Part shown: positions 1 through 64,000 of the stretch, one piece after another
Numbering within the stretch: the first letter of the stretch is position 1
Layout: every line of letters starts with the position of its first letter
NCBI RefSeq assembly: GCF_053078305.1
Contig: NZ_CP166879.1
DNA length: 64,000 bases
Reading direction: 5' to 3' (one strand)
Made by a program: the position numbers and the translations under genes
Notes under the pieces: generated by a model
What the model saw: the letters and a program-made list of their open reading frames with translations, nothing else
Databases searched by the model: none
What the model was told of the DNA's origin: nothing

Positions 1-35
1 TAAGGTACTGTCTAAGAAAGAGAAAGGATATTACA

Positions 36-2171
36 TTGCTTAATCCGATCGTTCGTAAATTCCAGTACGGCCAACACACCGTGACTCTGGAAACCGGCAT
101 GATGGCTCGTCAGGCTACTGCCGCTGTTATGGTTAGCATGGATGACACCGCGGTATTTGTTACCGTTGTTGGCCAGAAAAAAGCCAAACCAGGTCAGGAC
201 TTCTTCCCACTGACCGTTAACTATCAGGAGCGTACCTACGCTGCTGGTCGTATCCCGGGTAGCTTCTTCCGTCGTGAAGGTCGTCCAAGCGAAGGCGAAA
301 CCCTGATCGCGCGTCTGATTGACCGCCCGATTCGCCCGCTGTTCCCGGAAGGCTTCGTCAACGAAGTTCAGGTTATCGCCACCGTGGTTTCTGTTAACCC
401 GCAGGTTAACCCGGATATCGTCGCGATGATTGGTGCTTCCGCGGCACTGTCTCTGTCTGGTATTCCGTTCAATGGTCCGATTGGTGCTGCCCGCGTAGGT
501 TACATCAATGACCAGTACGTACTGAACCCGACTCAGGACGAGCTGAAAGAGAGCAAACTGGATCTGGTTGTTGCCGGTACTGAAGCTGCCGTGCTGATGG
601 TTGAATCTGAAGCTGAACTGCTGAGCGAAGACCAAATGCTGGGCGCAGTGGTGTTCGGTCATGAACAACAGCAGGTTGTTATTCAGAACATCAATGAACT
701 GGTGAAAGAAGCCGGTAAACCGCGTTGGGATTGGCAGCCGGAGCCGGTAAACGAAGCGCTGAACGCGCGCGTTGCTGCACTGGCTGAAGCTCGTCTGAGT
801 GATGCTTACCGCATCACCGACAAACAAGAGCGTTATGCGCAGGTTGATGTCATCAAATCTGAAACCATCGCAACGCTGCTTGCTGAAGACGAAACCCTGG
901 ACGAAAACGAACTGGGTGAAATTCTGCACGCGATCGAGAAAAACGTTGTTCGTAGCCGCGTACTGGCAGGCGAACCGCGTATCGACGGTCGTGAAAAAGA
1001 TATGATCCGTGGTCTGGATGTGCGTACTGGCGTGCTGCCGCGTACTCACGGTTCTGCGCTGTTCACCCGTGGTGAAACGCAGGCGCTGGTTACCGCAACG
1101 CTGGGTACCGCTCGTGACGCACAGGTTCTTGATGAACTGATGGGCGAACGTACCGATACCTTCCTGTTCCACTACAACTTCCCTCCGTACTCCGTAGGCG
1201 AAACCGGCATGGTCGGTTCTCCGAAGCGTCGTGAAATTGGTCACGGTCGTCTGGCGAAGCGCGGCGTGCTGGCAGTAATGCCGGATATGGACAAATTCCC
1301 GTACACCGTACGTGTAGTGTCTGAAATCACCGAATCCAACGGTTCTTCTTCTATGGCTTCCGTGTGCGGTGCGTCTCTGGCACTGATGGACGCAGGTGTG
1401 CCAATCAAAGCTGCCGTTGCGGGTATCGCAATGGGTCTGGTGAAAGAAGGCGACAACTACGTTGTACTGTCTGACATTTTGGGCGACGAAGATCACCTGG
1501 GCGATATGGACTTCAAAGTTGCGGGTTCCCGCGACGGTATCTCTGCATTGCAGATGGATATCAAAATTGAAGGTATCACCAAAGAGATCATGCAGGTTGC
1601 GCTGAACCAGGCTAAAGGTGCGCGTCTGCATATCCTGGGCGTAATGGAACAGGCGATCAACGCGCCGCGTGGCGATATCTCTGAGTTCGCACCGCGTATC
1701 CATACCATCAAGATCAACCCGGACAAGATCAAAGATGTTATCGGTAAAGGCGGCTCTGTTATCCGTGCCCTGACCGAAGAAACCGGCACCACCATCGAAA
1801 TCGAAGATGACGGTACTGTGAAGATCGCAGCGACCGACGGCGAGAAAGCGAAACACGCTATTCGTCGTATCGAAGAGATCACTGCAGAAATCGAAGTGGG
1901 CCGCGTCTACACTGGTAAAGTGACCCGTATCGTTGACTTCGGCGCATTTGTTGCCATCGGCGGCGGTAAAGAAGGTCTGGTACACATCTCTCAAATCGCT
2001 GACAAACGCGTTGAGAAAGTGACCGATTACCTGCAGATGGGTCAGGAAGTACCGGTGAAAGTTCTGGAAGTTGATCGCCAGGGCCGTATCCGTCTGAGCA
2101 TTAAAGAAGCGACTGAGCAGTCTCAACCTGCTGCAGCACCGGAAGCTCCGGCTGCTGAACAGGGCGAGTAA
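36..2171 (+). CDS. pnp: polynucleotide phosphorylase (PNPase), 711 aa, TTG start
   Basis: Full-length ORF; translation shows RNase PH-like domains plus C-terminal KH/S1 region; TTG initiation codon at 36 as known for pnp. Confidence 0.96.
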
Positions 2172-2183
2172 GGTTGCCATTTG

Positions 2184-2208
2184 CCCTCCGCTGCGGCGGG
2201 GGGCTTTT
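2184..2208 (+). terminator. intrinsic terminator downstream of pnp
   Basis: GC-rich 8-bp stem (ccctccgc / gcgggggg) with 4-nt loop followed by CTTTT. Confidence 0.6.
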
Positions 2209-2279
2209 AACCGGGCAGGACGCCTTGTTAGCAACCGGGAACAGGACGTTCATTCAACCGTGGTCTTCGGGAGTGGGAA

Positions 2280-3164
2280 ATGAAGCCTTTTTTGCGCTGG
2301 TGTTTCGTTGCGACAGCACTTACGCTTGCAGGATGCAGTAATACTTCCTGGCGTAAAAGTGAAGTCCTCGCGGTACCATTGCAACCGACTTTACAGCAGG
2401 AAGTGATTCTGGCACGTATGGAACAAATCCTTGCCAGTCGGGCTTTAACCGATGACGAACGCGCACAGCTTTTATATGAGCGCGGAGTGTTGTATGATAG
2501 TCTCGGTCTGAGGGCATTAGCGCGTAACGATTTTTCGCAAGCGCTGGCAATCCGACCGGATATGCCTGAAGTATTCAATTACTTAGGCATATATTTAACG
2601 CAGGCAGGCAATTTTGATGCTGCCTATGAAGCGTTTGATTCTGTACTTGAGCTTGATCCAACTTACAACTACGCGCACTTGAATCGCGGGATCGCATTAT
2701 ATTACGGCGGTCGTGACAAGTTAGCGCAAGATGATCTGCTGGCGTTTTATCAAGACGATCCCAATGATCCTTTCCGTAGTCTGTGGCTTTATCTCGCCGA
2801 GCAGAAGCTCGATGAGAAGCAGGCTAAAGAAGTGTTGAAACAGCACTTCGAAAAATCGGATAAGGAACAGTGGGGATGGAACATTGTCGAGTTCTACCTG
2901 GGCAACATTAGCGAACAAACGTTAATGGAAAGGCTCAAGGCGGACGCAACGGATAACACCTCGCTCGCTGAGCATCTCAGTGAAACCAACTTCTATTTAG
3001 GTAAGTACTACCTAAGTCTGGGGGATTTGGACAGCGCCACGGCACTGTTCAAACTGGCGGTTGCCAACAACGTTCATAACTTTGTTGAGCACCGATACGC
3101 ATTGTTGGAATTATCGCTCCTGGGCCAGGACCAAGATGACCTGGCAGAATCGGACCAGCAATAG
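2280..3164 (+). CDS. nlpI: lipoprotein NlpI (TPR repeat), 294 aa
   Basis: ORF with lipobox LAGC near N-terminus and TPR-like repeats; synteny after pnp. Confidence 0.93.
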
Positions 3165-3343
3165 CTGACGTACACATCAGCCCGTAATCTTTTTTGATTG
3201 CCATCACCTTAACGGGTGAGGGCGTTGTTGTTCGTTAATACACCTACTTTGAGCCGGTTCACACTTTTCAATGAAAATTGCTGATCAATTTCATGATGAG
3301 TTATGTAGACTGGCCGCCATTAATTTTGAGGCACACGTACTAC

Positions 3344-5233
3344 ATGGCTGAATTCGAAACCACTTTTGCAGATCTGGGCCTGAAGGCTCCTATCCTTGAA
3401 GCCCTTAACGATCTGGGTTACGAAAAACCATCTCCAATTCAGGCAGAGTGTATTCCACATCTGCTGAATGGCCGCGACGTTCTGGGTATGGCCCAGACGG
3501 GGAGCGGAAAAACTGCAGCATTCTCTTTACCTCTGCTGCAGAATCTTGATCCTGAGCTGAAAGCACCACAGATTCTGGTGCTGGCACCGACCCGCGAACT
3601 GGCGGTACAGGTTGCTGAAGCAATGACGGATTTCTCTAAACACATGCGCGGCGTAAACGTGGTTGCTCTGTACGGCGGCCAGCGTTATGACGTGCAATTA
3701 CGCGCCCTGCGTCAGGGGCCGCAGATCGTTGTCGGTACTCCGGGCCGTCTGCTGGACCACCTGAAACGTGGCACTCTGGACCTCTCTAAACTGAGCGGTC
3801 TGGTTCTGGATGAAGCTGACGAAATGCTGCGCATGGGCTTCATCGAAGACGTTGAAACCATTATGGCGCAGATCCCGGAAGGTCATCAGACCGCTCTGTT
3901 CTCTGCAACCATGCCGGAAGCGATTCGTCGCATTACCCGCCGCTTTATGAAAGAGCCGCAGGAAGTGCGCATTCAGTCCAGCGTGACTACCCGTCCTGAC
4001 ATCAGCCAGAGCTACTGGACTGTCTGGGGTATGCGTAAAAACGAAGCACTGGTACGTTTCCTGGAAGCGGAAGATTTTGATGCGGCGATTATCTTCGTTC
4101 GTACCAAAAATGCGACTCTGGAAGTGGCTGAAGCTCTTGAGCGTAACGGCTACAACAGCGCCGCGCTGAACGGTGACATGAACCAGGCGCTGCGTGAGCA
4201 GACACTGGAACGCCTGAAAGATGGTCGTCTGGACATCCTGATTGCGACCGACGTTGCAGCCCGTGGCCTGGACGTTGAGCGTATCAGCCTGGTGGTTAAC
4301 TACGATATCCCGATGGATTCTGAGTCTTACGTTCACCGTATCGGTCGTACCGGTCGTGCGGGTCGTGCTGGCCGCGCGCTGTTGTTCGTTGAGAACCGCG
4401 AGCGTCGTCTGCTGCGCAACATTGAACGTACTATGAAGCTGACTATTCCGGAAGTAGAACTGCCGAACGCAGAACTGCTGGGCAAACGCCGTCTGGAAAA
4501 ATTCGCCGCTAAAGTACAGCAGCAGCTGGAAAGCAGCGATCTGGATCAATACCGCGCACTGCTGAGCAAAATTCAGCCGACTGCAGAAGGTGAAGAGCTG
4601 GATCTCGAAACTCTGGCCGCCGCACTGCTGAAAATGGCACAGGGTGAACGTACTCTGATTGTTCCGCCTGATGCGCCGATGCGTCCGAAACGTGAATTCC
4701 GTGACCGTGATGACCGTGGTCCGCGCGATCGTAACGACCGTGGCCCGCGTGGCGACCGTGAAGATCGTCCGCGTCGTGAACGTCGTGATGTTGGTGACAT
4801 GCAGCTGTACCGCATTGAAGTGGGCCGCGATGATGGTGTTGAAGTTCGTCATATCGTTGGTGCGATTGCTAACGAAGGCGACATCAGCAGCCGTTACATC
4901 GGTAACATTAAGCTGTTTGCTTCTCACTCCACCATCGAACTGCCGAAAGGTATGCCGGGTGAAGTGCTGCAACACTTTACACGTACTCGCATTCTGAACA
5001 AGCCGATGAATATGCAATTACTGGGCGATGCACAGCCGCATACTGGCGGAGAGCGTCGTGGCGGTGGTCGTGGTTTCAGTGGCGAGCGTCGTGAAGGTGG
5101 TCGTAACTTCAGCGGTGAACGCCGTGAAGGTGGTCGTGGTGATGGTCGTCGTTTTAGCGGCGAACGTCGTGAAGGCCGCGCTCCGCGTCGTGATGACTCT
5201 ACCGGTCGTCGTCGTTTTGGTGGTGATGCGTAA
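3344..5233 (+). CDS. deaD: DEAD-box RNA helicase DeaD/CsdA, 629 aa
   Basis: Motifs [20 protein letters not shown] present; start set at MAEFETTF (ATG 3344) rather than the upstream ORF-track start; Arg/Gly-rich C-terminal tail. Confidence 0.94.
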
Positions 5234-5258
5234 TCATCGCTGAACAGCGAACACAGTC

Positions 5259-5276
5259 TGTAAAATAATATATACA
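5259..5276 (+). promoter_or_regulatory. candidate TyrR box upstream of mtr
   Basis: tgtaaaataatatataca resembles TGTAAA-N6-TTTACA; mtr is a known TyrR/TrpR target. Confidence 0.4.
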
Positions 5277-5307
5277 GCCCCGATTTGAACCATCGGGGCT
5301 TTTTTTC
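5276..5307 (+). terminator. intrinsic terminator of deaD
   Basis: Perfect 9-bp stem agccccgat / atcggggct with 7-nt loop followed by T-run. Confidence 0.8.
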
Positions 5308-5315
5308 TGTCTTTT

Positions 5316-5333
5316 GTACTCGTGTACTGGTAC
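5316..5333 (+). promoter_or_regulatory. candidate TrpR operator in mtr promoter
   Basis: gtactcgtgtactggtac contains repeated GTAC half-sites as in trp-type operators, positioned about 55 bp upstream of the mtr start. Confidence 0.45.
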
Positions 5334-5386
5334 AGTGCAATACATAACAACGCAGTCGCACTATTTTTCACTGGAGAGAAGCCCTC

Positions 5387-6631
5387 ATGGCAACACTAAC
5401 CACCACCCAAACGTCACCGTCGCTGCTTGGCGGCGTGGTGATTATCGGCGGCACCATTATTGGCGCAGGGATGTTTTCTCTGCCAGTGGTCATGTCCGGG
5501 GCGTGGTTCTTCTGGTCAATGGCGGCGCTGATCTTCACCTGGTTCTGTATGCTGCATTCCGGCTTGATGATTCTGGAAGCTAACCTGAATTACAGAATCG
5601 GTTCGAGTTTTGACACCATCACCAAAGATTTGCTGGGCAAAGGCTGGAACGTGGTCAACGGCATTTCCATTGCATTTGTGCTCTATATCCTGACCTATGC
5701 CTATATTTCTGCCAGTGGTTCGATTCTGCATCACACCTTCGCAGAGATGTCACTAAACGTCCCGGCACGGGCGGCGGGTTTTGGTTTTGCATTGCTGGTA
5801 GCGTTTGTGGTGTGGTTGAGCACTAAAGCCGTCAGTCGCATGACAGCGATTGTGCTGGGGGCGAAAGTCATTACCTTCTTCCTCACCTTTGGTAGCCTGC
5901 TGGGGCATGTGCAGCCTGCGACATTGTTCAACGTCGCCGAAAGCAATGCGTCTTATGCACCGTATCTGTTGATGACCCTGCCGTTCTGTCTGGCATCGTT
6001 TGGTTATCACGGTAACGTGCCAAGCCTGATGAAGTATTACGGCAAAGATCCGAAAACCATCGTGAAATGCCTGGTGTACGGTACGCTGATGGCGCTGGCG
6101 CTGTATACCATCTGGTTGCTGGCGACGATGGGTAACATCCCGCGTCCGGAGTTTATCGGTATTGCAGAGAAGGGCGGTAATATTGATGTGCTGGTACAGG
6201 CGTTAAGCGGCGTACTGAACAGCCGTAGTCTGGATCTGCTGCTGGTCGTGTTCTCAAACTTTGCGGTAGCGAGTTCGTTCCTTGGCGTAACGCTGGGTTT
6301 GTTTGACTATCTGGCAGATCTGTTTGGTTTCGATGACTCAGCTGTGGGCCGCTTGAAAACAGCATTGCTGACCTTTGCCCCGCCTGTCGTGGGGGGCCTG
6401 CTGTTCCCGAACGGATTCCTGTACGCCATTGGTTATGCTGGTTTAGCGGCTACCATCTGGGCGGCAATTGTTCCGGCACTGCTGGCCCGCGCATCGCGTA
6501 AACGCTTTGGCAGCCCGAAATTCCGCGTCTGGGGTGGCAAGCCGATGATTGCGCTGATTCTGGTGTTTGGCGTCGGCAACGCACTGGTGCATATTTTATC
6601 GAGCTTTAATTTACTGCCGGTGTATCAGTAA
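5387..6631 (+). CDS. mtr: tryptophan-specific permease Mtr, 414 aa
   Basis: Polytopic membrane protein of the aromatic amino acid permease family; paralogous to tdcC/cyuP-type transporters in this window. Confidence 0.93.
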
Positions 6632-6636
6632 TCAGC

Positions 6637-6731
6637 GGTGCCTTATCCGACATTTCTGCTGCCTACACAATGCCTGATGCGCTTCGCTTATCAGGTCTAT
6701 GTAGGACAGCGTTGCCAGCTCGGATAAGGCT
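6637..6731. repeat. REP/BIME palindromic element cluster
   Basis: gccttatccgac / gcctgatgcgcttcgcttatcaggtctatgtagg / cggataaggc motifs typical of E. coli REP. Confidence 0.75.
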
Positions 6732-6748
6732 TCCCGCGTTAAGACACA

Positions 6749-7756
6749 CTATCCCAACAACTCTTCCTTAACATCCATCGCCAGCTCAAACGAATGCAGC
6801 CGCGCCTGGTGGTCGAAAATCTGCCCGTTGACCATAATCTCATCGGCGTCGGTTTCGCGCAGGATCGACTGCAAGCCATGACGCACTTTCGCTTTATCAC
6901 CTACCAACGACATACTCAGCGCCTGCTGCACGCCATACTGCTCAGACGGTGACCAGAACTGATCCATATTTTGAATCGGCGGCGGCAGTTGCCCGGTTTC
7001 GCCACGGCGCAGCTTCACAAAGGCTTGCTGCATTGAGGTAAACAGAAATTCAGCGTCGCGGTTGCTGTCGGCGGCGATAATATTGATGCACACCATCGCG
7101 TATGGTTTTTCCAGCCGTGCTGACGGTTTGAAGTTGCTGCGATAAAGATGCAGCGCCTGGAACAGCATATCCGGCGCGAAGTGTGAGGCAAACGCAAACG
7201 GCAGACCAAGCTGCGCCGCCAGTTGCGCGCTGTAAAGGCTGGAGCCTAACAACCACACGGGGATTTTCTCGCCATAGCCTGGTACCGGGCGCACATGCGG
7301 ATTGGGATCGCGGGCGTCAAACCAGTCCACCAGCTCCGCCACATCGCGGGGGAAATTATCAATATCGCCGCTCATATGACGACGTAGCGCCATCATTGTC
7401 CGTTGGTCACTACCCGGAGCACGACCCAGCCCCAAATCGATTCGCCCCGGATAGAGTGTATTGAGCGTGCCGAACTGTTCTGCAATGACCAACGGTGAGT
7501 GGTTAGGCAACATCACGCCGCCAGACCCCAGATGCAGCGTGGTGGTATTCGCCGCCAGATAGCCAATCAATACCGACGTGGCAGCACTGGCAATGCCAGT
7601 CATATTGTGGTGTTCTGCCAGCCAGTAGCGATGATAGCCGCGCTTTTCAGCCAGACGGGCGAGATCGAGAGAGTGGGAGAATGCTTCTCGCGCTGAAGAA
7701 CCTTCGGGAATGGGGGCCAGATCGAGTAGCGAAAACGCAATGGTTTTATCAGTCAT
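6749..7756 (-). CDS. yhbW: luciferase-like (LLM class) flavin-dependent monooxygenase, 335 aa
   Basis: Full-length ORF, recognised sequence and synteny. Confidence 0.88.
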
Positions 7757-7759
7757 AAC

Positions 7760-7830
7760 AGCTCACTTTGTTACCGATTAATCTTTAATACTGCATTAAA
7801 GAGTAGTTAAAGTTGTTAACAAAGTGAGCT
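7760..7830. promoter_or_regulatory. 14-bp perfect inverted repeat (agctcactttgtta ... taacaaagtgagct) with 43-bp AT-rich spacer
   Basis: Read directly from sequence between the yhbW start and the ubiV stop. Confidence 0.5.
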
Positions 7831-7836
7831 ATTTAC

Positions 7837-8715
7837 TTAGGCTTGCAGCTCCAGTCCTGCCAGCCGCCGCCAGTAGCCGTTACAGTCGCTGTTCGCCGTC
7901 AACGGCAGTGGTGCAGCGCCATTTTCATTAGCGCGGAAGGCGTCGAGCATCGCGAAAGTGTCAGTACCCTGCGGTGACAGGCGGACCACATCAACCAGGC
8001 CCTGCATGGATGCCAGCTCGTTACCGAGGTTGTAAACGTAGCCGCTCATGGTCTGAATGCCATTGAGTACAAACACTTGTTGGTTTTCCTGCGACAGCAC
8101 GTTGCGCCCGTTCGGATACTTAATGCAGCAGGTTTCACACTCATCTTTCGGGCGGTCTTCCGAACGCGCGGTAAAGCAGCGAGCGGAGTAGGCCAGCGGT
8201 AGATGACCGTAGCTCAGGACTTCCACTTCAAACTGGTTGCGAATGCCCAGCTCATCGCACTGATTAAGCAGATTCACCAGCCAGTCGCGGGAAAGCTCCA
8301 CCGGCATACACCAGCGCATCATGCCCTGTTTGAGCAATATTTTCAGCGTCACCGCGTTATAGCAGTTCAGCGCGTGTCCGGCGACGAACGGCAGTTTGCG
8401 TTCAGCGCACATATTCACCACGCCGAGATCGCTGGCTTCAATCAGAAACTCACCGTTCTCAACATAGCGTTTCAGTTCGCCCAGTTCAGATGATGCCTGC
8501 ACCAGCGCCAGCGTGGAGAGCACTATCTGCTTACCACTTCCGGCGAGCGATTTTGCCATCTCCAGCCAGTCGCCAACTTTGGTTGCCCGGCGCTTGCTGC
8601 ATACCGCTTCGCCAAGATAAATCACGTCGGCGCTGCTGGTGGCGGCCTGCTGATAAAAATCTTCCAGCGTCTCTTTTGGCCAGTACCACAGCACTGGCCC
8701 TAAGGAATATTTCAT
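7837..8715 (-). CDS. ubiV: U32-family protein UbiV (YhbV), O2-independent ubiquinone biosynthesis, 292 aa
   Basis: ORF recognised; start set at MKYSLGPVLWYW; overlaps ubiU stop region. Confidence 0.88.
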   Translation of the reverse strand: MKYSLGPVLWYWPKETLEDFYQQAATSSADVIYLGEAVCSKRRATKVGDWLEMAKSLAGSGKQIVLSTLALVQASSELGELKRYVENGEFLIEASDLGVVNMCAERKLPFVAGHALNCYNAVTLKILLKQGMMRWCMPVELSRDWLVNLLNQCDELGIRNQFEVEVLSYGHLPLAYSARCFTARSEDRPKDECETCCIKYPNGRNVLSQENQQVFVLNGIQTMSGYVYNLGNELASMQGLVDVVRLSPQGTDTFAMLDAFRANENGAAPLPLTANSDCNGYWRRLAGLELQA

Positions 8716-8723
8716 TGCTCTTC

Positions 8724-9719
8724 TCACTGCCATTTACGGTGATACGCGCCAAGGGTGGTTTGCGTGCCTTCGGACATCGACCCGAGCGTCTCCATCCACG
8801 CGCTTTGCGGTACGAAGTTTTGCGGATCGGCCTTACAACGGTCGATAGCCTGACGCCAGACTTTCGCCACCTGGCTGACATACGCCGGGCTACGCTGGCG
8901 GCCTTCAATTTTCACCGAAGCGATATTCGACGCCATTAACTCCGGTAGCAGTTCCAGGGTATTGAGACTGGTTGGTTCTTCCAGCGCGTGATAGCGCTCG
9001 CCGTCCACCAGATAACGCCCTTTACACAACGTCGGATAACCTGCGTTTTCGCCGTCCTGATAACGATCGATCAGCACTTCGTTCAGGCGGGATTCCAGCC
9101 CCTGCGGCGTTTGTTGCCAGCGCACGAAACGGGCCGGAGAACACGCGCCCACGGTGTTGGGCGACTCACCCGTCAGATACGACGACAGATAGCAACGACC
9201 TTCCGACATAATGCACAGGCTGCCGAAAGCAAACACTTCCAGCGGGACAGGTGTGACCCGTGCCAGCTGTTTCACCTGATGAATCGACAACACGCGCGGC
9301 AGCACCACGCGGGCAACGTCAAAATGGCGATGATAAAAGTTAATCGCCTCTTCATTGGTCGCCGAAGCCTGCACTGACACATGACGCTCAATATGCGGGT
9401 AACGCTCGGCGGCGTACTCCAGCATGGCGAGGTCGGCGAGGATCAGCGCGTCGGCACCCAGCTGCGCCGCCATATCCACGGCACGCTGCCAACGGGCGTA
9501 ACCGTCCGGATGCGCAAAAGTGTTAATCGCGATGTGAAGTTTGCGGCGATGTTGATGGACAAAACTCACCGCTTCCTGCAATTTTTTCTCGGTAAAGTTA
9601 AGGCCGGCGAAGTGACGGGCATTGGTATCATCTTTTAGCCCGATATAAACAGCATCTGCGCCGTTTTCGATGGCCGCCTTAAGCGCCGGGAGATTTCCGG
9701 CAGGGCAGAGCAGCTCCAT
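8724..9719 (-). CDS. ubiU: U32-family protein UbiU (YhbU), 331 aa
   Basis: ORF recognised; start set at MELLCPAGNL (ATG 9719). Confidence 0.88.
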   Translation of the reverse strand: MELLCPAGNLPALKAAIENGADAVYIGLKDDTNARHFAGLNFTEKKLQEAVSFVHQHRRKLHIAINTFAHPDGYARWQRAVDMAAQLGADALILADLAMLEYAAERYPHIERHVSVQASATNEEAINFYHRHFDVARVVLPRVLSIHQVKQLARVTPVPLEVFAFGSLCIMSEGRCYLSSYLTGESPNTVGACSPARFVRWQQTPQGLESRLNEVLIDRYQDGENAGYPTLCKGRYLVDGERYHALEEPTSLNTLELLPELMASNIASVKIEGRQRSPAYVSQVAKVWRQAIDRCKADPQNFVPQSAWMETLGSMSEGTQTTLGAYHRKWQ

Positions 9720-9927
9720 AATTTTTCCTGAAGGTTGCGCTATCAAAACGCAAAAATGTTAACGAACTGGGATTTTAGTTAACCTTGCTGCGACAATTTT
9801 TGATTTAAGGCAGTTAAAGTTGTATTGGTGGTAGCAGCAATTTCATATGGAATTGTTGATTTATACCGCTATGTTATTTTTCTGATATGGCAAAATAGGA
9901 TGATTGTTGAAACAGGGAGTAAAACTC

Positions 9928-10452
9928 GTGTTGGATAAACTGCGTTCCCGTATTGTGCATTTGGGGCCATCTCTGTTGAGTGTACCGGTAAAACTGACGC
10001 CATTTGCGCTAAAACGCCAGGTTCTTGAGCAGGTCTTAAGCTGGCAATTCCGTCAGGCGCTGGATGATGGCGAGCTGGAGTTTCTTGAAGGCCGCTGGTT
10101 AAGTATTCATGTGCGTGATATTGACCTGCAATGGTTTACCTCGGTGGTGAATGGCAAACTGGTGGTCAGCCAGAACGCGCAAGCTGATGTGAGTTTTAGT
10201 GCCGACGCCAGCGATCTGCTGATGATTGCGGCGCGTAAACAGGATCCGGATACGCTCTTCTTCCAGCGTCGGCTGGTGATTGAAGGCGATACGGAGCTGG
10301 GGCTGTATGTGAAAAACCTGATGGACGCCATTGAACTGGAGCAAATGCCGAAAGCCTTACGCATGATGCTGCTGCAACTGGCGGATTTTGTTGAGGCGGG
10401 AATGAAAACCGCGCCTGAAACCAAACAGACATCGGTAGGTGAACCATGCTAA
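9928..10452 (+). CDS. ubiT: SCP2-domain protein UbiT (YhbT), 174 aa, GTG start
   Basis: GTG at 9928 preceded by GGGAGT Shine-Dalgarno; divergent from ubiUV. Confidence 0.82.
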   Translation: MLDKLRSRIVHLGPSLLSVPVKLTPFALKRQVLEQVLSWQFRQALDDGELEFLEGRWLSIHVRDIDLQWFTSVVNGKLVVSQNAQADVSFSADASDLLMIAARKQDPDTLFFQRRLVIEGDTELGLYVKNLMDAIELEQMPKALRMMLLQLADFVEAGMKTAPETKQTSVGEPC

Positions 10453-10949
10453 TTCGAGTAGAAATTCCCATTGATGCGCCGGGTATTGATGCCCTGCTGC
10501 GTCGCTCATTCGAAAGTGATGCGGAAGCGAAGCTGGTTCACGATCTGCGTGAAGATGGCTTTCTGACGCTGGGGCTGGTGGCGACAGATGACGAAGGTCA
10601 GGTCATTGGCTATGTGGCATTTAGTCCGGTTGATGTGCAGGGCGAAGACCTGCAATGGGTCGGCATGGCACCGTTGGCGGTAGATGAAAAATACCGTGGA
10701 CAGGGGCTGGCACGCCAACTGGTCTATGAAGGACTCGATTCGCTTAATGAGTTCGGCTATGCCGCAGTGGTGACGCTGGGCGATCCGGCGCTGTACAGCC
10801 GTTTTGGCTTTGAACTGGCGGCACATCACGATCTGCGTTGCCGCTGGCCAGGCACTGAAAGCGCCTTCCAGGTACATCGTTTAGCGGATGACGCGTTGAA
10901 TGGCGTAACTGGTCTGGTTGAGTATCACGAGCATTTCAATCGCTTTTAA
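10446..10949 (+). CDS. yhbS: GNAT-family N-acetyltransferase, 167 aa
   Basis: ORF recognised; start overlaps ubiT stop. Confidence 0.88.
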
Positions 10950-11238
10950 TCTCCGGGGTTTGCAGACTGCTTAACAGCTCTGCAAACCCTGCGCCTTCCG
11001 CTACCAGACGCTCTTTTTGCCGTTTGGTCAGTTGTTTAACGCGATATTCCGCCCGTAACGCCAGCGAACGATCGCCCACTGGCGCAGAAAACGCCAGCGT
11101 CAGTTCTCCTTTCCCGCGCAGTGCTTTCGCCCCTTTGCCGCTTTGGTGCTGCTGATAGCGGCGTTCGACATCCGTGGTGATCCCGGTATAAAGCTTATTG
11201 TCGGCGGTACGGATCAAGTAAAGAAACCAGGGTGTCAT
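10936..11238 (-). CDS. yhbQ: GIY-YIG domain nuclease, 100 aa
   Basis: ORF recognised; convergent with yhbS and overlapping its 3' end. Confidence 0.88.
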
Positions 11239-11288
11239 CGTCTGCGTCGCATGTTAAGGTCAGGCCCACAGTATAAAAGAGAACAGCA

Positions 11289-11711
11289 ATGGAAACACTC
11301 ATCACCATCAGCCGTTGGTTGGCAAAACAACATGTTGTCACCTGGTGTGTGCAGCAGGAAGGGGAACTCTGGTGCGCTAATGCTTTTTATCTGTTTGATG
11401 CGCAGAAAGTCGCCTTCTACATTTTGACGGAAGAAAAAACGCGTCATGCGCAGATGAGTGGGCCGCAGGCTGCGGTTGCCGGAACGGTAAACGGTCAGCC
11501 GAAAACGGTAGCGTTAATTCGCGGCGTGCAGTTTAAAGGTGAGATCCGCAGGCTGGAAGGTGAGGAAAGCGACCTCGCGCGCAAGGCGTACAATCGTCGC
11601 TTTCCGGTTGCCAGAATGCTGTCGGCCCCGGTGTGGGAAATCCGGCTCGATGAAATCAAATTCACCGACAACACGCTGGGCTTTGGTAAAAAAATGATTT
11701 GGCTACGCGGC

Positions 11712-11732
<21 letters not shown>
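11289..11732 (+). CDS. yhbP: UPF0306 / pyridoxamine-phosphate-oxidase-like protein, 147 aa
   Basis: ORF recognised, synteny. Confidence 0.87.
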
Positions 11733-12332
<600 letters not shown>

Positions 12333-12347
12333 TAGACAATTCTGTAA

Positions 12348-12993
<646 letters not shown>

Positions 12994-13065
12994 TTATTCC
13001 CAAGAATTGATAGTGAGCGTAATATTCACGCGCTCAATTATCATAACTTATTCCTGGGGAATGCT

Positions 13066-14106
13066 ATGACTGGTCAGTCTTCATCTCAGGCGGCAACGCC
13101 CATTCAGTGGTGGAAACCCGCGCTTTTCTTTCTCGTTGTCATTGCCGGTCTCTGGTATGTGAAATGGCAACCTTACTACGGCAAAGCGTTTACTGCTGCC
13201 GAAACCCACAGTATCGGTAAATCTATCCTTGCGCAGGCGGATGCTAATCCGTGGCAAGCGGCGTTGGATTACGCGATGATCTATTTCCTCGCGGTATGGA
13301 AAGCGGCAGTGCTGGGGGTGATCCTCGGTTCGTTGATTCAGGTGCTGATCCCGCGTGACTGGTTGTTGCGTACGCTTGGGCAATCGCGCTTTCGCGGCAC
13401 GCTGCTGGGAACGCTGTTTTCGCTGCCGGGCATGATGTGTACCTGCTGTGCGGCTCCGGTCGCGGCGGGAATGCGTCGCCAACAGGTGTCGATGGGCGGT
13501 GCGCTGGCATTCTGGATGGGCAATCCGGTGTTAAACCCGGCGACGCTGGTGTTTATGGGGTTTGTCCTCGGCTGGGGTTTTGCGGCGATTCGTCTGGTGG
13601 CCGGGCTGGTGATGGTGTTGCTGATTGCGACGCTGGTGCAAAAATGGGTGCGTGAAACACCGCAAACGCAGGCACCGGTCGAAATTGACATACCGGAAGC
13701 ACAGGGCGGATTTTTTAGCCGCTGGGGCAGGGCGCTATGGACGCTTTTCTGGAGTACGATCCCGGTTTACATCCTTGCAGTACTGGTGTTGGGTGCCGCT
13801 CGCGTCTGGTTATTCCCCCATGCCGATGGTGCTGTCGATAACAGCCTGATGTGGGTGGTGGCGATGGCGGTAGCAGGATGCTTGTTTGTCATTCCCACGG
13901 CAGCAGAAATTCCGATTGTACAAACGATGATGCTGGCAGGTATGGGAACTGCTCCGGCGCTGGCATTGTTGATGACGCTCCCGGCGGTGAGTTTGCCGTC
14001 ACTGATTATGCTGCGCAAAGCGTTCCCGGCGAAAGCCTTATGGCTGACGGGGGCGATGGTGGCAGTGTCAGGCGTGATTGTCGGCGGGCTGGCGCTGTTA
14101 TTCTGA
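13066..14106 (+). CDS. yraQ: predicted permease YraQ, 346 aa
   Basis: Polytopic membrane protein, recognised by sequence and synteny. Confidence 0.88.
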   Translation: MTGQSSSQAATPIQWWKPALFFLVVIAGLWYVKWQPYYGKAFTAAETHSIGKSILAQADANPWQAALDYAMIYFLAVWKAAVLGVILGSLIQVLIPRDWLLRTLGQSRFRGTLLGTLFSLPGMMCTCCAAPVAAGMRRQQVSMGGALAFWMGNPVLNPATLVFMGFVLGWGFAAIRLVAGLVMVLLIATLVQKWVRETPQTQAPVEIDIPEAQGGFFSRWGRALWTLFWSTIPVYILAVLVLGAARVWLFPHADGAVDNSLMWVVAMAVAGCLFVIPTAAEIPIVQTMMLAGMGTAPALALLMTLPAVSLPSLIMLRKAFPAKALWLTGAMVAVSGVIVGGLALLF

Positions 14107-14121
14107 TTTGAGGGAAAACAT

Positions 14122-14205
14122 GTCGGATGCGGCGTAAACGCCTTATCCGACCTACGGTTTGCATCGTTGTAGGCCTGATAAGACGCGGCAAGCGTCGCAT
14201 CAGGC
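14122..14205. repeat. REP/BIME element pair
   Basis: ggatgcggcgtaaacgccttatccgacctac and gcctgataagacgcggcaagcgtcgcatcaggc palindromic units. Confidence 0.75.
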
Positions 14206-14219
14206 ATTACAAGGGGCTG

Positions 14220-14795
14220 CTATTTAATAAACGTAAACGCCGTAGTTACCCGCTTCACGCCGCTCACCCGGCTGGCAATATCTGCCGCCGCTTTCGCTTC
14301 ACGTTCAGTCACCAGCCCCATCAGGAACACTTCACCGTTTTCGGTGGTCACTTTCACGTTGGACGATTTCACCAGGTCGCTGGTTAAGAGCTGCGAACGC
14401 ACTTTGGTGGTGATCCACGTATCATTAGACGCTTCGCCCAGACCAATCGGCTGGCCCTGACGAATCTCGTTATACACTTCGTTGGCACCGTCTACGCCCA
14501 TAGCAATCTGTTTGGCGCGAGCCGAAAGTTCAGCGTTTGGTGACTGCCCAACCAGCAGCACTTTGCCCTGATAGGCCGTTACATTAATGCGCGCTTCTTT
14601 CTTAATCTGTTCGTCTTTCGACAATGCGCTGTTCACGCGCACTTCCAGGGTACCATCGTCCACCTGGGTGCCGACACTGCGTGGGTCAGTTGCGGCTTTG
14701 GTACCCACAGCAGCGGTACCCACTACGGCAGCGGCAACACAACCTTGCAACAGCAGCGCGGAAATAAGGACTGCGATTGGCGATAATGCCTTCAT
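14220..14795 (-). CDS. dolP: outer-membrane lipoprotein DolP (YraP), dual BON domain, 191 aa
   Basis: ORF with lipobox LLQGC, recognised. Confidence 0.9.
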   Translation of the reverse strand: MKALSPIAVLISALLLQGCVAAAVVGTAAVGTKAATDPRSVGTQVDDGTLEVRVNSALSKDEQIKKEARINVTAYQGKVLLVGQSPNAELSARAKQIAMGVDGANEVYNEIRQGQPIGLGEASNDTWITTKVRSQLLTSDLVKSSNVKVTTENGEVFLMGLVTEREAKAAADIASRVSGVKRVTTAFTFIK

Positions 14796-14804
14796 GTATT
14801 CTCC

Positions 14805-15395
14805 TTAATCATCCTGGTGAGGGAAAAGCGTGTTATCGATCAGATCGCACAGGCAATTTACCGTCAGCATATGCATTTCCTGAATGCGAGCACTGCGATG
14901 CGAAGGGATGCGGATCTCCACATCCTGTGGCCCTAACAAACCTGCAAGTTCACCGCCGTCATAGCCGGTCAATGCCACAATGGTCATATCACGCGTAACG
15001 GCAGCTTCTACCGCTTTTACAATATCGCGGCTGTTGCCACGGGTGGAAATGGCTAACAATACATCTCCCGCATGACCCAGCGCCCGCACCTGTTTTGCAT
15101 ACACTTCATCATGTAAGCGATCGTTGGCAATCGCCGTTAAGACAACATTATCAGTATTTAGTGCAATGGCAGGTAAGCTGGGCCGCTCCGTTTCGAAACG
15201 GTTGATCATGCTGGCAGCAAAATGCTGTGCATTGGCAGCGGAAGTTCCATTACCACAACAGAGGATTTTGTTGCCATTGAGCAGAGACTGAACCAGCGTC
15301 ATGGCCGCACGGGAGATGGCATCCGGAAGCGCCTCTGCCGCCGCAATTTGAGTTTGAATGCTTTCAGTGAAGCAAGCTTTAATTCTTTCTTGCAC
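14805..15395 (-). CDS. diaA: DnaA initiator-associating protein DiaA (SIS domain), 196 aa
   Basis: ORF recognised. Confidence 0.92.
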
Positions 15396-15414
15396 GCTAA
15401 TCCTTAAACCTTAA

Positions 15415-15810
15415 TTATGAGTGGTCATTAAAGGCATCCTTAATCCACTCAACCTCATTCCCGGTGAAGGCTACCACATCGAACCGGCAATCCACAGTAT
15501 CAAAACTCCCATTATGACGCGCGAGCCACAAGCGGGCAGTCTGTAATAATTTGTGTTGTTTGCTGCGGGTCACACTGGCTGCCGCGCCGCCATAAAGCGC
15601 AGAACGGCGGTAACGCACCTCGACAAAAACGGTGGTCCGGCCTTCACGCATTATCAGATCGATCTCGCCGCCACGCTCGTTCACGTTAGCGGCGACAAAT
15701 CGCAGTCCTTTGCCTTCCAGCCAGCGACGCGCTTGTACTTCCCACGCATCGCCGGTCTGTTTGGTGGTTAACTGGCGGGGACTACCTGACCTTGTTGGTA
15801 CTGTAGCCAT
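15415..15810 (-). CDS. yraN: UPF0102 protein YraN, 131 aa
   Basis: ORF recognised; 5' end overlaps lpoA 3' end by 43 nt. Confidence 0.85.
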
Positions 15811-17804
15811 GATAACTTCCTGTTAATCACGCAATCCGGGTTAGCCGTCAGGCTTCCGGTATTACCGTTGATTTCAAAACCCTGAACCTGGCGCATTTGT
15901 GAGAAATGATTTGCCAGCGACCAGGCATCGACGCCCATCGCATACATGCGAGCCAGTGAATAATCGTTATTCACCGCGCTGAGTGCCTGCTGCATTAACG
16001 GTAGATTACCGCCTGCCAGCATCGGGATTTCGCTGTACTGCAAGCCTTCCATCTCCAGTCGGAAATCCGGGCCAGCGGTCCCTTGCGCACTGCGGGAGCT
16101 GGCGTACAGCGTTGCACCGCTCTGGCTACCGTTACGCATGGCGATCATCGGTTTGATAAAAGCGATTTCACCCGGCGTTGCCACAATGTACACCGCATCG
16201 ACACGACCGCCATTATTGGTGAACTGGTCATCGGTTGGCGTGGTTTGCAGCGTTGGATTGTTGGTCGTCATGCCGGAGTCGGTTGTCGCTCTGGGAGTAA
16301 TCGGGGTACCCGTTAAAGCGATACCAGAACCGCCGTTAACACCCGCGCGTAATTCGCTGGTGGAACCAAATTTTTGTTGCAGAACGGTGCCGCCGCCCAG
16401 TTTCTGCCACTCTTGCGCAAACGCATTGGCTACGCGATCGCCCAATGAACTGCGTGGGATCAGCACCAGCGGCGCTTGTTTACCCTGGTCACGAATATGA
16501 CGCGCTGCATCGCGCGCTTCGTCTTCCGGTGAAAGCGCGAAGTAACAAATATTGACGCGATTTTCGATATTCTCCGGCTGGTTCAGTGCCAGTACGTTCA
16601 GCGGAGTGTTGCTCTTCAGCAACTCTTCAACGTTATTTTTCAGCAACGGACCGACCACAATACTCGCGCCATCCTGCTGAACCTGGCTTAAGATCTGGCT
16701 AAGTGGTTGTGATGAGGTATCGTAGATTTTCAGCTCTGCGGATGGATTTGCGGGTGCGCTTACCGCTGCGGTGCTTGTCGCCGGGGCGCTTACAGGCACC
16801 GGCTGGGCTGCAGGCTGTTCACCGGTCAGATCGCTAACCGAGGCTTGTGCCGGGCTGGCAACGCCATCCACGGTTTGCGGTTGAGGTTGTTCTGCTACGT
16901 CTGCGGCAGGTGCGGCAGCTACCTGAGCTGCCACTGGCTGAGTGCCGATATTTTTCGCCGCTTCAAAGCCTTGCTGAATAGTGCGACCAAATACCGCTGC
17001 CTGGCCATTCAGTGGCAACAGCAGGGCGATTTTGTTGGTCGAGGCTGGTTTAAACGCTTTTACGTTAACCAACTGCGTTGGCAGCATTTTCGCGCCCGGG
17101 TTGTTCGGATAACGTTTCTGCCAGTCGGCGATCCCGGCTTTCATCATGTCGGGATCGTTACGGTTATCAAACCAGACGCGCTGCAGATCCAGCCAGCCTT
17201 GCAGAATATTTTCGTCGGCGTTGATCACCAGCGTATTCGCCTGTTCCTGAGTCATGGAGGAGAGCGCCTGCCAGGTGGCATCAATATTCTGCTGTTTTTC
17301 TTTCGCGCCAAGCAGCGGTTCCTGAGCAATTAACGCGCGCAGTAAATCAATGGAAGGACGCCCCTGGCTGGCATCGATTTTTGCCTGCCAGTAACGGGCT
17401 TGCTGGTTTTGTTCTAAATCGGCGGGTGTAATTTTCGCCAGCAAGTTTTGCGCGCCAGCAAAATCTTTCTGCGCCAGTTTAATCTCTACCGCCAGCAGTG
17501 TTTTCTCGCGACGCTGAGAATCATTCAGTTCTTGCGGTAGTTGGTTAAACAACTCAACCGCCTGCCCGGTTTTACCTTCTTTCACCAGTGCACGAATGGC
17601 GAGTAATTGCCAGTTGATCCTGGTATCATCAGAGCTTTGCTGCATCTGCTGAAGATAAAAGGCAGAATCAGCCTGCGCCGTGCCCTGCATATAAGCAGTG
17701 GACTGATCGGGAGTATGGGTGCCACAACCGGCGAAAATCAGGGCTGCCAGAACAACAGGCAGACAACGCGCGGCTTTCAAACGAGAAAATGTTGAGGGTA
17801 CCAT
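15768..17804 (-). CDS. lpoA: PBP1A activator lipoprotein LpoA, 678 aa
   Basis: Start set at [15 protein letters not shown]; lipobox AGCG; Ala/Pro/Gln-rich linker region. Confidence 0.9.
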
Positions 17805-17868
17805 AATGTATCCAGTGATATTTTTTTTACGCAATGCTCAATATTAAATCGGCAATACGGACGACACA

Positions 17869-18729
17869 ATGAAACAACACCAATCGGCGGATAATTCTCA
17901 GGGCCAGCTTTACATTGTACCGACGCCAATCGGCAATCTGGCGGATATCACCCAGCGTGCGTTAGAGGTATTACAGGCCGTTGATCTGATTGCCGCCGAG
18001 GATACTCGTCACACCGGTTTATTGCTGCAACATTTTGGGATTAATGCCCGGTTGTTTGCGCTGCACGACCATAACGAACAACAAAAAGCCGAAACGCTGC
18101 TGGCGAAGCTGCAAGAGGGGCAAAACATTGCGCTGGTTTCCGATGCCGGAACGCCGCTAATTAACGATCCTGGCTACCATCTGGTGCGTACCTGCCGTGA
18201 AGCGGGGATTCGTGTGGTGCCGCTACCCGGACCGTGTGCTGCTATCACTGCGTTAAGCGCCGCGGGTTTACCCTCTGACCGTTTCTGTTACGAAGGCTTT
18301 TTACCTGCCAAATCAAAAGGCCGCCGTGATGCGCTAAAAGCCATTGAAGCGGAGCCGCGCACGCTGATTTTTTATGAATCTACCCACCGTCTGTTAGATA
18401 GCCTGGAAGATATCGTTGCGGTATTAGGCGAATCCCGCTACGTGGTTCTGGCGCGTGAGCTGACCAAAACCTGGGAAACCATTCACGGCGCGCCCGTTGG
18501 CGAGCTGCTGGCGTGGGTAAAGGAAGATGAAAACCGTCGCAAAGGCGAAATGGTGCTGATTGTCGAAGGTCATAAAGCACAGGAAGAAGACTTACCCGCC
18601 GATGCCCTGCGCACGCTGGCGCTGCTACAGGCAGAACTGCCGCTGAAAAAAGCGGCGGCGCTGGCCGCAGAAATTCACGGCGTGAAGAAAAATGCGCTGT
18701 ATAAGTATGCGCTGGAGCAGCAGGGGTAA
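17869..18729 (+). CDS. rsmI: 16S rRNA (cytidine1402-2'-O)-methyltransferase RsmI, 286 aa
   Basis: ORF recognised; divergent from lpoA. Confidence 0.92.
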
Positions 18730-18771
18730 CAGTGCCGAAGCGTTGCGGTAATCAAAACGCAACGTCTTCTT

Positions 18772-19863
18772 TTACCGCACGATGACGGTAATGGTGGCTG
18801 TGCCCTGAAATTTTCCTGTTTCCAGCTCTCCACCGACCAGATTAACTGGCCAGGCGCGCATATTGACGGTGCCATGCCCGGAAGGATCAACGGGAAGGAT
18901 ACCGTTCTGAAAAGGAATATTTGCAACTCCGCCGCCGAGATTTTCAATACGAATACCGACATCGGGCGCATTGTCTGAACTTCTTCGTCTGGCGACCAGG
19001 TTGTACTGGTCTACTACCCCAGTTGTACCGTCGATGCGCATTTGCAACGAGTTATTAATCTTTGAAGTATCACCACAGTCATAAGTGATATCAAAGTCTA
19101 CTGGAGTAAAACCGTCTGGCATGGCATTGCGGGTGGTAAACTTCTGACCATTGATGAATCCAAAATTAACCTTAATAACATCGCCCTGATTAATTTTGCA
19201 CGACTGTGGGGCGGTGAGATTTCCCTGTATCGATAACTTGACTAAATCATGGAAGTCACCTGTAGACGGGCTTCCCATTCCATCGACCCACGCGCCTTTA
19301 ATGACGGCAATATCCGTTTTCGGAATGGTCATCGAGCCGAGAAATGGCTTGGTGACATACAGGGTAAAGGTGGTATTTGCACCAATATTAACGGGTCCAT
19401 AACGAGACGTGTCACCCTGGCAAACACCCGTTTGGGTTGCAGCAGAATATACGGTGCTGCTTTTTATCTGTGTGAATCGGGTGTTAACAGAGACAACCTG
19501 GTCGGTTGTGAGTCCTGGAATGTCGTTTGCCTGTAATGTGGTTTTAATATCCAGGCTGTCATTGAGTTTGTAATATCCTGTCTGATGTCCAGTGGTGGTA
19601 AGTACGGGGCTGACCATATAGACAAGTTTAACTGCCTTACCCGCAGAGCAGGAACAGGCGTATTGCCAGTTAGTGCTACTTAGCGTTGCAGAGGTAAACT
19701 CCCGTCCTGTCACGTTATCTGTCTGGTTCACCGTAACATCATCAACCACACTGCTGTAATTTGTCGCACCGCTAGTGCTGTCGGCTCCACACCCTCCTGA
19801 GGAGGCATAAGCGCAGGATGTGGATATCAACAAAAGTCCTGTTATAAGAGGCGCTCTTTTCAT
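18772..19863 (-). CDS. yraK: fimbrial adhesin-like protein YraK, 363 aa
   Basis: Start set at MKRAPLITGLLLISTS signal peptide; last gene of yraHIJK operon. Confidence 0.82.
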   Translation of the reverse strand: MKRAPLITGLLLISTSCAYASSGGCGADSTSGATNYSSVVDDVTVNQTDNVTGREFTSATLSSTNWQYACSCSAGKAVKLVYMVSPVLTTTGHQTGYYKLNDSLDIKTTLQANDIPGLTTDQVVSVNTRFTQIKSSTVYSAATQTGVCQGDTSRYGPVNIGANTTFTLYVTKPFLGSMTIPKTDIAVIKGAWVDGMGSPSTGDFHDLVKLSIQGNLTAPQSCKINQGDVIKVNFGFINGQKFTTRNAMPDGFTPVDFDITYDCGDTSKINNSLQMRIDGTTGVVDQYNLVARRRSSDNAPDVGIRIENLGGGVANIPFQNGILPVDPSGHGTVNMRAWPVNLVGGELETGKFQGTATITVIVR

Positions 19864-19873
19864 TTTTTTATCC

Positions 19874-22390
19874 TTAATGGCACTGCGCTGTGCCTTGTAA
19901 TACAGAGGTTGTTGGTTCTGAATCCGGTGTACTAAAAGCAAACTGACATTGTTGATCTGCCTGATTTCCCCAGCGTACAGTCCAGCTTTGTGATTTACTC
20001 GATATCCCAGAGAGATATAGTATGCCGCCCTCATCGACGATACTTTGTTGCCCCGTATCATCGTTGCTGGCAAGAGCGCCAAAGGGCAACGGTTTACCGT
20101 TGCGATCGCTGACTGTAACAAGTACGCGATAACCGATATTGGCGTTGAAACGCGCCGCTACCATTGCACCTCTGCTGGGCACCACAAACTGTGTTGTTTG
20201 TTCAAGATCGACGTTATCGGGCAGCTGCGTAGTATCTACCGAGAGACGGTTTTCCTGATAAGTTGTGAGATAAGGAACCACTGCATAGCCAAAGGGATCG
20301 GTAGCAATCCCCGGATAGTTTTGTATCCTCACGCCAGATGCTCCGTTAGCATCGATAAGCGCAAAAGCGTTGCCCAGATATTGCGAGAGCGTCACGCCAT
20401 GAGGATGGATAACCACGCCGCCGGTAACGCCGTAATTGTATTGGCTGCTGTCATTACCGTAACTGTATCCGGCACTGAAGGTTCCATAAGGTGAACGGTA
20501 ACTGGCGTTCAGGCTACTGTTATGGTTGTTATCGTCATCCAGACTTTGTTCCAGGCTATAGCTCAGGCGACCATCATCCAGCAGTGAGCCATCAAGACGC
20601 ATTTCATGTTGGGTTGGGCGATCTTTCTGGCTGGTCATCTGATAGGAAACCCGGCTACGCGGTAACCAGCGTTCTAACGGAATACTGAGATTCAAAGAGA
20701 GTGCGCGGTCATTATTTTGATCAGTGTAGCGGCTGTATTGATAATTCAGGCTGTAACCAATTCCCCATTGCTGGCCGGAAACCCCAACAGAGATATTCCT
20801 GTTTTTCTCGTTATTGCCCCAATAGTCTTGCTGTGAACCGGAGGCATACAGACTTACCCCATCAAATATTGTCTGGCTGATGTTGAATTGAATTTCACTT
20901 TTTTGGCGACTGTTATAGTCCCAATTGCGGGTATTGGCTTCATCAAAACTAAAATAGCCATCGTTGGTATAGCGATAGTAGCTGACAGCGATATTGGTGT
21001 TGGTTTCCGGGATATCTTTGATGTACTGCGTACGCCATTGATAGCCATGAAAAGAGTGCTGGTTATCGAATTGGGTGTCAGCTCTGTTGATATCCATCGA
21101 CAACGCGCCCAGTGCGCCAAGTGTGCCGCCGATACCGATCCCCAGCGCATAATAATCTTCAGAACCGAGCAGGCCGCCATACAGCGTAAAAGTATTATTC
21201 AAACCATATATTGCCGTGGCTTCAGCAAATTCGGGTTCCTTGCTATCACTGTTTGCATCAGCGCGATAGCGTCCAGCGGTCGCGCTATACTTTAGATGCC
21301 CAGGTCGCTGCATCATGGGTAATGAAGAATAAGGCTGGATAAAGCGACGTTGTGTACCGTCACTTTCTTCAATCGTGACTTCTAAATCGCCGCTGTTGGA
21401 AGAGGGGTAGAGATCGTTAATTTCAAAGGCACCCGCTGGCACGTTGCTTTGATAGATCACATAACCATTTTGCCTGATAGTCACGATTGCACTACTGTTT
21501 GCGATACCGCGTACCGTTGGGGCAAATCCGCGCTGGCTGTTTGGCAACATATTATCGTCGGAAGCGAGTTGCACGCCAGTAAAGGTGTAGCTGGAAAAAA
21601 TACTGCCGCTGGTGGCGCTTTCTCCCAGAAGCAACTGAGACTTCAACGCCTTGATATCACGTTGTAAATAACTACTGATAGTGTTCCAGCTTGACGCCTG
21701 ATCGTTGCGTGTCCACGTAGAATAGTTACGTAATCGCCAGGGGCCAAAATTGGCACCATTTTGCATATTCAGGTACTGTCGTTGGCTACGATTGCCCTGG
21801 CGGTAACGGTTATCAGAACCTGTAAACGAGTAGTTGGTAAACAGCGTTGGTATACCATCGTCCCAACGAGAAGGGGAGACGTAACCTCTTGCATCACGGT
21901 ACAGTGCAATTTGGGGAATGCTCAAATTAAGTCGCTGATGATTGAAATCAAATTCAGCAGCTGTACCGGGAATGATTTGTTCAAGCGAGTTGATCACGCT
22001 ATCGTCATCTTTTTCAGCCAGCGCCGGGATTTCATCCACCTTAATACCCAGCTCACGTAGTTGTTCTACCGTAAACTGTGGCTGCAGAAGTTGCTCTGCA
22101 TTGGCGGTAAATGTAATTTTTTTCTGTGAAACCTTCTTTTTATTCAGCCAGATATCAACCTGATAAGTTCCTGGTAGTTGTGCGTATTTTTTTGAAAAAC
22201 GTGACAGATCGGTTGTTTGCATACCACTTTTTGTGGTTTCCAGCATAATGGGGTCGAAATAATACTCTTCGGCGTTAGCGGTAGTGCAAAGCATGCCGCT
22301 GCCAGTGAGCACCATCGGCAAACAGCGTTTGATAATGAGCGCTAACTGTTTCGGTGTGCGTTTATGTCCCTGGTGGTGTCGTTGTGGCAT
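19874..22390 (-). CDS. yraJ: fimbrial outer-membrane usher protein YraJ, 838 aa
   Basis: Large usher-family ORF, recognised. Confidence 0.9.
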   Translation of the reverse strand: MPQRHHQGHKRTPKQLALIIKRCLPMVLTGSGMLCTTANAEEYYFDPIMLETTKSGMQTTDLSRFSKKYAQLPGTYQVDIWLNKKKVSQKKITFTANAEQLLQPQFTVEQLRELGIKVDEIPALAEKDDDSVINSLEQIIPGTAAEFDFNHQRLNLSIPQIALYRDARGYVSPSRWDDGIPTLFTNYSFTGSDNRYRQGNRSQRQYLNMQNGANFGPWRLRNYSTWTRNDQASSWNTISSYLQRDIKALKSQLLLGESATSGSIFSSYTFTGVQLASDDNMLPNSQRGFAPTVRGIANSSAIVTIRQNGYVIYQSNVPAGAFEINDLYPSSNSGDLEVTIEESDGTQRRFIQPYSSLPMMQRPGHLKYSATAGRYRADANSDSKEPEFAEATAIYGLNNTFTLYGGLLGSEDYYALGIGIGGTLGALGALSMDINRADTQFDNQHSFHGYQWRTQYIKDIPETNTNIAVSYYRYTNDGYFSFDEANTRNWDYNSRQKSEIQFNISQTIFDGVSLYASGSQQDYWGNNEKNRNISVGVSGQQWGIGYSLNYQYSRYTDQNNDRALSLNLSIPLERWLPRSRVSYQMTSQKDRPTQHEMRLDGSLLDDGRLSYSLEQSLDDDNNHNSSLNASYRSPYGTFSAGYSYGNDSSQYNYGVTGGVVIHPHGVTLSQYLGNAFALIDANGASGVRIQNYPGIATDPFGYAVVPYLTTYQENRLSVDTTQLPDNVDLEQTTQFVVPSRGAMVAARFNANIGYRVLVTVSDRNGKPLPFGALASNDDTGQQSIVDEGGILYLSGISSKSQSWTVRWGNQADQQCQFAFSTPDSEPTTSVLQGTAQCH

Positions 22391-22419
22391 TCCCTGATGA
22401 CCTGTGTTTTTTATATTTG

Positions 22420-23115
22420 TTATTGCAGTGGACGAGTTTCTGTCCCGGAACTGCCGCCATAATCATTGATTGCAGCCCATTTCACGTTCTTTCCGCCAGA
22501 TGCAGGAAGTGGTAACTGTTTATGTTCTCCGGGCGCGATATATTCAATTTTGCTTGTGAGATCGGCTTTATCGACTGCCAGTCCGGCAAATACGACGTAA
22601 TATTCAGTTGGGTTATATATATTGAGTGAATGATCACTACGTTTAAATTCCAGTGATTTCCACGCATCGCTTACCCGTCCCTTCAGGTGTGCGGGGCGAT
22701 AAAACATTTTGATCCGTGTTTTAAATACCAGCGTCAACTCGTTAGCATTAACATCATCTGATTTTTTCTTTGCTGGAATGGCACGAACATTAATGTAGAA
22801 CAGCGACTCTTTATTTTCAGGCAGGTTATCAGCTGTTTTAATAATTCGCAGTGATGAATCATCGCCAGCTTCAAGACGAAATAGCGGTGGGGTTATAATA
22901 AATGGGGCACGGCTTGTACCATCTATATTATCTACCCATGATTGCAGTAAATAAGGTGTTTCTGCGCCTTTGTTTGCGACAGGTAACGCAGCCTCTTTGC
23001 GGCTGGCATCATAGATCACTCGCGTTCGCTGTAAAACGATACCCCCTGCAAGCGCCTGGCCGATACAGAAGCTACACAACAAGGTAAATATCACCGCGAA
23101 TGTTCGTTTTGACAT
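22420..23115 (-). CDS. yraI: periplasmic fimbrial chaperone YraI (PapD-like), 231 aa
   Basis: ORF recognised. Confidence 0.9.
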
Positions 23116-23194
23116 AGTTATTTTTCAACCTGATACAACGAGAAAGAGGAAGGAAAAGGGCGTTATCTGAAAGGTCAGATAACGCCGTAACGTA

Positions 23195-23779
23195 TTAACG
23201 GTAATCCAGCGTTACGTTAACGACAGCGTCTGCTTCCCCTGGGGTGATTTCGGATGCTTCAACGGTTGATACGTAGTAAGCGATGAGGTCAACATTGACA
23301 ATTCCAGCGGAGTCCGCAGGGATCTGATAAACCGTGTTATCATTGCCCATAGCATTTAGTGGCATAAGGTTTCCGCTTTCCGCATCGTCAATACGGATAC
23401 CCACACCTGTTGCAGCTGTGCCAGCAAAAGAGCCCACTTTTGCCAAGTTAGGGAAGTTAGGGACGGTACCATTATCCCGCGTTTCCAGCCATAAACGGAA
23501 AGACGCTTCAACGTTGCCGTTATCGTGCTCCCACCCAGTCACTGGGCAGTTAACTAAAGGAATAGTGAATGGAATTTTTGGGCTACGATCGCCAACAGAA
23601 CGAAACTGTTCGGCATTATAGTGACCAAGAGCAACTTCAATTTTCTTATCAGAGTCATTGATTTCACAAGCGGATTTTAAAATCTCGCCATCAAAAACTA
23701 TTTCACCATCGGTTGCAGCGGCATTACCTGCGAAAAGCGCAAGTAAGCCCGCAATAGCTGTTTTTGTAACTTTATTCAT
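23195..23779 (-). CDS. yraH: fimbrial major subunit-like protein YraH, 194 aa
   Basis: Signal peptide and fimbrial subunit-like sequence. Confidence 0.87.
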   Translation of the reverse strand: MNKVTKTAIAGLLALFAGNAAATDGEIVFDGEILKSACEINDSDKKIEVALGHYNAEQFRSVGDRSPKIPFTIPLVNCPVTGWEHDNGNVEASFRLWLETRDNGTVPNFPNLAKVGSFAGTAATGVGIRIDDAESGNLMPLNAMGNDNTVYQIPADSAGIVNVDLIAYYVSTVEASEITPGEADAVVNVTLDYR

Positions 23780-23829
23780 TTATAACCTTATCCTTGTAAC
23801 AAGTACATAATCATATTTAATGTGAATAT

Positions 23830-24140
23830 ATGTTCAACATCTTTAAAGATTATACAGGTGGAAATATTTCATTGAACATTAAATAGACTAAACTTTAAGA
23901 TTATATTTATATGCAAATATTTTATGTTTTTATTATATTGATATGAATTTTCTATGTGTTAAAAAGAGTATAAATGCCTGACTTTGCTGGGCCAAGGGGC
24001 GAGTCAGAATACGAGATGGTTTATTAATAGAACAAGTTATATGTATATCTAAAATTAAATTGTTGAACATAACTCCTTTTGCTATTGGCGTTATGTTCAA
24101 CCCAGTCAAATGTTATTTAATATAATGCGTGACTGTTGAA
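23830..24140. promoter_or_regulatory. array of ATGTTCAA/TTGAACAT motifs in AT-rich yraH upstream region
   Basis: Four full copies (about 23831, 23871, 24061, 24093) plus a partial copy (about 24133), in both orientations. Confidence 0.5.
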
Positions 24141-24179
24141 TAAGTTAATTTAAACATTTTGAGCAAATTTTTCATCTGA

Positions 24180-24935
24180 TTAGGTATTAATTAAACAAAT
24201 AAAGTTACTGTGCAGCCACAAAAACGAAGCCGGGATAGAGGTAGAGACTTTAGCCGTGAGAAAACGTTCTGTCGCATCCTGCTTTCCTTCGCCAGTCACC
24301 AGTAACAAAACCTCGCGGGCATTGAGAATATCCTTCAGGCCTAAGGTGATCCCACGAGTCACGGGGCGGCCCGCGGTTTTTAACATCTCATGTTGCTGTG
24401 TTCTGGCATCAAGTTGACTGATATGGCAGGCCGGTTGCAGGTTTTCTCCCGGTTCGTTCAGCCCAAGATGACCGTTTTTCCCCAATCCGAGAACGCATAA
24501 ATCCAGACCGCCTTTGCGCGCAATCAGGTTCGTTACCCGTTCGCACTCTGTCTCATTTATCTCTTCGGAGCGAAAGCTGATGAGCTGGTCTTCACGTAGC
24601 CCCAGCGGCTGCACGATATGCTGTTGCAGGAAAGTTTCGCAGGTGCCAGGCATCGTTAATGGCAGATCCACCCATTCGTCGAGCTTGACGATGGTCAGTT
24701 GGCTGACATCAACCTGCTGCTGGTGGATTTTTTCTACCAGATAATGATACGTCAGTAATGGCGTCGCTCCGGTCGGCAGGCAAATCACGGCATCCGGTTT
24801 ACTACGGATCACGGCCAATAAATATTCGCTGGCACGTTCACTTAACGCTGTATAGTTTTCAACTTGCTGAAGGGTTTGCACAGGATGAAATTCCTTAAGT
24901 AAAGAGGCACCGCCAGACGCAGTGCCTCGTTCCAT
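24180..24935 (-). CDS. agaI: galactosamine-6-phosphate deaminase/isomerase AgaI, 251 aa
   Basis: NagB-like sequence, recognised. Confidence 0.9.
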   Translation of the reverse strand: MERGTASGGASLLKEFHPVQTLQQVENYTALSERASEYLLAVIRSKPDAVICLPTGATPLLTYHYLVEKIHQQQVDVSQLTIVKLDEWVDLPLTMPGTCETFLQQHIVQPLGLREDQLISFRSEEINETECERVTNLIARKGGLDLCVLGLGKNGHLGLNEPGENLQPACHISQLDARTQQHEMLKTAGRPVTRGITLGLKDILNAREVLLLVTGEGKQDATERFLTAKVSTSIPASFLWLHSNFICLINT

Positions 24936-25727
24936 TTACAAAATGCCGAATGCGGAACAAACAATAGAGAGCACAAAAGTCACGCCGATTAACAGCACCG
25001 GATGCGCTTTTTTCACCCGCAGGAAGTAATACATCAGCAGGGTGTAGGCCATCGGTAAAATGTTCGGGAAGACTTTATCGAAGAAATCCTGTTGCAGCGC
25101 GACGCTGTGGGTACTGTCGATGGCAAACGATGTCACCACGTTAATATGCACATACGAAGCGATCAGCCCGCCGATTACCGTGATCCCGAGGATGGTTGCC
25201 GAGCGAGCAATCATCTGCGAGTTCTCTCGCACTTTATCGATCGCCTTCACGCCGACTGAATAACCGACGTGGGTCCAGCCGACGCGCAGGAAAAAGATAA
25301 GCAGGTAAACGGCGAAAAATAGAATCGGCCCCAGCAGGTTTCCCTGGCTGGCAAATGATGAGCAAATTCCCGCCATAATCGGCAACAAAGTAAACCAGAA
25401 AATCGCATCGCCAATCCCGGCGATTGGGCCAAACAGTGCCACTTTGAGGCCTTTAATGGTGTCGCGGTTTTCTCCTTTTTCTTCCATCGAAATTAATAAC
25501 CCCATCAGGAATCCGACCAGATTCGGGTGGGTATTAATAAATTCGAGGTTATCTTTCATCGCTGCGCTTAGGCCCGGTTTGTCATCCTTATAAATCTTTT
25601 TCAGGATCGGCAACATCGCCCAGGTAAAACCGCCCGCCTGCATCCTTTCGTAGTTAAAGCTCGCTTGCAGCAGCGACGAACGAAAGCCCAGACGGGTGAT
25701 ATCTTTTTTACTGATTTCAGATCCCAT
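24936..25727 (-). CDS. agaD: PTS galactosamine-specific EIID component AgaD, 263 aa
   Basis: Start set at MGSEISKKDITR; mannose-family IID. Confidence 0.88.
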   Translation of the reverse strand: MGSEISKKDITRLGFRSSLLQASFNYERMQAGGFTWAMLPILKKIYKDDKPGLSAAMKDNLEFINTHPNLVGFLMGLLISMEEKGENRDTIKGLKVALFGPIAGIGDAIFWFTLLPIMAGICSSFASQGNLLGPILFFAVYLLIFFLRVGWTHVGYSVGVKAIDKVRENSQMIARSATILGITVIGGLIASYVHINVVTSFAIDSTHSVALQQDFFDKVFPNILPMAYTLLMYYFLRVKKAHPVLLIGVTFVLSIVCSAFGIL

Positions 25728-26520
25728 TGCTGTAGTCCTCTTCTTCATTTTTACTGGCAACGGGCTGCGGTTGCGCTTGCTGCCGGGATTTCGCATTGAA
25801 AAACTCATACACCGCAAAGCCTGCGCCCAGTACGGCAACCGGCAACAGGTTGCTGACCTGGATGTAGCAAACAAACAGGAAGCCGGCGATCAGGTAAGGA
25901 ATATATTGTGCTTTGAACATCACGCGCAGCAGCAAGCCAAAACCAACGGCAGGCAGAATACCGCCAGCCACTTCAAAGCCGTGGGTCAGCCAGGCGGGCA
26001 TCGCTTTCACCAGCGCCTGCATCGCCCCTTGTGCCAGGTAAGTACAGAGGAAAGCAATCACCGCATACGCTGAAGCGACGATGAGCATCGTTGTCCAGTT
26101 AAGTCGGGAAAACGCTGCCGTATCCGCCTCTTTCGCGCATTTATCGGCTTTGGTCATAAATAATGAGAAAGCAGAATAGAAGAACAGAATGACGTACTGC
26201 ATTAACAAACTAAACGGCAGGCCAAGACCAATTGCCGTTTTGGCATCAACGCCCGTAGACCATGCAATGACGGTGGTCATCAGACCCGCCATAATCGGGT
26301 TGGGCGGCTGAACACCACCTGCAGGGGTTAATCCGGCGAAAGCCAACTCTGTCAGACCACCGGTAATTAAGCCAGTCTGAATATCACCGAGAATAGCGCC
26401 TGTTAGGGTACAAACGATTATCGGGCGGAATAAAAATAAGGCTTCCAGCCAAAAATCAATCCCCAGAACGAAAACTAACGCCGCCAGGGATAATCCCTGA
26501 AGTAGGGTTATTTCATGCAT
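25717..26520 (-). CDS. agaC: PTS galactosamine-specific EIIC component AgaC, 267 aa
   Basis: Mannose-family IIC, recognised. Confidence 0.9.
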   Translation of the reverse strand: MHEITLLQGLSLAALVFVLGIDFWLEALFLFRPIIVCTLTGAILGDIQTGLITGGLTELAFAGLTPAGGVQPPNPIMAGLMTTVIAWSTGVDAKTAIGLGLPFSLLMQYVILFFYSAFSLFMTKADKCAKEADTAAFSRLNWTTMLIVASAYAVIAFLCTYLAQGAMQALVKAMPAWLTHGFEVAGGILPAVGFGLLLRVMFKAQYIPYLIAGFLFVCYIQVSNLLPVAVLGAGFAVYEFFNAKSRQQAQPQPVASKNEEEDYSNGI

Positions 26521-26558
26521 TTTTATTACCTCAAACCAATATTAAGGCGATTTTAGAT

Positions 26559-27035
26559 TTAGTCAGGGATTTGTTCTTTTTGATCGCCAGGGACGTCCTG
26601 AATGAAAACATTCACGCCACGTTGTTTAATAAAACGTAAGTCCGCGAGATCCTGGTCATCGACATAAACTTTACTGCTGATTTGCTTTTTCCCTTCCGAG
26701 AAATGCATATTGCCGACGTTGACATCTTTCAGGTCAATGCCACCTTCTACCAATTTACGTACCGTTTGTGGCGTACGGCAAATCAGGAAGATCTTCTGAT
26801 GTGGTGCAGCTTTGCCGATGACGTTAATGGTTTTTTCGATAGTAAAGAAACGAATGCCAAAGCCGTAGGTTTCCGCGGTAATACCCATTAATTTCTGTTG
26901 AATATCATCGTTAGCGACAACATCATCCACGACTACCAGCAGATTTGCACCGATGGTGGATGTCCAGGTCACGCCAACCTGACCGTGAACCAGACGGTTA
27001 TCAATACGGGTTAAGAGAATATTTGGACTGCTCAT
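26559..27035 (-). CDS. agaB: PTS galactosamine-specific EIIB component AgaB, 158 aa
   Basis: Mannose-family IIB with RIDNRLVHGQV motif. Confidence 0.9.
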   Translation of the reverse strand: MSSPNILLTRIDNRLVHGQVGVTWTSTIGANLLVVVDDVVANDDIQQKLMGITAETYGFGIRFFTIEKTINVIGKAAPHQKIFLICRTPQTVRKLVEGGIDLKDVNVGNMHFSEGKKQISSKVYVDDQDLADLRFIKQRGVNVFIQDVPGDQKEQIPD

Positions 27036-27201
27036 TGTGTAATCCTCACCATAAAGTTGAATAATATAATTTTTTTAAATATATTATTGTTGCGATATTG
27101 TACTGATGTATTTATTAAGGTTTAGTCATCTCCTTTTCCATTAAGGCACTCCCCGATATTAATCGGGAAGTACATTGGGATAAATCATAAAAAACTAATG
27201 A

Positions 27202-28074
<873 letters not shown>

Positions 28075-29229
28075 TTATGCCTGCCACGGATGAATGATTA
28101 CGCCTTGCACCACGCGGTTAACGGTGCCACTGGCTGATGGGGTATCCGGCGTATTGCCCATGTGCAGCGACTGCATCAGTGCAAACGTCTGGGCGTACAT
28201 CAGGAAGCAAAATGCCTGCTCAACGTCGATAAAGTGACGTGACGGTGGCAGGATGATATGTGGACCGGCAGCGACGATGTCGCTGCTTTCCGCGGCGATG
28301 GCTATTACACGCATTGCCTGATTGTCACGGCGAAGTTCAGCCAGCAGATCAAGATCATACTGACGGGTGTAAGGGTGGCTGGAGACAAATACCACCACCA
28401 GCGTTTCGTCATCGACCAGCGATTTTGGTCCATGACGGAATCCGGTTGGAGAATCATAAAAGGCCGCCAGTTTACCCGCCGTCAGTTCCAGCACTTTCAG
28501 CGCCGACTCGCGTGCTGCGCCCTGTAAGCCACCGCTACCGAGATAAACGATCCGTTTCCACGGTGCGTAACCAAACACACCTTCGCTGAAATCGCCCAGT
28601 GAGGTCAGGATCGCCTGGCAACGATCCGCCACGTCGCGGAAGGTTTGGCTGTTGATCGTCTCAGGTGCGAAAACCGCGAGGCAGCTGGCCATCATGGTGG
28701 TAATGCTGCTGGTCATCGCAAAGCCGCGATCGTGCGTTTCTGCGGGCATCAGCAGGGCAAACGCGTTATCGCTGTTGATCGCGTTTTGGTAAAGAGCGCC
28801 CGCTTCGTTGCAGGTGATCGGCAGGTGATAGCATTCTGGTACAAATTGATTTGCCAGTTCCACGGCGGCGACGCTTTCCGGGCTGTTGCCGGATCGACCG
28901 AAGGAGATCAACAGCAGCGGATGGGCTGGGTTCAGGTAGTCCATCGGATTAGTGACCAGATCGGTGGTCGGTACGGCGCTGAAGTTTTTACCGGTATGGC
29001 TGGCGAGCCACGGCGCGATGATGTCACCGATAAATGCTGAGGTTCCGGCTCCGGTCAGGATGATCCGCAGATTCTCTTTGCGCAGTAACGGTTCAAGGAA
29101 GTTATTGAGCGCGGAACGTAGCGCGTCGATGTTGGTGAGTGAACGGATCCATGCGCGAGGCTGTTGGCGGATCTCTTCTTCAGTCCATGTACCGGTTGCG
29201 GCGGCAGCAGGGGTGTAATTTTCTGGCAT
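28075..29229 (-). CDS. agaS: putative galactosamine-6-phosphate deaminase/isomerase AgaS (SIS domains), 384 aa
   Basis: ORF recognised. Confidence 0.9.
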   Translation of the reverse strand: MPENYTPAAAATGTWTEEEIRQQPRAWIRSLTNIDALRSALNNFLEPLLRKENLRIILTGAGTSAFIGDIIAPWLASHTGKNFSAVPTTDLVTNPMDYLNPAHPLLLISFGRSGNSPESVAAVELANQFVPECYHLPITCNEAGALYQNAINSDNAFALLMPAETHDRGFAMTSSITTMMASCLAVFAPETINSQTFRDVADRCQAILTSLGDFSEGVFGYAPWKRIVYLGSGGLQGAARESALKVLELTAGKLAAFYDSPTGFRHGPKSLVDDETLVVVFVSSHPYTRQYDLDLLAELRRDNQAMRVIAIAAESSDIVAAGPHIILPPSRHFIDVEQAFCFLMYAQTFALMQSLHMGNTPDTPSASGTVNRVVQGVIIHPWQA

Positions 29230-29264
29230 AACTCAATCCTTAGTCTGATGAACTTGACGTCGGG

Positions 29265-29400
29265 CGTTGTCGCTTTCGCTTACCTTTCGTTTCATTTCAC
29301 TTGGTGATGTCTTTCGTTGATTAAAATCTATAGAAAAGAAATCGAAAGTTCAATGGAGAAAAAGGAAATAAAACGAAATCTGTGATCATTGAAAGAAAAG
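29265..29400. promoter_or_regulatory. agaS promoter region with clustered CTTTCG/CGAAAG motifs (candidate AgaR operators)
   Basis: cgctttcgcttacctttcgtttcatttcac, gtctttcgttga, atcgaaagtt, aaacgaaatc read from sequence; matches the CTTTC-rich AgaR site pattern. Confidence 0.6.
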
Positions 29401-29449
29401 ACAAGGGAAGATTAAAGAATTGCGTAATGACGTCGCTATGTTCACCGAT

Positions 29450-29505
29450 TGCCGGATGCGGCGTATCGTAGGTCGGATAAGACGCGTTAGCGTCGCATCC
29501 GACAC
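29450..29505. repeat. REP element between agaA and agaS
   Basis: gccggatgcggcgtatcgtaggtcggataagacgcgttagcgtcgcatccgaca. Confidence 0.7.
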
Positions 29506-29579
29506 CGCTGCACAGATCAAAAAGAAAGAAAAAGAAAGGCCTTACGGGGGAAGTGAAGGCCCAATAAAGGAGCAAACCA

Positions 29580-30713
29580 TCAAAACGAAGCTAATTGACC
29601 CTGAATCCAGATTTGTTGCACATGTAGCCCGCTATCCAGCGCAACGACGCTGGCGCGTTTGCCCGGTTTAAGCGATCCCAGAACACCATCAACACCCAGC
29701 ATTCGCGCCGGATGCAGCGACGCCATATGAATGGCTTCCGCAGGCGTTACGCCCGTCAACTCGACCATATTGCGCACTGCCGCATCAACAGACAGCGTAC
29801 TGCCCGCCAGCCCACCGGACGCGGTACGGACAACGCCACCGTGCATCTGCACTTCTTCACCACATAACGTATAGCGACCATCCGGCATCCCAGCTGCCTG
29901 CATCGCGTCGGTGATCAGTACGATTCTCTCTTTCGCACAGCAACAACACAGCGACATCGCCGCCGGATGCACATGATGACCATCGGCTATCAGTTCCAGC
30001 CAGGCGCGCTTGTCCGTTAATCCCGCGCCAACCATTCCCGGTTCGCGGTGATGTAAACCTGTCATCCCGTTATAGCAATGCACCAGGCCGTCGGCACCAG
30101 CATCAAACGCGGCGCGAGTTTGTTGCCAGGTCGCCGCGCTATGCCCCAGCATCACTCGTACATTTTGCTGTTTAAGATGGCGGATGGCCTGCAATGCCCC
30201 CTCTTTTTCCGGTGCCAGCGCTACCACGCGTAAGGTGTGCTGAGAAACGGCAATCAATTGATCCAGCTCGGCAATTTCAAGCTCGCGAAACAACTCCGGC
30301 GGATGCGCGCCTTTATTCTGCGGCGTGAAGTACGGTCCTTCGAGATAACTCCCCAGCACTTGCGCACCAGGTCCGCCGCGTTGGCAACGTTGAGCAATAC
30401 GTTTCAGCGCCGCATGAATGGTGTTAAGCGGCGCGGTTACGGTAGTCGGCAACCAACTGCCGACACCTTCGCGTGCCTTGTGCATTGCCAGCTTGTCGAG
30501 CACATCCGGCGCGTCATCCATTACATCAACGCCCGCACCACCGTGTACATGGGTGTCGATGTAAGCGGGGCAGAGCAGTTCCGCATCGCGTTCAGTCACG
30601 CCCACTGGAATCGGTTCGATTGCTGCGATGACACCGTCAGCAATACGCAACTGATGGTCATCGAGCCATCCCTCTTCAGTCAGCAGCCTTCTGGCGCGCA
30701 GAACGTGTGTCAT
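29580..30713 (-). CDS. agaA: N-acetylgalactosamine-6-phosphate deacetylase AgaA, 377 aa, intact
   Basis: Full-length NagA-like ORF; start set at MTHVLRARRLLTEEG. Confidence 0.87.
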   Translation of the reverse strand: MTHVLRARRLLTEEGWLDDHQLRIADGVIAAIEPIPVGVTERDAELLCPAYIDTHVHGGAGVDVMDDAPDVLDKLAMHKAREGVGSWLPTTVTAPLNTIHAALKRIAQRCQRGGPGAQVLGSYLEGPYFTPQNKGAHPPELFRELEIAELDQLIAVSQHTLRVVALAPEKEGALQAIRHLKQQNVRVMLGHSAATWQQTRAAFDAGADGLVHCYNGMTGLHHREPGMVGAGLTDKRAWLELIADGHHVHPAAMSLCCCCAKERIVLITDAMQAAGMPDGRYTLCGEEVQMHGGVVRTASGGLAGSTLSVDAAVRNMVELTGVTPAEAIHMASLHPARMLGVDGVLGSLKPGKRASVVALDSGLHVQQIWIQGQLASF

Positions 30714-31144
30714 ATCCCTTCCTCGACCGGACATTCTTCATGGCAGCGGCCTAACTCGTCCACCAGACTGGTCAGCCCACGATGTCCACACTCCAGCGCC
30801 TGTACACGGAATTCTTCACCGCTTAACCCTTCGCGCTCCAGCACCATCTCCAGTAGCAGTTGCAAATTGGTGCCGGTGATCACTTCACAGCCCGGTTTTT
30901 GCATCGCCAGCGTTGAAGCTACGCGAAACGGCGTGCCGCCCAGCAAATCCGTCAGAAAAACAATGCCGTCTTCACAATCCAGTTGGGCGATGGCCTCTTC
31001 AAGCTGCGATGTAAGCAGCGCGGTGCTTGAGGTTTCCGGAAAATCGATGGCGATAAACTGCGATTGCTCACCGAGAATTTGCTTCATTGCTTTTTCCATG
31101 CCGCTGGCAAACCCGCCATGCCCTGTCAAAATAATACTTAACAT
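30710..31144 (-). CDS. agaF: PTS EIIA component AgaF, 144 aa
   Basis: Mannose-family IIA, recognised. Confidence 0.87.
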   Translation of the reverse strand: MLSIILTGHGGFASGMEKAMKQILGEQSQFIAIDFPETSSTALLTSQLEEAIAQLDCEDGIVFLTDLLGGTPFRVASTLAMQKPGCEVITGTNLQLLLEMVLEREGLSGEEFRVQALECGHRGLTSLVDELGRCHEECPVEEGI

Positions 31145-31161
31145 CTAATACCTCATTGTAT

Positions 31162-32046
31162 TTAAAGGAAATGGCAGAATTTACCGACGATGCCGAGAAC
31201 CACGGTAACTGCAATCAGACGCAGCGGACTCCAGCCGCGGCGTACCAACCAAAACATGGTCAGGGTGTAGACCAACGGTAAGAAGGCAGGCATCAGTTTG
31301 TCGATAACATCAGCCTGTAACTTAACCACTGCGTCGCCCGCTGTGATTTCCAGCGTGGTGCTTAAACGAACATAGGTTGCCACCAGCGCACCGATTACCG
31401 TCATCCCAACGATAGACGCAGCATGGCCGACTTTTTTGGTATTCGCTTTAATGAGTGGAATCGCCGCCACGCCCATGCGGTAAGCATAATGCGCCAGACC
31501 AAAACGCAGCCCCAGGTGGACCACGTTGAACAGCACAATAAAGACGACTGCGCCAAGAATGGAGCCTTGCAATGCCAGACTGGCTCCAATCCCGCCACAA
31601 ATCGGCAGTAGCGTTAGCCAGAACATTGCATCGCCAATCCCGCCGAGCGGCGCACCGACGGCAATTTTGGTGCTCTGAATACTGTTAACGTCCTGCTTAG
31701 AACGCTCCATCGCAAGGATAATGCCGATAACAAATGTCACCAGAAACGGATGGGTATTGAAGAAACCCATATGCCCCTTCATGGCGCGCGCCAGGTCGCG
31801 TTTATTAGTGTGGATCTTTTTCAGAGCAGGCAGCAGACCGTACAACCAGCCGGAAGCCTGCATACGTTCGTAGTTAAAAGACGCTTGTAACAGCATGGAA
31901 CGCCAGGCGACGCGATTGATATCTTTTTTCGTCAGCTCCGCGCCAATGCTCTGATCTTCATACACATTTTCATTGACGCCAGTCAGCAATGTTTCTTCGT
32001 TTTCACTGACGTTCGGCAGGGTGGTTTGATTAGATGCCATCTTCAA
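31162..32046 (-). CDS. agaE: PTS N-acetylgalactosamine-specific EIID component AgaE (about 292-294 aa)
   Basis: Paralogous to agaD; exact start among the first three codons uncertain. Confidence 0.86.
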   Translation of the reverse strand: MKMASNQTTLPNVSENEETLLTGVNENVYEDQSIGAELTKKDINRVAWRSMLLQASFNYERMQASGWLYGLLPALKKIHTNKRDLARAMKGHMGFFNTHPFLVTFVIGIILAMERSKQDVNSIQSTKIAVGAPLGGIGDAMFWLTLLPICGGIGASLALQGSILGAVVFIVLFNVVHLGLRFGLAHYAYRMGVAAIPLIKANTKKVGHAASIVGMTVIGALVATYVRLSTTLEITAGDAVVKLQADVIDKLMPAFLPLVYTLTMFWLVRRGWSPLRLIAVTVVLGIVGKFCHFL

Positions 32047-32809
32047 ATTCCTCTTTCTGTGCCGCAGGTTGAGTCGGTTCAGGAGATTTACGCAGCAGAT
32101 CGATCAGCGCCATCGCCAGCGCGGCGGCAGCAATAGCCAGCACCGGTAACTTGAGCCAGGCTGCGGCAACAAAGCCCAGGATGAAGTAGGGGATGTAGAC
32201 GTTTTTCATCATGATTTTCAGCAGCACGGCAAAACCGATTGCTGGCATGATGCCGCCCGCGACGCCGAGGCCGTCGATTAATCGTTGCGGCAGGACATCA
32301 ATGATGGTTTTTGCATGTTCCGCGCCGAAGTAGATAGGCAGGAAAGCGCAGAGAAAATAGAAAGTGCCGAGTGCCAGCAGTGCCAGATAGTTTACGCGTT
32401 CAATGCCGCGAGTATCGGCGTTCTCCGCCATCCGGTCGCAGCGAGACATCACGCCAGACATCACCGAGAACAGGAAGGTAATCCCCATCTGTACTGCGAC
32501 AGCGAAAGGTACGGCGACACCGACTGCGACATCGGGTTTCACGCCAGTAGTAATGGCAAACGCCGTGCCGACGATAGTACCGATAATCACGTTAGGCGGC
32601 TGTGCGCCCGCCAGCGGGGCCAGCCCCATCCACACCAGTTCCAGCGTACCGCCGGTTAAAATACCGGTATGCAGATCGCCAAGTACCAGCCCGACTAACG
32701 GGCCGAGGACCACCGGGCGGTGCATATGGGTTAAGCCGTTAAACATATCCAGGCCAGCGATAAAGGCGATAATGCCCAACGCGAATGCCTGCAACAGACT
32801 GATTTCCAT
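32030..32809 (-). CDS. agaW: PTS N-acetylgalactosamine-specific EIIC component AgaW, 259 aa, intact
   Basis: Paralogous to agaC. Confidence 0.87.
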   Translation of the reverse strand: MEISLLQAFALGIIAFIAGLDMFNGLTHMHRPVVLGPLVGLVLGDLHTGILTGGTLELVWMGLAPLAGAQPPNVIIGTIVGTAFAITTGVKPDVAVGVAVPFAVAVQMGITFLFSVMSGVMSRCDRMAENADTRGIERVNYLALLALGTFYFLCAFLPIYFGAEHAKTIIDVLPQRLIDGLGVAGGIMPAIGFAVLLKIMMKNVYIPYFILGFVAAAWLKLPVLAIAAAALAMALIDLLRKSPEPTQPAAQKEEFEDGI

Positions 32810-32819
32810 GATGAATCCC

Positions 32820-33293
32820 TCAAAGTAATTTAAAGAGGTCCACAGCAGGCTCTGTCGGGACGCCCTGAACGAAGCATTCCACCCCAGCGGCTTTCAGGTC
32901 GTTAAATGCTGCGATATCGCCCGCATCCACAGAAACCGTTTTGGCGATTTGTTGCTTGCCATTGGCGTAGTGCATATTGCCAACGTTAATGCGATTCACC
33001 GGAACGCCACCTTTCACCAGCGTCAGGAAATCGGCGGGTGTTTTACAAACCAGCAGGATTTTCTGTCGATCGGCGGCGCGATGAATGTTGTCGATAACTT
33101 TTTGCAGCGTCCAGAAACGTACGGCGATCCCTTCTGCCAGTACCATTTCCATCAGGTTTTGTTGTACCGGATCTTCGGCAACCTCATCGTTGGCTACCAG
33201 CACCAGATTTGCCCCCGCAAATCCGACCCACTGAACGCCGACCTGACCGTGAATCAAGCGTTCATCAATCCGGCTTAAAACAATATTTGGCAT
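32820..33293 (-). CDS. agaV: PTS N-acetylgalactosamine-specific EIIB component AgaV, 157 aa
   Basis: Start set at MPNIVLSRIDERLIHGQ. Confidence 0.87.
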   Translation of the reverse strand: MPNIVLSRIDERLIHGQVGVQWVGFAGANLVLVANDEVAEDPVQQNLMEMVLAEGIAVRFWTLQKVIDNIHRAADRQKILLVCKTPADFLTLVKGGVPVNRINVGNMHYANGKQQIAKTVSVDAGDIAAFNDLKAAGVECFVQGVPTEPAVDLFKLL

Positions 33294-33315
33294 AGCGTGT
33301 TCCTCTTTGTTTTGC

Positions 33316-34596
33316 TTATTGGCCTTCACAGGCTGTGTGGTACTGCGCCAGGATGTCCTGAATATGGTTGATAATGAGTTCCCGTGGCGTTGGCTGCAGC
33401 TCGCCGGAGCGAACTTTCACGTACTGCAGCGGCAGATACTGGCTGATCAGCGGCAGCGGAATCGGTGAATCCGCCAGATTACGTACCAGATGAGCGAAAG
33501 CGTCATCAATCTGGCTGTCCGGCCAGTAATAGCGCACGCGATCCGAGTAGCTATAACCACGCGCCAGACGACGCGCGTTGCCGTCACCGTGGTAGTGGCT
33601 TTGCCAGTATTCCGGGCGGTCGAGCATCACGTTTTCCAGCACCTGACGCAGACCAGAACAGGCTTTTGCTGGCACCAGTTCTTCTTCAATCGCTGCCAGA
33701 GAGAACAGAGCTTCACGCAGGGCGAAGGTCAGCGCCGGGCCAACTTTCAGAATGGCAAAGTGGTCAATCACCAGCTGGCGCAGCGATTGCGGCGTTTGAT
33801 AATCGGTAGAGTGCGCTTCGAAAATCAGCGTTTCGTAGCTTTCGACCATCTGGCTTAAGGCGGTCGCTTTGGCGGGCTGATAATCAATAACGTTGGTGTG
33901 ATCGAATTCGACGCCGGGTTGAACCACCAGGGCAATGATGCGTGGCCAGATGGCATTCAAACCTTGCTTTTCAAAGGCGTGACGATGGGCTTCCAGCGTG
34001 GCGCGGGCGGCATCCGGCGTGGTGACCGCCAGCTCGCTTAAGGTTTCATGCGCGCCGCCAGGTACCGGCACTTCGGTACCAATGACATACTCCAGATCGG
34101 CTTCGCCAAAGTGTTCAAGACAGGTTTCTTCCGCCACTTTCGCCAGACGGGCGGCGCGTTCAGCCACGATGTCATCAGTTAAGGGAATCGGATCGTCCTG
34201 ACAGGACATGCTGCAATCAAGGTGGATTTTTTTGAATCCTGCCGCAACGTAGCTTTTAATCAAATCATCGGCATTGGCCATTGCCTGAGCGGCCGGCAGG
34301 TTTTGCCAGCGGTTCGGCCCCAGATGGTCACCACCCAGAATCAACGCATCCTGCGGGAAATTCAACGAGTCGGCGAGCTGACAAACAAAGCCGCGAAAAT
34401 CGGCGGGCGTCATTCCGGTATAACCGCCGAACTGGTCTACCTGATTGGAGGTTGCTTCAATCAGTAACGGCGTTTGGTTTGCACTGGCGTAGCGGATTGC
34501 AGCCTCCAGCACCAGCGGATGTGCGGAACAAACGGCATAAATTCCATTTGTTTTGCCCGCTTTGTGCTGTCTCACCATTTCTGTCAGATGTTTCAC
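33316..34596 (-). CDS. kbaZ: tagatose-bisphosphate aldolase non-catalytic subunit KbaZ (AgaZ), 426 aa
   Basis: ORF recognised. Confidence 0.9.
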
Positions 34597-34629
34597 TTTC
34601 CTCTCCAGTTCAGATTACTGCGATATTAA

Positions 34630-34840
34630 TCTTTCGTTTTGTTTCACTTGATACTGCGTCATGGTGAGATAAAAATAAAACGAAAGATAATGGTTTTCTG
34701 ATCTGATTCACAAAAGAAACATAATGAAAGTCACTGAAACGAGAGTAGCTTGCGTCAATGGGCAAGGTGGGCTTGCATTTGCTTAATAGAAAGGCGTTAA
34801 TAGGCAAAACGAAATGAAACGAAAGTTTTACGAAAGGACT
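34630..34840. promoter_or_regulatory. kbaZ/agaR divergent promoter region with multiple CTTTCG/CGAAAG motifs (candidate AgaR operators)
   Basis: ctttcgttttgtttcac, aaacgaaagataa, aatgaaagtcactgaaacgag, aaacgaaatgaaacgaaagttttacgaaagg. Confidence 0.6.
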
Positions 34841-34844
34841 TACT

Positions 34845-35654
34845 ATGAGTAATACCGACGCTTCAGGTGAGAAGCGAGTGACAGGCACCAGCGAGCGACG
34901 AGAACAGATCATTCAGCGTCTGCGACTGCAAGGGAGTGTGCAGGTTAACGATCTGTCGGCATTGTATGGCGTATCTACTGTGACGATCCGCAACGATCTG
35001 GCGTTTCTGGAAAAGCAGGGGATCGCTGTGCGTGCCTATGGTGGCGCGTTGATCTGCGATAGCACGACGCCGTCAGTCGAGCCATCAGTGGAAGATAAAA
35101 GCGCGCTGAACACCGCAATGAAACGCAGCGTTGCGAAAGCTGCCGTTGAGTTGATTCAGCCAGGTCATCGGGTGATCCTCGATTCCGGGACCACCACTTT
35201 TGAGATTGCTCGTCTGATGCGCAAGCACACTGACGTAATTGCGATGACCAACGGTATGAACGTGGCTAATGCGTTGCTGGAAGCGGAAGGCGTTGAGCTG
35301 CTGATGACCGGCGGGCATTTGCGCCGTCAGTCGCAATCTTTTTACGGCGATCAGGCTGAACAATCGCTGCAAAATTACCACTTCGATATGCTGTTTCTTG
35401 GTGTAGATGCGATCGATCTGGAGCGCGGCGTCAGCACACATAATGAAGATGAAGCCCGTTTAAACCGCCGGATGTGCGAAGTTGCGGAACGGATCATCGT
35501 GGTCACCGATTCCAGTAAGTTCAATCGTTCCAGTTTACATAAGATCATTGATACTCAACGTATCGACATGATCATTGTTGATGAAGGCATTCCTGCGGAT
35601 AGTCTGGAAGGACTGCGAAAGGCTGGGGTTGAAGTGATTCTGGTCGGGGAGTGA
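34845..35654 (+). CDS. agaR: DeoR-family repressor AgaR, 269 aa
   Basis: N-terminal HTH plus DeoR C-terminal domain, recognised. Confidence 0.92.
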
Positions 35655-35708
35655 GAAAGGGTGCCCGCTGGTCAACACGAATGCGTTCGGCGGGCATTGT
35701 GAATACCA

Positions 35709-36173
35709 TCAATGGTTTTCTTCTGTCTCTTGGGTGAGGGTTTCCCAGTCGGCAGGAGGATGTCCTCTTTTTAACATTTTGCTGAATACGGTATAGGCAT
35801 CTGTTTTTTTACCGTAGGTGCGAAGAGTGTTTTCATCGTTCATCCATCCCAGAATGATGACTTTCTCTTTTTCACTATAACGAAAGAAGAGACGATAACG
35901 ACCAGCCCCAAATTTTACCCATGACCAGTCTTTATTTTTCCCTGAGCCTAACGACTTGCCATGACGGAATGCCGGTGATGATGGATTGACCGTGATATGC
36001 TCCTCAATCACTTTGTGAACTGCTGCCAATAACTTTGTGGCGGCATTTCTCTAATAATTTTCAGGATCTTTTCCCTTTAATGCCTCGACTTCGGCAACTA
36101 AAGCATCGTAGGTTTCCTGAAAACAGGGATGAGCATATAGCGCCCAACCATTAACCCTTTGTGGAAAATCCAT
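35709..36173 (-). pseudogene. yhaV: yhaV toxin gene (154-codon frame) interrupted by in-frame TAG at codon 41
   Basis: ATG at 36173 overlaps the prlF stop by 1 nt; frame reads MDFPQRVNGWALYAHPCFQETYDALVAEVEALKGKDPENY then TAG (36051-36053), then continues in the same frame through the recognisable YhaV C-terminus. Confidence 0.75.
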
Positions 36174-36508
36174 TATTCGTCGTCGCCAATCTCATCATCA
36201 ATGTTGACGTCCATGCCAGCGACAAGTTTCTTTCCTTGTTGAATGTCGAATGGACGAGTTTTTTGCGGGTTGTTCTGGATATCTGCATCCAGAAAACGCA
36301 AAAATGCATTCATAGTATGATCCTCCTGTTCATCTCCCAGTCGGCACATAAATACTTGCCCACCAGGCAGAATTTCGTAATGAATGTTGTCCAGGCCTGG
36401 CTTCAGTTTTAAGGCCTCACGCACTGGCGCGGGGATAGTTGTTTGTCCGCGTATCGTGACCTTTGATTCAGTGGTCAGTACAGCGTGAGAGCGAGCATTA
36501 GCGGGCAT
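36173..36508 (-). CDS. prlF: antitoxin PrlF (SohA), 111 aa
   Basis: Start set at MPANARSHAVLTTESKV; AbrB/SpoVT-type N-terminus and acidic C-terminus. Confidence 0.88.
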   Translation of the reverse strand: MPANARSHAVLTTESKVTIRGQTTIPAPVREALKLKPGLDNIHYEILPGGQVFMCRLGDEQEDHTMNAFLRFLDADIQNNPQKTRPFDIQQGKKLVAGMDVNIDDEIGDDE

Positions 36509-36605
36509 TAGGCACTGTACTTTTACAGCCTGTTTTCTGCTCAAATTATAAGCTTCAGCAAAGTAATGCAAATGCATTATTAATGGACGTGGGGGTTTTA
36601 AACAA

Positions 36606-36634
36606 TAAAAACATGGCACTAAGGCCATGTTTTG
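36606..36634 (-). terminator. intrinsic terminator downstream of garD
   Basis: Perfect 8-bp stem aacatggc / gccatgtt with 6-nt loop flanked by A- and T-runs. Confidence 0.7.
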
Positions 36635-36655
36635 CGAGGGACGTTCCAAAAGAAA

Positions 36656-38227
36656 TCAGGTCACCGGTGCCGGGTTAAACACCGCCAGCTGGTTATGCAG
36701 TCCCCATTGATCCGAGAAGGTTTTCTTCTTCCCGCTGGCGACGTCGAGAATAAAGTGGAACAACTTCCAGCCCACCTCTTCAATGGTTTCTTCGCCGGTG
36801 GCGATAGTGCCCGCGTTAATGTCCATTAAATCAAACCAGCGGTTCGCCAGCTCGGTGCGGGTCGCCATTTTAATGACGGGTACCGCCATCAGGCCGTACG
36901 GCGTACCACGACCGGTCGTAAACACTTGCACGGTGATACCCGAAGCCACCTGTTGCGTGCCACAGACAAAATCGCTGGCTGGCGTCGCGGCGTAAATTAA
37001 TCCGCGTTTAGTCGGGCGTTGACCGGGCGACAGCACTTCAACAATTGCACTTTTACCCGATTTAGCAATGGAGCCGAGTGCCTTCTCTACCACGTTTGCC
37101 AGACCGCCTTTCTTGTTGCCCGGCGAAGGGTTGGCGCTGCGGTCGGTTTTTCCCATATTGAGATAGTTATCGTACCACTCCATCTCCTCCAGCAGCCGTT
37201 TGCCGACCTCTTCGTTCACTGCGCGTGGTGTCAGCAGATGGATCGCGTCACGCACTTCCGTGACTTCTGAGAACATCACCGTTGCGCCGCAGCGCACCAG
37301 TAGATCAGACGCATACCCAACCGCCGGGTTTGCCGTTACGCCAGAAAAGGCATCGCTGCCACCGCACTGCATGCCGACAACCAGTTCTGAAGCCGGACAG
37401 GTTTCTCGCTGACGTTGATTCAGTTTTTGTAGATGGCGTTCGGCGACCTGCAAAATATCCTCGACCATGGACTGAAAACCGACATGCTTTTCATCCTGCA
37501 AACTGACAATGCTGGCGCTTTCTACTGGAATAGCTTGCACATCATCCGTTCCAGTCAGCAGGCGCTCAGGCTGCAACTTTTCACAACCCAGGCCAATCAC
37601 CATTACTTCGCCGCCAAAGTTAGGGTTCAGCGAAATATTGTGAATGGTACGAATAGGTACAACTGCCGCCGGTGCGTTAATCGCCACGCCACAACCGTAC
37701 AAATGATTCAGCCCCACCACGCCATCGACGTTCGGGTATTTCGGTAGCAGATCGCGTTCAATGATTTTTACTACATAGTCCACCACGCCTGCCACACAGT
37801 GGACGCTGGTGGTGATGCCGAGCAGGTTTTTGGTGCCCACGCTGCCATCGGCATTGCGATAGCCCTCAAAGGTGTATCCTTCCAGCGGCGGTAAGGGTTC
37901 CGGGACTTTGGTTGCCAGTGGCAGCGTGTGTAACGGCGGCGCTTCCGGTAGTACAACCATTGACTCGTCGATCCAGCTTCCGCGTGGGATTGCGCGCACG
38001 GCGTAACCAATCACTTCGCCATAACGAATAATTTCACCATTAGCCGGAATGTCCAGCAATGCGACTTTATGCCCCTGGGGAATATGTTCAATTAATTCCA
38101 GCCCATCCGGAAAACGCGTTCCTGCTTTCAGGCCATTATCATTAACAATAATTGCCACATTATCTGTGTCGTGAACTTTTATATAAAACGCAGTTGGCGT
38201 TTCTTGTCTGATTTCGATGTTGGCCAT
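36656..38227 (-). CDS. garD: galactarate dehydratase GarD, 523 aa
   Basis: ORF recognised. Confidence 0.94.
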
Positions 38228-38601
38228 TGTGCAATATTCTCCAGCCAGGGGTTATTAAAATGAGGACCTGGTCTCATTTAAAAATAAATGACTTCATTGG
38301 GTGAAATAAGAATGTCAGGAGTTTAAACGCAGAAATGTGATCAATGTCAATCATTTCAGGGATTGCAATGCCGCCCGGCAAGGTAAAGCGCAAATCTGTG
38401 CTTTAGCGCGCAACCTTATGTGCATATGCTCAAAATAATATTTAAATAGTATTAATTAAATTAGCATTTGCACAATGATTATTATTCTCGCGCTGCTTAT
38501 ACTAATTCCCGAGTTCATTGTCGTTACGGCATAAATGAAACTCATAAATAACACCTTCCCCATAATAATAAAAATCAGCATAAGTACCCGAGGTAAATAA
38601 A

Positions 38602-39936
38602 ATGATTCTGGACACCGTTGACGAAAAAAAGAAAGGCGTGCATACCCGCTATTTAATATTACTGATTATTTTTATTGTTACCGCCGTTAACTACGCCGAT
38701 CGTGCAACGCTGTCTATTGCTGGTACCGAAGTGGCAAAAGAGTTGCAGTTAAGTGCGGTTTCGATGGGTTACATCTTTTCTGCTTTTGGCTGGGCCTACT
38801 TGCTGATGCAAATCCCCGGCGGCTGGCTGCTTGATAAGTTTGGCTCGAAAAAAGTTTACACCTACAGCCTCTTTTTCTGGTCGCTATTCACCTTCCTGCA
38901 AGGCTTTGTTGATATGTTCCCGCTGGCCTGGGCAGGGATCTCCATGTTCTTTATGCGCTTTATGCTCGGCTTCTCGGAAGCGCCATCATTCCCGGCGAAC
39001 GCCCGTATTGTCGCCGCCTGGTTCCCGACGAAAGAACGTGGTACTGCCTCCGCCATCTTTAACTCGGCGCAATATTTCTCGCTGGCGCTCTTTTCGCCTC
39101 TGCTTGGCTGGCTGACTTTCGCCTGGGGCTGGGAGCACGTCTTTACCGTTATGGGGGTGATTGGTTTTGTGCTGACGGCGCTGTGGATCAAATTGATTCA
39201 TAACCCGACAGATCACCCACGTATGTCTGCGGAAGAGCTGAAGTTTATCTCTGAAAATGGCGCGGTGGTCGATATGGACCACAAAAAGCCGGGCAGTGCG
39301 GCAGCAAGCGGACCCAAACTGCATTACATCAAGCAATTGCTCTCTAACCGCATGATGCTTGGCGTATTTTTCGGACAATATTTTATCAACACCATCACCT
39401 GGTTCTTCCTCACCTGGTTCCCGATTTATCTGGTGCAGGAAAAAGGTATGTCGATTCTGAAAGTGGGTCTGGTCGCCTCGATTCCAGCACTGTGTGGTTT
39501 TGCGGGCGGCGTGCTGGGAGGTGTCTTCTCGGATTATCTGATCAAACGCGGTTTATCCCTGACCCTGGCACGTAAGCTACCGATTGTGCTGGGAATGTTG
39601 CTGGCTTCCACCATCATCTTATGTAACTACACCAACAACACCACGCTGGTGGTCATGCTGATGGCGCTGGCTTTCTTTGGCAAAGGATTTGGTGCGCTGG
39701 GCTGGCCGGTGATTTCTGACACCGCGCCGAAAGAGATTGTTGGCCTCTGCGGCGGCGTCTTTAACGTCTTTGGCAATGTTGCCTCCATTGTCACTCCACT
39801 GGTGATTGGCTACCTGGTAAGTGAACTGCACTCCTTCAATGCAGCACTGGTTTTCGTGGGATGTTCAGCGCTGATGGCGATGGTCTGCTACCTCTTCGTA
39901 GTTGGCGACATTAAACGTATGGAATTGCAGAAATAA
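38602..39936 (+). CDS. garP: galactarate/glucarate/glycerate MFS transporter GarP, 444 aa
   Basis: ORF recognised. Confidence 0.92.
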   Translation: MILDTVDEKKKGVHTRYLILLIIFIVTAVNYADRATLSIAGTEVAKELQLSAVSMGYIFSAFGWAYLLMQIPGGWLLDKFGSKKVYTYSLFFWSLFTFLQGFVDMFPLAWAGISMFFMRFMLGFSEAPSFPANARIVAAWFPTKERGTASAIFNSAQYFSLALFSPLLGWLTFAWGWEHVFTVMGVIGFVLTALWIKLIHNPTDHPRMSAEELKFISENGAVVDMDHKKPGSAAASGPKLHYIKQLLSNRMMLGVFFGQYFINTITWFFLTWFPIYLVQEKGMSILKVGLVASIPALCGFAGGVLGGVFSDYLIKRGLSLTLARKLPIVLGMLLASTIILCNYTNNTTLVVMLMALAFFGKGFGALGWPVISDTAPKEIVGLCGGVFNVFGNVASIVTPLVIGYLVSELHSFNAALVFVGCSALMAMVCYLFVVGDIKRMELQK

Positions 39937-39951
39937 GCAAAGGTATAAGCG

Positions 39952-40722
39952 ATGAATAACGATGTTTTCCCGAATAAATTCAAAGCCGCACTGGCTGCGA
40001 AACAGGTACAAATTGGTTGCTGGTCAGCACTCTCTAACCCGATTAGCACTGAAGTTCTTGGTTTGGCTGGGTTTGACTGGCTGGTGCTGGATGGCGAACA
40101 TGCGCCAAACGATATCTCCACGTTTATTCCGCAGTTAATGGCCCTGAAAGGCAGCGCCAGCGCGCCAGTAGTACGAGTGCCGACCAACGAGCCGGTAATT
40201 ATTAAGCGTCTTCTGGATATCGGTTTCTATAACTTCCTGATTCCTTTTGTAGAAACAAAAGAGGAAGCAGAGCAGGCGGTGGCATCGACGCGTTATCCGC
40301 CAGAAGGCATTCGCGGCGTCTCCGTTTCTCACCGCGCCAATATGTTTGGCACCGTGGCGGATTATTTCGCTCAGTCGAACAAGAACATCACTATTCTGGT
40401 CCAGATAGAAAGTCAGCAGGGCGTAGATAACGTCGATGCTATTGCCGCTACCGAAGGCGTAGACGGCATCTTCGTCGGCCCCAGCGATCTGGCCGCGGCA
40501 TTAGGCCATCTCGGCAATGCCTCGCACCCGGATGTACAAAAAGCAATTCAGCACATTTTTAACCGTGCCAGCGCGCACGGCAAACCCAGCGGTATCCTCG
40601 CGCCGGTCGAAGCCGATGCGCGTCGTTATCTGGCATGGGGCGCGACGTTTGTGGCTGTCGGCAGCGATCTCGGCGTCTTCCGCTCTGCCACTCAGAAACT
40701 GGCTGATACCTTTAAAAAATAA
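39952..40722 (+). CDS. garL: 5-keto-4-deoxy-D-glucarate aldolase GarL, 256 aa
   Basis: ORF recognised. Confidence 0.94.
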
Positions 40723-40751
40723 CCACCACCGCAACAAGAGAGATGATTGAT

Positions 40752-41642
40752 ATGACTATGAAAGTTGGTTTTATTGGCCTGGGGATTATGGGTAAACCAA
40801 TGAGTAAAAACCTTCTGAAAGCAGGTTACTCGCTGGTGGTTGCTGACCGTAACCCAGAAGCTATTGCTGACGTGATTGCTGCAGGTGCAGAAACAGCGTC
40901 TACGGCTAAAGCGATCGCTGAACAGTGCGACGTCATCATAACCATGCTGCCAAACTCCCCTCATGTGAAAGAGGTGGCGCTGGGTGAGAATGGCATTATT
41001 GAAGGCGCGAAGCCAGGTACGGTATTGATCGATATGAGTTCTATCGCACCGCTGGCAAGCCGTGAAATCAGCGAAGCGCTGAAAGCGAAAGGCATTGATA
41101 TGCTGGATGCTCCGGTGAGCGGCGGTGAACCGAAAGCCATCGACGGTACGCTGTCAGTGATGGTGGGCGGCGACAAGGCTATTTTCGACAAATACTATGA
41201 TTTGATGAAAGCGATGGCGGGTTCCGTGGTGCATACCGGGGAAATCGGTGCAGGTAACGTCACTAAACTGGCAAATCAGGTCATTGTGGCGCTGAATATT
41301 GCCGCGATGTCAGAAGCGTTAACGCTGGCAACTAAAGCGGGCGTTAACCCGGACCTGGTTTATCAGGCAATTCGTGGTGGGCTGGCGGGCAGTACCGTGC
41401 TGGATGCCAAAGCGCCGATGGTGATGGACCGCAACTTCAAGCCGGGCTTCCGTATTGATCTGCATATTAAGGATCTGGCGAATGCGCTGGATACTTCTCA
41501 CGGCGTCGGCGCACAACTGCCGCTCACAGCTGCGGTTATGGAGATGATGCAGGCACTGCGTGCAGATGGTTTAGGAACGGCGGATCATAGCGCCCTGGCG
41601 TGCTACTACGAAAAACTGGCGAAAGTCGAAGTTACTCGTTAA
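40752..41642 (+). CDS. garR: tartronate semialdehyde reductase GarR (about 294-296 aa)
   Basis: Start chosen at ATG 40752 (MTMKVGFIGLG) by Shine-Dalgarno spacing; ATG 40758 is possible. Confidence 0.9.
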   Translation: MTMKVGFIGLGIMGKPMSKNLLKAGYSLVVADRNPEAIADVIAAGAETASTAKAIAEQCDVIITMLPNSPHVKEVALGENGIIEGAKPGTVLIDMSSIAPLASREISEALKAKGIDMLDAPVSGGEPKAIDGTLSVMVGGDKAIFDKYYDLMKAMAGSVVHTGEIGAGNVTKLANQVIVALNIAAMSEALTLATKAGVNPDLVYQAIRGGLAGSTVLDAKAPMVMDRNFKPGFRIDLHIKDLANALDTSHGVGAQLPLTAAVMEMMQALRADGLGTADHSALACYYEKLAKVEVTR

Positions 41643-41738
41643 TGACGTCGTGCCCGGATGGCGTATTGCAATCCGGGCCTGGAATCCAGGCCGAATAAGA
41701 GAAACGCCCTCCGGCGTCATGTGGTAACAGGCATAGGT

Positions 41739-42884
41739 ATGAAAATCGTAATCGCCCCAGACTCTTATAAAGAAAGTTTATCTGCCAGCGAGGTTGCGCA
41801 GGCGATAGAAAAAGGATTTCGGGAAATTTTTCCTGATGCACAGTACGTTTCTGTTCCTGTTGCCGACGGTGGCGAAGGAACGGTGGAAGCGATGATTGCA
41901 GCCACCCAGGGTTCCGAACGTCACGCCTGGGTTACAGGGCCGCTGGGCGAGAAAGTGAATGCCAGTTGGGGGATCTCCGGCGATGGCAAAACCGCGTTTA
42001 TTGAAATGGCGGCGGCCAGTGGGCTGGAGCTGGTACCTGCGGAAAAACGCGATCCACTCGTGACCACTTCACGCGGCACAGGCGAGTTAATCCTGCAGGC
42101 GCTGGAGAGCGGCGCGACAAACATTATTATCGGCATTGGCGGCAGCGCTACAAATGATGGCGGCGCAGGCATGGTACAGGCGCTGGGGGCGAAATTATGC
42201 GACGCCAACGGCAATGAAATTGGTTTTGGCGGCGGTAGTCTTAATACTCTGAATGATATTGATATTTCCGGCCTCGATCCGCGCTTAAAAGATTGCGTCA
42301 TTCGCGTCGCTTGTGATGTCACCAATCCGCTGGTGGGCGATAACGGCGCATCGCGCATCTTTGGCCCACAAAAGGGAGCCAGTGAAGCGATGATTGTTGA
42401 GCTGGACAATAACCTCTCTCACTATGCCGAGGTCATTAAAAAAGCGCTGCATGTTGATGTGAAAGATGTCCCCGGCGCAGGAGCTGCTGGCGGTATGGGA
42501 GCGGCGCTGATGGCGTTTCTTGGTGCGGAACTGAAAAGTGGTATTGAAATCGTCACTACGGCGCTGAATCTGGAGGAACATATTCACGATTGTACGCTGG
42601 TGATCACCGGTGAAGGGCGTATTGACAGCCAGAGTATTCACGGCAAGGTACCGATTGGCGTCGCAAACGTGGCGAAGAAGTACCATAAACCGGTGATTGG
42701 CATTGCGGGTAGCCTGACCGATGATGTTGGCGTTGTACATCAGCATGGTATTGATGCGGTCTTCAGCGTACTGACCAGCATTGGTACGTTGGACGAAGCA
42801 TTCCGCGGGGCTTATGACAATATCTGCCGTGCTTCACGTAATATCGCCGCGACACTGGCGATTGGAATGCGCAACGCGGGGTGA
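41739..42884 (+). CDS. garK: glycerate 2-kinase GarK, 381 aa
   Basis: Start set at MKIVIAPDSYKESLSA. Confidence 0.9.
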   Translation: MKIVIAPDSYKESLSASEVAQAIEKGFREIFPDAQYVSVPVADGGEGTVEAMIAATQGSERHAWVTGPLGEKVNASWGISGDGKTAFIEMAAASGLELVPAEKRDPLVTTSRGTGELILQALESGATNIIIGIGGSATNDGGAGMVQALGAKLCDANGNEIGFGGGSLNTLNDIDISGLDPRLKDCVIRVACDVTNPLVGDNGASRIFGPQKGASEAMIVELDNNLSHYAEVIKKALHVDVKDVPGAGAAGGMGAALMAFLGAELKSGIEIVTTALNLEEHIHDCTLVITGEGRIDSQSIHGKVPIGVANVAKKYHKPVIGIAGSLTDDVGVVHQHGIDAVFSVLTSIGTLDEAFRGAYDNICRASRNIAATLAIGMRNAG

Positions 42885-42909
42885 CAAGGGCGCGCAAACC
42901 CTCTATACT
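42882..42909 (+). promoter_or_regulatory. rnpB promoter (-35 tgacaa, -10 tatact)
   Basis: Hexamers with 16-bp spacing, -10 ending about 7 nt before the M1 RNA 5' end. Confidence 0.65.
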
Positions 42910-42916
42910 GCGCGCC

Positions 42917-43293
<377 letters not shown>

Positions 43294-43632
43294 GATTTAC
43301 GTAAAAACCCGCTTCGGCGGGTTTTTGCTTTTGGAGGGGCAGAAAGATGAATGACTGTCCACGACACTATACCCAAAAGAAAGCGGCTTATCGGTCAGTT
43401 TCACCTGATTTACGTAAAAACCCGCTTCGGCGGTTTTTTGCTTTTGGAGGGGCAGAAAGATGAATGACTGTCCACGACACTATACCCAAAAGAAAGCGGC
43501 TTATCGGTCAGTTTTACCTGATTTAACGAAAACCCGCCAGCGTAAACTGGCGGGTTTTTGCTTTTGGTGCACAGGGTAAGATGAATAAATATCTACGGTA
43601 TTAATAATAGACTTTGTAAGAAGTTATTAAGT

Positions 43633-44821
43633 CTATATTGCATTTAAAAGGTCGTAATTATACGTATAGTCCTCTCTGGTAAAATATTGGTTCTCTGAGT
43701 TATATGCTTCATATGTGTTATATTCCCCGACCTCAAAACCATTGTCCGGAGAATTTTCGTCTTTCTCGAGGGTGTTATCTGAAAGTAACTCTTCTGAGCT
43801 AGAGTCTTCTATGTTTAAATCCATAGTATAATTAATTTGGGGAATGACCAGATAAGCATTTTCTTTGATATTTTCATAATCTTCAATGATTATGTCGATA
43901 TAATCATGTATTTTTTTCTGATGAGAAATCTATCATCTCTGGTAATTTAATTCTGTTCAAGAAATTATTGATTTTCGATGAGCTTTTATATATTTCTTTT
44001 GTTAATTCATTTTCTAATTTATCTGTAAGAGTTGCTCTTGGTATAGATTTTATAATTGCAAATCTCATGATTTTTAATTGTTCTTCGGTAATATCTCCAA
44101 GCTCATTTAAACAACTTTCGACAAGCTTAATTTTTTCTTCAGAATACATATCGCTAATGCTTGTTAGAACAGGCGTTATTTTTAGTAAATAATCCCAGGA
44201 GATTGTGGTGTTTTGTTTTGAACTAACGAAATTTACCTGAAACATGTTGGCATTAGTAAAATCTGTGTCATCCAATTTAAAAGGATTTAAAATTGCATTG
44301 GCCATATGTTTATCTGTAAAATCATAAAGTTCTAAATCGACATTCCGTAAGTCCAGAGAGGATAGATCAACTATACCTCCAGTTCCACAACTAAAAACTA
44401 CGTTTAACCTCCTGATTTCATTGTAAATATCTTTCAATGGACAATTAACATTGATATTGCCTGTGGATATTTCCTGGTTTTTTAACGGTTCATTAATTGT
44501 AAGTTCGCAGGTATTGTCTGATCGTTGAATAATTCGGGCGTTATAACCAAAAAAATCCATACGAAGAGACGAATCATTATAAAGAATTACATTTTGTAAG
44601 TACGCTAATTCTTTTTGAAAATCACCAGTGATAACACATTTCCCACCTGGTTGTAACGCGTTAAGTAAAGTGACCATTTCAATAGAGGTCTGTTTTAGTT
44701 TTTCTATACCTGGTGCTAGTGCTTCGAGGTTATTAACTATGGGGCTTTCAGGAAGGTCATTCATTTTTCGACGGACTAAATCACTACTAATATCATTACC
44801 AATTGATGAAACAGGGAACAT
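43633..44821 (-). pseudogene. yhaC: yhaC with +1 frameshift in A7/T7 homopolymer
   Basis: Two adjacent ORFs (44821-43904 and 43824-43633) in different frames; locus is 1189 nt where an intact 395-aa gene needs 1188; shift maps to T7 run at 43911-43917. Confidence 0.7.
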
Positions 44822-44842
44822 TATTTTATCCTTTATAAATAA

Positions 44843-45403
44843 TCAATAAAAATCATTATTAAAATGATCGGGTGAAAAAAAGAGAATTTGCCAACAATCT
44901 GAAGTAATGCTGGTTTTATTAAAGTGCACAAGAGGTGTTAAGATGGCTTCTTTTCGGGTGAATTTTGCACAATACTTAGAAATCGTCTCCTTAATACATT
45001 CCAGCTCTTTTTTATTGACGGCTGAGCAAGTACATTGTTCGCCAAAAGGTGCAAAAGTGCCTACATCTAATGTTTGTATGATATAATCATCATGTTCTCC
45101 TGTAGAAATATCTATGATGAATGGACTCATATTTTCCGGTTGGATTCGGATCATGACAGAAGGAACATCGCCTTGATAGAAATTCAATGCAGTAATTGCA
45201 GATAATACTCTCCGCAGTTCATTACTTATACTGTATATTTTATTAACGTCATTGGTGGAGACAATTTCTGCAAACTTTCTTTTTACCGTCCAATAATCAA
45301 TATTTCTATTGTGATTGTTAACCACTGCGTGCATTGGTGGGATTGAAGGGTGAAAAATATGTGCAATTGGGAAGCCTTTCATTGATGCCTGCCTTGTCAT
45401 CAT
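44843..45403 (-). CDS. yhaB: uncharacterised protein YhaB (about 186 aa)
   Basis: ORF recognised; exact start among adjacent Met codons uncertain; AT-rich. Confidence 0.78.
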   Translation of the reverse strand: MMTRQASMKGFPIAHIFHPSIPPMHAVVNNHNRNIDYWTVKRKFAEIVSTNDVNKIYSISNELRRVLSAITALNFYQGDVPSVMIRIQPENMSPFIIDISTGEHDDYIIQTLDVGTFAPFGEQCTCSAVNKKELECIKETISKYCAKFTRKEAILTPLVHFNKTSITSDCWQILFFSPDHFNNDFY

Positions 45404-45637
45404 GACAAACAATAATAGATGCTTATTTTCCTCGCAGGGTTCTTTCGCACTATCAAAAAACGCTCATTTACCCGGCGTTACAGTAAACGAAGCAACATTC
45501 TGTGGCCTACGCCGATCAAAAGCTCTGTGAAAATTTCCCTTGTTGTCTTTGTCTGACCTTATCGCGGCGATCAGCAATTATTCGTTTTGTGATCCTCAAC
45601 ACAAAATGCTATTCGTCGCCTATGAAGGGAGAAGAAT

Positions 45638-45982
45638 TTATGGAAAACGATTGCATTCACAAAATGACGTCCTGTCAGAAGAGAAAAAGTTGATGTTAAT
45701 CAATTGTTCGAGATGATCAATACCTGTATTCGAAATTTTAAAATATTGATAAAATAAATGTTTGTTCTCCAACAAATAGCGTGAAAAAATGTGACGTGCC
45801 GCATTATTTATCGCTGAAAATGGTTTATTTATAATAAAATTTGAGAACTTGCTCATTAAATTTAACTCAAATTTTGCCTGGTAATTATCCGGTAATTGCT
45901 TGAAATATGGTCTCAGCCCCTTTTTTGTATTAACCACATAACGAATGATGTTATCGCCATAAAATATGGTTATCCCCGTCAT
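45638..45982 (-). CDS. tdcR: TdcR, putative tdc operon regulator (long form about 114 aa)
   Basis: ORF recognised; start uncertain (shorter forms annotated in some genomes). Confidence 0.65.
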   Translation of the reverse strand: MTGITIFYGDNIIRYVVNTKKGLRPYFKQLPDNYQAKFELNLMSKFSNFIINKPFSAINNAARHIFSRYLLENKHLFYQYFKISNTGIDHLEQLININFFSSDRTSFCECNRFP

Positions 45983-46092
45983 TTTTTTTGACAAAAATCA
46001 GGGTTTATGCTGATTTTTATACTTTAACTTATTGATATTTAAAGGTATTTAATTGACATGACGATACCTTGGAAAGTATTGAAAGTTAATTT

Positions 46093-46108
46093 GTGAGTGG
46101 TCGCACAT
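46093..46108 (+). promoter_or_regulatory. CRP binding site in tdc promoter
   Basis: tgtgagtggtcgcaca matches TGTGA-N6-TCACA; tdc operon is known to be catabolite-controlled. Confidence 0.6.
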
Positions 46109-46170
46109 ATCCTGTTCATTTCATTTTGATACACTTCATGCCGTCAATGAGGTAATTAACGTAGGTCGTT

Positions 46171-47109
46171 ATGAGCACTATTCTTCTTCCGAAAACGCAG
46201 CACCTGGTAGTCTTTCAGGAAGTCATTAGAAGTGGCTCTATCGGCTCGGCTGCAAAAGAATTAGGGTTAACTCAACCGGCCGTCAGTAAAATCATTAACG
46301 ATATTGAAGATTATTTTGGTGTGGAATTAGTGGTGCGGAAAAATACCGGAGTAACATTAACACCTGCCGGTCAATTGTTACTCTCTCGTTCCGAATCCAT
46401 TACCCGTGAAATGAAAAATATGGTTAATGAGATAAGCGGTATGTCTTCTGAGGCGGTGGTGGAAGTCTCATTTGGTTTTCCTTCATTGATTGGTTTTACT
46501 TTTATGTCAGGGATGATCAACAAGTTCAAAGAGGTGTTCCCGAAAGCGCAGGTTTCTATGTATGAAGCGCAACTGTCTTCGTTCTTACCGGCAATCCGCG
46601 ACGGTCGACTTGATTTTGCGATTGGTACGTTAAGCGCAGAAATGAAGCTTCAGGATTTACATGTTGAGCCGCTGTTCGAGTCCGAGTTTGTGCTGGTAGC
46701 CAGTAAGTCCCGAACATGCACCGGCACCACCACGCTGGAGTCGTTGAAGAACGAACAGTGGGTGTTGCCACAAACTAATATGGGGTACTACAGCGAACTG
46801 CTTACTACGTTACAAAGAAATGGCATCAGTATTGAAAACATCGTTAAAACCGACTCAGTCGTGACAATTTATAATCTTGTTCTCAATGCTGATTTCTTAA
46901 CTGTAATTCCTTGTGATATGACGTCTCCTTTTGGTTCTAATCAATTTATTACTATTCCGGTTGAAGAAACATTACCTGTGGCACAATATGCCGCGGTATG
47001 GTCGAAAAATTATCGTATTAAAAAAGCAGCATCGGTTTTGGTGGAATTAGCCAAAGAGTATTCATCTTATAATGGGTGTAGACGAAGGCAATTAATAGAA
47101 GTTGGTTAG
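46171..47109 (+). CDS. tdcA: LysR-family activator TdcA, 312 aa
   Basis: ORF recognised. Confidence 0.92.
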   Translation: MSTILLPKTQHLVVFQEVIRSGSIGSAAKELGLTQPAVSKIINDIEDYFGVELVVRKNTGVTLTPAGQLLLSRSESITREMKNMVNEISGMSSEAVVEVSFGFPSLIGFTFMSGMINKFKEVFPKAQVSMYEAQLSSFLPAIRDGRLDFAIGTLSAEMKLQDLHVEPLFESEFVLVASKSRTCTGTTTLESLKNEQWVLPQTNMGYYSELLTTLQRNGISIENIVKTDSVVTIYNLVLNADFLTVIPCDMTSPFGSNQFITIPVEETLPVAQYAAVWSKNYRIKKAASVLVELAKEYSSYNGCRRRQLIEVG

Positions 47110-47207
47110 TTATTTGTTTTTATTTAAACATAAATAATCCACCTGTCTGTCTTGCAGGTGTCGGTTACGGTTACCTACATATTTAATTCAGGCGAAGAGG
47201 TTTTATA

Positions 47208-48197
47208 ATGCATATTACATACGATCTGCCGGTTGCTATTGATGACATTATTGAAGCGAAACAACGACTGGCTGGGCGAATTTATAAAACAGGCATGCCT
47301 CGCTCCAACTATTTTAGTGAACGTTGCAAAGGTGAAATATTCCTGAAGTTTGAAAATATGCAGCGTACGGGTTCATTTAAAATTCGTGGCGCATTTAATA
47401 AATTAAGTTCACTGACTGATGCGGAAAAACGCAAAGGCGTGGTGGCCTGTTCTGCGGGCAACCATGCGCAAGGGGTTTCGCTCTCCTGCGCGATGCTGGG
47501 TATCGACGGTAAAGTGGTGATGCCAAAAGGCGCGCCGAAATCCAAAGTAGCGGCAACGTGCGACTACTCCGCAGAAGTCGTTCTGCATGGTGATAACTTC
47601 AACGACACTATCGCTAAAGTGAGCGAAATTGTCGAAATGGAAGGCCGTATTTTTATCCCACCTTACGATGATCCGAAAGTGATTGCTGGCCAGGGAACGA
47701 TTGGTCTGGAAATTATGGAAGATCTCTATGATGTCGATAACGTGATTGTGCCAATTGGTGGTGGCGGTTTAATTGCTGGTATTGCGGTGGCAATTAAATC
47801 TATTAACCCGACCATTCGTGTTATTGGCGTACAGTCTGAAAACGTTCACGGCATGGCGGCTTCTTTCCACTCCGGAGAAATAACCACGCACCGAACTACC
47901 GGCACCCTGGCGGATGGTTGTGATGTCTCCCGCCCGGGTAATTTAACTTACGAAATCGTTCGTGAATTAGTCGATGACATCGTGCTGGTCAGCGAAGACG
48001 AAATCAGAAACAGTATGATTGCCTTAATTCAGCGCAATAAAGTCGTCACCGAAGGCGCAGGCGCTCTGGCATGTGCTGCATTATTAAGCGGTAAATTAGA
48101 CCAATATATTCAAAACAGAAAAACCGTCAGTATTATTTCCGGCGGCAATATCGATCTTTCTCGCGTCTCTCAAATCACCGGTTTCGTTGACGCTTAA
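47208..48197 (+). CDS. tdcB: catabolic threonine dehydratase TdcB (PLP), 329 aa
   Basis: ORF recognised. Confidence 0.94.
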
Positions 48198-48215
48198 TTA
48201 ATTCGTTGAGGATAG

Positions 48216-49550
<1,335 letters not shown>

Positions 49551-49575
49551 TCCGTAACTCAGGATGAGAAAAGAG

Positions 49576-50784
49576 ATGAATGAATTTCCGGTTGTTTTGG
49601 TTATTAACTGTGGTTCGTCTTCGATTAAGTTTTCCGTACTCGATGCCAGCGACTGTGAAGTATTAATGTCAGGTATTGCCGACGGTATTAACTCGGAAAA
49701 TGCATTCTTATCCGTAAATGGGGGAGAGCCAGCACCGCTGGCTCACCACAGCTACGAAGGTGCATTGAAGGCAATTGCATTTGAACTGGAAAAACGGAAT
49801 TTAAATGACAGCGTGGCCTTAATTGGCCACCGCATCGCTCACGGCGGCAGTATTTTTACCGAGTCCGCCATTATTACCGATGAAGTCATTGATAATATCC
49901 GTCGCGTTTCTCCACTGGCACCCCTGCATAATTACGCCAATTTAAGTGGTATTGAATCGGCGCAGCAATTATTTCCGGGCGTAACTCAGGTGGCGGTATT
50001 TGATACCAGTTTCCACCAGACGATGGCTCCGGAAGCTTATTTATACGGCCTGCCGTGGAAATATTATGAAGAGTTAGGTGTACGCCGTTATGGTTTCCAC
50101 GGCACGTCGCACCGCTATGTTTCCCAGCGCGCACATTCTTTGCTGAATCTGGCGGAAGATGACTCCGGCCTGGTTGTGGCGCATCTTGGCAATGGCGCGT
50201 CAATCTGCGCAGTTCGCAACGGTCAGAGTGTTGACACCTCAATGGGAATGACGCCGCTGGAAGGCTTGATGATGGGTACCCGCAGTGGCGATGTCGACTT
50301 TGGTGCGATGTCCTGGGTCGCCAGCCAAACCAACCAGAGCCTGGGTGACCTGGAACGCGTAGTGAATAAAGAGTCGGGATTATTAGGTATTTCCGGTCTT
50401 TCTTCGGATTTACGTGTTCTGGAAAAAGCCTGGCATGAAGGTCACGAACGCGCGCAACTGGCAATTAAAACCTTTGTTCACCGAATTGCCCGTCATATTG
50501 CCGGACACGCAGCTTCATTACGTCGGCTGGATGGAATTATATTCACCGGCGGAATAGGAGAGAATTCAAGTTTAATTCGTCGTCTGGTCATGGAACATTT
50601 GGCTGTATTAGGCGTAGAGATTGATACAGAAATGAATAATCGATCTAACTCTTTTGGCGAGCGAATTGTTTCCAGTGAAAATGCGCGTGTCATTTGCGCC
50701 GTTATTCCGACTAACGAAGAAAAAATGATTGCTTTGGATGCCATTCATTTAGGCAAAGTTAACGCGCCCGCAGAATTTGCATAA
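49576..50784 (+). CDS. tdcD: propionate kinase TdcD, 402 aa
   Basis: Start set at [19 protein letters not shown]; acetate kinase family. Confidence 0.92.
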
Positions 50785-50817
50785 TTTAGTTGAAGTATTG
50801 TAGAGAGATTATTTTTC

Positions 50818-53112
50818 ATGAAGGTAGATATTGATACCAGCGATAAGCTGTACGCCGACGCATGGCTTGGCTTTAAAGGTACGGACTGGAAAAACGAAAT
50901 TAATGTCCGCGATTTTATTCAACATAACTATACACCGTATGAAGGCGATGAATCTTTCCTCGCTGAAGCGACGCCAGCCACCACGGAATTGTGGGAAAAG
51001 GTGATGGAAGGCATTCGTATTGAAAACGCAACCCACGCGCCGGTTGATTTCGATACCAATATTGCCACCACAATTACCGCTCATGATGCGGGATATATTA
51101 ACCAGCCGCTGGAAAAAATTGTTGGCCTGCAAACGGATGCGCCGTTGAAACGTGCGTTACACCCGTTCGGTGGCATTAATATGATTAAAAGTTCATTCCA
51201 CGCCTATGGTCGTGAAATGGACAGTGAATTTGAATATCTGTTTACCGATCTGCGTAAAACCCATAACCAGGGCGTATTTGATGTTTACTCACCGGATATG
51301 CTGCGCTGCCGTAAATCTGGCGTGCTGACCGGTTTACCAGATGGCTATGGCCGTGGGCGCATTATCGGTGACTATCGCCGCGTAGCGCTGTATGGCATCA
51401 GTTATCTGGTGCGTGAACGCGAACTGCAATTTGCCGATCTCCAGTCTCGTCTGGAAAAAGGCGAGGATCTGGAAGCCACCATCCGTCTGCGTGAGGAGCT
51501 GGCAGAGCATCGTCATGCGCTGTTGCAGATTCAGGAAATGGCGGCGAAATATGGCTTTGATATCTCTCGCCCGGCGCAGAATGCGCAGGAAGCGGTGCAG
51601 TGGCTCTACTTCGCTTATCTGGCGGCAGTGAAATCGCAAAATGGCGGCGCGATGTCGCTGGGCCGCACGGCATCGTTCCTCGATATCTACATTGAGCGCG
51701 ACTTTAAAGCTGGCGTACTCAATGAGCAGCAGGCACAGGAACTGATCGATCACTTCATCATGAAGATCCGTATGGTACGCTTCCTGCGTACACCGGAATT
51801 TGATTCGCTGTTCTCCGGCGACCCAATCTGGGCGACGGAAGTGATCGGCGGGATGGGGCTGGACGGTCGTACGCTGGTGACCAAAAACTCCTTCCGCTAT
51901 TTGCACACCCTGCACACTATGGGGCCGGCACCGGAACCTAACCTGACCATTCTTTGGTCGGAAGAATTACCGATTGCCTTCAAAAAATATGCCGCGCAGG
52001 TGTCGATCGTCACCTCTTCCTTGCAGTATGAAAATGACGATCTGATGCGTACTGACTTCAACAGCGACGATTACGCGATTGCCTGCTGCGTCAGCCCAAT
52101 GGTGATTGGTAAGCAAATGCAGTTCTTTGGTGCACGCGCTAACCTGGCGAAAACACTGCTGTACGCAATTAACGGCGGGGTGGACGAGAAGCTGAAGATT
52201 CAGGTCGGGCCGAAAACGGCACCGTTGATGGACGATGTGCTGGATTACGACAAAGTGATGGACAGCCTCGATCACTTCATGGACTGGCTGGCGGTGCAGT
52301 ACATCAGCGCGCTGAATATCATTCACTACATGCACGACAAGTACAGCTACGAAGCTTCGCTGATGGCGCTGCACGATCGTGATGTCTATCGCACCATGGC
52401 GTGCGGCATCGCGGGCCTGTCGGTGGCAACGGACTCCCTGTCTGCGATCAAATATGCCCGCGTGAAACCAATCCGTGACGAAAACGGCCTGGCGGTGGAC
52501 TTTGAAATCGACGGTGAATATCCGCAGTACGGCAACAACGACGAGCGCGTAGACAGCATTGCCTGCGGCCTGGTTGAACGTTTTATGAAGAAAATTAAAG
52601 CGCTGCCAACCTATCGCAACGCCGTCCCTACCCAGTCGATTCTGACTATCACTTCTAACGTGGTGTACGGCCAGAAAACCGGTAATACGCCGGACGGTCG
52701 TCGCGCCGGAACACCGTTCGCGCCGGGCGCTAACCCGATGCATGGTCGTGACCGCAAAGGTGCCGTGGCCTCATTGACGTCGGTGGCGAAACTGCCGTTC
52801 ACCTACGCTAAAGACGGGATCTCGTACACCTTCTCAATCGTCCCTGCGGCGCTGGGCAAAGAAGATCCAGTACGTAAAACCAACCTTGTCGGCCTGCTGG
52901 ATGGGTATTTCCACCACGAAGCGGATGTCGAAGGCGGTCAACACCTCAACGTCAACGTAATGAATCGGGAAATGCTGCTGGATGCCATCGAGCACCCGGA
53001 AAAATATCCTAACCTGACAATCCGTGTCTCTGGCTACGCCGTGCGCTTCAACGCACTGACCCGTGAACAGCAGCAGGATGTTATTTCACGTACCTTTACC
53101 CAGGCGCTCTGA
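50818..53112 (+). CDS. tdcE: 2-ketobutyrate formate-lyase / pyruvate formate-lyase TdcE, 764 aa
   Basis: Glycyl radical enzyme with C-terminal RVSGYAV motif. Confidence 0.94.
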
Positions 53113-53125
53113 CGCCGGAGGATGT

Positions 53126-53515
53126 ATGAAAAAGATTATCGAAACGCAACGTGCCCCAGGCGCAATCGGCCCTTATGTTCAAGGCGTTGATTTAGGCAGC
53201 ATGGTCTTCACCTCCGGTCAAATTCCGGTTTGCCCACAGACCGGTGAGATCCCGGCTGATGTGCAAGATCAGGCGCGTTTAAGCCTCGAAAACGTCAAAG
53301 CGATCGTGGTTGCTGCCGGGCTGAGCGTGGGCGATATCATCAAGATGACCGTGTTCATCACCGATCTGAATGATTTTGCCACCATCAACGAAGTCTATAA
53401 GCAGTTCTTCGATGAGCATCAGGCGACCTATCCGACCCGGAGCTGTGTACAGGTCGCGCGTTTGCCGAAAGATGTGAAGCTGGAAATTGAAGCTATCGCA
53501 GTACGTAGTGCGTAA
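53126..53515 (+). CDS. tdcF: RidA-family enamine/imine deaminase TdcF, 129 aa
   Basis: Start set at MKKIIETQRAPGAIGPY. Confidence 0.92.
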   Translation: MKKIIETQRAPGAIGPYVQGVDLGSMVFTSGQIPVCPQTGEIPADVQDQARLSLENVKAIVVAAGLSVGDIIKMTVFITDLNDFATINEVYKQFFDEHQATYPTRSCVQVARLPKDVKLEIEAIAVRSA

Positions 53516-53586
53516 AGCCTCGTGAGCGGGACGGTCGTAAGGTCGTTCCGCTCCACTTCACTGAACGGCAATCCGAGGGTGTGGAT

Positions 53587-54951
53587 ATGATTAGTGCATT
53601 CGATATTTTCAAAATTGGGATTGGTCCCTCCAGTTCGCATACCGTGGGGCCAATGAATGCCGGAAAAAGTTTTATTGATCGGCTGGAAAGTAGCGGCTTA
53701 TTAACCGCGACGAGCCATATTGTGGTCGATCTGTACGGGTCGTTGTCACTGACGGGCAAAGGCCATGCCACGGATGTCGCCATCATCATGGGACTGGCAG
53801 GAAACAGTCCGCAGGATGTTGTCATTGATGAGATCCCTGCATTTATAGAGTTAGTAACGCGCAGCGGGCGGCTGCCAGTGGCATCTGGTGCGCATATTGT
53901 TGATTTTCCTGTAGCAAAGAACATTATCTTCCATCCCGAAATGTTGCCTCGCCATGAGAACGGAATGCGGATCACTGCCTGGAAGGCACAGGAAGAGCTA
54001 TTAAGTAAAACCTATTACTCTGTCGGCGGCGGGTTTATTGTCGAAGAAGAACAGTTCGGCCTGTCGCACGATGTCGAAACGTCCGTACCTTACGATTTCC
54101 ACTCAGCAGGTGAACTGCTGAAAATGTGTGATTACAACGGCCTGTCTATTTCTGGCCTGATGATGCACAACGAGCTAGCGCTGCGCAGTAAAGCGGAAAT
54201 TGACGCCGGTTTTGCCCGTATCTGGCAAGTGATGCATGACGGTATTGAACGCGGGATGAACACTGAAGGCGTGCTGCCTGGTCCGCTCAATGTGCCGCGC
54301 CGTGCCGTAGCGCTGCGTCGTCAGCTGGTTTCCAGCGATAACATCTCTAACGATCCGATGAATGTCATCGACTGGATCAACATGTACGCGCTGGCGGTTA
54401 GTGAAGAAAACGCAGCTGGCGGGCGCGTGGTAACGGCACCGACTAACGGTGCGTGCGGCATTATTCCGGCAGTGCTGGCTTATTACGATAAGTTCCGTCG
54501 TCCGGTAAACGAGCGGTCAATTGCCCGCTATTTTCTTGCAGCCGGGGCTATTGGCGCGCTGTATAAAATGAACGCCTCCATCTCTGGCGCGGAGGTCGGC
54601 TGTCAGGGGGAGATTGGCGTGGCCTGTTCAATGGCGGCGGCAGGGTTAACTGAACTACTGGGCGGCAGTCCGGCGCAGGTATGCAATGCGGCGGAAATCG
54701 CGATGGAGCATAACCTTGGACTGACCTGCGATCCGGTTGCCGGACAGGTACAAATCCCGTGCATTGAACGTAATGCCATTAATGCCGTGAAAGCAGTAAA
54801 CGCCGCGCGGATGGCGATGCGCCGCACCTCGGCACCGCGTGTTTCACTCGATAAAGTGATCGAGACGATGTATGAAACCGGCAAAGATATGAACGATAAA
54901 TACCGCGAAACATCACGCGGAGGACTGGCCATTAAAGTGGTCTGCGGCTGA
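53587..54951 (+). CDS. tdcG: L-serine dehydratase 3 TdcG, 454 aa
   Basis: Start set at [19 protein letters not shown]. Confidence 0.92.
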
Positions 54952-54975
54952 CATTGCTGTCAGCTTTCATCCTTG

Positions 54976-55001
54976 GGTGCACAAATGTGCACCTTTTTTT
55001 T
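54976..55001 (+). terminator. intrinsic terminator after tdcG
   Basis: Stem ggtgcaca / tgtgcacc with short loop followed by T8. Confidence 0.75.
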
Positions 55002-55225
55002 GTGATCTGCCGCAAATAGAGAATGAATATTCTCTTGCGATTAATTTAGTAGAAAATTCTTATCCATCTCCGTTATTTCAAAGTCTTGATTGTGAAGATT
55101 TTCTCTGACCTCGCGCGTATCATTTCTTTATTCTAATAACTCGCCTGCAAAAACGTAGACCGCATATCGCCTTGATGCGGCTCGGAAAAAAATAATAAGC
55201 CCTACAAAATATTGAGCGAGAAATT

Positions 55226-56557
55226 ATGGAAATTGCATCGAATAAAGGCGTCATTGCAGACGCTTCGACCCCGGCGGGTCGTGCTGGAATGAGTGAGAGC
55301 GAGTGGCGAGAAGCGATCAAATTCGACAGTACTGACACCGGCTGGGTGATTATGAGTATCGGGATGGCGATTGGCGCGGGGATTGTTTTTCTCCCGGTGC
55401 AGGTCGGTTTGATGGGATTGTGGGTATTTTTGCTCTCATCGGTGATTGGTTACCCGGCAATGTATCTGTTTCAGCGGTTGTTTATTAATACGCTGGCAGA
55501 ATCACCAGAATGTAAAGATTACCCGAGTGTCATTAGCGGTTATTTAGGTAAAAACTGGGGCATCCTGTTAGGTGCGCTCTATTTCGTAATGCTGGTGATT
55601 TGGATGTTCGTCTATTCCACCGCCATCACCAACGATAGTGCTTCCTACCTGCATACCTTCGGCGTGACGGAAGGGTTGCTGTCAGACAGTCCCTTTTATG
55701 GTCTGGTACTGATTTGCATTCTGGTGGCGATCTCCTCACGCGGCGAGAAATTGTTATTCAAAATTTCGACCGGCATGGTGCTGACCAAGCTGCTGGTGGT
55801 CGCGGCGCTGGGCGTGTCGATGGTGGGAATGTGGCATCTGTATAACGTCGGTTCGCTACCGCCGCTGGGGCTGCTGGTGAAAAACGCCATTATTACGCTG
55901 CCGTTTACCCTGACGTCGATTCTGTTTATCCAGACGTTAAGCCCGATGGTGATCTCTTATCGCTCGCGGGAAAAATCAATTGAAGTGGCGCGGCATAAAG
56001 CATTGCGGGCAATGAATATCGCGTTTGGCATTTTGTTTGTCACCGTCTTTTTCTACGCCGTGTCGTTCACGCTGGCGATGGGACATGACGAAGCGGTAAA
56101 AGCCTACGAGCAGAATATTTCCGCGCTGGCGATTGCCGCACAGTTTATTAGCGGTGACGGCGCAGCGTGGGTGAAAGTGGTCAGCGTCATTCTCAATATC
56201 TTTGCTGTCATGACTGCATTCTTTGGCGTCTATTTAGGCTTTCGCGAAGCAACGCAAGGGATCGTAATGAACATCCTGCGTCGCAAGATGCCTGCCGAGA
56301 AGATTAACGAAAATCTTGTTCAGCGCGGCATCATGATTTTCGCCATTTTGCTGGCCTGGAGCGCCATCGTACTGAACGCACCGGTGTTGAGCTTCACCTC
56401 TATCTGTAGCCCGATTTTCGGCATGGTAGGGTGCCTGATCCCGGCGTGGCTGGTTTACAAAGTACCGGCATTGCACAAATACAAAGGGATGTCTCTGTAC
56501 CTGATTATCGTCACTGGTTTGTTGCTTTGTGTTTCTCCGTTCCTGGCATTTTCTTGA
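55226..56557 (+). CDS. cyuP: cysteine/serine transporter CyuP (YhaO), 443 aa
   Basis: ORF recognised. Confidence 0.9.
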   Translation: MEIASNKGVIADASTPAGRAGMSESEWREAIKFDSTDTGWVIMSIGMAIGAGIVFLPVQVGLMGLWVFLLSSVIGYPAMYLFQRLFINTLAESPECKDYPSVISGYLGKNWGILLGALYFVMLVIWMFVYSTAITNDSASYLHTFGVTEGLLSDSPFYGLVLICILVAISSRGEKLLFKISTGMVLTKLLVVAALGVSMVGMWHLYNVGSLPPLGLLVKNAIITLPFTLTSILFIQTLSPMVISYRSREKSIEVARHKALRAMNIAFGILFVTVFFYAVSFTLAMGHDEAVKAYEQNISALAIAAQFISGDGAAWVKVVSVILNIFAVMTAFFGVYLGFREATQGIVMNILRRKMPAEKINENLVQRGIMIFAILLAWSAIVLNAPVLSFTSICSPIFGMVGCLIPAWLVYKVPALHKYKGMSLYLIIVTGLLLCVSPFLAFS

Positions 56558-56584
56558 TTTACCTGAAATTTTAAGGTTTTTAAT

Positions 56585-57895
56585 ATGTTTGATTCGACTT
56601 TAAATCCGTTATGGCAGCGTTACATCCTCGCCGTTCAGGAGGAAGTAAAACCGGCGCTGGGATGTACTGAACCGATTTCACTGGCGCTGGCGGCGGCGGT
56701 TGCTGCGGCAGAACTGGAAGGTCCGGTTGAACGTGTAGAAGCCTGGGTTTCGCCAAATCTGATGAAGAACGGTCTGGGCGTCACCGTTCCCGGCACGGGA
56801 ATGGTGGGGCTGCCGATTGCGGCGGCGCTGGGGGCGTTAGGTGGAAATGCCAACGCCGGGCTGGAAGTGCTGAAAGACGCAACTGCGCAGGCAATTGCCG
56901 ATGCCAAAGCACTGCTGGCGGCGGGGAAAGTCTCCGTTAAGATCCAGGAACCTTGCAATGAAATCCTCTTCTCACGCGCCAAAGTCTGGAACGGTGAGAA
57001 GTGGGCGTGTGTCACCATCGTCGGCGGGCATACCAACATTGTGCATATTGAGACGCACGATGGTGTGGTGTTTACCCAGCAGGCGTGTGTGGTAGAGGGC
57101 GAGCAAGAGTCTCCGCTGACGGTGCTTTCCAGAACGACGCTGGCTGAGATCCTGAAGTTCGTCAATGAAGTCCCGTTTGCGGCGATCCGCTTTATTCTCG
57201 ATTCCGCGAAGCTAAATTGCGCGTTATCGCAGGAAGGTTTGAGCGGTAAGTGGGGGCTGCATATTGGCGCGACGCTGGAAAAACAGTGCGCGCGCGGTTT
57301 GCTGGCGAAAGATCTCTCTTCATCCATTGTGATTCGTACCAGCGCGGCATCCGATGCGCGTATGGGCGGCGCTACGCTTCCGGCTATGAGTAACTCCGGC
57401 TCGGGTAACCAGGGGATCACCGCAACAATGCCTGTGGTGGTGGTAGCAGAACACTTCGGAGCGGATGATGAACGGCTGGCGCGTGCGCTGATGCTTTCTC
57501 ATTTGAGCGCAATTTACATCCATAACCAGTTACCGCGTTTGTCTGCGCTGTGTGCCGCAACGACCGCAGCAATGGGGGCCGCCGCCGGGATGGCATGGCT
57601 GGTGGATGGGCGTTATGAAACCATCTCGATGGCGATCAGCAGTATGATCGGCGATGTCAGCGGCATGATTTGCGATGGTGCGTCGAACAGCTGCGCGATG
57701 AAGGTTTCGACCAGTGCTTCGGCTGCGTGGAAAGCGGTGTTAATGGCGCTGGATGATACCGCCGTGACCGGCAATGAAGGGATTGTGGCGCATGATGTTG
57801 AGCAGTCGATTGCCAACCTGTGTGCATTAGCAAGCCATTCGATGCAGCAAACGGATCGGCAGATTATCGAGATTATGGCGAGCAAGGCCAGATAA
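56585..57895 (+). CDS. cyuA: L-cysteine desulfidase CyuA (YhaM), 436 aa
   Basis: ORF recognised. Confidence 0.9.
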
Positions 57896-57914
57896 ACGCC
57901 AGGTTTTGGGTATC

Positions 57915-58022
57915 GTGCCGGATGCGATGCTGGCGCATCTTATCCGGCCTACGGGTTGTTTAATTCGTTAATGTTGTTGGATTTTGTAGGCCGGATAAGG
58001 CGTTTTCGCCGCATCCGGCAAC
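57915..58022. repeat. REP/BIME element cluster
   Basis: gccggatgcgatgctggcgcatcttatccggcctac and taggccggataaggcgttttcgccgcatccggca. Confidence 0.75.
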
Positions 58023-58028
58023 CTGTCT

Positions 58029-58193
58029 TTACGCGGTAGCTTCATCCTCGGCTAAACGCGTTTCAGCATCCGCGACGATGGCTTCCAGCTCGCTCAACAT
58101 CTCTTCATAGCCAAAATTTTTGGCGGTGCGAGCAGGTTCTTTCACCACCACGGGCTTCACTGGCTGGCGCTTTTTGGCCGATTTTTTACTCAT
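58029..58193 (-). CDS. yhaL: small protein YhaL, 54 aa
   Basis: Short ORF absent from the 60-aa-minimum track; translation MSKKSAKKRQPVKPVVVKEPARTAKNFGYEEMLSELEAIVADAETRLAEDEATA; start among three in-frame ATGs uncertain. Confidence 0.6.
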   Translation of the reverse strand: MSKKSAKKRQPVKPVVVKEPARTAKNFGYEEMLSELEAIVADAETRLAEDEATA

Positions 58194-58215
58194 CATCATC
58201 TCCCTGTAAAAACAA

Positions 58216-58917
58216 CTAGACAGGCAAATCTATCAGCAAAGCGCGCAGTGGGGAATCGGCAACCAGCGTAATGTTAGCCTCGTCACGAATAAACGCCCCA
58301 TCACCGCAGGTCAGCGCCGCTTTCTCTTCATGATGCGTAATCGCATGAAATTTCCCGTGAATCGATTGCAAATACGCGCGTGGTCCATGCAACTGGAAAT
58401 TCGCACTTTCGCCTTTGTCGAGCACGATATGGTGCAGCCATACTTGCTGGCGTAATTGCAGGCTTCCCATCGCACCCTCTGGCGAGGCGATTAATTGCTG
58501 CTTGCCCATATTAAGCGCCAGCTTTTGAATCAGCGGATTCTCTCGCTGCGGGCAGGCGTCCAGCCAAAGCTGCATTCGTGTTAACGGTTTGTCTTTGCTG
58601 AGATTGTGTTCGCTATAGCTGACACCCGGCTGGGTAGAGAGCAGCAACGCCTCTCCGGCGCTGGCCTGAACATGATTGCCTTCGCTGTCGCGATACTCTG
58701 CTTCTCCATCCAGAATCACATTTAAAATATCGACTTTGGGATAGGTTCGCGGCTGAAAGGCGGCACCTGGGGCCAGCACTTCCTGGTTAAGCACACGCAG
58801 GGAGGCATAGCCTAACAATTTCGGGTCGAAGTAGTGTCCAAAGGAAAAAGTATACCGGGCCTGCAACCATCCGTAGTCTGCTTGTCCACACTGCCTGGCA
58901 GTTCGGGTAGTAATCAT
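58216..58917 (-). CDS. yhaK: pirin-like bicupin protein YhaK, 233 aa
   Basis: ORF recognised. Confidence 0.9.
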   Translation of the reverse strand: MITTRTARQCGQADYGWLQARYTFSFGHYFDPKLLGYASLRVLNQEVLAPGAAFQPRTYPKVDILNVILDGEAEYRDSEGNHVQASAGEALLLSTQPGVSYSEHNLSKDKPLTRMQLWLDACPQRENPLIQKLALNMGKQQLIASPEGAMGSLQLRQQVWLHHIVLDKGESANFQLHGPRAYLQSIHGKFHAITHHEEKAALTCGDGAFIRDEANITLVADSPLRALLIDLPV

Positions 58918-59021
58918 AATTCTTGACCTCTCTTTACTTCCTTTTATGGTAAGGGGCTGGACGCTACATTGTTAGCCAGATATTCTGCCCGGTATGTTCA
59001 AATTTCCTGAATGAGAACGAA

Positions 59022-59918
59022 ATGGCCAAAGAAAGGGCATTAACGCTGGAAGCACTACGGGTTATGGATGCGATCGATCGCCGGGGCAGTTTTGCGGCGG
59101 CAGCGGATGAGCTGGGACGCGTGCCTTCCGCACTTAGCTACACCATGCAAAAACTGGAAGAAGAGCTGGATGTGGTGCTGTTTGACCGCTCGGGCCATCG
59201 CACCAAATTCACCAATGTCGGGAGGATGTTGTTGGAGCGAGGGCGCGTTTTGCTGGAAGCCGCAGATAAACTGACTACTGATGCGGAAGCTCTCGCGCGC
59301 GGTTGGGAAACGCATCTCACCATTGTGACCGAAGCGCTGGTACCGACACCTGCCTTTTTCCCGTTAATCGACAAACTGGCGGCAAAAGCCAATACCCAAC
59401 TGGCAATCATCACAGAAGTGCTGGCGGGGGCGTGGGAACGGCTGGAGCAGGGGCGGGCGGATATTGTTATCGCGCCGGATATGCATTTTCGTTCCTCGTC
59501 GGAGATCAACTCGCGCAAGCTCTATACGTTAATGAACGTCTACGTTGCCGCGCCTGATCACCCGATTCATCAGGAGCCGGAACCGTTATCTGAAGTGACG
59601 CGTGTGAAATATCGTGGAATTGCGGTGGCGGATACCGCTCGTGAGCGCCCGGTGTTGACTGTACAGCTGCTGGACAAACAGCCGCGCTTAACGGTGAGCA
59701 CGATTGAAGATAAACGTCAGGCATTACTGGCGGGGCTTGGCGTGGCGACGATGCCGTATCCGATGGTCGAAAAAGATATTGCGGAAGGGCGGTTGCGTGT
59801 CGTCAGCCCGGAATCGACCAGCGAGATCGATATTATTATGGCCTGGCGTCGTGACAGTATGGGGGAAGCGAAATCCTGGTGTCTGCGGGAAATTCCCAAA
59901 CTTTTTAACGGAAAATAA
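59022..59918 (+). CDS. yhaJ: LysR-family transcriptional regulator YhaJ, 298 aa
   Basis: ORF recognised; divergent from yhaK. Confidence 0.9.
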   Translation: MAKERALTLEALRVMDAIDRRGSFAAAADELGRVPSALSYTMQKLEEELDVVLFDRSGHRTKFTNVGRMLLERGRVLLEAADKLTTDAEALARGWETHLTIVTEALVPTPAFFPLIDKLAAKANTQLAIITEVLAGAWERLEQGRADIVIAPDMHFRSSSEINSRKLYTLMNVYVAAPDHPIHQEPEPLSEVTRVKYRGIAVADTARERPVLTVQLLDKQPRLTVSTIEDKRQALLAGLGVATMPYPMVEKDIAEGRLRVVSPESTSEIDIIMAWRRDSMGEAKSWCLREIPKLFNGK

Positions 59919-59935
59919 TATTTATTATTGTTAAT

Positions 59936-59958
59936 AAAAAGGGGCGAAATATCGCCCC
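59936..59958 (-). terminator. intrinsic terminator downstream of yhaI
   Basis: Stem ggggcga / tcgcccc with 4-nt loop; U-run on the minus-strand transcript. Confidence 0.65.
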
Positions 59959-59968
59959 AATTCTAAGA

Positions 59969-60325
59969 TTAATTTGAACCAAACTTCGGATCGTTTCCGT
60001 AACGATTGCTGCCAGAAGTACCTTCTGTGCAGAAAAAAACCAGAAGCACGAGCCAGCCAATAAACGGAACAAAAAAGAGCAAGGCCCAGGCACCTGAACG
60101 GTCGGTATCGTGTAAGCGACGGATAGCAAGCGCAAGGACGGGAAGGAAGGTTGCCAGCAAATAAAGCATAGACAGATATGGAAGCTCCAGACCTAAAATC
60201 AATTGAATGACATTGATAATAGCGCCGACGATGGCGTTAATCAGAGTAAACATCCAGTACTCTTTACGACGTGCGCGACCAGAGAAACCAACATAATTTT
60301 TTAATACGGATAAATACCACTGCAT
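59969..60325 (-). CDS. yhaI: DUF805 inner membrane protein YhaI, 118 aa
   Basis: ORF recognised; paralogous to yhaH. Confidence 0.87.
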   Translation of the reverse strand: MQWYLSVLKNYVGFSGRARRKEYWMFTLINAIVGAIINVIQLILGLELPYLSMLYLLATFLPVLALAIRRLHDTDRSGAWALLFFVPFIGWLVLLVFFCTEGTSGSNRYGNDPKFGSN

Positions 60326-60525
60326 AAAAACATCCCTTTAATTAAAAGTGACGAAAGTCTATTCCGGGTATTGTGTAAATGCTATTCGTATCTTTCTTTT
60401 TCGGATGTTATAAAGGTTTTGATATTTAAGATAAATACATGGTTATTTTTTATAGGTAATTTATATAACGACATTGAAATATTTTAAATAAACATTAGTA
60501 AATTATTCATTCATCAACATGATGA

Positions 60526-60553
60526 TAAAAGCCGGATGAGTCAGACATCCGGC
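60526..60553 (-). terminator. intrinsic terminator downstream of yhaH
   Basis: Perfect 8-bp stem gccggatg / catccggc with 7-nt loop, followed by a U-run on the minus strand. Confidence 0.7.
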
Positions 60554-60566
60554 GAGCAGATTTGTT

Positions 60567-60932
60567 TTAAGGTTCCAGTTTTGGATCAGGTCCAAAGCGG
60601 TTTTCGCCTGGCGTACCCGCCTGGCAGTTAAAGACGATGATAATAAGCCAGCCGATAAACGGGATTAAGAATAGCAGTGCCCACCACGCCGAGCGGTCGG
60701 TGTCGTGCAGGCGGCGGAACTGAACTGCCCACCACGGTAAAAACACCAGAATACCGTAGATTGTCGTCAGGATGCCTTCGCCACCAGCGCGTTGCCAGCC
60801 TAACATTTTATCCAGCAGCCCCAGCACGAACGTAAAGATGATGTTGACCAGAATAAACATCCAGTACTCTTTGCGCCGCGCACGACCCCGGAAACCGACA
60901 TAATTTTTTAGTACTTTCAGATACCAGTCCAT
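60567..60932 (-). CDS. yhaH: DUF805 inner membrane protein YhaH, 121 aa
   Basis: Start set at MDWYLKVLKNYVGF. Confidence 0.87.
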   Translation of the reverse strand: MDWYLKVLKNYVGFRGRARRKEYWMFILVNIIFTFVLGLLDKMLGWQRAGGEGILTTIYGILVFLPWWAVQFRRLHDTDRSAWWALLFLIPFIGWLIIIVFNCQAGTPGENRFGPDPKLEP

Positions 60933-61061
60933 TTTTGCCTCAATTTTGCTCAATCACTTGTTTTTAAAGCAGCAAATTAAGAATAGACGTGAATGAAATG
61001 GCAGTAAATATTATCGCGATGAATTAATAAGGAGCTGTGAAGGATAAGGGCAAGCGCAAAA

Positions 61062-61162
61062 TCGCCAGATGCGCTACGCTTATCTGGCCTGCGCGGCCTT
61101 TGCAACATATTGAATATAAAAGTTTTGTAGGTTTGATAAGGCGTTCATGCCGCATCCGACAT
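61062..61162. repeat. REP-like palindromic element cluster
   Basis: cgccagatgcgctacgcttatctggcctgcgcggcc and gataaggcgttcatgccgcatccgacatg. Confidence 0.65.
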
Positions 61163-61214
61163 GAACAACATGCACTTAGCTAATTATCAGAGGCACCTCG
61201 TAAGGTGCCTTTTT

Positions 61215-62201
61215 TTAACCGAAGCGAACATCTCGTCCATGCGGTTCATCGAGATCCTGCCACGGACCAATTGAAATAATCCCCGTAGGGTTGATGGTCT
61301 TATGACTGCGGAAGTAATGATTACGGATATGATCGAAATTGACTGTTTCGGCAATTCCCGGCATCTGGTAGATATCACGCAGGAAGCCATACAGATTAAG
61401 GTAATCGCTGATGCGGTGCTTATCACACTTGAAGTGGGTCACATACACTGGATCAAAACGGACCAGCGTGGTCCACAGGCGAATATCGGCTTCGGTTAGC
61501 TGGTTGCCGGTCAGGTAACGATGCTGACCTAAAATCTGTTCCAGTCGCGCCAGCGATTCAAACACTTTCTCCACCGCTTCATCGTAGGCTTGCTGGCTGG
61601 TGGCAAAACCAGCTTTATACACGCCGTTGTTAACGGTGTCATAAATCCAGCCGTTAAGTTCGTCAATTTTCGTTTGCAGGGCTGGTGGGTAGTAATCACC
61701 AGCTTTCGCGCCCAGCGCATCAAACGCGGTATTAAACATGCGGATGATTTCTGCTGATTCGTTGCTGACGATGGTGTGGTTCTTTTTGTCCCACAGCACG
61801 GGAACAGTAACTCGTCCGCTGTAGTGTGGATCGGCGTGGAGATAAAGCTGATACAAAAATTCATGTTGATAGAGCGTGTCTCCGGTTGCTCCCGGAAAAC
61901 TGTCATCAAAGGTCCAGCCGTTTTCCAGCATCAGCGGGTTCACTACGGAAACGGAAATAAACGGTTCCAGTCCTTTGAGTTTGCGCATGATCAGCGTGCG
62001 GTGCGCCCACGGGCAGGCGAGTGAAACATAGAGATGATAACGATCTTTCTCTGCAATAAAACCGCCTGTGCCAGTGGGGCCAGGAGCGCCATCGGCAGTG
62101 AGCCAGTTTCGAAATGCGGAAGCTGAACGTTGAAATTTACCGCCGGTAGATTTGGTATCGTACCAGGTGTCATGCCAGACGCCGTCAATCAGTTGACCCA
62201 T
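61215..62201 (-). CDS. yqjG: glutathionyl-hydroquinone reductase YqjG (Xi-class GST), 328 aa
   Basis: Start set at MGQLIDGVWHDTWYD with GGAGGAGAG Shine-Dalgarno. Confidence 0.9.
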   Translation of the reverse strand: MGQLIDGVWHDTWYDTKSTGGKFQRSASAFRNWLTADGAPGPTGTGGFIAEKDRYHLYVSLACPWAHRTLIMRKLKGLEPFISVSVVNPLMLENGWTFDDSFPGATGDTLYQHEFLYQLYLHADPHYSGRVTVPVLWDKKNHTIVSNESAEIIRMFNTAFDALGAKAGDYYPPALQTKIDELNGWIYDTVNNGVYKAGFATSQQAYDEAVEKVFESLARLEQILGQHRYLTGNQLTEADIRLWTTLVRFDPVYVTHFKCDKHRISDYLNLYGFLRDIYQMPGIAETVNFDHIRNHYFRSHKTINPTGIISIGPWQDLDEPHGRDVRFG

Positions 62202-62220
62202 TTTTCTCTCCTCCAATAGC

Positions 62221-62249
62221 AAAAACGAGGAGCTTCCTCCTCGTTTTTT
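62221..62249 (-). terminator. intrinsic terminator downstream of yqjF
   Basis: Stem cgaggag / ctcctcg with 4-nt loop, flanked by A-run and T-run. Confidence 0.7.
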
Positions 62250-62270
62250 ATCGTTAAGTATAGCGCGTGC

Positions 62271-62663
62271 TTACCACTTTTTATTCAGCAGGCGGTCGAT
62301 GCTATACGCGCCCGGACCGGTAATTGCCAGCAGCAGGAATCCGCCAGAAATTGTCAGGTTTTTCATGAACATCAGCGAGTTGACGCCTTCAGCAAAGTTG
62401 CTGTGAAATAAAAATGCCGTCAGCAGCGTAAAGCCCGCAGTAAACAGGGCAGTGGTGCGAGTCAGGAAACCGAACAGGACTGCCAGACCACCACCAAACT
62501 CAAGCAGAATCACCAGCGGCAGCATAAAACCCGGGACGCCCATCGCTTCCATATATTGTTGGGTACCCGCGTAACCAGTAATTTTTCCCCAGCCTGCGGT
62601 AATAAACAGAATCGGCATTAAAATGCGCGCTACCAGTACACCAACATCTTCTAATTTTTTCAT
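62271..62663 (-). CDS. yqjF: DoxX-family inner membrane protein YqjF, 130 aa
   Basis: Start set at MKKLEDVGVLVARIL. Confidence 0.85.
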   Translation of the reverse strand: MKKLEDVGVLVARILMPILFITAGWGKITGYAGTQQYMEAMGVPGFMLPLVILLEFGGGLAVLFGFLTRTTALFTAGFTLLTAFLFHSNFAEGVNSLMFMKNLTISGGFLLLAITGPGAYSIDRLLNKKW

Positions 62664-62848
62664 CATACTCTCCACTGCGCCACTCAGGCTGCTGATTGTT
62701 TTTTTGTGCAAGGGCGCGGTATTAGCGTCGTTGCTGTCGATGGAGAGAATCATAAACGTGGTGAATGATGATTGTTAGCAAGGAAAACTGTCAAAAATCT
62801 TCAAAAAATTTGATGGGTGAGGCCGGAATGGCTCCGGCCAGAGGGAAG

Positions 62849-63148
62849 TTAACCGCGAAGCTGTTGCTGCTTGAGGGTCGTTTTAACCAGACGCCAGGCG
62901 CTCCATACGCCAAAACCGCGTCTGGCCCAGCGGACCAGCATATTAGGATGGCGAATCGTCCAGATCGCCATCACGCTACTGCCAACCAGCGCCCAGGAGC
63001 GCAGACTTAGCAGCATATTCCAGCGACGATCGTAAGCGCCTGTTGCATCCAGCCATTCACGACGACTGGCAGAAAGATCCAGCCGTTGTTGCTGGATCTG
63101 GCTAAGCAGTTGCGCCTTACGTCGTTCACGTTCGACTTTACTGCTCAC
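62849..63148 (-). CDS. yqjK: uncharacterised protein YqjK, 99 aa, GTG start
   Basis: Start set at GTG encoding MSSKVERERRKAQ; overlaps yqjE 3' end. Confidence 0.72.
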   Translation of the reverse strand: MSSKVERERRKAQLLSQIQQQRLDLSASRREWLDATGAYDRRWNMLLSLRSWALVGSSVMAIWTIRHPNMLVRWARRGFGVWSAWRLVKTTLKQQQLRG

Positions 63149-63542
63149 GGGACTCCTCCTCGAGCAGCTGCCGATCGTTTGCCAGCTCATGGCGTGTATG
63201 GCGCAGCAAGGTGGATTTACGCGATTTACGTAACGTCCAGATACCGCCAATCAGTGCCAGTAGCAGCAACACCACGGTGGTGGCAATCATCGCATTCAGG
63301 CGATATTGCGGATCAACCGCCCAAATAATTAGCACCATCAGGCTCATAAGACCAAATGCAGCGAAAAGCATCGTCAGGCCCAGCATCAGTAAAAGTTGAA
63401 AGAGATTAGCTTTTTCCTCTTCCAGCTCAACCACCGCCAGCCGCAGACGTGTTTCCACCATTTCAACCATGATGGAAACAATTCGCTGCCCGATGCCCAG
63501 AACGCTTTTACCGGGCCCTTGCGCGTGATGAGTATCCGCCAT
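63138..63542 (-). CDS. yqjE: DUF1469 inner membrane protein YqjE, 134 aa
   Basis: Start set at MADTHHAQGPGKSVL. Confidence 0.85.
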   Translation of the reverse strand: MADTHHAQGPGKSVLGIGQRIVSIMVEMVETRLRLAVVELEEEKANLFQLLLMLGLTMLFAAFGLMSLMVLIIWAVDPQYRLNAMIATTVVLLLLALIGGIWTLRKSRKSTLLRHTRHELANDRQLLEEESREQ

Positions 63543-63544
63543 AA

Positions 63545-63850
63545 TTAACGACGCGACAGCAGAACGCCGAGCACTACACCGATTGCAGCGCCAATGCCCA
63601 CGCCCGTCCATGGATTTTCACGCACATACTCATCGGCACGCGCCGCCGCGACACGGGTTTGTTTGGCGATGGCATCACCGGTTTCACCCAGGCGATAACG
63701 GCTCTGTTTCAGTGCCTGCTCCGCTTTGCTACGAATCTTACTCAACTCTTCTTTCGACTTCTCGCCAGATGAGCTAAGCACCTCTTCCAGCGTATCGGAA
63801 AGGGATTTCAACTCAGCACGCAGATGTTCCGTAGTGTGTTCTTTCGACAT
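63545..63850 (-). CDS. yqjD: ribosome-associated membrane protein YqjD (ElaB/YgaM family), 101 aa
   Basis: ORF recognised. Confidence 0.88.
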   Translation of the reverse strand: MSKEHTTEHLRAELKSLSDTLEEVLSSSGEKSKEELSKIRSKAEQALKQSRYRLGETGDAIAKQTRVAAARADEYVRENPWTGVGIGAAIGVVLGVLLSRR

Positions 63851-63887
63851 AGTTTTCTCCAGGTGAGTAAGTAGTGACTATTGTGAG

Positions 63888-64000
63888 TTAGTAGTCGCGC
63901 GCTTCCAGCTTTTTCAGCTCTTCCTGCGCTTCTGCCAGTTTCCGTTCGCGTTTGGCAATCTTATCGGCATCGCCTTTTTGCTTCGCCTCGGCTAAATCTT
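63888..64000 (-). CDS. yqjC: YqjC (DUF1090), C-terminal fragment; gene continues beyond window
   Basis: Minus-strand frame ends ...AEAQEELKKLEARDY then TAA at 63888-63890; truncated by window edge. Confidence 0.6.
   Translation of the reverse strand, partial: DLAEAKQKGDADKIAKRERKLAEAQEELKKLEARDY

Follow-up and report, generated by a model that had tools for sequence, protein, structure and literature searches.

Repeats near the 3' end of deaD probably mirror two predicted disordered segments around a folded RNA-binding domain

We analyzed the repetitive 3' end of a DEAD-box helicase gene in a 64,000-nucleotide stretch of DNA (contig NZ_CP166879.1 of RefSeq assembly GCF_053078305.1; hereafter, "the window"). 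We conclude, with a probability of roughly 85%, that the 3' third of this deaD (csdA) gene encodes a C-terminal extension in which a folded RNA-binding domain (RBD) serves as anchor next to a disordered linker and a disordered tail, and that the repeats in the DNA are the coding image of these two disordered segments. From the literature and from their composition, roles of the two repetitive segments in RNA tethering, annealing and condensates are likely.

The identification of the gene as deaD/csdA is secure. Its coding sequence occupies positions 3344-5233 on the plus strand (1,890 nt, i.e., 629 codons plus stop), beginning with the ATG at 3344 and ending with the TAA at 5233, as given by RefSeq CDS lengths; the same 1,890-nt length rules out the TTG at 3278 that a mechanical ORF list offers as the start. 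Against the NCBIfam equivalog PRK11634, the product scores 1397.6 bits (cutoff 989), with aa 1-629 aligned to profile positions 1-628 of 628. Pfam places DEAD at aa 30-196 (177 bits) and Helicase_C at aa 232-340 (111.8 bits), the C-terminal domains PF25399, PF03880 and PF12343 all score above their cutoffs, and the DEAD-box core motifs (including Ia) can be read in the translation. The NCBIfam profile for CshA covers aa 8-435 only and, at 496 bits, stays under its cutoff (646). Finally, the 574-nt stretch 4660-5233 corresponds to annotated deaD in 5,425 of 5,426 complete E. coli genomes at 90-99.3% identity. All of these results agree with the first-pass annotation, which had named the gene DeaD.

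The setting is that of the E. coli chromosome, where deaD sits in the order pnp-nlpI-deaD-mtr. An nlpI-like lipoprotein ORF (2280-3164) lies upstream and the tryptophan permease gene mtr (5387-6631) downstream, and the first 12 kb of the window are up to 99.7% identical to E. coli chromosomes, with the order pnp, deaD, mtr, yhbW, ubiU. A terminator scan found an intrinsic deaD terminator on the plus strand (5276-5310), consisting of a 9-bp G+C-rich hairpin (5276-5300) followed by a T-run. Rfam yielded no RNA family in or near the deaD region, its sole match within the window being rnpB at 42917-43293.

For comparison we used DeaD/CsdA of E. coli K-12 (UniProt P0A9P6). The K-12 protein (WP_001295553.1; PDB 5GI4 and 5B88) has the same 629 residues in length, the same domain order and the same neighbours, nlpI and mtr. 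The two tails are one residue apart (GFS versus GFG, window versus K-12), with seven synonymous or near-synonymous base differences in 204 nt. At the DNA level the window allele is 96-97% identical to K-12 and 99.3% identical to the closest complete genome; nothing of substance differs between the two proteins. From work cited in two papers, K-12 DeaD is known to unwind RNA with ATP, to be induced by cold shock and to have a role in 50S biogenesis (PMC11850223, PMC1616957).

The first-pass annotation had treated the last 190 or so codons as one repetitive tail. Repeats are indeed found at both ends of this region; the region itself, however, divides into a linker, a folded RBD and a tail, all on the plus strand. 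It is preceded by the DeaD dimerization domain (aa 374-443, positions 4463-4672; PF25399, 64.7 bits), which is identical in sequence to the C-terminal part of 5GI4. The Arg/Asp-rich linker (aa 446-487, positions 4679-4804) was delimited by composition, repeat units and pLDDT and is predicted to be disordered. The folded RBD is of the DbpA type (RRM-like) and spans aa 488-564 (positions 4805-5035), with PF03880 at aa 489-558 (73.6 bits) and a solved structure in PDB 5B88. The Arg/Gly/Glu-rich tail occupies aa 565-629 (positions 5036-5230), where the Pfam family DeaD_C (PF12343; aa 568-629, 45.7 bits), TRF and pLDDT converge. That a repetitive C-terminal extension is to be expected in DeaD, as proposed at first pass, is borne out by this last family, whose Pfam name is "DeaD helicase C-terminal disordered region."

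Structural data follow the same boundaries. Searching the PDB by sequence, we found aa 480-564 to be identical to the CsdA RNA-binding domain (5B88_A), and the end of 5GI4_A matches the residues up to 445 without a difference; these two solved structures contain neither the linker nor the tail. With an alignment of 30 sequences that covers the last 190 DeaD residues, AlphaFold2 gives aa 486-562 a pLDDT of 70-92 and a beta-alpha-beta fold, and assigns pLDDT < 50 to aa 440-485 and aa 572-629. Both the linker (aa 446-487) and the tail (aa 565-629) are predicted to be intrinsically disordered. In the 30-homologue alignment, the RBD is near-invariant from Escherichia to distant gammaproteobacterial homologues and both of its flanks are indel-rich.

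The two flanks also have distinctive compositions. Arg makes up about 33% of the linker (15 R plus 1 K) and Asp 20%, with an FCR of 0.67 and a net charge of +4 over 42 aa, and the charge pattern is that of a well-mixed polyampholyte. The tail contains about 28% Gly and about 27% Arg (19 R) and carries a net charge of +8 over 65 aa. The net charge of the core plus dimerization domain is -9.

The repeats differ between the two segments. In the linker, the units are 8 residues long (24 nt) and read FRDRDDRG, PRDRNDRG, PRGDREDR and PRRERRDV (positions 4697-4792); a repeat finder reports a 13-nt unit at 4706, 4730 and 4748, spaced by 24 and 18 nt. The tail consists of two 11-residue units (5045-5077 and 5078-5110), a 15-residue unit (5111-5155) and a degenerate terminal stretch of 25 residues (5156-5230). 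TRF detects one array, at 5046-5140, with period 33, 2.9 copies, 77% matches and a score of 120; the repeat finder reports a 43-nt unit in three copies at 5055, 5088 and 5133, spaced by 33 and 45 nt and 79-86% identical. The peptide units quoted at first pass (RDRxDRGPR and others) are present in the translation of 3344-5230. The period of 33-45 nt given there holds for the second block (spacings of 33 and 45 nt); the first block, however, has a period of 24 nt over 9 nt. Nor do the last 190 codons form a continuous repeat, because the 210 nt at 4808-5017 are non-repetitive and encode the folded domain.

The repeats are real and exceed what composition alone gives, since shuffles of codons or residues rarely reach the observed lags. 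Among 3000 codon-order shuffles, 33 reach the best lags of the tail (45 and 33 nt, at 52-53% identical bases) and 59 those of the linker (9 and 24 nt), so the periodicity of both repeat blocks lies above codon-order shuffles at p of about 0.01-0.02. In the RBD-coding control (210 nt, 4808-5017), there is no periodicity: 1660 of 3000 codon-order shuffles reach its best lag. When residues are shuffled instead, the protein-level lags are reached in 7 of 5000 cases for the linker (lag 3, with lag 8 next) and in 108 of 5000 for the tail (lag 11).

A separate question is whether the DNA repeats contain anything that the peptide repeats do not. We simulated back-translation of the same peptide with deaD's own codon usage. 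At lag 33, the tail has 62 of 102 matches versus 59.1 +/- 3.2 in the simulations (p = 0.22), and the corresponding test for the linker gives p = 0.83. Between tail units, codons are identical at 14 of 20 identical residues versus 10.1 expected. The DNA-level similarity follows from the protein repeat and codon usage, and recent duplication or gene conversion of the units, of which we see no sign, was rejected on this comparison. The nucleotide-level reiteration described in the first-pass annotation is therefore present, in that it exceeds codon-order shuffles, but it adds nothing beyond the peptide repeat and codon usage.

The first-pass annotation had also called the region prone to length variation and had proposed a comparison of repeat number across strains. 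We used the K-12 tail (204 nt) as query against the 5,425 E. coli genomes: 5,262 match at >= 95% identity and 163 at 90-95%, and in six the tail is aligned over < 80% (the length catalogue leaves out five of these six). Almost all of the 163 carry a single 12-nt duplication allele that adds REGG. With this allele as a 216-nt query, 161 genomes match at >= 99% identity, including E. coli 042 and PCN033, and identity is 100% in the 12 matches listed. The allele is present in about 3% of E. coli genomes, and about 97% of the 5,425 share one tail length. Because its carriers are near-identical, the +12-nt allele looks like a single inherited event.

Other length variants are isolated. Synthetic queries revealed the loss of precisely one unit in a single genome (-33 nt; strain K56-43-un) and a loss of 12 nt in a single other (strain WP2-S18-ESBL-07); a synthetic +33 allele, in which the second 33-nt unit is duplicated, was found in none of the 5,425 genomes. 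The urinary isolate FXCREC035 has lost 132 nt, i.e., 44 of 65 tail residues, between two GCGTCGTG direct repeats. The existence of this clinical isolate means that the cells can live without most of the tail. The linker has a 24-nt tandem duplication in one genome and an 18-nt duplication (GPRGDR) in another, NCCP 13914. All length variants found are multiples of three and are located at short direct repeats. For the 210-nt RBD-coding control, none of the 5,425 genomes falls below 95% identity or 80% coverage. The comparison across strains thus does return differences in repeat length (+12, -12, -33, -132, +18 and +24 nt) against 0 of 5,425 in the control, and the repeats are measurably more indel-prone than the neighbouring RBD-coding DNA, although the events are rare. 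Proneness to length variation stands to the extent that in-frame tail variants exist in about 3% of genomes; they are rare, however, and nearly all are the +12 allele.

Tails were also compared between genera. The protein homologue search with the last 190 aa retrieved mainly fragments and frameshifted sequences, so that it serves for comparison of tails and not as a clean species survey. Between genera, 72-97 residues follow the RBD and contain one to four GERR units. The Klebsiella tail has an extra 11-residue unit, making two identical adjacent units, as well as a duplicated APRRDD unit. In all of Escherichia, Yersinia, Edwardsiella and Plesiomonas, the tail keeps its composition (Arg/Gly/Glu), a net positive charge and the motifs GERR and RRRF(G)DA; homologues further away still have basic tails.

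These data bear on two other explanations of the repeats. One is that they form a contingency-type tract, recently duplicated or evolving in concert, with frequent slippage that supplies adaptive, fast-switching length variants. The in-frame length alleles at the repeats, with none in the RBD-coding control, would fit such a tract, as would the variation in unit number between genera and the two identical adjacent 11-residue units of Klebsiella. We nevertheless regard it as very improbable: identity at synonymous sites stays within codon-usage expectation (14/20 versus 10.1; p = 0.22), tail length is the same in roughly 97% of the 5,425 genomes, with only one common variant, and that variant is what one inherited event would give. 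None of these genomes has the second 33-nt unit duplicated, and the units are 77-86% identical with at most 3-4 copies, unlike typical phase-variable tracts. With low polymorphism and diverged units, the locus was rejected as a phase-variable or contingency tandem repeat.

The other explanation is that the repetitive segments are neutral spacer or junk, tolerated at the end of the protein and drifting freely in composition. Conservation of sequence and length is indeed poor in both segments, and a natural isolate (FXCREC035) lives without 44 tail residues. Free drift is difficult to reconcile, however, with the persistence of composition, positive charge and the GERR and RRRF(G)DA motifs across genera, with the fact that all length variants found in the 5,425 genomes are in frame, or with a tail that supports its own Pfam family, and the literature gives the C-terminal regions of CsdA a part in RNA binding and tethering (PMC11850223, PMC3590231, PMC10193013). 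We consider this explanation improbable, and prefer the reading of the segments as a disordered linker and tail that work with the RBD.

The repeats and their codons also produce long open reading frames. The ORF list contains minus-strand ORFs of 145 aa over the tail (4924-5361), 80 aa (4573-4815) and 439 aa (3698-5017), together with alternative-frame ORFs on the plus strand of 112 aa (4659-4997) and 71 aa (5028-5243), the latter in the +1 frame and open across the whole tail. As a null, we re-encoded the deaD protein 1000 times with its own codon usage (synonymous resampling). In all five alternative frames, the longest open stretches are reached in a fraction of 0.21-0.88 of the simulations. 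The 439-aa antisense ORF is in codon register with deaD, in which TTA, CTA and TCA are rare over most of the gene; it reflects this rarity and not the repeats, whereas those that overlap the repeats stem from the CGT/GGT/GAA codon set. A scan of 3100-5450 revealed no convincing promoter-like site on the minus strand. A reasonable reading is that the antisense and alternative-frame ORFs are compositional by-products, and since their lengths fall within the range of synonymous resampling, it is reasonable to call them spurious, as had been done at first pass.

We give next to no credence to the idea that one of them (the 145-aa minus-strand ORF at 4924-5361 or the +1 frame at 5028-5243) is a real overlapping protein. 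The ORFs are long, the +1 sense frame is open over the whole tail and stops 10 nt past the deaD stop, and V-rich frameshifted DeaD C-termini do exist in protein databases. These entries, however, are singletons or small clusters, as is typical of assembly indel errors, and the open stretches in alternative frames do not exceed the resampling range (0.21-0.88). In addition, the 145-aa ORF would need to begin between deaD and mtr and to pass through the hairpin of the deaD terminator, and the promoter scan of 3100-5450 offers it no minus-strand site. The long antisense and alternative-frame ORFs over deaD should not be annotated as genes, and frameshifted DeaD entries in databases probably result from indel errors in this low-complexity stretch.

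Several known helicases share parts of this layout. CsdA, Hera and CshA belong to a small group of dimeric DEAD-box helicases (PMC11850223). Hera of Thermus thermophilus and CshA of Geobacillus, Bacillus and Staphylococcus have the same succession as DeaD, from the core to a dimerization domain to an RRM-like RBD, and in them, as in CsdA, RNA is anchored mainly by the RBD (PMC11850223). Unlike Hera and CshA, the enterobacterial DeaD lineage has a long Arg/Asp linker and a repeated tail (Pfam DeaD_C). The nearest analogy in layout is human DDX21 (and DDX50), which combines a core, a homologous dimerization domain, an accessory domain with an RRM-like fold (GUCT) and a basic tail that consists of FRGQR/PRGQR repeats and increases the affinity for RNA (PMC7721647). 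The DDX21 repeat has five residues, none of them acidic, and the DeaD unit has about 11; the likeness is one of layout and probable mechanism, and we claim no homology between the tail sequences.

Disordered Arg-rich tails that tether RNA non-specifically and promote annealing are also found in Mss116p, Dbp2/DDX5, Ded1 and the IDRs of the RhlE family, and some of these tails drive phase separation (PMC10193013, PMC11260450, PMC3590231). They follow the core directly and are purely basic, whereas the disordered parts of DeaD bracket a folded RBD and its linker is a near-neutral R/D polyampholyte. Three features of such disordered basic tails, namely predicted lack of stable structure, net positive charge and Arg enrichment, are found in the DeaD segments. 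Eukaryotic RGG/RG boxes are likewise Arg/Gly-rich, repetitive, disordered and associated with RNA binding. A canonical RGG box contains two or three closely spaced RGG tripeptides (di- or tri-RGG). The 65 residues of the DeaD tail hold one RGG, three GGR and three RG, interleaved with Glu, and we rejected the tail as a canonical RGG box on account of its single RGG tripeptide.

How the parts may work together is suggested by published biochemistry. A published summary of Xu et al. 2017 gives CsdA affinities for a 32-mer of ~1 uM for the RBD alone, 28 uM for the dimeric core and 0.07 uM for the full-length protein (PMC11850223). Given these affinities, the RBD behaves as an anchor that cooperates with the core. 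In the same summary, a construct lacking only the C-terminal tail retains ATPase and unwinding activities above those of the dimeric core (PMC11850223); because the gain is kept, the tail is not required for it. CsdA also speeds RNA annealing without ATP, for which its locally very basic C-terminal domain was proposed as the site (PMC3590231), and the C-tails of CsdA and Mss116p have been described as flexible tethers that keep RNA close to the core (PMC10193013). Phase separation of purified DeaD depends on the concentrations of protein and salt, and DeaD serves as a marker of condensates in E. coli; the paper on these condensates does not assign the property to the tail (PMC12758526). The cited CsdA literature does not distinguish what the repetitive segments contribute from what the folded RBD does.

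We therefore favor a division of labor, worded here as a model, in which the folded RBD would be the main RNA anchor. The first-pass description of the repeats as the RNA-binding extension needs amendment on this point: the extension does bind RNA, but the main RNA-binding element would be the folded domain that lies between the two repeats. The Arg/Asp linker most likely acts as a flexible, extended connector through which each RBD of the dimer can reach RNA from the dimeric core. For the basic tail, the most likely role is to make non-specific electrostatic contacts with RNA that promote tethering and strand annealing, and it may be a source of weak multivalent interactions on which the salt-sensitive phase separation of DeaD would depend. 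The DNA repeats would then be peptide repeats written in a strongly biased codon set (CGT, GGT, GAA), in which slippage or recombination between short direct repeats may occasionally add or remove a unit in frame; such gains and losses would be tolerated because the segments are disordered.

Much of this was already known: the helicase gene itself, a tail with its own Pfam family (PF12343), flanking domains with solved structures, and a dimerization domain that is also in Pfam (PF25399). The importance of the finding is small and lies mainly in annotation hygiene. What is mildly new is the small list of in-frame length alleles that occur naturally in both disordered segments, which could help to dissect the disordered regions of DeaD in RNA tethering or in DeaD condensates. 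We think it unlikely that these alleles (+REGG, -11 aa, -44 aa, +8 aa and +6 aa) have a function in tuning RNA tethering or condensates and are more than neutral slippage; if they do, they would affect growth in the cold or antibiotic persistence.

One case of natural length variation in the C-terminal tail of DeaD (CsdA), the E. coli cold-shock DEAD-box RNA helicase, is that of strain FXCREC035, a clinical urinary isolate. At its deaD 3' end (NZ_CM135826.1), an in-frame deletion of 132 nt removes 44 of the 65 residues of the Arg/Gly/Glu-rich tail (5036-5230, aa 565-629). The product name that PGAP assigns to this deletion-bearing gene is merely "DEAD/DEAH family ATP-dependent RNA helicase." When complete E. 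coli genomes were searched with deaD 3' fragments, each search also returned exactly one plasmid-borne match besides the chromosomal copies.

The +1 alternative sense frame on the + strand (5028-5243) is open over the whole DeaD tail, with its stop lying 10 nt past the deaD stop codon, and it encodes a Val-rich sequence that many database DeaD C-termini enter at varying points (entries P0011, P0014, P0024, P0025, P0033, P0035, and P0037). Some of the C-termini that switch to this frame come from complete NCBI genomes. We consider assembly indel errors the most likely source of these switches.

At the other end of the gene, a mechanical ORF call puts the deaD start upstream, at TTG 3278, giving a protein of 651 aa, while the lengths in the RefSeq annotation place it at ATG 3344 (629 aa); the 22 additional codons of the longer ORF (3278-3343) are probably untranslated leader. 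Downstream of the coding sequence, the deaD terminator hairpin (5276-5310, + strand) has a 9-bp stem with 6 G-C pairs and is followed by a T-run on the + strand. The same hairpin scores as terminator-like on the - strand too, where its tail is merely AT-rich (GTATATATTA). As for RNA genes, rnpB, which encodes the RNase P RNA, lies at 42917-43293 on the + strand (Rfam RF00010, 318.6 bits), and an Rfam search found no other family at gathering score within the 64-kb window.

The low-complexity segments of deaD, namely the Arg/Asp-rich linker (4679-4804, aa 446-487) and the tail, are also distinguished by their choice of Arg codons. Taken together, they use CGT and CGC in a ratio of 31:3, versus 26:18 in the remainder of deaD (3344-5230; Fisher p = 0.0018). 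This excess of CGT over CGC may have to do with how fast Arg-dense stretches are translated, or it may arise from avoidance of CGC-containing words.

Follow-up and report, generated by a model that had tools for sequence, protein, structure and literature searches.

The 80-bp gap between ubiV and yhbW of E. coli is occupied by a long inverted repeat which, in its most likely reading, is the class II marbox promoter of yhbW together with the yhbW ribosome-binding site, arranged in such a way that RNA reading through from ubiV would be translationally silent. The repeat appears to straddle yhbW's own promoter, and its two arms would serve different primary jobs. The upstream arm would act as DNA, as a forward marbox whose distance from a weak −10 element, CAGTAT, is that of class II promoters, and the downstream arm would act as RNA, as the yhbW translation-initiation region with its Shine-Dalgarno (SD) sequence GUGAG. 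Transcription from this stress-activated promoter would start between the arms (~7783–7779), giving an RNA that lacks the upstream arm and presents an open ribosome-binding site in a leader of ~25 nt. Since no terminator follows ubiV, anaerobic read-through transcripts of ubiUV would carry both arms, which would pair into a 17–18-bp stem (~−25 kcal/mol) that hides the SD and reaches up to the AUG. RNA carrying the downstream arm alone would be translated and RNA carrying both arms would be silent; YhbW, an O2-dependent monooxygenase, would thus go untranslated from read-through RNA.

The two transcription units are under different control, with ubiUV being regulated by FNR. YhbW is a luciferase-like flavin monooxygenase that uses O2; UbiU and UbiV belong to the ubiquinone pathway that does without O2 (10.1101/587956). 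Taken as a complete mechanism, a translational gate on yhbW set by the promoter from which the transcript originates, our proposal falls just short of being probable. Its most ambitious version, in which one sequence is used twice, as DNA activator site and as RNA anti-SD, thereby gating yhbW by its transcript's promoter and keeping YhbW off the anaerobic ubiUV message, and in which this arrangement is held across Enterobacteriaceae, is possible but doubtful.

Table 1. Features of the ubiV–yhbW region, in coordinates of the window, the whole 64-kb stretch of DNA that was analysed
Feature	Position	Strand	Remarks
ubiU, ubiV, yhbW		−	E. coli window; all three genes on this strand
ubiV stop codon TAA	7837..7839	−	followed after 6 nt by the 14-nt upstream arm
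Upstream arm AGCTCACTTTGTTA	7817..7830	−	5′ arm in yhbW sense
Marbox-like 15-mer GCTCACTTTGTTAAC	7815..7829	−	forward relative to yhbW; candidate MarA/SoxS/Rob (RamA) site
Nested inner inverted repeat TCTTTAAT-gcagt-ATTAAAGA	7779..7805 (7779–7789 / 7795–7805)	−	contains the −10-like hexamer
−10-like hexamer CAGTAT (A2, T6)	7788..7793	−	21 bp downstream of the marbox-like 15-mer
Predicted yhbW transcription start zone	7779..7783 (MG1655 ~3303421–3303425)	−	from hexamer position and micF calibration; within the spacer, downstream of the upstream arm
Downstream arm TAACAAAGTGAGCT	7760..7773	−	3′ arm in yhbW sense
yhbW Shine-Dalgarno-like GUGAG	7762..7766	−	in the downstream arm, 5 nt before AUG
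yhbW start codon ATG	7754..7756	−	

The inverted repeat and its conservation

The sequence-only reading of this region had described, between ubiV and yhbW, two perfect 14-nt arms around a 43-nt A+T-rich spacer, and its coordinates, spacer and placement all hold: 7760–7773 (agctcactttgtta) and 7817–7830 (taacaaagtgagct) form an exact 14-nt inverted repeat around a spacer of 43 nt (72% A+T), in a gap with an overall A+T content of 70%. Accurate as far as it went, that description missed both an extension of the stem and the nested inner repeat. A repeat search lengthens the arms to 17 nt with 94% complementarity (7757–7773 / 7817–7833), the single mismatch being a G.U pair on minus-strand, that is yhbW-sense, RNA, where the stem has 17–18 pairs. 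The upstream arm continues to 7833 through A-U, U.G and A-U pairs, and the downstream arm continues to 7757, 1 nt short of the yhbW AUG. The nested inner stem is not kept between genera; only its (T)GCAGTAT(T)AAA is.

The 14-mer is found once in the window, at the ubiV–yhbW locus only. For first-order Markov sequence of 64 kb and spacers of 3–100 nt, 0.02 perfect 14-nt inverted repeats are expected per window, compared to two observed. The second of these, at ~57920–58020 (near 57969), is a REP (BIME-type) pair, GCCGGATGCG.../...CGCATCCGGC. Overlapping the inner end of the upstream arm, positions 7813–7822 form a perfect 10-bp palindrome, TTGTTAACAA, with an HpaI site, which is kept in Escherichia, Salmonella, Citrobacter and Franconibacter and not in every genus. 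The ubiT–ubiU divergent region (9860–9896, minus strand) gives a sub-threshold Rfam CRISPR-repeat match (21.9 bits versus a gathering threshold of 50, E = 0.32), which is probably a chance palindrome in a divergent promoter region.

The element is single-copy: it is present in 5423 of the 5426 complete E. coli genomes, at 5425 places in all and with a median of 1 place in each genome, and 4458 of these places are identical across all 80 bases. At loci around YhbW homologues both arms are found in Escherichia, Salmonella, Citrobacter, Klebsiella, Cronobacter and Franconibacter, as well as in Atlantibacter, Buttiauxella, Pluralibacter, Superficieibacter, Mangrovibacter, Entomohabitans and others. 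With both arms kept in at least 14 named genera, the conservation across Enterobacteriaceae that the sequence-only reading had proposed to check is present. The arms persist despite spacer insertions of ~85 nt and ERIC/REP insertions between ubiV and the upstream arm. In the outgroups Brenneria, Erwinia and Providencia, the upstream arm is absent and the downstream arm (AACAAAGTGAG) is kept, reading AACAA(A)GTGAG right before the ATG. Tenebrionibacter retains partial arms although ubiV is not upstream.

At the Tenebrionibacter locus (locus positions 1300–1500), yhbW lies apart from ubiV with ccdA upstream of it, the upstream arm is degenerate, and a canonical marbox, GCACAAAAAGCAAAC (13.6 bits), is located at −155. 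The Providencia yhbW (locus positions 1400–1500) is likewise apart from ubiV and has TAACAAAGTGAG before its ATG, without the upstream arm; the encoded protein is 85% identical to E. coli YhbW, and its presence away from ubiV may reflect horizontal transfer.

An ERIC/IRU element of 125 bp is inserted between 7831 and 7830, separating the ubiV stop from the upstream arm, in 1423 of the 5426 complete E. coli genomes (26%); in these genomes the repeat is intact and the stem still forms. The ERIC end converts the U.G pair of the stem to C-G, the element contains the ERIC1R primer sequence ATGTAAGCTCCTGGGGATTCAC (locus L001, 408–612), and the same insertion is seen in E. albertii together with further inserted sequence. 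In Salmonella (locus positions 1319–1425) the upstream arm is separated from the ubiV stop by a REP-like palindromic insert (…GCCTGATAAGCGTAGCGCCATCAGGC…), and the repeat downstream of this insert is intact. E. coli M19 (locus 333–1352, ~1500) carries an IS110-family transposase element inside the downstream arm, directly after TAACAAAG (window equivalent ~7766); its yhbW has lost the 5′ end and is annotated as a pseudogene fragment. In many genera an insert of ~85 nt sits between the repeat centre and the downstream arm, with both arms kept. This conserved insert in the predicted yhbW leader is found in Klebsiella, Enterobacter, Cronobacter, Franconibacter, Atlantibacter and Entomohabitans and has the form CAGCTTTCTGGC-(variable hairpin)-GCCAGGCTGGAAGAAGACCTTCAATCTGATGAC...GCTG (K. 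pneumoniae locus 1411–1485). It has no E. coli homologue and no Rfam match, and the z-score of its K. pneumoniae fold is not significant.

The statement of the sequence-only reading that the repeat is not a canonical intrinsic terminator was confirmed: a consensus scan of the minus strand calls none in 7400–8200 or 6600–10100, the loop is 43 nt long, and the tail after the stem, AUGACUGAUAAAA, has no U-tract. A mobile element (REP/BIME, ERIC/IRU or MITE) was rejected, the repeat being single-copy both in genomes and in the window. The search against Rfam 15 produced only a generic hairpin match to mir-1285 (27 bits versus a gathering threshold of 56), and the related loci had no Rfam match.

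A candidate class II marbox promoter for yhbW

The upstream arm looks like a forward marbox for monomeric MarA, SoxS or Rob, or for RamA in Klebsiella and Salmonella. We scored the 15-mer GCTCACTTTGTTAAC with a MarA position weight matrix (PWM) built from 33 MarA ChIP-seq sites (PMC5684230), which themselves range from 3.4 to 19.8 bits. At 8.3 bits it ranks 69th of 127972 window positions (top 0.05%), with 68 other positions scoring as high. In 15 of 20 species no other forward marbox in the 200 nt upstream of the yhbW start scores higher, and the 15-mer is near-invariant across genera. The match to the consensus gcannwwntgnnaaa has 3 mismatches, whereas the working marbox rule allows at most 2 (PMC12052159), and T replaces the usual A of GCA (GCTC rather than GCAC). 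A marbox register shifted by 2 (TCAC...) was rejected at −4.9 bits.

yhbW is documented as part of the MarA/SoxS/Rob/RamA regulon. RamA shifts the K. pneumoniae yhbW promoter, on a fragment whose limits are unstated, and raises its transcription in vitro 6.9-fold (PMC4310594); between ubiV and yhbW, K. pneumoniae has the same upstream arm together with CATTAT. In Salmonella, yhbW is RamA-dependent, its expression being 3-fold lower in the ramA mutant (PMC3139621), and vanillin induces YhbW more than any other protein, 77-fold (PMC6561319). The ubiV–yhbW intergenic region has no listed peak in MarA ChIP-seq of ETEC (PMC5684230), nor has it one in Salmonella MarA/SoxS/Rob/RamA ChIP-seq. An activator of this family may also bind here in E. 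coli.

The best marbox of the whole window is located inside ubiV (8520–8534, plus strand; GCACTATCTGCTTAC, 14.7 bits) and equals the MarA ChIP-seq site reported within yhbV in ETEC, the only such site near yhbW (PMC5684230). This marbox is E. coli-specific, containing an Ile codon (ATA) where Val (GTG/GTA) is found elsewhere, and scores 1.7 bits in K. pneumoniae. As a conserved activator site for yhbW, in reverse orientation and ~770 bp upstream, it was rejected on account of its absence from K. pneumoniae and Salmonella: since regulation of yhbW is also seen in these two, an E. coli-specific site is not the conserved mechanism. Oriented as it is, it could serve a minus-strand start near 8455 as a class I site.

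The spacing downstream of the 15-mer is fixed. The 21-bp gap to the hexamer (cAnTAT/AATACT) is kept in 19 of 20 loci, with intervening bases that vary. The hexamer itself occurs as CAGTAT, CACTAT, CAATAT, CATTAT and, at two loci, AATACT, with A2, T4, A5 and T6 kept and any base at position 3. Because A2 and T6 are fixed and position 3 takes all four bases, the hexamer behaves as a −10 element and not as part of an RNA helix. It shares only 3 of 6 positions with TATAAT, and a sigma-70 promoter scan calls nothing at the hexamer. Two other potential −10 elements were rejected, TATTAA (7790–7785) given that no species has T at position 6 of TATNAN, and TTTAAT (7800–7795) as poorly conserved and at the wrong distance from the marbox.

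For calibration we used micF, a proven class II promoter with its marbox centre at −41 (PMC8811837), where the same two elements are 20 bp apart; class II promoters are defined by a forward marbox that overlaps the −35 and is centred at −36 to −55 (PMC12052159), with ~18–19 bp separating the 20-mer from the −10. From the hexamer position and the micF calibration we infer that yhbW has a class II marbox promoter whose start would lie inside the spacer. No transcription start or 3′ end entry for the ubiV–yhbW region was found in the published supplementary datasets searched. The putative yhbW promoter would resemble the class II marbox promoters of micF, fumC, lpxC P2, lpxL P1 and rfaY P1 in its forward asymmetric site over the −35 region, at ~−41 and ~20 bp from the −10 element, in its weak core promoter and in driving a regulon gene. 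Unlike these, the yhbW candidate site has GCTC for GCAC, 3 consensus mismatches and no reported ChIP peak. If this assignment is right, the promoter of yhbW, which is among the most strongly induced mar/sox/rob-type genes, gains a concrete architecture.

The ribosome-binding region and read-through RNA

The downstream arm contains the elements expected of a translation-initiation region. GUGAG pairs with the anti-SD at the 16S 3′ end with −4 to −5 kcal/mol in six species, and AAGTGAG is invariant in the alignment. Minus-strand RNA from 7850 to 7740 folds at −29.4 kcal/mol (z = −4.3), and 0 of 200 shuffles are as stable. In the predicted read-through RNA the arm duplex has −24.7 kcal/mol and the probability that the SD is unpaired is 0.001 from 25 to 50 °C, a constancy that led us to reject an RNA thermometer. 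In the predicted own-promoter mRNA of E. coli, with its ~25-nt leader lacking the upstream arm, the stretch from SD to AUG is 0.63 unpaired. The outer stem is present in the minimum-energy fold of read-through RNA in 16 of 19 species, and in 18 of 19 the predicted own-promoter RNA has a more open SD-to-AUG stretch than the read-through RNA. The stem covers the SD and the start region, GUGAG lying within its 3′ arm, as is characteristic of fold-back inhibition. The long-loop RNA structure that the sequence-only reading had considered for the ubiUV 3′ end therefore survives in part: such a hairpin would form in any ubiUV read-through transcript, but its significance likely lies in the yhbW ribosome-binding site within the 3′ arm and not in the ubiUV 3′ end.

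Fold-back inhibition is said to operate in IS10 and IS50, where, in work attributed to Davis, Simons and Kleckner (1985) and to Schulz and Reznikoff (1991), transposase is reportedly not translated from RNA that enters from external promoters. By analogy, yhbW would have a segment upstream of its own start that is complementary to the ribosome-binding site, so that own-promoter RNA would be translated and read-through RNA would fold the ribosome-binding site away. Unlike a transposase gene, yhbW is a chromosomal gene for a stress-induced enzyme beside a metabolic operon, its upstream segment also appears to be an activator site, and the yhbW case is a computational one. A looser likeness is to start-site switching at pyrC and pyrD of E. 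coli and Salmonella, where the 5′ end of the mRNA decides whether an SD-sequestering hairpin forms. There too the hairpin depends on the location of the mRNA 5′ end; however, the pyrC 5′ ends are a few nucleotides apart and come from one promoter through a choice set by the NTP pool, whereas for yhbW two promoters, those of ubiU and yhbW, would be involved. Terminators and REP/ERIC stem-loops share with the repeat a stable hairpin directly after a stop codon, but the repeat lacks a U-tract, has a loop of 43 nt rich in A+T and occurs as a single copy, and the true ERIC element adjacent to it in some strains is clearly distinct.

If the gate operates as proposed, two adjacent and oppositely regulated units, an anaerobic one of FNR type and an oxidative or xenobiotic stress gene, would be insulated without a terminator, and selection for this insulation may have maintained the arrangement. 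The activator site would also be constrained by its own RNA copy, which might explain the odd GCTC of the marbox. No new class of mechanism is opened by this; it is a fairly ordinary type of gene insulation.

Alternative readings

The gate requires that the two arms be complementary for a reason. They could also be constrained independently, one as activator site and the other as ribosome-binding site, and be complementary by descent, for example from an ancestral inverted duplication of the ribosome-binding site, with the hairpin an unselected by-product; we consider this unlikely, though worth serious consideration. A covariation test of 17 pairs in 19 sequences against column shuffles bears on it directly: 85.0% of cells are paired versus 84.5% after shuffling, and both arms are conserved as sequence. 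As covariation is not above that of the shuffles, the pairing is not demonstrated to be under selection; the search for compensatory changes suggested by the sequence-only reading was thus carried through but turned out to be uninformative, both arms being sequence-conserved. Brenneria, Erwinia and Providencia, moreover, keep the downstream arm although they have no upstream arm, and the complementarity could therefore be inherited and not selected. Descent is also consistent with the different patterns of conservation, the upstream arm being conserved over the full marbox and the distal half of the downstream arm drifting in Cronobacter, Entomohabitans and Mangrovibacter.

Other features are harder to reconcile with descent alone. 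The TAACA of the downstream arm has no obvious role in ribosome binding, yet it is complementary in most genera. Where only one arm has changed, the substitutions are compatible with G.U pairing in the yhbW sense only, as in columns 11/45, with AU in 13, GU in 4, GC in 1 and no unpaired case. Among 18 distinct sequences (19 loci), 4 have A-U and 4 have G-C as the flanking pair, and by locus 5 of 5 with G upstream have C downstream. Two cases are compensatory, this A-U/G-C flank and GCTCGC/GCGAGC in Mangrovibacter; given their small number and phylogenetic linkage, they carry no weight. Whatever its origin, the stem would physically form in any RNA with both arms.

The repeat might instead be a pair of DNA operators, with the same protein on both arms repressing or bridging the yhbW core promoter, either a MarA-family protein, a further molecule of which would sit on a reverse marbox at ~+14, or another regulator. 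The arms do flank the predicted −10 element and start, and they are conserved as sequence and not by covariation. Read in reverse, however, the downstream arm scores 3.8 bits as a marbox versus 8.3 for the upstream arm; its reverse complement still reaches 3.8–5.6 bits in several species, but such a score is at the bottom of the verified range, and Cronobacter, Entomohabitans, Mangrovibacter and Pluralibacter no longer have the TG/AAA half of this arm. Neither arm is symmetric, and proteins of the MarA family bind as monomers (PMC8811837). Between the upstream arm and the ATG, and hence between the arms, the distance varies (73, 74, 97, 122, 128, 137, 138 and 145–147 nt) with no helical periodicity, and the outgroups keep one arm only. 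We regard an operator pair as improbable. The sequence-only reading had suggested a pair of half-sites for a regulator of yhbW, and as a pair of equivalent sites this fails: only the upstream arm scores as a site, the downstream arm decays distally and survives alone in outgroups, and the spacing of the arms (73–147 nt) is unphased. Its connection of the repeat to yhbW regulation is retained in the promoter and ribosome-binding reading that we favour.

A third account places the function at the 3′ end of the ubiUV mRNA, as a stem-loop that protects from 3′ exonucleases, an RNase III site that splits ubiUV from yhbW, or an end formed with help from Rho or pausing. The stem does start 3–6 nt after the ubiV stop, as a long and stable duplex of 17–18 bp, and no other terminator is present. 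Against this, the stem has no U-tract, and the 125-bp ERIC element (1423 of 5426 E. coli genomes) or the REP-like insert of Salmonella parts the stop from the stem with the repeat kept. Partial arms are kept in Tenebrionibacter without ubiV upstream, no yhbW/ubiV 3′ end is among the Term-seq supplement entries listed, and the fixed spacing to the hexamer would go unexplained, leaving a 3′-end function distinctly improbable. Translational coupling, in which a ribosome terminating at the ubiV stop would open the base of the stem and allow yhbW translation from polycistronic RNA, is hardly credible even though the stop lies 4–7 nt before GCTCAC in most genera and the stem base pairs with the SD-to-AUG spacer, for the helicase of a terminating ribosome reaches ~+11 to +15 nt from the P site and would melt no more than the lowest 2–6 pairs, with GUGA staying paired, and ERIC/REP insertions put at least 100 nt between stop and stem in many strains.

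Finally, in Brenneria and Erwinia (loci ~2850–2885), hairpins with T-rich tails that look terminator-like by eye, and that the consensus scan did not call, follow ubiV: GGGCAG...CTGCCCATTTATTTTT in Brenneria and CGCGCGCT...AGCGCGCGTTTCC in Erwinia. The contrast of these outgroup hairpins with the arrangement in Enterobacteriaceae is only suggestive.

Follow-up and report, generated by a model that had tools for sequence, protein, structure and literature searches.

The yraN translation-initiation region is probably embedded in lpoA codons at a conserved 43-nucleotide gene overlap in Escherichia coli and its relatives

Introduction

Gene overlaps that carry embedded ribosome-binding sites are a textbook arrangement. 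[quoted passage not shown] The junction between lpoA and yraN shares these properties; in most ordinary cases, however, the shared length is 1, 4 or 8 nt, and it stays below 30 bp in more than 80% of overlapping pairs (Brown & Wade 2025, PMC12548453), whereas lpoA and yraN share 43 nt. According to the same review, translational coupling is most efficient at spacings of −4 to +3 nt, and in reporter studies a longer overlap lowers coupling faster than does an equivalently longer spacer (PMC12548453). Coupling has nonetheless been demonstrated for the lysis genes of phages fr (−38 nt) and MS2 (−50 nt) (PMC12548453). In these coat-lysis pairs, as at yraN, the downstream start lies some 40-50 nt before the upstream stop and is uncovered by a terminating ribosome; expression of lysis depends on termination in the coat gene and, in MS2, also on an RNA structure that masks the start.

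Here we describe how the lpoA-yraN junction compares with these systems, using a 64,000-nt stretch of E. coli DNA (hereafter, the window) and related loci. LpoA is a lipoprotein exported to the outer membrane; YraN is a nuclease of the cytoplasm. YraN has been characterized as an endonuclease of single-stranded DNA and a partner of the ComM helicase during natural transformation, in a report that contains no discussion of the E. coli lpoA-yraN overlap (bioRxiv 10.1101/2024.02.06.579203).

Results

lpoA and yraN share 43 nucleotides out of frame

The features on which the analysis draws first are as follows, in window coordinates.

15768..17804, minus strand: lpoA, penicillin-binding protein 1A activator, 678 aa (open reading frame [ORF], RefSeq and Pfam LppC)
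15415..15810, minus strand: yraN, 131 aa, UPF0102/YraN family, PD-(D/E)XK nuclease fold (ORF, RefSeq and Pfam)
15768..15810, minus strand: 43-nt out-of-frame overlap, read from the sequence and of the same length in 36 of 36 related loci
15808..15810, minus strand: ATG start of yraN, its A being the third base of an lpoA Ser codon (TCA) and its TG the first two bases of a Trp codon (TGG)
15768..15770, minus strand: TAA terminating lpoA, beginning 40 nt downstream of where the yraN ATG begins
14805..15395, minus strand: diaA, downstream of yraN after a 19-nt spacer
14220..14795, minus strand: dolP, downstream of diaA after a 9-nt spacer

On the minus strand, the yraN ATG (15810..15808) takes its A from the third base of an lpoA serine codon and its TG from the first two bases of the tryptophan codon that follows, and the shared segment runs to the end of the lpoA stop codon (15770..15768). 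Codon position 1 of yraN thus coincides with codon position 3 of lpoA, the yraN frame trailing that of lpoA by one base, and the overlap is therefore out of frame. For lpoA the segment holds the stop codon, the 13 complete sense codons before it and the third base of the serine codon before those; for yraN it comprises codons 1-14 and the first base of codon 15. A first-pass annotation of the window had reported a same-strand, out-of-frame overlap of 43 nt with the yraN start inside the last 14 codons of lpoA. The ORF coordinates and the RefSeq annotation of E. coli agree with that description, and the ATG does fall within the last 14 sense codons.

The arrangement is already known, in that every RefSeq E. 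coli annotation contains it. An 801-base query is 100% identical to E. coli O145 str. RM9872, where RefSeq places lpoA at 1297-3333 and yraN at 3291-3686 of locus L001, the same overlap, and the region is present in 5424 of 5426 complete E. coli genomes. Among the annotated same-strand overlaps of the window, which measure 1, 4, 7, 8, 11, 11 and 43 nt, that of lpoA and yraN is the longest. The overlap is genuine and already annotated, and it belongs to an ordinary class, although it is unusually long.

Both overlapping frames encode real, conserved proteins with Pfam assignments and relatives in the PDB. LpoA matches LppC (PF04348, E = 2.6e-134) in an alignment that reaches residue 672 of 678, and the residues encoded by the overlap align with the Haemophilus influenzae LpoA structures 3CKM and 5KCN. 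YraN matches PF02021 over residues 24-114 (E = 9.3e-25; 87.2 bits against a cut-off of 23.6), and Glu49, Asp51 and Glu64 are invariant in a 60-sequence family alignment; with the gathering score passed and the conserved acidic residues present, the protein belongs to the UPF0102 group of PD-(D/E)XK nucleases.

Several minor features of the surrounding region can be recorded here. Taken at its longest, the lpoA ORF starts from a TTG at 17834, 30 nt upstream of the annotated ATG at 17804, and diaA is annotated with a GTG start (15395) 19 nt past the yraN stop. The genes lpoA, yraN, diaA and dolP stand in this order and in one orientation, as they do in Cedecea, Pantoea and Moellerella loci, and a scan of 15300..16500 gave no match to a sigma-70-like promoter or an intrinsic terminator. 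Further downstream, the dolP-yraQ spacer (14112..14251, both strands) contains three sub-threshold matches to naRNA4 (RF02564; 32-38 bits against a gathering threshold of 59.5) that resemble REP-type palindromic repeats between convergent genes.

The length of the overlap is fixed in Enterobacteriaceae and Erwiniaceae

A scan of species-representative genomes for YraN returned 80 loci; those from Enterobacteriaceae, Erwiniaceae and allied groups, together with Cedecea-type and Pantoea-type loci fetched separately, make up a set of 36. Represented in it are Escherichia, Citrobacter, Enterobacter, Kluyvera, Lelliottia, Pseudenterobacter, Huaxiibacter, Superficieibacter, Atlantibacter, Siccibacter, Cedecea, Erwinia, Pantoea and Acerihabitans. 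Every one of the 36 loci has an overlap of exactly 43 nt. The lpoA stop codon is TAA in 34 loci and TGA in two, always at the same distance from the yraN start, which is ATG in 31 loci, GTG in three, TTG in two and CTG in none; upstream of it, the hexamer ACAGGA is present in all 36. Both the overlap and the downstream start are thus retained in relatives, as expected of a genuine overlapping pair.

The pairing of lppC/lpoA with yraN extends across Gamma- and Betaproteobacteria, usually in the same rsmI / lpoA-yraN-diaA-dolP neighborhood; these lineages share the gene pair with E. coli but differ from it in the length of the junction. A Pasteurellaceae-like contig has a 1-nt overlap (TAATG), and its YraN tail, MLKRFSTSQKLTTREKG, is recognizably equivalent to the E. 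coli tail even though it is encoded wholly downstream of lpoA. Spacers separate the two genes in Morganellaceae (27 nt in Moellerella, ~57 nt in Morganella), and Legionella species likewise have gaps at this position. Tolumonas has an overlap of 47 nt, made by a longer LpoA tail. Overlaps of 1 or 4 nt appear in several gamma- and betaproteobacterial metagenome-assembled genomes (MAGs), where the calls are automated and less certain; automated choice of starts is unreliable for GC-rich MAGs, and distant junctions were inspected by hand. In one gammaproteobacterium (L090/L091, 2501-2580), gene callers give an lppC-yraN overlap of 80 nt that is due to a long low-complexity C-terminal extension of LpoA; an alternative downstream ATG exists there, and the true extent of that overlap is uncertain.

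The 43-nt state occurs in Enterobacteriaceae, Erwiniaceae and Acerihabitans. Since the junction differs by lineage, with a spacer in Morganellaceae and a 1-nt overlap in Pasteurellaceae, the 43-nt state originated inside Enterobacterales. The likely course is that ~40 nt were lost at the junction and that yraN then took up a new start further upstream, at the conserved tryptophan codon.

The annotated ATG is the most plausible start of yraN

Three further elements, two of them in lpoA codons just upstream of the overlap, bear on where YraN begins.

15823..15825, minus strand: TAA in the yraN frame, five codons before the ATG, read from the sequence
15816..15821, minus strand: yraN SD sequence AGGAAG, 5 nt before the ATG, formed by lpoA Arg AGG and Lys AAG
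15682..15684, minus strand: GTG at yraN codon 43, the next canonical in-frame start, found by sequence scan

The TAA five codons upstream excludes a longer yraN; in 28 of 33 loci (L001-L033), the 'ORFopen' position of the yraN frame lies 12 nt upstream of the ATG. A shorter protein is the alternative that the first-pass annotation had proposed, and one that would remove the functional overlap altogether: the start would be mis-annotated, and YraN would begin at an in-frame codon further downstream. Long overlaps are indeed uncommon, as the figure of fewer than 30 shared bp for more than 80% of pairs attests (PMC12548453), and YraN residues 1-14 show little conservation and receive a low-confidence structure prediction. 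Inspection of the frame, however, shows that E. coli yraN has no ATG, GTG or TTG before codon 43 and that even the first near-cognate CTG is codon 31; in the 36 related loci, the next in-frame start is usually codon 43 or 54.

These positions can be set against the structure of the protein. The first invariant residues in the 60-sequence family alignment are Gly20 and Glu24, PDB entry 3FOV aligns with YraN from residue 14, and homology to distant family members begins at about residues 14-20. In the AlphaFold model (mean pLDDT 88), residues 1-10 are coil with a mean pLDDT of 57 and helix 1 occupies residues 12-33. Because Gly20, Glu24 and the bulk of this helix precede codon 31, initiation there or later would truncate the fold. 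A downstream start would also leave unexplained the selection that, as set out in the next section, acts on the SD and ATG at sites that are silent in lpoA, a pattern not expected of a non-functional ATG. By comparison across species, a mis-annotated start is thus largely refuted already, and we consider it very improbable.

Experimental reports bear on the start to a limited degree. A yraN mutant was complemented by a plasmid that carried the ORF together with only 40 bp upstream of the annotated start (Murata et al., PMC5828445). The result is consistent with independent initiation; the plasmid was a high-copy, lac-promoter construct and is not a test at native expression levels. The supplements of the TRAINSPOTTER N-terminomics, TetRP and Salmonella riboproteogenomics studies contain no mention of yraN, b3148 or lpoA.

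Natural variation touches the SD itself. In some E. coli strains (J6 and TSW4848-W1; L092 and L093), the lpoA AAG codon is AAC at the equivalent of 15816, which changes LpoA Lys to Asn and the SD to AGGAAC; these strains retain the AGGA core and the yraN ATG. The same two strains carry a GCC-to-GTC change at the equivalent of 15775, which replaces Ala with Val in LpoA and is silent in yraN (CGC to CGT).

Synonymous variation in lpoA is suppressed over the yraN initiation region

One further feature emerges when the final 330 codons of lpoA are aligned, codon by codon, across 32 species.

15798..15824, minus strand: lpoA codons −18 to −10 (N R K L S W L K/Q Y), a block of low synonymous heterogeneity

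This segment is the lowest of 232 eight-column windows, with a synonymous heterogeneity of 0.069 against a mean of 0.41, and all of the lowest windows in the 330-codon alignment fall on lpoA codons −20 to −9. The nine-codon block covers the yraN SD, the spacer, the start codon and the first four codons. Among 125 lpoA columns that combine an invariant amino acid with a degenerate codon, six are codon-invariant, a count that, like the others from this alignment of related species, overstates the number of independent events; the SD accounts for two of the six, its neighboring Asn AAC and Arg AGG. In the columns that follow, Lys is AAG in 31 of 32 species, Leu is TTA in 30 of 32 and Ser is TCA in 27 of 29. 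The arginine of the SD is written with the rare codon AGG in all 32 species, although AGG is used at none of the 379 other arginine codons in the same lpoA segments.

The suppressed block corresponds to the yraN translation-initiation region and roughly to the footprint of an initiating 30S subunit. At sites synonymous in lpoA, purifying selection on the ATG and its SD is clear and well above chance. Its localization, together with a start position that is A, G or T and never C, would be hard to explain unless the site works in initiation. One could instead attribute the frozen synonymous sites to some other element within lpoA, such as an RNA motif, a small-RNA target, an internal promoter or a pause site, and a 4-bp mini-hairpin (UAAC-AGGAA-GUUA), whose closing pair shows three double changes, can be drawn over the SD. 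The hairpin is nevertheless too weak to be stable and is mismatched in four lineages, and the junction has no Rfam match and no promoter-like site. The conserved block, moreover, has the exact composition and spacing of an SD, a spacer and a start, and its start position tolerates A, G and T alone, each of which yields a valid start codon. We therefore regard an element other than the yraN initiation site as highly unlikely to account for the pattern.

Regarding the hairpin itself (15811..15825, minus strand; UUAAC-AGGAA-GUUA), we note that its loop could display the yraN SD. In three lineages the closing pair changes from ATT/TTA to ATC/TTG, and a C.A mismatch occurs in four.

Beyond the initiation region the overlap is constrained through LpoA

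The protein sequences encoded by the two frames of the overlap differ in how well they are conserved. The final residues of LpoA (...[KQ]YQQGQ[VI]VPAS) are nearly invariant across related loci, and the end of the protein aligns with the solved C-terminal domain of H. influenzae LpoA up to the end of that domain. YraN residues 2-14 are variable, mostly by substitutions that leave the LpoA sequence unchanged, and residues 1-14 are predicted to form a tail of low-confidence structure ahead of the nuclease fold. At lpoA codons −9 to −3, silent-site variation is 0.35-0.58, which is the background rate; YraN residues 6-12 therefore add no detectable constraint. The overlap thus belongs to LpoA, and what it encodes for yraN is a dispensable-looking N-terminal tail along with the initiation signals.

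A conserved SD within lpoA would allow yraN to be initiated independently

The explanation that we favor, and that we regard as very probably correct, is that the overlap is genuine and fixed, that YraN is made from its annotated ATG and that the ribosome-binding site is embedded in lpoA codons. The SD (AGGAAG), the 5-nt spacer and the ATG would lie within the codons for the conserved LpoA C-terminal sequence N-R-K-L-S-W, and selection on these nucleotides would be twofold, for the LpoA protein and for the yraN initiation region; the rare AGG and the neighboring synonymous sites would be frozen because selection acts on both. On the polycistronic mRNA, 30S subunits would initiate at the internal site by direct SD guidance. 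Ribosomes translating lpoA may modulate this step, through transient occlusion of the site or by preventing it from folding, and tight termination-reinitiation coupling would not be required.

The first-pass annotation had read the geometry as implying translational coupling if the start was correctly placed. That implication does not hold: a conserved, well-spaced SD allows independent initiation, and no conserved masking structure accompanies it. The fold of the single E. coli sequence is not unusual (z = −1.84) and leaves the AUG in an unpaired linker, a consensus fold of 17 species reaches a negligible −2.37 kcal/mol with no conserved structure, and an Rfam scan found no element at the junction. 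Nor does yraN have the −4 or −1 (ATGA/TAATG) spacing typical of termination-reinitiation, as its start precedes the end of the lpoA stop by 43 nt. Because coupling fades with overlap length in the reviewed studies and yet operates in fr and MS2, coupling at yraN is possible and not required. Our search of the literature found no measurement of the effect of lpoA translation on yraN initiation.

The comparison with the phage genes frames the strongest form of coupling, in which yraN would owe most of its translation to ribosomes that, having reached the lpoA stop, back up ~40 nt, or would be translated only as long as a terminating ribosome holds the site open. The distance of −43 nt falls between those of fr (−38) and MS2 (−50), a ribosome at the lpoA stop would leave the yraN site uncovered, and E. 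coli has a small hairpin just past the AUG in which positions +3..+8 pair with +26..+31; in other lineages, lpoA and yraN stand at −1 or −4 nt, which are classic coupling spacings. The resemblance to fr and MS2 is nonetheless one of spacing, and does not extend to a start that is unusable independently: where the phage starts are masked and SD-poor, yraN has a conserved SD with a 5-nt spacer and no conserved masking structure was found. Strict conservation of that SD points to direct recruitment of 30S subunits, the fold is unexceptional (with its AUG unpaired), the consensus energy of about −2.4 kcal/mol is negligible, larger overlaps cut coupling faster than equivalent spacers (PMC12548453), and yraN is functional from a plasmid without lpoA translation (PMC5828445). 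We consider obligate coupling of this kind unlikely.

A related idea, which we hold to be similarly doubtful, is that the distance of −43 nt is no frozen accident but itself a selected expression device that acts either through backward re-initiation at the SD-ATG, in the manner of the fr and MS2 lysis genes, or through throttling by ribosomes elongating along lpoA. Were this so, the amount of YraN, a protein that cuts DNA, would be tied to the synthesis of the cell-wall regulator LpoA and kept far below it.

Two frames open on the same strand over 43 nt would also permit a programmed ribosomal frameshift that yields an LpoA-YraN fusion, and a database entry of 160 aa from E. coli (P0004) does contain both PF02021 and PF04348. 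That entry, however, represents 2 member sequences, whereas the standard 131-aa form has 2288. The overlap (15768..15810) has no X XXY YYZ slippery heptamer, its 3′ two-thirds vary freely at sites silent in lpoA and no Rfam frameshift element lies at the junction; furthermore, the two proteins belong in different compartments, LpoA at the outer membrane and YraN in the cytoplasm. We judge a programmed fusion to have almost no likelihood. Entry P0004, which is named YraN, presumably reflects a frameshift, or a wrongly called junction, in a single assembly. Elsewhere, Rfam gave a chance-level match to a frameshift element inside lpoA (17396..17464, E = 0.5).

Discussion

Embedding of the yraN initiation region within lpoA codons, the reading that we prefer, would make this junction a clean natural example of dual coding, with the AGG codon and adjacent silent sites of lpoA fixed for the yraN ribosome-binding site. 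The overlap is mostly of little wider import; its practical bearing is on the recoding of lpoA and on the reading of yraN deletion phenotypes. As to the first, recoding or codon-optimizing lpoA in a way that removes the AGG would be expected to silence yraN.

As to the second, deletion of yraN from codon 2 onward also takes the last 13 conserved residues of LpoA (15771..15807); because the overlap shares those codons, lpoA and yraN are not separable by simple deletion. In the Keio collection, the scar presumably begins ATG ATT CCG; with such a scar, the lpoA frame would run TCA TGA and end there. The Keio update paper contains nothing on the treatment of overlaps, and a literature search on how the collection handles them gave no useful result. 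A screen of Keio mutations in an Lpp+21 strain found yraN to be essential as "the only cytoplasmic factor", alongside lpoA, lpoB, mrcA and mrcB, a hit that its authors discounted as a technical artefact (PMC8824477). Since deletion of yraN after the ATG removes the LpoA C-terminus, truncation of LpoA may explain the yraN hit in the Lpp+21 screen, and is the simpler candidate explanation for it.

Follow-up and report, generated by a model that had tools for sequence, protein, structure and literature searches.

Four copies of an 8-mer between agaI and yraH of Escherichia coli lie in a conserved stem-loop after agaI and in an allele-specific pair at the probable yraH promoter

Introduction

Is a short sequence that recurs four times in front of a cryptic fimbrial operon the operator array of a dedicated regulator, or do its copies belong to something else? 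We addressed this for the 400-bp spacer (23780..24179, minus strand, 26% G+C) that separates agaI (24180..24935, minus strand), the final gene of the aga operon, from yraH (23195..23779, minus strand), which opens the yraHIJK chaperone-usher operon, in a stretch of 64,000 nucleotides from contig NZ_CP166879.1, referred to below as the window. A preliminary description of this DNA had noted the 8-mer ATGTTCAA, or its reverse complement TTGAACAT, four times in the spacer with a partial fifth copy, and had proposed that they form an operator array in the yraH promoter.

The K-12 orthologue of the spacer (MG1655 3287026-3287425) is 96% identical to it and appears as agaI/yraH 3285165_325 in Table 1 of Panyukov and Ozoline (2013, PMC3661553), where it is one of 78 "promoter islands", regions that are crowded with promoter-like signals and nearly silent, that bind H-NS and that are tied to acquired genes. 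By genomic SELEX the agaI/yraH spacer contains sites for both RpoD holoenzyme and H-NS, and Shimada et al. proposed TTGATA-17-TCAAAT as the promoter of this RpoD-bound spacer (PMC3946193). Both sources list the K-12 orthologue as H-NS-bound. By the features that define promoter islands the spacer of the window would count as one, and H-NS is expected to bind it in this strain also. Overproduction of BolA raises yraH mRNA along with that of other cryptic fimbrial genes (PMC4337573). The searchable literature holds no account of the motif, of a hairpin, of a yra-specific regulator, of a mapped transcription start or RNA 3' end, or of an agaI terminator at this place.

Results

Copy number and arrangement of the 8-mer

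Exact matches to the 8-mer were found in the spacer at 23830-23837 (plus strand), 23872-23879 (minus), 24063-24070 (minus) and 24093-24100 (plus), within 2 nt of the positions given for them before. They are four of the eight exact copies in the full 64-kb window, for which 3.2 would be expected. When the spacer was shuffled 5000 times with its dinucleotides preserved, this 8-mer never reached four copies (mean about 0.05), and it is over-represented against the local composition, as the sites of an operator array should be; some 8-mer or other reached four or more copies in 4.2% of these shuffles, so the significance after correction for the look-elsewhere effect is modest. A similar density in unrelated AT-rich DNA had been named as a finding that would weigh against an array, and it was not seen: 12.1 kb of control DNA with a G+C content of 32% or less, drawn from 320 kb, held five copies, four of them the spacer's own. 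The motif search across fimbrial promoters that had been suggested was also carried out, and none of 13 other K-12 fimbrial upstream regions (those of yadN, sfmA, ybgD, elfA, yehD, yehE, yfcV, ygiL, fimA, fimB, fimE, matA and ecpA) contained an exact copy. With the shuffles empty and both sets of controls nearly so, the claim that the copy number lies above chance holds; the enrichment of the 8-mer in the spacer is real and local, and is not generic to AT-rich or to fimbrial promoter DNA.

The partial fifth copy reported near 24133 does exist, at 24134-24143 on the minus strand (TGTTGAATAA in plus-strand letters), but it has two mismatches to the 8-mer and lies outside the feature described here. 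K-12 has TGTTACAT in its place, and most of the haplotypes sampled differ there as well. A pairing of this partial copy with one of the exact copies (site B below; 83% over 18 nt) was dropped for want of conservation in K-12.

The four exact copies make up two inverted pairs. Read in the agaI/yraH sense and counted in nucleotides from the agaI stop codon, the distal pair consists of site A (TTGAACAT, 80-87) and site B (ATGTTCAA, 110-117), and the proximal pair of site C (ATGTTCAA, 301-308) and site D (TTGAACAT, 343-350). Sites A, B and D have the 10-mer TATGTTCAAC in common, and a weak direct repeat of 25 nt, 72% identical and beginning with this 10-mer, joins sites D and A.

The distal pair is a stem-loop downstream of agaI

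The distal pair is an inverted repeat with 15-nt arms that are 93% complementary and 10 nt apart, and on the RNA level it is predicted to be a stem-loop (24062..24101, minus strand) that holds site A at 24093-24100 and site B at 24063-24070. Its 5' arm GTTGAACATAACGCC occupies 24101-24087, its loop 24086-24077 and its 3' arm GGAGTTATGTTCAAC 24076-24062, which puts it 80-120 nt 3' of the agaI stop codon and on the same strand as agaI. The fold has a predicted energy of -18.1 kcal/mol (z -3.8), which none of 200 shuffles equalled; it is the most stable local structure of the spacer and was retained when the entire spacer was folded. The stem is followed by a U-rich tail, AAUUUAAUUUUAG (24049..24061, minus strand), inside the block that is conserved in divergent alleles.

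A stable stem-loop in the transcript, on the sense strand and 3' of the gene that closes a transcription unit, is what an intrinsic terminator would show, but the stem is not G+C-rich: the core TTGAACATAA/TTATGTTCAA has two G-C pairs in ten, and the whole stem three to five among 14-15. The tail in the window, AAUUUAAUUUU, has six U in eight positions from offset 2, and its U-tract is broken by A residues. A scan for terminator-like structures missed the window hairpin because of its 10-nt loop. The A:B stem-loop is therefore not a canonical intrinsic terminator, having an A+U-rich stem and an interrupted U-tract. A search of Rfam gave only sub-threshold matches, to eukaryotic models, with E values of 0.58 or greater.

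The stem-loop is conserved in divergent alleles that adjoin agaI

Two divergent alleles, L017 (Escherichia sp. MOD1-EC7003) and L021/L022 (a rare E. coli allele), have a yraH-like gene directly after agaD-agaI. Their YraH proteins are only 53-54% identical to that of the window, and their spacers cannot be aligned with it or, in the promoter-proximal part, are about 68% identical. The L021-type allele was present in only two complete E. coli genomes, and no L017-type spacer was found among the complete E. coli genomes. Both alleles nevertheless retain TTGAACATAA...TTATGTTCA(A) at 50-90 nt past the agaI stop codon, and the hairpin is the sole block of the spacer that is conserved between the window and L021. 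Predicted energies of the L017 and L021 hairpins are -17.9 to -21.9 kcal/mol (z about -5), so that the three alleles together span -18 to -22 kcal/mol and z scores of -3.8 to -5.2. The terminator-like scan accepts the L021 hairpin with its tail, solely on the strand read in the aga sense, and rejects that of L017 for its U-tract.

The loops are unlike among the alleles (AAUAGCAAAA, UUCCCACU and CUUAAAAA), and each allele extends the common core differently: the window has an additional outer G-C pair and an inner CC/GG separated from the core by a single mismatch, L017 an outer AACA/UGUU and L021 an inner UUUCA/UGAAA. In every allele the stem comes to 14-15 bp. Among six distinct hairpin sequences the ten core pairs are invariant and three pairs are changed on both sides, a result matched by 6 of 500 shuffles; the double-sided changes are one of G-C to A-U and two of C-G to U-A, and they come from only three independent lineages. 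In the arms 19 of 20 columns are the same in all three lineages, compared with 46% of 80 flanking columns (binomial P = 5e-6).

Where a yraH-like operon stands without agaI upstream, as in C. braakii (L019/L020) and next to garD (L023-L026), neither the hairpin nor the motif was found. These comparisons show that the hairpin is there, that it is selectively conserved and that it goes with agaI as the neighbour, and as it is conserved and present only where agaI lies upstream, it belongs to the 3' flank of agaI and not to the promoter.

Three observations sit less easily with a purely structural hairpin. The invariance of the core pairs exceeds what pairing needs and would fit recognition by a sequence-specific protein also; the centre-to-centre spacing of A and B differs between alleles by 10 bp (20 versus 30 bp), a change that would keep the helical phase for a DNA-binding protein; and the same 10-mer at the promoter is left unexplained.

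The spacer as the edge of an inserted operon

The spacer was found in 3403 of 5426 complete E. coli genomes, as a single copy 95-98% identical to that of the window. In E. albertii and C. farmeri, which have no yra operon here, agaI and rsmI converge on about 50 bp that include a G+C-rich hairpin. The yra operon with its AT-rich leader is thus an insertion; this agrees with the published inference that the yra operon was acquired by the E/B1/A lineage (PMC6896753). The C-termini of AgaI are alike at the protein level to their ends, placing the junction at or just after the agaI stop codon. Following this insertion the aga operon of E. coli runs into inserted AT-rich DNA, where no strong structure precedes the A:B hairpin. 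The island contains only yraHIJK and no regulator gene, and no repeats common to its two ends were found.

All four copies of the 8-mer are invariant in six E. coli haplotypes. Long adjacent stretches are invariant too, and although there are no variable sites in the 32 motif columns against about 6% overall (P about 0.14, by hand calculation), the equal invariance of the neighbouring stretches means that a sample of six haplotypes cannot discriminate.

The proximal pair lies at the likely yraH promoter and is allele-specific

A TATAAT hexamer at 23849..23854 (minus strand), 69 nt before the yraH ATG, is likely to be the -10 element of the yraH promoter, judging from its sequence and place. 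A TATAAT stands 72-73 nt before the ATG in L017 and L021, and it is the only promoter element that is conserved in all three alleles. Site C (23872..23879, minus strand; ATGTTCAA in the yraH sense) ends 17 nt upstream of this hexamer and overlaps the position of the -35 element. Site D (TTGAACAT in the yraH sense, 23837-23830) starts 11 nt downstream of it, at about +4 to +12; 50 nt separate it from the yraH ATG, and it forms part of the perfect 11-bp palindrome ATGTTGAACAT (23830..23840, minus strand). In a second, alternative promoter-like site, TTGAAC-16-TATGAT (23837..23810), the -35-like hexamer is the TTGAAC of site D, and a further promoter-like site, TTCATA-17-TAAAAT (23919..23947, minus strand), is the counterpart of the TTGATA-17-TCAAAT of K-12. 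In total the spacer has four promoter-like sites and three TATAAT hexamers.

Unlike A and B, sites C and D are unlikely to pair in RNA, as a hairpin between them was not supported (z -1.07) and was not predicted in the full-spacer fold. Given the hairpin, two additional copies of an arm 8-mer appeared within the 282 nt on the promoter side in 27 of 20000 shuffles (0.14%), and this test, although post hoc, indicates that the presence of C and D is unlikely to be pure chance. The pair was absent from L017, L021, L019 and L023-L026, and at the relative place of D the sequence reads TGTTGAA in L021 and GATGTTA in L017. The preliminary description had taken lack of conservation of the motif upstream of orthologous yraH genes as grounds for giving up the array, and this applies to one half of it: C and D are missing from L017 and L021, and A and B are kept.

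One reading of these positions is that a single sequence-specific DNA-binding protein occupies all four copies as sites of the TATGTTCAAC type, with C and D occluding the -35 and +1 of yraH and A and B, some 230-260 bp upstream, assisting by looping in the manner of DeoR, GalR or GlpR. The sharing of the 10-mer by three copies and the perfect palindrome at D would suit such a protein, as would the placing of C and D at operator-like positions on either side of the conserved TATAAT and their spacing of 42 bp centre to centre (34 nt between them), which is four helical turns. The improbable reappearance of the arm sequence at the promoter, the core invariance beyond the needs of pairing and the exact 10-bp shift between A and B described above point the same way. 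Against this, the motif is missing from the 13 other fimbrial upstream regions and is not enriched elsewhere in the 64-kb window, which leaves it with no regulon. The island carries yraHIJK and no gene for a regulator, the extensions of the distal stem covary in the manner of a hairpin, and L017 and L021 lack the proximal pair yet keep the distal one, so that only the agaI-side pair is conserved in orthologous spacers. Consensus sequences of GlpR, DeoR, TorR, PhoP, CRP, FNR, ArcA, IHF, H-NS and Zur matched no better than they did shuffled sequence, and neither the genes of the island, the 13 fimbrial regions nor these consensuses supplied a cognate regulator or a regulon with the motif. The bet operator ATTGGACGTTCAAT resembles site C in one half-site only, and the 8-mer bears little resemblance to the CTTTC repeats of AgaR type at the agaS promoter. 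We therefore think it unlikely that one protein binds all four sites in this way; C and D by themselves may be an operator pair.

Fimbrial operons are the classic home of invertible promoter switches, and the spacer contains a perfect 11-bp inverted repeat, TATGTTCAACA, at 23829-23839 and 24061-24071, 221 nt apart and with promoter-like sites inside, so we considered whether a tyrosine recombinase acting in trans might flip the 221-bp segment between these repeats as at fimS. Queries representing the flipped B-D or A-C segment were matched in none of the 3403 genomes that have the spacer, every match being split in two places. No recombinase gene is present at the locus, where only agaI and yraHIJK are annotated, and L017 and L021 lack the proximal arm, the conserved TATAAT there lying outside the logic of the best inverted segment. 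An invertible promoter, in either flipped form, is thus essentially excluded.

It may instead be that nothing beyond the hairpin has a function, and that C and D are by-products of mutation, of local duplication or of A+T drift in an acquired promoter island, the TTGAAC being one among many -35-like hexamers of the spacer. This would be in keeping with the listing of the K-12 orthologue among the H-NS-bound promoter islands (PMC3661553), with the three TATAAT hexamers and four promoter-like sites, with the 4.2% of shuffles in which some 8-mer reaches four copies, with the weak 25-nt repeat between D and A, and with the allele specificity of C and D. It does not readily account for the rarity in shuffles of two further copies of the arm sequence, for the symmetry of C and D about the conserved -10, or for their invariance in all six E. 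coli haplotypes while bases 23859-23860 between them vary, and we doubt that it is the whole explanation.

Other candidates and samples were set aside. A dispersed repeat (REP, MITE or IS end) was rejected as the spacer is confined to a single place in each of 3374-3403 E. coli genomes and the island ends have no repeat in common. Matches to the hairpin pattern in viral contigs (53) and in metagenome contigs (at least 120) had no flank homology and no aga or yra genes, and are thus chance hits of a short AT-rich palindrome. A scan of genome contigs for YraH returned only a paralogue in Ewingella and a Xenorhabdus contig that is 95-98% E. coli DNA, neither giving information on conservation. 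The apparent YraH homologues at 65-71%, P0017 and P0020 (L010-L015), proved to be bisulfite-converted (C to T) E. coli assemblies and were discarded.

Discussion

We somewhat favour, at a little better than even confidence, a composite reading in which A and B are the stem-loop at the 3' end of the aga transcript and C and D form a distinct feature of the yraH core promoter that is allele-specific. Under this composite reading the stem-loop and its U-rich tract, which lie about 80 nt past the agaI stop codon where the yraHIJK island borders on agaI, would act in the aga transcript either by weak intrinsic termination or by blocking 3' exonucleases after termination. It would thereby separate the H-NS-silenced yra promoter region from aga read-through, or insulate it. 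The proximal pair is confined to the common E. coli allele. It could represent two operators, could supply extra -35-like TTGAAC hexamers to the promoter island, or could be the relic of a local duplication. The RNA-level role of the hairpin and any role of the proximal pair are what we infer from sequence comparison.

The proposal of an operator array in the yraH promoter is accordingly kept only in part. The repeats are non-random, but one pair is a hairpin on the agaI side, the other is not conserved, and neither a regulator nor a regulon was found. As it stands, the set of four copies is a fairly ordinary intergenic feature within a known promoter island and is not a demonstrated operator array. 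A different way of uniting the copies would be for all four to be sites of one factor, binding DNA or binding RNA on read-through transcripts, that couples the end of the aga operon to the yraH promoter. Were this so, whether the fimbriae are expressed would depend on aga transcription or on a dedicated silencer alongside H-NS, and the invariant hairpin core and its recurrence at the -35 and +1 would be two faces of one mechanism; we consider this quite improbable.

If the composite reading is right, the hairpin marks the border of a sugar-catabolic operon and an H-NS-silenced adhesin operon, and would show part of how the yra fimbrial island was domesticated in E. coli; it would also be a precise, mutable element for the control of read-through into a "cryptic" fimbrial operon. 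Sites C and D give a defined target for finding a yra-specific regulator. General principles would be unchanged by any of this, and a specialist would not be surprised.

Several known systems resemble the locus in part. With fimS it shares short perfect inverted repeats around a promoter-bearing segment upstream of a chaperone-usher operon, but unlike fimS it shows no flipped orientation in 3403 genomes and has no recombinase gene nearby. Looping repressors such as DeoR, GalR, GlpR and NagC likewise use repeated short, partly palindromic sites, with a pair at the promoter and a pair upstream; the spacer differs from their targets in having no cognate regulator, regulon or consensus match, in the lack of conservation of its proximal sites and in the hairpin-like nature of its distal ones. 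An intrinsic terminator or protective stem-loop would be expected to show, as the distal pair does, a stable sense-strand hairpin after the last aga gene, a U-rich stretch and compensatory changes, whereas the long A+U-rich stem, the broken U-tract (missing from one allele) and core arms that are invariant beyond complementarity are unlike an intrinsic terminator. Other fimbrial promoter islands, those of yadN, sfmA, ybgD and elfA, are without the 8-mer and differ from the spacer in this. The spacer is like the H-NS promoter islands in being AT-rich, in having several promoter-like sites and in fronting an acquired operon, and its K-12 orthologue is itself one of those listed; the exact 8-10-mer in four copies and the selectively conserved hairpin are features that the promoter-island concept would not have predicted, and they set this island apart from it.

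Insertion site and integrity of the yra operon

In Escherichia albertii and Citrobacter farmeri, agaI and rsmI are convergent and separated by a gap of about 50 bp which contains a G+C-rich hairpin (L027 3769-3817 and L032 3221-3272), while in the window approximately 5.4 kb, comprising yraHIJK and the AT-rich spacer, lies between the two genes (18730-24180). A hairpin (GCGTTGCG...CGCAACG) is found at about 18741-18765, at the rsmI/yraK end of this island, and no terminal repeats were found at the island ends in the window. In two further loci (NZ_CP134353.1 and NZ_CP101615.1), IS1 insertions and rearrangements break the yra operon or delete the promoter-proximal part of the spacer, and such damage in some isolates fits with the operon being dispensable.

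Variation in the agaI-yraH spacer

The spacer haplotype of the window is rare: just 26 of the 5426 genomes match it at 99% identity or above, the closest being strain PapRG-04-4, which is of baboon origin. Between its conserved hairpin and its promoter-like sites the spacer has a single patch that is richer in G+C, and this patch holds a further terminator-like hairpin, weaker than the first, on the minus strand at 23977-23996 (CTGACT...AGTCAG region, tail CAUUUAUACUCUUUUU). Several of the positions that vary between E. coli haplotypes fall within this second hairpin. In a gallium-evolved line, the agaI/yraH spacer has been reported to carry a C-to-T mutation at low frequency, at K-12 position 3,287,319, 107 nt before yraH (PMC6928379). 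The classic 7-bp tandem repeat of prlF, (TTCAACA)2 (PMC6928379), in the prlF-yhaV region (window about 35700-36650), shares part of its sequence with the motif core GTTCAACA, an overlap that looks coincidental.

The corresponding spacer of L021, a rare E. coli allele with a divergent yraH-like gene, is 1047 bp long and carries debris of other loci at L021 2146-2526. Part of it matches, at 84% identity, the 3' end of a small gene together with its terminator; in L023, a yraH-like operon adjoining garD, this gene lies upstream of yraH. Short fragments of agaB and agaD are also present, and the spacer has a canonical terminator at L021 2323-2346, made up of AGGCAGATAATTAATTATCTGCCT and a T-run after it. 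These features are scars of rearrangement at the agaI-yraH junction.

Spurious relatives of YraH

Two apparent YraH homologues with 65-71% identity, P0017 and P0020, were rejected, as their source assemblies read nearly every C as T relative to E. coli. The reads behind their loci (L010-L015, from Logan assemblies SRR3359617, ERR3578265, ERR3578270, SRR27475780, SRR27475582 and SRR24798472) had been bisulfite-converted before assembly and gene calling, which puts false "divergent" proteins into the protein collection. The yraH-yraI DNA on a 2233-bp contig of Xenorhabdus szentirmaii DSM 16338 (NZ_NIBV01000010.1), 95-98% identical to window 22560-23454, is most likely E. coli contamination of that assembly and not a Xenorhabdus gene.

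The aga cluster

The aga cluster is intact in this strain (29580-34600), with a full-length agaA-like ORF of 384 amino acids at 29580-30734 and more ORFs upstream, whereas the K-12 relative has a truncated agaA and PTS pseudogenes. The region upstream of agaS (29300-29560, minus strand) includes a REP-like palindrome rich in G+C (gatgcgacgctaacgcgtcttatccg...cgcatccggc) and is packed with CTTTC / TTTCGTTT-type repeats, a pattern expected of AgaR operators.

Follow-up and report, generated by a model that had tools for sequence, protein, structure and literature searches.

The closest described system is the PrlF-YhaV toxin-antitoxin pair of E. coli K-12 (b3129-b3130; Schmidt et al. 2007, cited in PMC8546651), which has an intact toxin gene whose product is toxic when expressed. 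Published work assigns YhaV to the RelE family and describes it as a ribosome-dependent mRNA interferase (PMC8546651). Cases in which the toxin was lost are also on record. In K-12 chemostats, yhaV loss-of-function alleles were repeatedly selected to high frequency, among them W10G, IS insertions, and frameshifts that leave 38 residues; knocking out yhaV alone lowered fitness by about 8%, both under magnesium limitation and in LB (PMC5960147). Loss of YhaV function is tolerated. One AIEC strain has been reported to be without yhaV, and orphan higA genes have been described beside a missing or pseudogenized parE/higB (PMC7232551). In REL606 and BL21(DE3), yhaV is annotated as a pseudogene with an "internal stop" (ECB_RS15830).

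Here we describe a prlF-yhaV locus in a 64,000-nucleotide stretch of DNA (the window; contig NZ_CP166879.1 of NCBI RefSeq assembly GCF_053078305.1) in which the toxin frame is interrupted by an amber codon. We read the locus, with a probability of about 93%, as carrying a vertically inherited and recombinationally spread null toxin allele. The allele is already known as a yhaV pseudogene annotated in RefSeq and GenBank, including the original REL606 annotation. That status rests on the database annotations; a literature search found no published description of the yhaV pseudogene allele.

Layout of the locus and effect of the stop

The prlF-yhaV operon spans exactly positions 35709 to 36508 of the window, with both genes on the minus strand. 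It lies between garD upstream and agaR downstream, an arrangement shared with K-12 and other E. coli. The antitoxin gene prlF (36508 to 36173, minus strand) is intact in translation, with an ATG start, 111 sense codons, and a TAA stop at 36175 to 36173. The yhaV pseudogene (36173 to 35709, minus strand) is a 154-codon frame with a terminal stop at 35711 to 35709. The two genes overlap by one nucleotide in a TAATG at 36173, where the final A of the prlF TAA is also the A of the yhaV ATG (GAATAATGGAT). The yhaV frame is broken at codon 41 by a TAG at 36053 to 36051 on the minus strand; the plus strand reads "cta" at 36051 to 36053. There are 113 sense codons between the TAG and the terminal stop, and the frame is unchanged. 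The interruption leaves an N-terminal ORF of 40 codons (36051 to 36173, minus strand) that is predicted to be translationally coupled to prlF through the TAATG, and a C-terminal remnant ORF of 106 codons (35709 to 36029, minus strand) that starts at a TTG, codon 49, and has no Shine-Dalgarno match. The gene layout and all coordinates given in the preliminary description were correct.

The identities of the two genes were likewise borne out. PrlF matched the NCBIfam equivalog NF007429 over residues 1 to 111 with 168 bits, against a cutoff of 125. The PrlF family has an AbrB/SpoVT-type N-terminal domain, and the AbrB-domain match here was below threshold. At 12 other loci with a TAG allele, PF15937 is recorded for the PrlF call, which in some cases is truncated by the contig end. 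With codon 41 taken as Gln, YhaV matched Pfam PF11663 (Toxin_YhaV) over residues 12 to 150 (E = 5e-53), a match that shows homology at the level of the sequence rather than of an expressed protein. There is no YhaV model in NCBIfam. By these matches and its neighbors, garD and agaR, the locus is a chromosomal type II toxin-antitoxin operon of the prlF-yhaV kind. The toxin frame is interrupted, and as judged from its sequence the locus is a remnant of a PrlF-YhaV system, not a working member.

Several features lie around the operon. A terminator-like hairpin of 10 pairs followed by a T-rich tail is found between garD and prlF (36608 to 36633, minus strand); it is identical in K-12 and is presumably the garD terminator. 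The gene for RNase P RNA, rnpB, lies at 42917 to 43293 on the plus strand (Rfam RF00010, 318.6 bits, full length) and is the sole Rfam match within the window. On the other side, the ORF sizes at 24180 to 34596 (minus strand) suggest a complete aga/kba N-acetylgalactosamine cluster, including ORFs that, by size only, correspond to full-length agaW, agaE, and agaA. K-12 presumably has a deletion within the aga/kba region.

To place codon 41 in the protein, we used an AlphaFold2 model of K-12 YhaV computed from an alignment of homologues (pLDDT 90.5, pTM 0.87). The model has strands at residues 5 to 7 and 10 to 14, helices at 16 to 35 and 44 to 60, strands at 84 to 88, 93 to 100, and 105 to 111, and helices at 126 to 135 and 143 to 153. 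Its best structural matches were PfiT, E. coli RelE, HigB2, and M. tuberculosis RelE, members of the RelE/HigB/ParE group, in agreement with the published family placement. A search by sequence for a solved YhaV structure returned nothing relevant. Codon 41 falls in the loop between helix 16-35 and helix 44-60. The translated 40-residue fragment comprises one hairpin, made of the first two strands, and the first helix, and it has no strand past residue 14. Because the stop cuts the single domain after its first helix, toxin activity is predicted to be abolished. At most, a fragment of 40 residues or fewer of this 154-residue RelE-fold ribonuclease would be made.

A partly active YhaV of about 100 to 106 residues might still be produced by a restart at TTG codon 49 or GTG codon 55, or functional YhaV might naturally start downstream of the stop, as the preliminary description had allowed. 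The 106-codon TTG ORF does exist; the original REL606 record lists it as a protein, and several pipelines call it, some with 100 residues instead. However, neither candidate start has a Shine-Dalgarno match, and the predicted pairing energies are -2.7 kcal/mol before TTG 49 and -1.8 kcal/mol before GTG 55. The product would also carry a replacement of the invariant arginine R85 (see below), and a product from codon 49 would be without strand 10-14 and helix 16-35 of the RelE-like fold. The PF11663 domain begins at residue 12, and residues W10, F18, L25, and V29 are invariant among homologues. Since the start of the domain, these invariant residues, and these fold elements all precede codon 49, a natural downstream start is ruled out, and we consider restart in any form extremely unlikely.

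Distribution and origin of the amber allele

The comparison with K-12 and other E. coli that the preliminary description had proposed gave the expected answer. Codon 41 is CAG (Gln41) in K-12 MG1655 and in six further intact alleles chosen to span the range of identity, and the stop is a CAG-to-TAG transition relative to K-12. The codon-41 column is occupied by a residue in all 34 homologues from other taxa, with no gaps, which indicates that a sense codon is ancestral.

We then took a census by searching 5,426 complete E. coli genomes for 41-mers centered on codon 41. The TAG 41-mer of the window was found exactly in 170 genomes (about 3%), and three more matched with one mismatch. The K-12 41-mer was exact in 2,998 genomes, with another 1,962 within two mismatches. 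The locus itself was matched in 5,161 of the 5,426 genomes, and about 5% were without any match. Inactivation or loss of yhaV is a recurrent and ordinary polymorphism. The TAG carriers include REL606/BL21, E. coli C, ATCC 8739, and O145:H28. Many of the 170 genomes are laboratory derivatives of E. coli B, and others come from human, livestock, wildlife, and food isolates. We opened 11 TAG genomes that were among the best matches to the locus (KL53, REL606, O145:H28 RM12761, E. coli C, 88-3493, F8111-1SC3, 510016, B771, GF4, VL7S7, and LP5-1), and in all 11 RefSeq marks yhaV as "pseudogene, internal stop." Among the complete genomes, which do not include the window itself, the best match to it had 99.6% identity across the locus and 99.3% across 20 kb.

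These counts bear on whether the TAG could be a sequencing or assembly error in a strain whose yhaV is really intact, which had been raised at the outset. The 170 complete genomes with the identical 41-mer were produced by many laboratories on many platforms. The window is also matched, TAG included, at 99.93 to 99.98% over 4.8 to 6.1 kb by four independent assemblies, and about 15 further differences specific to the haplotype are linked to the TAG. The exact 40-residue N-terminal product of the window, with Ala31, is present in many independent public assemblies and in 82 blocks of a public collection. We give the error reading almost no credence. From these matches, the TAG allele is inherited and common to about 3% of complete E. 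coli genomes, and is neither a private mutation nor a sequencing error.

To characterize the haplotype, we aligned 12 TAG alleles with 7 intact alleles picked across the identity range. K43N and V51A in the yhaV frame, together with synonymous changes in codons 50, 52, and 53, are present in 12 of 12 TAG alleles and in 0 of 7 intact ones. These markers form a cluster just past the stop (36021 to 36047, minus strand), with K43N at 36047 to 36045 and V51A at 36023 to 36021. The same 12-to-0 split holds for PrlF S41N, and for a cluster of four changes that lies about 50 nt upstream of prlF, one of them a 1-nt deletion. It also holds in the prlF translation-initiation region (36509 to 36522, minus strand), where a G-to-T change at 36519 makes AAGTA from the K-12 AAGGA at -14 to -10, and GCCTA replaces GAATC directly before the prlF ATG. 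The upstream changes are tightly clustered, with four within 9 nt and three within 4 nt, which is unusual for point mutation. Because all 12 TAG alleles share markers that none of the 7 intact alleles has, the alignment indicates a single origin of the TAG mutation on one distinctive haplotype.

Toward the 3' end of yhaV, from about codon 77 on, TAG alleles and ordinary alleles form mosaics, a pattern that points to recombination inside the gene. The serotypes O145:H28 and O157:H7 are close relatives. O145:H28 carries the TAG haplotype, and the sampled O157:H7 has an intact, different allele. Together with the 3' mosaicism, this difference suggests recombination at the locus.

We also looked for an intact ancestor, that is, a CAG codon on the N43/A51 background. 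The CAG version of the window 41-mer (CAG with AAT) had no exact match in the 5,426 complete E. coli genomes, and an exact pattern scan with N at the variable base gave no hits in 100,044 species-representative genomes. No donor species for the divergent block turned up among E. albertii, the non-coli homologues, or the 100,044 species-representative genomes. E. albertii was rejected as the donor: S41, the residue seen in the intact alleles, is also that of its PrlF. The YhaV homologues closest to this one outside E. coli were rejected as well; they have K43 and V51.

An exact-sequence look-up did return three "full-length" YhaV proteins of 154 residues with Gln41 on the TAG-haplotype background, encoded by 12 contigs. 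These contigs are at most 1.2 kb long, come from Logan, ENA, and one NCBI metagenome assembly, and all have TAG at codon 41. Translation of the 12 contigs in the bacterial code did not reproduce the recorded Gln41 proteins from any of them. Evidently, gene callers applied a code in which TAG is Gln to short contigs, and this produced phantom full-length YhaV entries. We therefore rejected these proteins as an intact ancestor or revertant, since TAG is present in 12 of 12 contigs and they are gene-calling artefacts.

Changes beyond the stop codon

The amber codon is not the only change of consequence in the toxin gene. We aligned K-12 YhaV with 33 to 34 homologues of 49 to 81% identity, and columns W10, R85, and R92 were invariant, as were F18, L25, and V29. 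In the window, codon 85 is TGG (Trp) in place of CGG (Arg) (35919 to 35921, minus strand). The arginine sits in strand 84-88 of the AlphaFold2 model. R85W is present in 8 of the 12 TAG alleles and in none of the 7 intact alleles, and by the invariance of this residue it is a second change of an inactivating type in the window allele. With the stop and R85W combined, we predict that the window allele is non-toxic.

Other TAG alleles have further hits. R92H is found in 2 of the 12. W10* (TGG to TGA) is found in 6 of the 12, and the window allele is without it. A 41-mer for W10* was exact in 97 genomes, the BL21 family and ATCC 8739 among them, and W10* marks a sub-lineage of the TAG haplotype to which E. 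coli C also belongs. Replacements at the invariant columns W10, R85, and R92 occurred in TAG alleles only; the 7 intact alleles had none. In yhaV, 7 replacement or nonsense and 7 synonymous changes were private to TAG alleles, against 2 and about 7 private to intact alleles, the latter counted after rows with identical reference and alternative bases were removed by hand; the tendency is the one expected under relaxed constraint, but both samples are small, and the difference is not significant. The frame past the TAG is open for all 113 codons in 24 of 24 TAG alleles inspected, with no frameshift. However, divergence among TAG alleles is below 1%, so few disabling hits would be expected anyway. 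These observations lean toward relaxed constraint on yhaV after the stop, short of proof. The preliminary description had seen a single point change rather than decay at this locus. That view does not survive R85W, the loss of the prlF Shine-Dalgarno match in all sampled TAG alleles, and W10* in 97 genomes.

The same changes weigh on the suggestion, also made initially, that the toxin is conditional. In this scenario, full-length YhaV would be made only on readthrough of the UAG, by a supE-like suppressor or a near-cognate tRNA, and a low-dose or switchable toxin would be kept. The frame past the TAG is indeed open in all TAG alleles inspected, and a published survey argues that some conserved bacterial in-frame stops are read through, although yhaV is not mentioned in its main text (PMC7918605). 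However, a Gln-suppressed product of the window allele would still carry R85W at an arginine that is invariant in 34 homologues. Moreover, 97 of the roughly 170 carriers have the upstream TGA at W10, which is beyond rescue by an amber suppressor, and the public Gln41 proteins are the gene-calling artefacts described above. Suppressors of the supE type are a feature of laboratory K-12 strains, whose yhaV allele is CAG. Nothing at the locus marks yhaV as a suppressor-dependent gene: there is no tRNA gene in the 64-kb window and no Rfam element at the prlF-yhaV locus, and R85W lies downstream of the TAG. Therefore, we regard a suppressor-conditional toxin as very improbable.

The antitoxin gene has been affected in another way. 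The prlF frame is open in all 12 TAG alleles, and the PrlF protein is identical in 11 of them. The signals in front of the gene differ from those of K-12. The promoter predicted by a consensus scan consists of TTTGCA, a 16-nt spacer, and TATAAT at 36545 to 36572 (minus strand). The spacer is 17 nt in K-12, and the difference is the haplotype-specific 1-nt deletion, a change that is predicted to be mild. We had also considered the promoter as TTGCAT with a spacer going from 16 to 15 nt, and dropped this because the scan gives TTTGCA and 17 to 16 nt. The predicted anti-Shine-Dalgarno duplex at prlF is -1.7 kcal/mol in the window versus -7.5 kcal/mol in K-12, and from this predicted energy PrlF translation would be reduced. 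Because the predicted Shine-Dalgarno match is lost and the promoter spacer is 1 nt shorter, we infer a lower PrlF level. PrlF on the TAG haplotype is probably an orphan antitoxin or regulator present at a reduced level. The initial view that the toxin was inactivated and the antitoxin left in place thus holds for the toxin and for the prlF frame, but not for the prlF translation signal, which is altered.

Gene callers extend PrlF to 134 residues on the TAG haplotype, as in one such locus (L031, 2597 to 3001), which corresponds to 36173 to 36577 of the window (minus strand). The 1-nt deletion puts an upstream ATG, located inside the predicted promoter, in frame with prlF. The 134-residue PrlF is probably an annotation artefact, and the real start has no Shine-Dalgarno sequence. 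The PrlF-YhaV complex is said to repress its own promoter, so loss of YhaV could also change the autoregulation of prlF.

Persistence of the allele and comparison with known systems

We favor a null toxin allele that was inherited vertically and spread by recombination. The CAG-to-TAG change at codon 41 ends translation in the loop past the first helix. The mutation happened once, on a distinctive haplotype that has since reached about 3% of complete E. coli genomes. The dead yhaV would then have kept decaying, through R85W in the window and most of its relatives, W10* in 97 genomes, and R92H in others. The prlF frame would have stayed open, and with the Shine-Dalgarno match and one spacer base lost, it would now encode an orphan antitoxin or regulator at a lower level. 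With no toxin produced, the locus would have no addiction or growth-arrest function.

Why the allele persists is a separate matter. It is possible, though not probable, that losing YhaV is advantageous, so that the null allele came under positive selection and was carried from lineage to lineage by recombination rather than simply drifting, and that the changes in the prlF Shine-Dalgarno sequence and promoter are a secondary re-tuning. The repeated rise of yhaV loss in K-12 chemostats (PMC5960147) fits such selection, and prlF is open in all 12 TAG alleles. The contrast between O145:H28 with TAG and the sampled O157:H7 with an intact allele, and the mosaic 3' part of yhaV, are consistent with recombinational spread. 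However, single yhaV knockouts carried the fitness cost of about 8% in that same study, the allele has reached only about 3%, and many of its carriers are laboratory B derivatives. A stronger form would be a maintained "disarmed" module, in which YhaV loss was selected, the allele moved between phylogroups, and prlF was kept and re-tuned for a regulatory role independent of the toxin. We consider this quite unlikely.

The null allele would have little biological consequence: inactive chromosomal toxin genes are common and vary from strain to strain. Its practical consequences lie elsewhere. The B/BL21/REL606 family, E. coli C, and ATCC 8739 are predicted to be without functional YhaV. The working system would be overcounted in presence/absence surveys that use BLAST or PCR, and also where "YhaV toxin induction" is claimed from transcripts. 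For example, an RNA-seq study of REL606 persisters reads a raised yhaV transcript as induction of the YhaV toxin (bioRxiv 10.1101/2023.02.05.527212), and REL606 yhaV carries two in-frame stops, W10* and the codon 41 TAG. The phantom Gln41 entries in the databases are a further trap when intact versions of amber-stopped genes are sought.

The nearest match among known alleles is the REL606/BL21(DE3) pseudogene. Like the window allele, it lies between garD and agaR and has TAG at codon 41. Both share K43N, V51A, R85W, PrlF S41N, and the upstream changes, and REL606 differs from the window at 4 of 800 bases over prlF-yhaV. However, REL606 and its relatives have the extra TGA at W10, which the window is without. 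Three differences are private to the window: a synonymous change at D23, T31A, and a synonymous change at G89. The original REL606 annotation, ECB_02995, is the 106-codon C-terminal remnant.

The K-12 operon is the orthologous, working counterpart, with the same context and the same TAATG overlap. Between the window and K-12, 3 of the 111 PrlF residues differ. K-12 has an intact toxin, with Gln41 and Arg85, whereas in the window the toxin frame is broken and the invariant arginine is replaced. The prlF Shine-Dalgarno sequence and the promoter spacer also differ between the two.

The K-12 chemostat alleles resemble the window allele in their early truncation, to 38 residues there and 40 in the window, and in leaving prlF in place (PMC5960147). 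W10 was hit both in the chemostats, as W10G, and in the natural TAG relatives, as W10*. However, hundreds of generations were enough for the chemostat alleles to appear, and they are frameshift deletions, IS insertions, or missense changes, whereas the window allele appears to be an old natural nonsense polymorphism. The orphan higA loci offer a parallel from another toxin-antitoxin family (PMC7232551). As in the window, an intact antitoxin frame stands beside a dead or absent toxin, and the state varies among strains. In contrast to those loci, the toxin remnant in the window is still full length, and the antitoxin translation signal has been altered.

Follow-up and report, generated by a model that had tools for sequence, protein, structure and literature searches.

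The AT-rich block lying between rnpB and the tdc operon in the window analyzed here (the whole stretch of 64,000 nucleotides) is best explained, with a probability of about 0.7 for the account as a whole, as joining two pieces of DNA with different histories: an acquired islet at 43598-45575, comprising yhaC, yhaB and the yhaB leader, and an ancestral AT-rich segment of the tdc locus at 45576-46170 (Table 1). In E. coli, the chromosomal stretch from rnpB to the tdc operon is already known to be low in GC, and its gene annotation, low G+C content, prediction as foreign DNA, H-NS binding and rapid yhaC evolution have all been published. A preliminary description had interpreted positions 43600-46170 as a single low-GC unit of old horizontal acquisition, which is only partly right, given that its two pieces differ in origin.

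The compositional anomaly itself is pronounced. The GC content of 43600-46170 is 33.2%, as compared with 51.2% in the remainder of the 64-kb window, and is the minimum among all windows of 2,571 bp, lying ~4 sd below their mean (0.504, sd 0.043). Codon usage is equally atypical, with third-position GC of 0.25 in yhaC, 0.30 in yhaB and 0.31 in tdcR (0.42-0.66 in 36 other long ORFs) and Karlin codon-usage distances of 0.65, 0.61 and 0.68, respectively, a departure of over 4 sd from the reference set (33 ORFs, 0.29 ± 0.08, maximum 0.59). The GC and codon-usage analyses thus bear out the description of the block as AT-rich relative to its flanks, and the genes found (rnpB, yhaC, yhaB, tdcR, and tdcA) are those it had listed. 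Matches to the H-NS motif TCGATAAATT with up to two mismatches occur at 4.3 per kb in the block and 1.5 per kb elsewhere, an excess that is discounted as evidence because it merely mirrors AT-richness. A weaker drop in GC extends past the block, through tdcA (42%) and tdcB (47%), to about position 47400.

Table 1. Features of the rnpB-tdcA interval and its flanks (positions in the 64-kb window).
Feature	Position	Strand	Basis or remark
rnpB (RNase P RNA), left core flank	42917..43293	+	Rfam RF00010, 318.6 bits, full length
113-bp tandem repeats	43253..43597	+	TRF period 113, 2.4 copies; repeat families D1-D4
G+C-rich hairpin between convergent rnpB repeats and yhaC	43527..43560	.	14-bp stem, then T-run on + strand
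Escherichia-specific yhaB-yhaC islet, ~2 kb	43598..45575	-	BLAST boundaries against 10 islet-less spacers
yhaC pseudogene	43633..44821	-	alignment to K-12, Santai, EC42405
A7 homopolymer, +1 frameshift site	43911..43917	-	A6 in K-12 and intact alleles
Pentapeptide-repeat-like segment of YhaC	44207..44380	-	aa 148-205, ~10 consecutive pentapeptides
yhaB, intact, 179 aa	44843..45382	-	99% identical to K-12
CRP site upstream of yhaB	45585..45605	-	sequence ttTGTGTtgaggaTCACAaaa, islet/ancestral junction
tdcR ORF, 72 aa, within ancestral AT-rich DNA	45638..45856	-	NCBIfam NF008507
FNR consensus TTGAT-N4-ATCAA inside tdcR	45690..45703	-	sequence match
tdcR-tdcA divergent regulatory region (tdc promoter)	45857..46170	.	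~67% nucleotide identity with Citrobacter, Enterobacter
tdcA, first tdc operon gene, right core flank	46171..47109	+	dN = 0 between strains

The block is not a single acquired unit: its right-hand ~600 bp shares homology with the spacer that separates rnpB from tdcA in Citrobacter and Enterobacter, of which 591-598 bp align to 45583-46168 at ~67%. This spacer measures 650-850 bp in most Enterobacteriaceae genera and has a GC content of 33-37%, and, as judged from these alignments, the AT-richness of 45576-46170 is that of native regulatory DNA and was not acquired. The segment would represent the ancestral upstream regulatory region of tdc, being found, and AT-rich, in every member of the Enterobacteriaceae that retains garK-rnpB-tdcA synteny, and in Escherichia it carries the small tdcR ORF. 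TdcR is not an uncharacterised protein, its gene being annotated as the tdc activator; the K-12 protein scores 174 bits against its family model (cut-off 100 bits), 4 of the 72 residues are changed in the protein of the window, and the ORF there is 96% identical to K-12 TdcR. The ORF is intact in Escherichia only, where it is broken in some lineages, and its dN/dS ranges from 0.23 to 1.12; a less probable reading is that "tdcR" acts chiefly in cis, as conserved regulatory DNA, and not through a protein product. The K-12 counterpart of the FNR site within it is reported to be an FNR ChIP-chip target labelled "yhaB" (PMC1802558), PMC12871828 lists ttTGTGTtgaggaTCACAaaa among CRP footprints obtained in vitro, with yhaB as the assigned gene, and IS5 insertions in the tdcR-tdcA regulatory region are selected in the mouse gut.

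The left-hand piece has a far narrower distribution, and the homologous spacer of other genera lacks it. Searches of 5.8 billion proteins with YhaC and YhaB returned source-named matches from E. coli or Shigella only, the full set of YhaB matches consisting of Escherichia/Shigella and unnamed metagenome proteins, and an exhaustive search with a profile against 1.84 billion representative sequences yielded one full-length cluster plus fragments, with the remaining hits restricted to the pentapeptide region of YhaC (aa ~105-242). The phylogenetic distribution proposed as a check on the block therefore proves Escherichia-restricted for yhaB-yhaC, and these genes have been placed in a young phylostratum (PMC12218254). 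E. albertii keeps a remnant corresponding to YhaB aa 8-48 (54-59% identity) in the same place and orientation, and what may be left of YhaC is marginally recognizable in Escherichia sp. MOD1-EC7003 (E 0.006-0.015); islet remnants were not found in E. whittamii, E1V33, SCPM, or E69. Even within E. coli presence is variable: among 5,423 genomes with a match, only 4,316 have at least 80% of the region, most of the islet is missing from ~20% of E. coli genomes, three small remnants persist in B2/Nissle-like genomes, and IS621, IS1, and IS903B insertions are found in the region. The islet would thus have entered the rnpB-tdcA spacer before the split of E. coli and E. albertii and later have been lost by deletion from B2 strains, from E. 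albertii and from several cryptic lineages of Escherichia, and interrupted by IS elements elsewhere, though its presence in both species might also stem from a more recent gain in one and subsequent exchange with the other.

At its left boundary the islet begins where the final, degenerate copy of a 113-bp repeat ends. These repeats are re-copied rnpB 3' ends, including the terminator hairpin, and vary in copy number among strains. On the minus strand, the hairpin at 43527..43560 lies 73 nt past the yhaC stop codon and is followed by TTTTCGTT; by its structure and placement it is probably a bidirectional terminator. A scan for promoter and terminator consensus sequences was uninformative (12 sites, compared with 13 ± 4.7 in shuffled sequence).

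Across Enterobacteriaceae, the spacer between rnpB and tdcA repeatedly accommodates cargo, holding in other genera PAAR-pyocin DNase toxins with immunity genes (in Citrobacter and Leclercia), a PTS operon, a methyl-accepting chemotaxis protein (MCP), or IS remnants, and the presence of unrelated cargo in the same spacer fits an insertion of the islet. When YhaB and YhaC were compared by BLASTP with the proteins that these other genera carry in the spacer, no match was obtained. Neither an integrase ORF nor another mobility gene was found at the islet, and no att-like duplications bracketing it were found, the rnpB 3' repeats being present on the left side only and absent near 45576. Because there is no donor or homologue in the databases, and no mobility gene or att-like duplication, we infer the horizontal origin of yhaBC from composition, distribution and the hotspot. 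Of the claim of old horizontal acquisition, the age stands for the islet, given the confinement of yhaBC to Escherichia and the yhaB remnant of E. albertii, while the import is conditional: the most likely source would be horizontal transfer from an unsampled donor. That yhaB-yhaC arose locally instead, de novo or by strong divergence, or just drifted to low GC, within a native AT-rich, poorly expressed and H-NS-coated spacer of the Escherichia ancestor under AT-biased mutation, would agree with the lack of homologues, mobility genes and att repeats in what was searched, with the 33-37% GC of the native spacer in most genera, and with the adjacent tdcR, which resembles an ORF opened in pre-existing regulatory DNA. 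We nevertheless consider a local origin improbable, since islet-less spacers hold only ~50-140 bp of unmatched DNA, too little for a 2-kb precursor, since a 395-codon ORF with a pentapeptide stretch and a dN/dS of ~0.3 is unlikely to have emerged de novo in recent times, and since the same site hosts unrelated foreign cargo in other genera.

Binding of H-NS is documented for the K-12 locus. In K-12, a "promoter island" internal to yhaC is H-NS-bound in all ChIP studies and another at tdcA/tdcR in two (PMC3661553, Table 1), and both are foreign by several predictions and poorly transcribed (Panyukov and Ozoline, 2013; PMC3661553). We infer silencing of the islet in the window strain, where it would be H-NS-bound and largely silent as published for K-12. 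The narrow distribution and empty site by which H-NS-silenced DNA is recognized are found at 43598-45575 and not at 45576-46170.

Selection and divergence in the islet are of particular relevance to the nature of its two genes, which are read in the same direction, yhaB and then yhaC, with 21 bp between them. Their dN/dS ratios are 0.24-0.38 for yhaC and 0.03-0.25 for yhaB, and the chance of a 395-codon ORF at 32% GC without selection is estimated at ~1e-13. The E. coli islet falls into two deep haplogroups separated by 12-35% nucleotide divergence, as compared with 1-5% in the flanks, and its dS between K-12 and EC42405 is 0.56-0.64 (tdcA 0.08, garK 0.15). In published work, yhaC also ranks near the top of the genes under positive selection (PMC9110714). 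The two genes would accordingly encode real proteins that are weakly constrained, fast evolving and dispensable.

In the window, yhaC is frameshifted, as had been noted, by the replacement of A6 with A7. The gene consists of a 305-codon 5' ORF (43904-44821), which a premature TGA at 43904-43906 cuts short of the full 395 codons, and a 3' remainder out of frame; removal of one A restores translation of the full 395-aa YhaC. In the closest genome, O157:H16 Santai, PGAP likewise labels yhaC "frameshifted". Of 5,426 complete E. coli genomes, 22 contain the A7 allele, sought as an exact 81-mer, and 1,111 contain its A6 counterpart with identical flanks; 24 genomes match the window at 99% identity or more across the whole 2.9 kb. 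Because the same A7 allele recurs in these 22 genomes, the frameshift is inherited and is not a sequencing error, and in the lineage of the window strain a single A insertion would have inactivated yhaC. It is highly improbable that the lesion is instead harmless, whether as an assembly error, a phase-variation switch, or a site of transcriptional or +1 ribosomal slippage yielding full-length YhaC, even though it sits within a homopolymer and a +1 slip of tRNA-Lys on A AAA AAA T would, from the sequence, bring back the K-12 frame. The allele is identical across 22 independent complete assemblies, about as many as the 24 near-identical haplotype genomes, which fits one inherited event rather than error or frequent switching; A7 is also short for efficient slippage, and the next codon, AAT, is not a hungry codon. 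Phase variation at A7 in particular was rejected on this agreement in number.

The intact K-12 YhaC matches its family model NCBIfam NF007262 with 887 bits over residues 1-395 (cut-off 765 bits) and is acidic (pI 4.4). A tandem A(D/N)LXX-type pentapeptide register is recognizable in YhaC, which scores below the Pfam gathering thresholds for PF00805 (11-12 bits, threshold 20.2) and PF13599 (14 bits, threshold 38). A YhaC profile matches genuine pentapeptide-repeat proteins with E-values of 1e-10 to 1e-3, among them more than 40 long proteins matched nearly always by aa ~140-215 and mostly in several stretches, and seven of the eight matches examined carry PF00805 (E 1e-29 to 1e-95). YhaB (20.6 kDa, pI 6.4) belongs to PF27690 by the database's precomputed annotation and has no Pfam match at E ≤ 1 in our search; large YhaB clusters carry frameshifted C-termini, as expected of an islet in decay. 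AlphaFold2 predictions are too low in confidence to be used for either protein, with a mean pLDDT of 40.8 for YhaC (14-sequence alignment; repeat region <40) and 33.6 for YhaB (5 sequences). Sequence searches of PDB chains, PADLOC, and PHROGs returned chance-level matches only. The pentapeptide stretch and very acidic tail of YhaC may, tentatively, form a protein-binding surface or nucleic-acid mimic, with YhaB possibly serving as partner of this soluble acidic protein.

These properties have led us to consider whether yhaB-yhaC is an active conflict module under diversifying or balancing selection, such that the frameshift and deletions would be adaptive losses and not the outcome of neutral decay. 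The arrangement as a two-gene operon that is present in some genomes and absent from others, two deep haplogroups whose dS exceeds that of the flanks 4-8 times, dN/dS above that of the neighbours, published positive selection, the toxin-immunity cargo of Citrobacter and Leclercia at the hotspot, and a pentapeptide+TIR protein among the YhaC profile hits would all suit such a role, as would the B2 strains, which lack ETT2 and likewise the islet. The candidates (an effector with its immunity protein or chaperone, an anti-phage system, or a type III (ETT2) effector-like protein with a pentapeptide beta-helix like that of PipB2 or EspX) are nonetheless unlikely even when taken jointly, as is the module itself. 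Neither protein has a significant PADLOC, PHROGs, Pfam, or PDB sequence match, the best in PADLOC-DB 2.0 being a 60-residue stretch of YhaB (E 0.011) and YhaC giving nothing, and inspection found no enzymatic, transmembrane or signal motif in either. Homology to type III effectors or chaperones was not found for YhaB or YhaC in Pfam and PDB, where YhaC hits weak pentapeptide models only, and YhaB, having no Pfam hit at all, matches neither CesT nor any other family of type III chaperones. High dS is also expected from low expression, AT-rich DNA, and recombination with a divergent lineage. It is quite improbable that the pair is a functional, fast-evolving conflict module of an undescribed kind, formed by an acidic pentapeptide beta-helix protein and its partner and maintained in alternative haplotypes of ancient origin, along with presence/absence variation, at a cargo hotspot next to rnpB where neighbouring genera carry PAAR-DNase toxin and immunity genes. 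The two-piece account, with an islet in decay, is preferred.

As found, the locus is ordinary and matters little. What is added to the published picture is a clean split between the acquired islet (43598-45575) and ancestral AT-rich tdc DNA (45576-46170), evidence for an islet older than the E. coli/E. albertii split and lost repeatedly, the recognition that GC content alone would wrongly mark the segment with tdcR and the promoter as foreign, and a recurrent cargo site in the rnpB-tdcA spacer across Enterobacteriaceae. Should YhaB and YhaC prove functional, they would add a further pair to the orphan proteins specific to Escherichia.

Among known systems, the locus resembles integration hotspots near small stable RNA genes of the tRNA/tmRNA type in that the islet lies directly 3' of a structured RNA gene, the 3' end of rnpB is tandemly re-copied, and the cargo differs among genera. 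It departs from such islands in having no integrase and no copy of the rnpB 3' end on the far side of the islet, and in that the rnpB repeats are tandem and are also present where the site is empty. YhaC resembles pentapeptide-repeat proteins (PF00805/PF13599; Qnr, MfpA, PipB2) in carrying L/F/M at the centre position across residues 148-205, whereas the repeat covers only ~15% of the protein and the rest has no relatives. The tdcR ORF occupies the same divergent position upstream of tdcA as that of TdcR, the tdc activator, though its confinement to Escherichia, disruption in some lineages and near-neutral dN/dS would be unusual for a dedicated regulator. Another likeness is to the H-NS-silenced islets or "promoter islands" of K-12, which share the locus, the AT-richness and H-NS binding in published ChIP data, and from which the present block differs in its division into acquired and ancestral parts and in having yhaC as a pseudogene.

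The low GC content that the preliminary description had remarked between rnpB and the tdc operon is borne out by measurement. In this E. coli DNA, which runs in reverse relative to K-12 and has O157:H16 strain Santai as its nearest complete genome (99.7% over 43294-46170), the block at 43600-46170 has 33.2% GC versus 51.2% in the remaining window, the minimum among equal-length windows in the 64 kb and ~4 sd under the mean. Third-position GC is 0.25 in yhaC, 0.30 in yhaB and 0.31 in tdcR (36 other long ORFs, 0.42-0.66), and the Karlin codon-usage distances of these three genes are 0.61-0.68 versus 0.29 +/- 0.08 for 33 reference ORFs. Since GC, third-position GC and codon distances are all atypical, the block does deviate in composition, as had been proposed, and the lack of a difference in GC and codon usage that would have refuted the proposal is not seen.

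Features of the rnpB-tdc region, other AT-rich segments of the window, and jointly listed cargo loci of other genomes
Feature	Coordinates	Strand	Remark
garK	41658-42884	+	
rnpB	42917-43293	+	Rfam RF00010, 318.6 bits
113-bp tandem repeats	43253-43597		straight after rnpB
yhaC	43633-44821	-	
A7 tract in yhaC	43911-43917		A6 in intact alleles
yhaB	44843-45382	-	
CRP site	45585-45605		strong; ~200 bp upstream of yhaB
tdcR	45638-45856	-	
FNR target counterpart	45690-45703		perfect TTGAT-N4-ATCAA
tdcA	46171-47109	+	then tdcB onwards
Segment <40% GC	23401-24400		by position roughly yraH/yraI fimbrial genes
Segment <40% GC	26701-27500		by position roughly kbaY-agaB region
Segment <40% GC	38001-38800		by position roughly garP/garD intergenic region
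Segment <40% GC	60001-60700		by position roughly yhaH/yhaI region
Citrobacter/Leclercia spacer cargo	L018 868-2773; L024 4347-6249; L011 5693-5998; L065 4178-5440		tdcA loci of other genomes

A TdcA-based scan of one genome per species recovered 64 loci, across which garK-rnpB-tdcA synteny is widespread in Enterobacteriaceae and the rnpB-tdcA spacer measures only 650-850 bp, at 33-37% GC, in most genera. When the spacers of other genera were compared with the window by sensitive BLAST, 45576-46170, which holds tdcR and the tdc promoter, matched those of Citrobacter and Enterobacter at ~67% over ~595 bp, and the rnpB terminator repeats up to ~43597 were likewise shared; no part of 43598-45575 was found outside Escherichia. 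Only ~2 kb, an islet of yhaC, yhaB and the yhaB leader, is therefore lineage-specific, and the right-hand 600 bp is native AT-rich regulatory DNA. The AT-rich block is a composite of which only the left three-quarters is plausibly foreign, and this is the single substantial correction to the preliminary description: its observation of an already known feature is confirmed, and its interpretation is partly supported, horizontal acquisition being plausible for the islet and not for the right-hand part.

The terminator repeats duplicate the final ~50 nt of RNase P RNA plus the terminator hairpin and are present in ~2.4 copies in the window, one copy in a Nissle-like strain and more in K-12, the rnpB-yhaC gap being 613 bp in K-12 and 339 bp in the window. 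Repeats akin to these units also occur in Enterobacter and Citrobacter.

No integrase is present at the islet, and a search for an att-like duplication bracketing it found none. The rnpB-tdcA spacer is 2-5 kb long in a dozen other species, with cargo unrelated to the islet. Citrobacter spacers carry PAAR/S-type-pyocin/colicin-DNase toxins followed by colicin/pyocin immunity genes, or in one species an orphan immunity gene, and in Leclercia the PAAR/S-type-pyocin protein is shorter, lacks the DNase domain and is not accompanied by a colicin-type immunity gene. Two further spacers (L014, L015) hold a mannose-type PTS operon together with a GntR regulator, another (L050) a chemoreceptor, and that of S. 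enterica subsp. arizonae (L044) IS remnants. Since the rnpB flank is thus a recurrent insertion site and cargo hotspot, an imported origin is the most economical explanation for yhaBC. A purely local origin of the islet is unlikely, because empty sites hold only ~50-140 bp of unmatched DNA.

Among 5.8 billion proteins, YhaC and YhaB matches bearing a source name come without exception from E. coli or Shigella. When 1.84 billion cluster representatives were searched exhaustively with a HMMER profile, one full-length cluster plus fragments came back, the remaining matches being confined to the pentapeptide region (~aa 105-242) of long pentapeptide-repeat proteins. Locus L005 is a 6-kb contig (CAUHML010000178.1) filed under an uncultured Bacteroides MAG; its tdcA, tdcR, yhaB and yhaC products share 98-100% identity with the K-12 proteins, and it seems to be a contaminant from binning. 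Within Escherichia, to which the phylogenetic distribution is restricted, the islet is absent, with no remnant detected, from the species representatives E. whittamii, E1V33, SCPM-O-B-8794 and E69; in E. albertii part of yhaB is still recognisable (aa 8-48, 54-59% identity, E ~1e-9; 74% nucleotide identity over 135 bp), and in Escherichia sp. MOD1-EC7003 there is a marginal yhaC fragment (aa 314-335, E 0.006-0.015). At least 80% of the region is present in 4,316 of 5,423 matching E. coli genomes. In a large E. coli class, exemplified by a Nissle 1917 derivative, all that is left is yhaB codons 1-34 and, of yhaC, codons 91-111 and the final 13, clear debris of deletion, and in several large clusters of YhaB the C-terminus is frameshifted. 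The simplest reading is that the islet was gained long ago and has since been lost repeatedly, a process still under way. IS621 (IS110 family), IS1A/IS1 or IS903B is annotated between or within yhaC and yhaB in some complete genomes (BLAST matches H9, H12, H21 and H23; e.g., O104:H4 2011C-3493).

The frameshift reported for yhaC is real: aligned with the K-12, Santai and divergent alleles, the window copy shows one extra A, which ends the frame at a TGA once 305 of the 395 codons have been read, and PGAP also labels the Santai gene 'frameshifted'. Exact matches to an 81-nt probe placed the A7 allele in 22 complete genomes out of 5,426, their hosts being varied, and the A6 version with identical flanks in 1,111. 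Because the 22 A7 genomes roughly equal in number the 24 that match the window at >=99% identity over the entire region, A7 is read as a single inherited mutation of one lineage, and sequencing error or a phase switch is rejected.

YhaC (45 kDa, pI 4.4), in which no hydrophobic segment was found, comprises an orphan N-terminal region, ~10 consecutive pentapeptides (aa 148-205), a stretch predicted to be helical and a strongly acidic tail, with 18 D+E in the last 70 residues. Its pentapeptide segment lies under Pfam thresholds, yet in the profile search it does match genuine members of the family. YhaB (20.6 kDa, pI 6.4) is assigned to PF27690 by the search database's precomputed annotation, an assignment that a local Pfam scan did not return. 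Searches of PDB, PADLOC and PHROGs gave no significant match for either protein, and the structure prediction suggested earlier gave little, with AlphaFold2 pLDDT of 40.8 (YhaC) and 33.6 (YhaB) and shallow alignments.

Pairwise Nei-Gojobori estimates of dN/dS are 0.24-0.38 for yhaC and 0.03-0.25 for yhaB (garK, 0.04-0.05; tdcA, dN = 0), showing that both islet genes have been under purifying selection, far weaker than that on tdcA or garK. Between K-12 and EC42405, dS is 0.56-0.64 in the islet, 0.08 in tdcA and 0.15 in garK, and a sliding profile restricts nucleotide divergence of 12-35% to ~43550-45600, with flanks at 1-5%. EC42405 (locus L004, 1802-3532, against window 43633-45382) carries a second-haplogroup islet, while its flanking-gene DNA differs by just 1-5%; this haplogroup is rare, with 23 of the 5,423 E. 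coli genomes falling at 80-90% identity, and its YhaC and YhaB share 64-66% and 77-78% protein identity with K-12. Such unusual polymorphism agrees with a published ranking (PMC9110714) that has yhaC as one of the E. coli genes most strongly 'positively selected', though it could equally stem from relaxed constraint, from mutation bias at low expression or from an imported divergent allele.

Comparison of tdcR with loci L006-L012, L017, L021, L025, L026, L030 and L062 showed its frame to be open solely in Escherichia, the homologous Citrobacter and Enterobacter DNA being recognisable and holding many stops. Even within Escherichia an in-frame stop interrupts it in one representative, the start codon of E. 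albertii reads ATA, and the stop codon has been lost in three lineages. Pairwise dN/dS is 0.23-1.12, typically 0.5-0.8, only a hint of a weakly constrained TdcR protein or of conservation at the DNA level because counts over 216 nt are small. Together, frame interruptions and dN/dS raise doubt as to how far tdcR acts as a protein.

The CRP site lies at the islet/ancestral junction and is the counterpart of an in vitro footprint assigned to yhaB, and the K-12 FNR ChIP-chip target labelled yhaB maps inside tdcR, as does its window counterpart; for both, genome-wide binding studies report corresponding K-12 sites. When E. coli colonises old mice, IS5 insertions in the tdcA/tdcR spacer repeatedly increase, an event of a type that often relieves silencing, the paper giving no mechanism (PMC7518454). 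The silencing by H-NS proposed earlier accords with K-12, where a 706-bp 'promoter island' within yhaC and a 477-bp one in the tdcA-tdcR interval are both flagged as predicted foreign DNA and as H-NS-bound, the former in all ChIP studies and the latter in two (PMC3661553).
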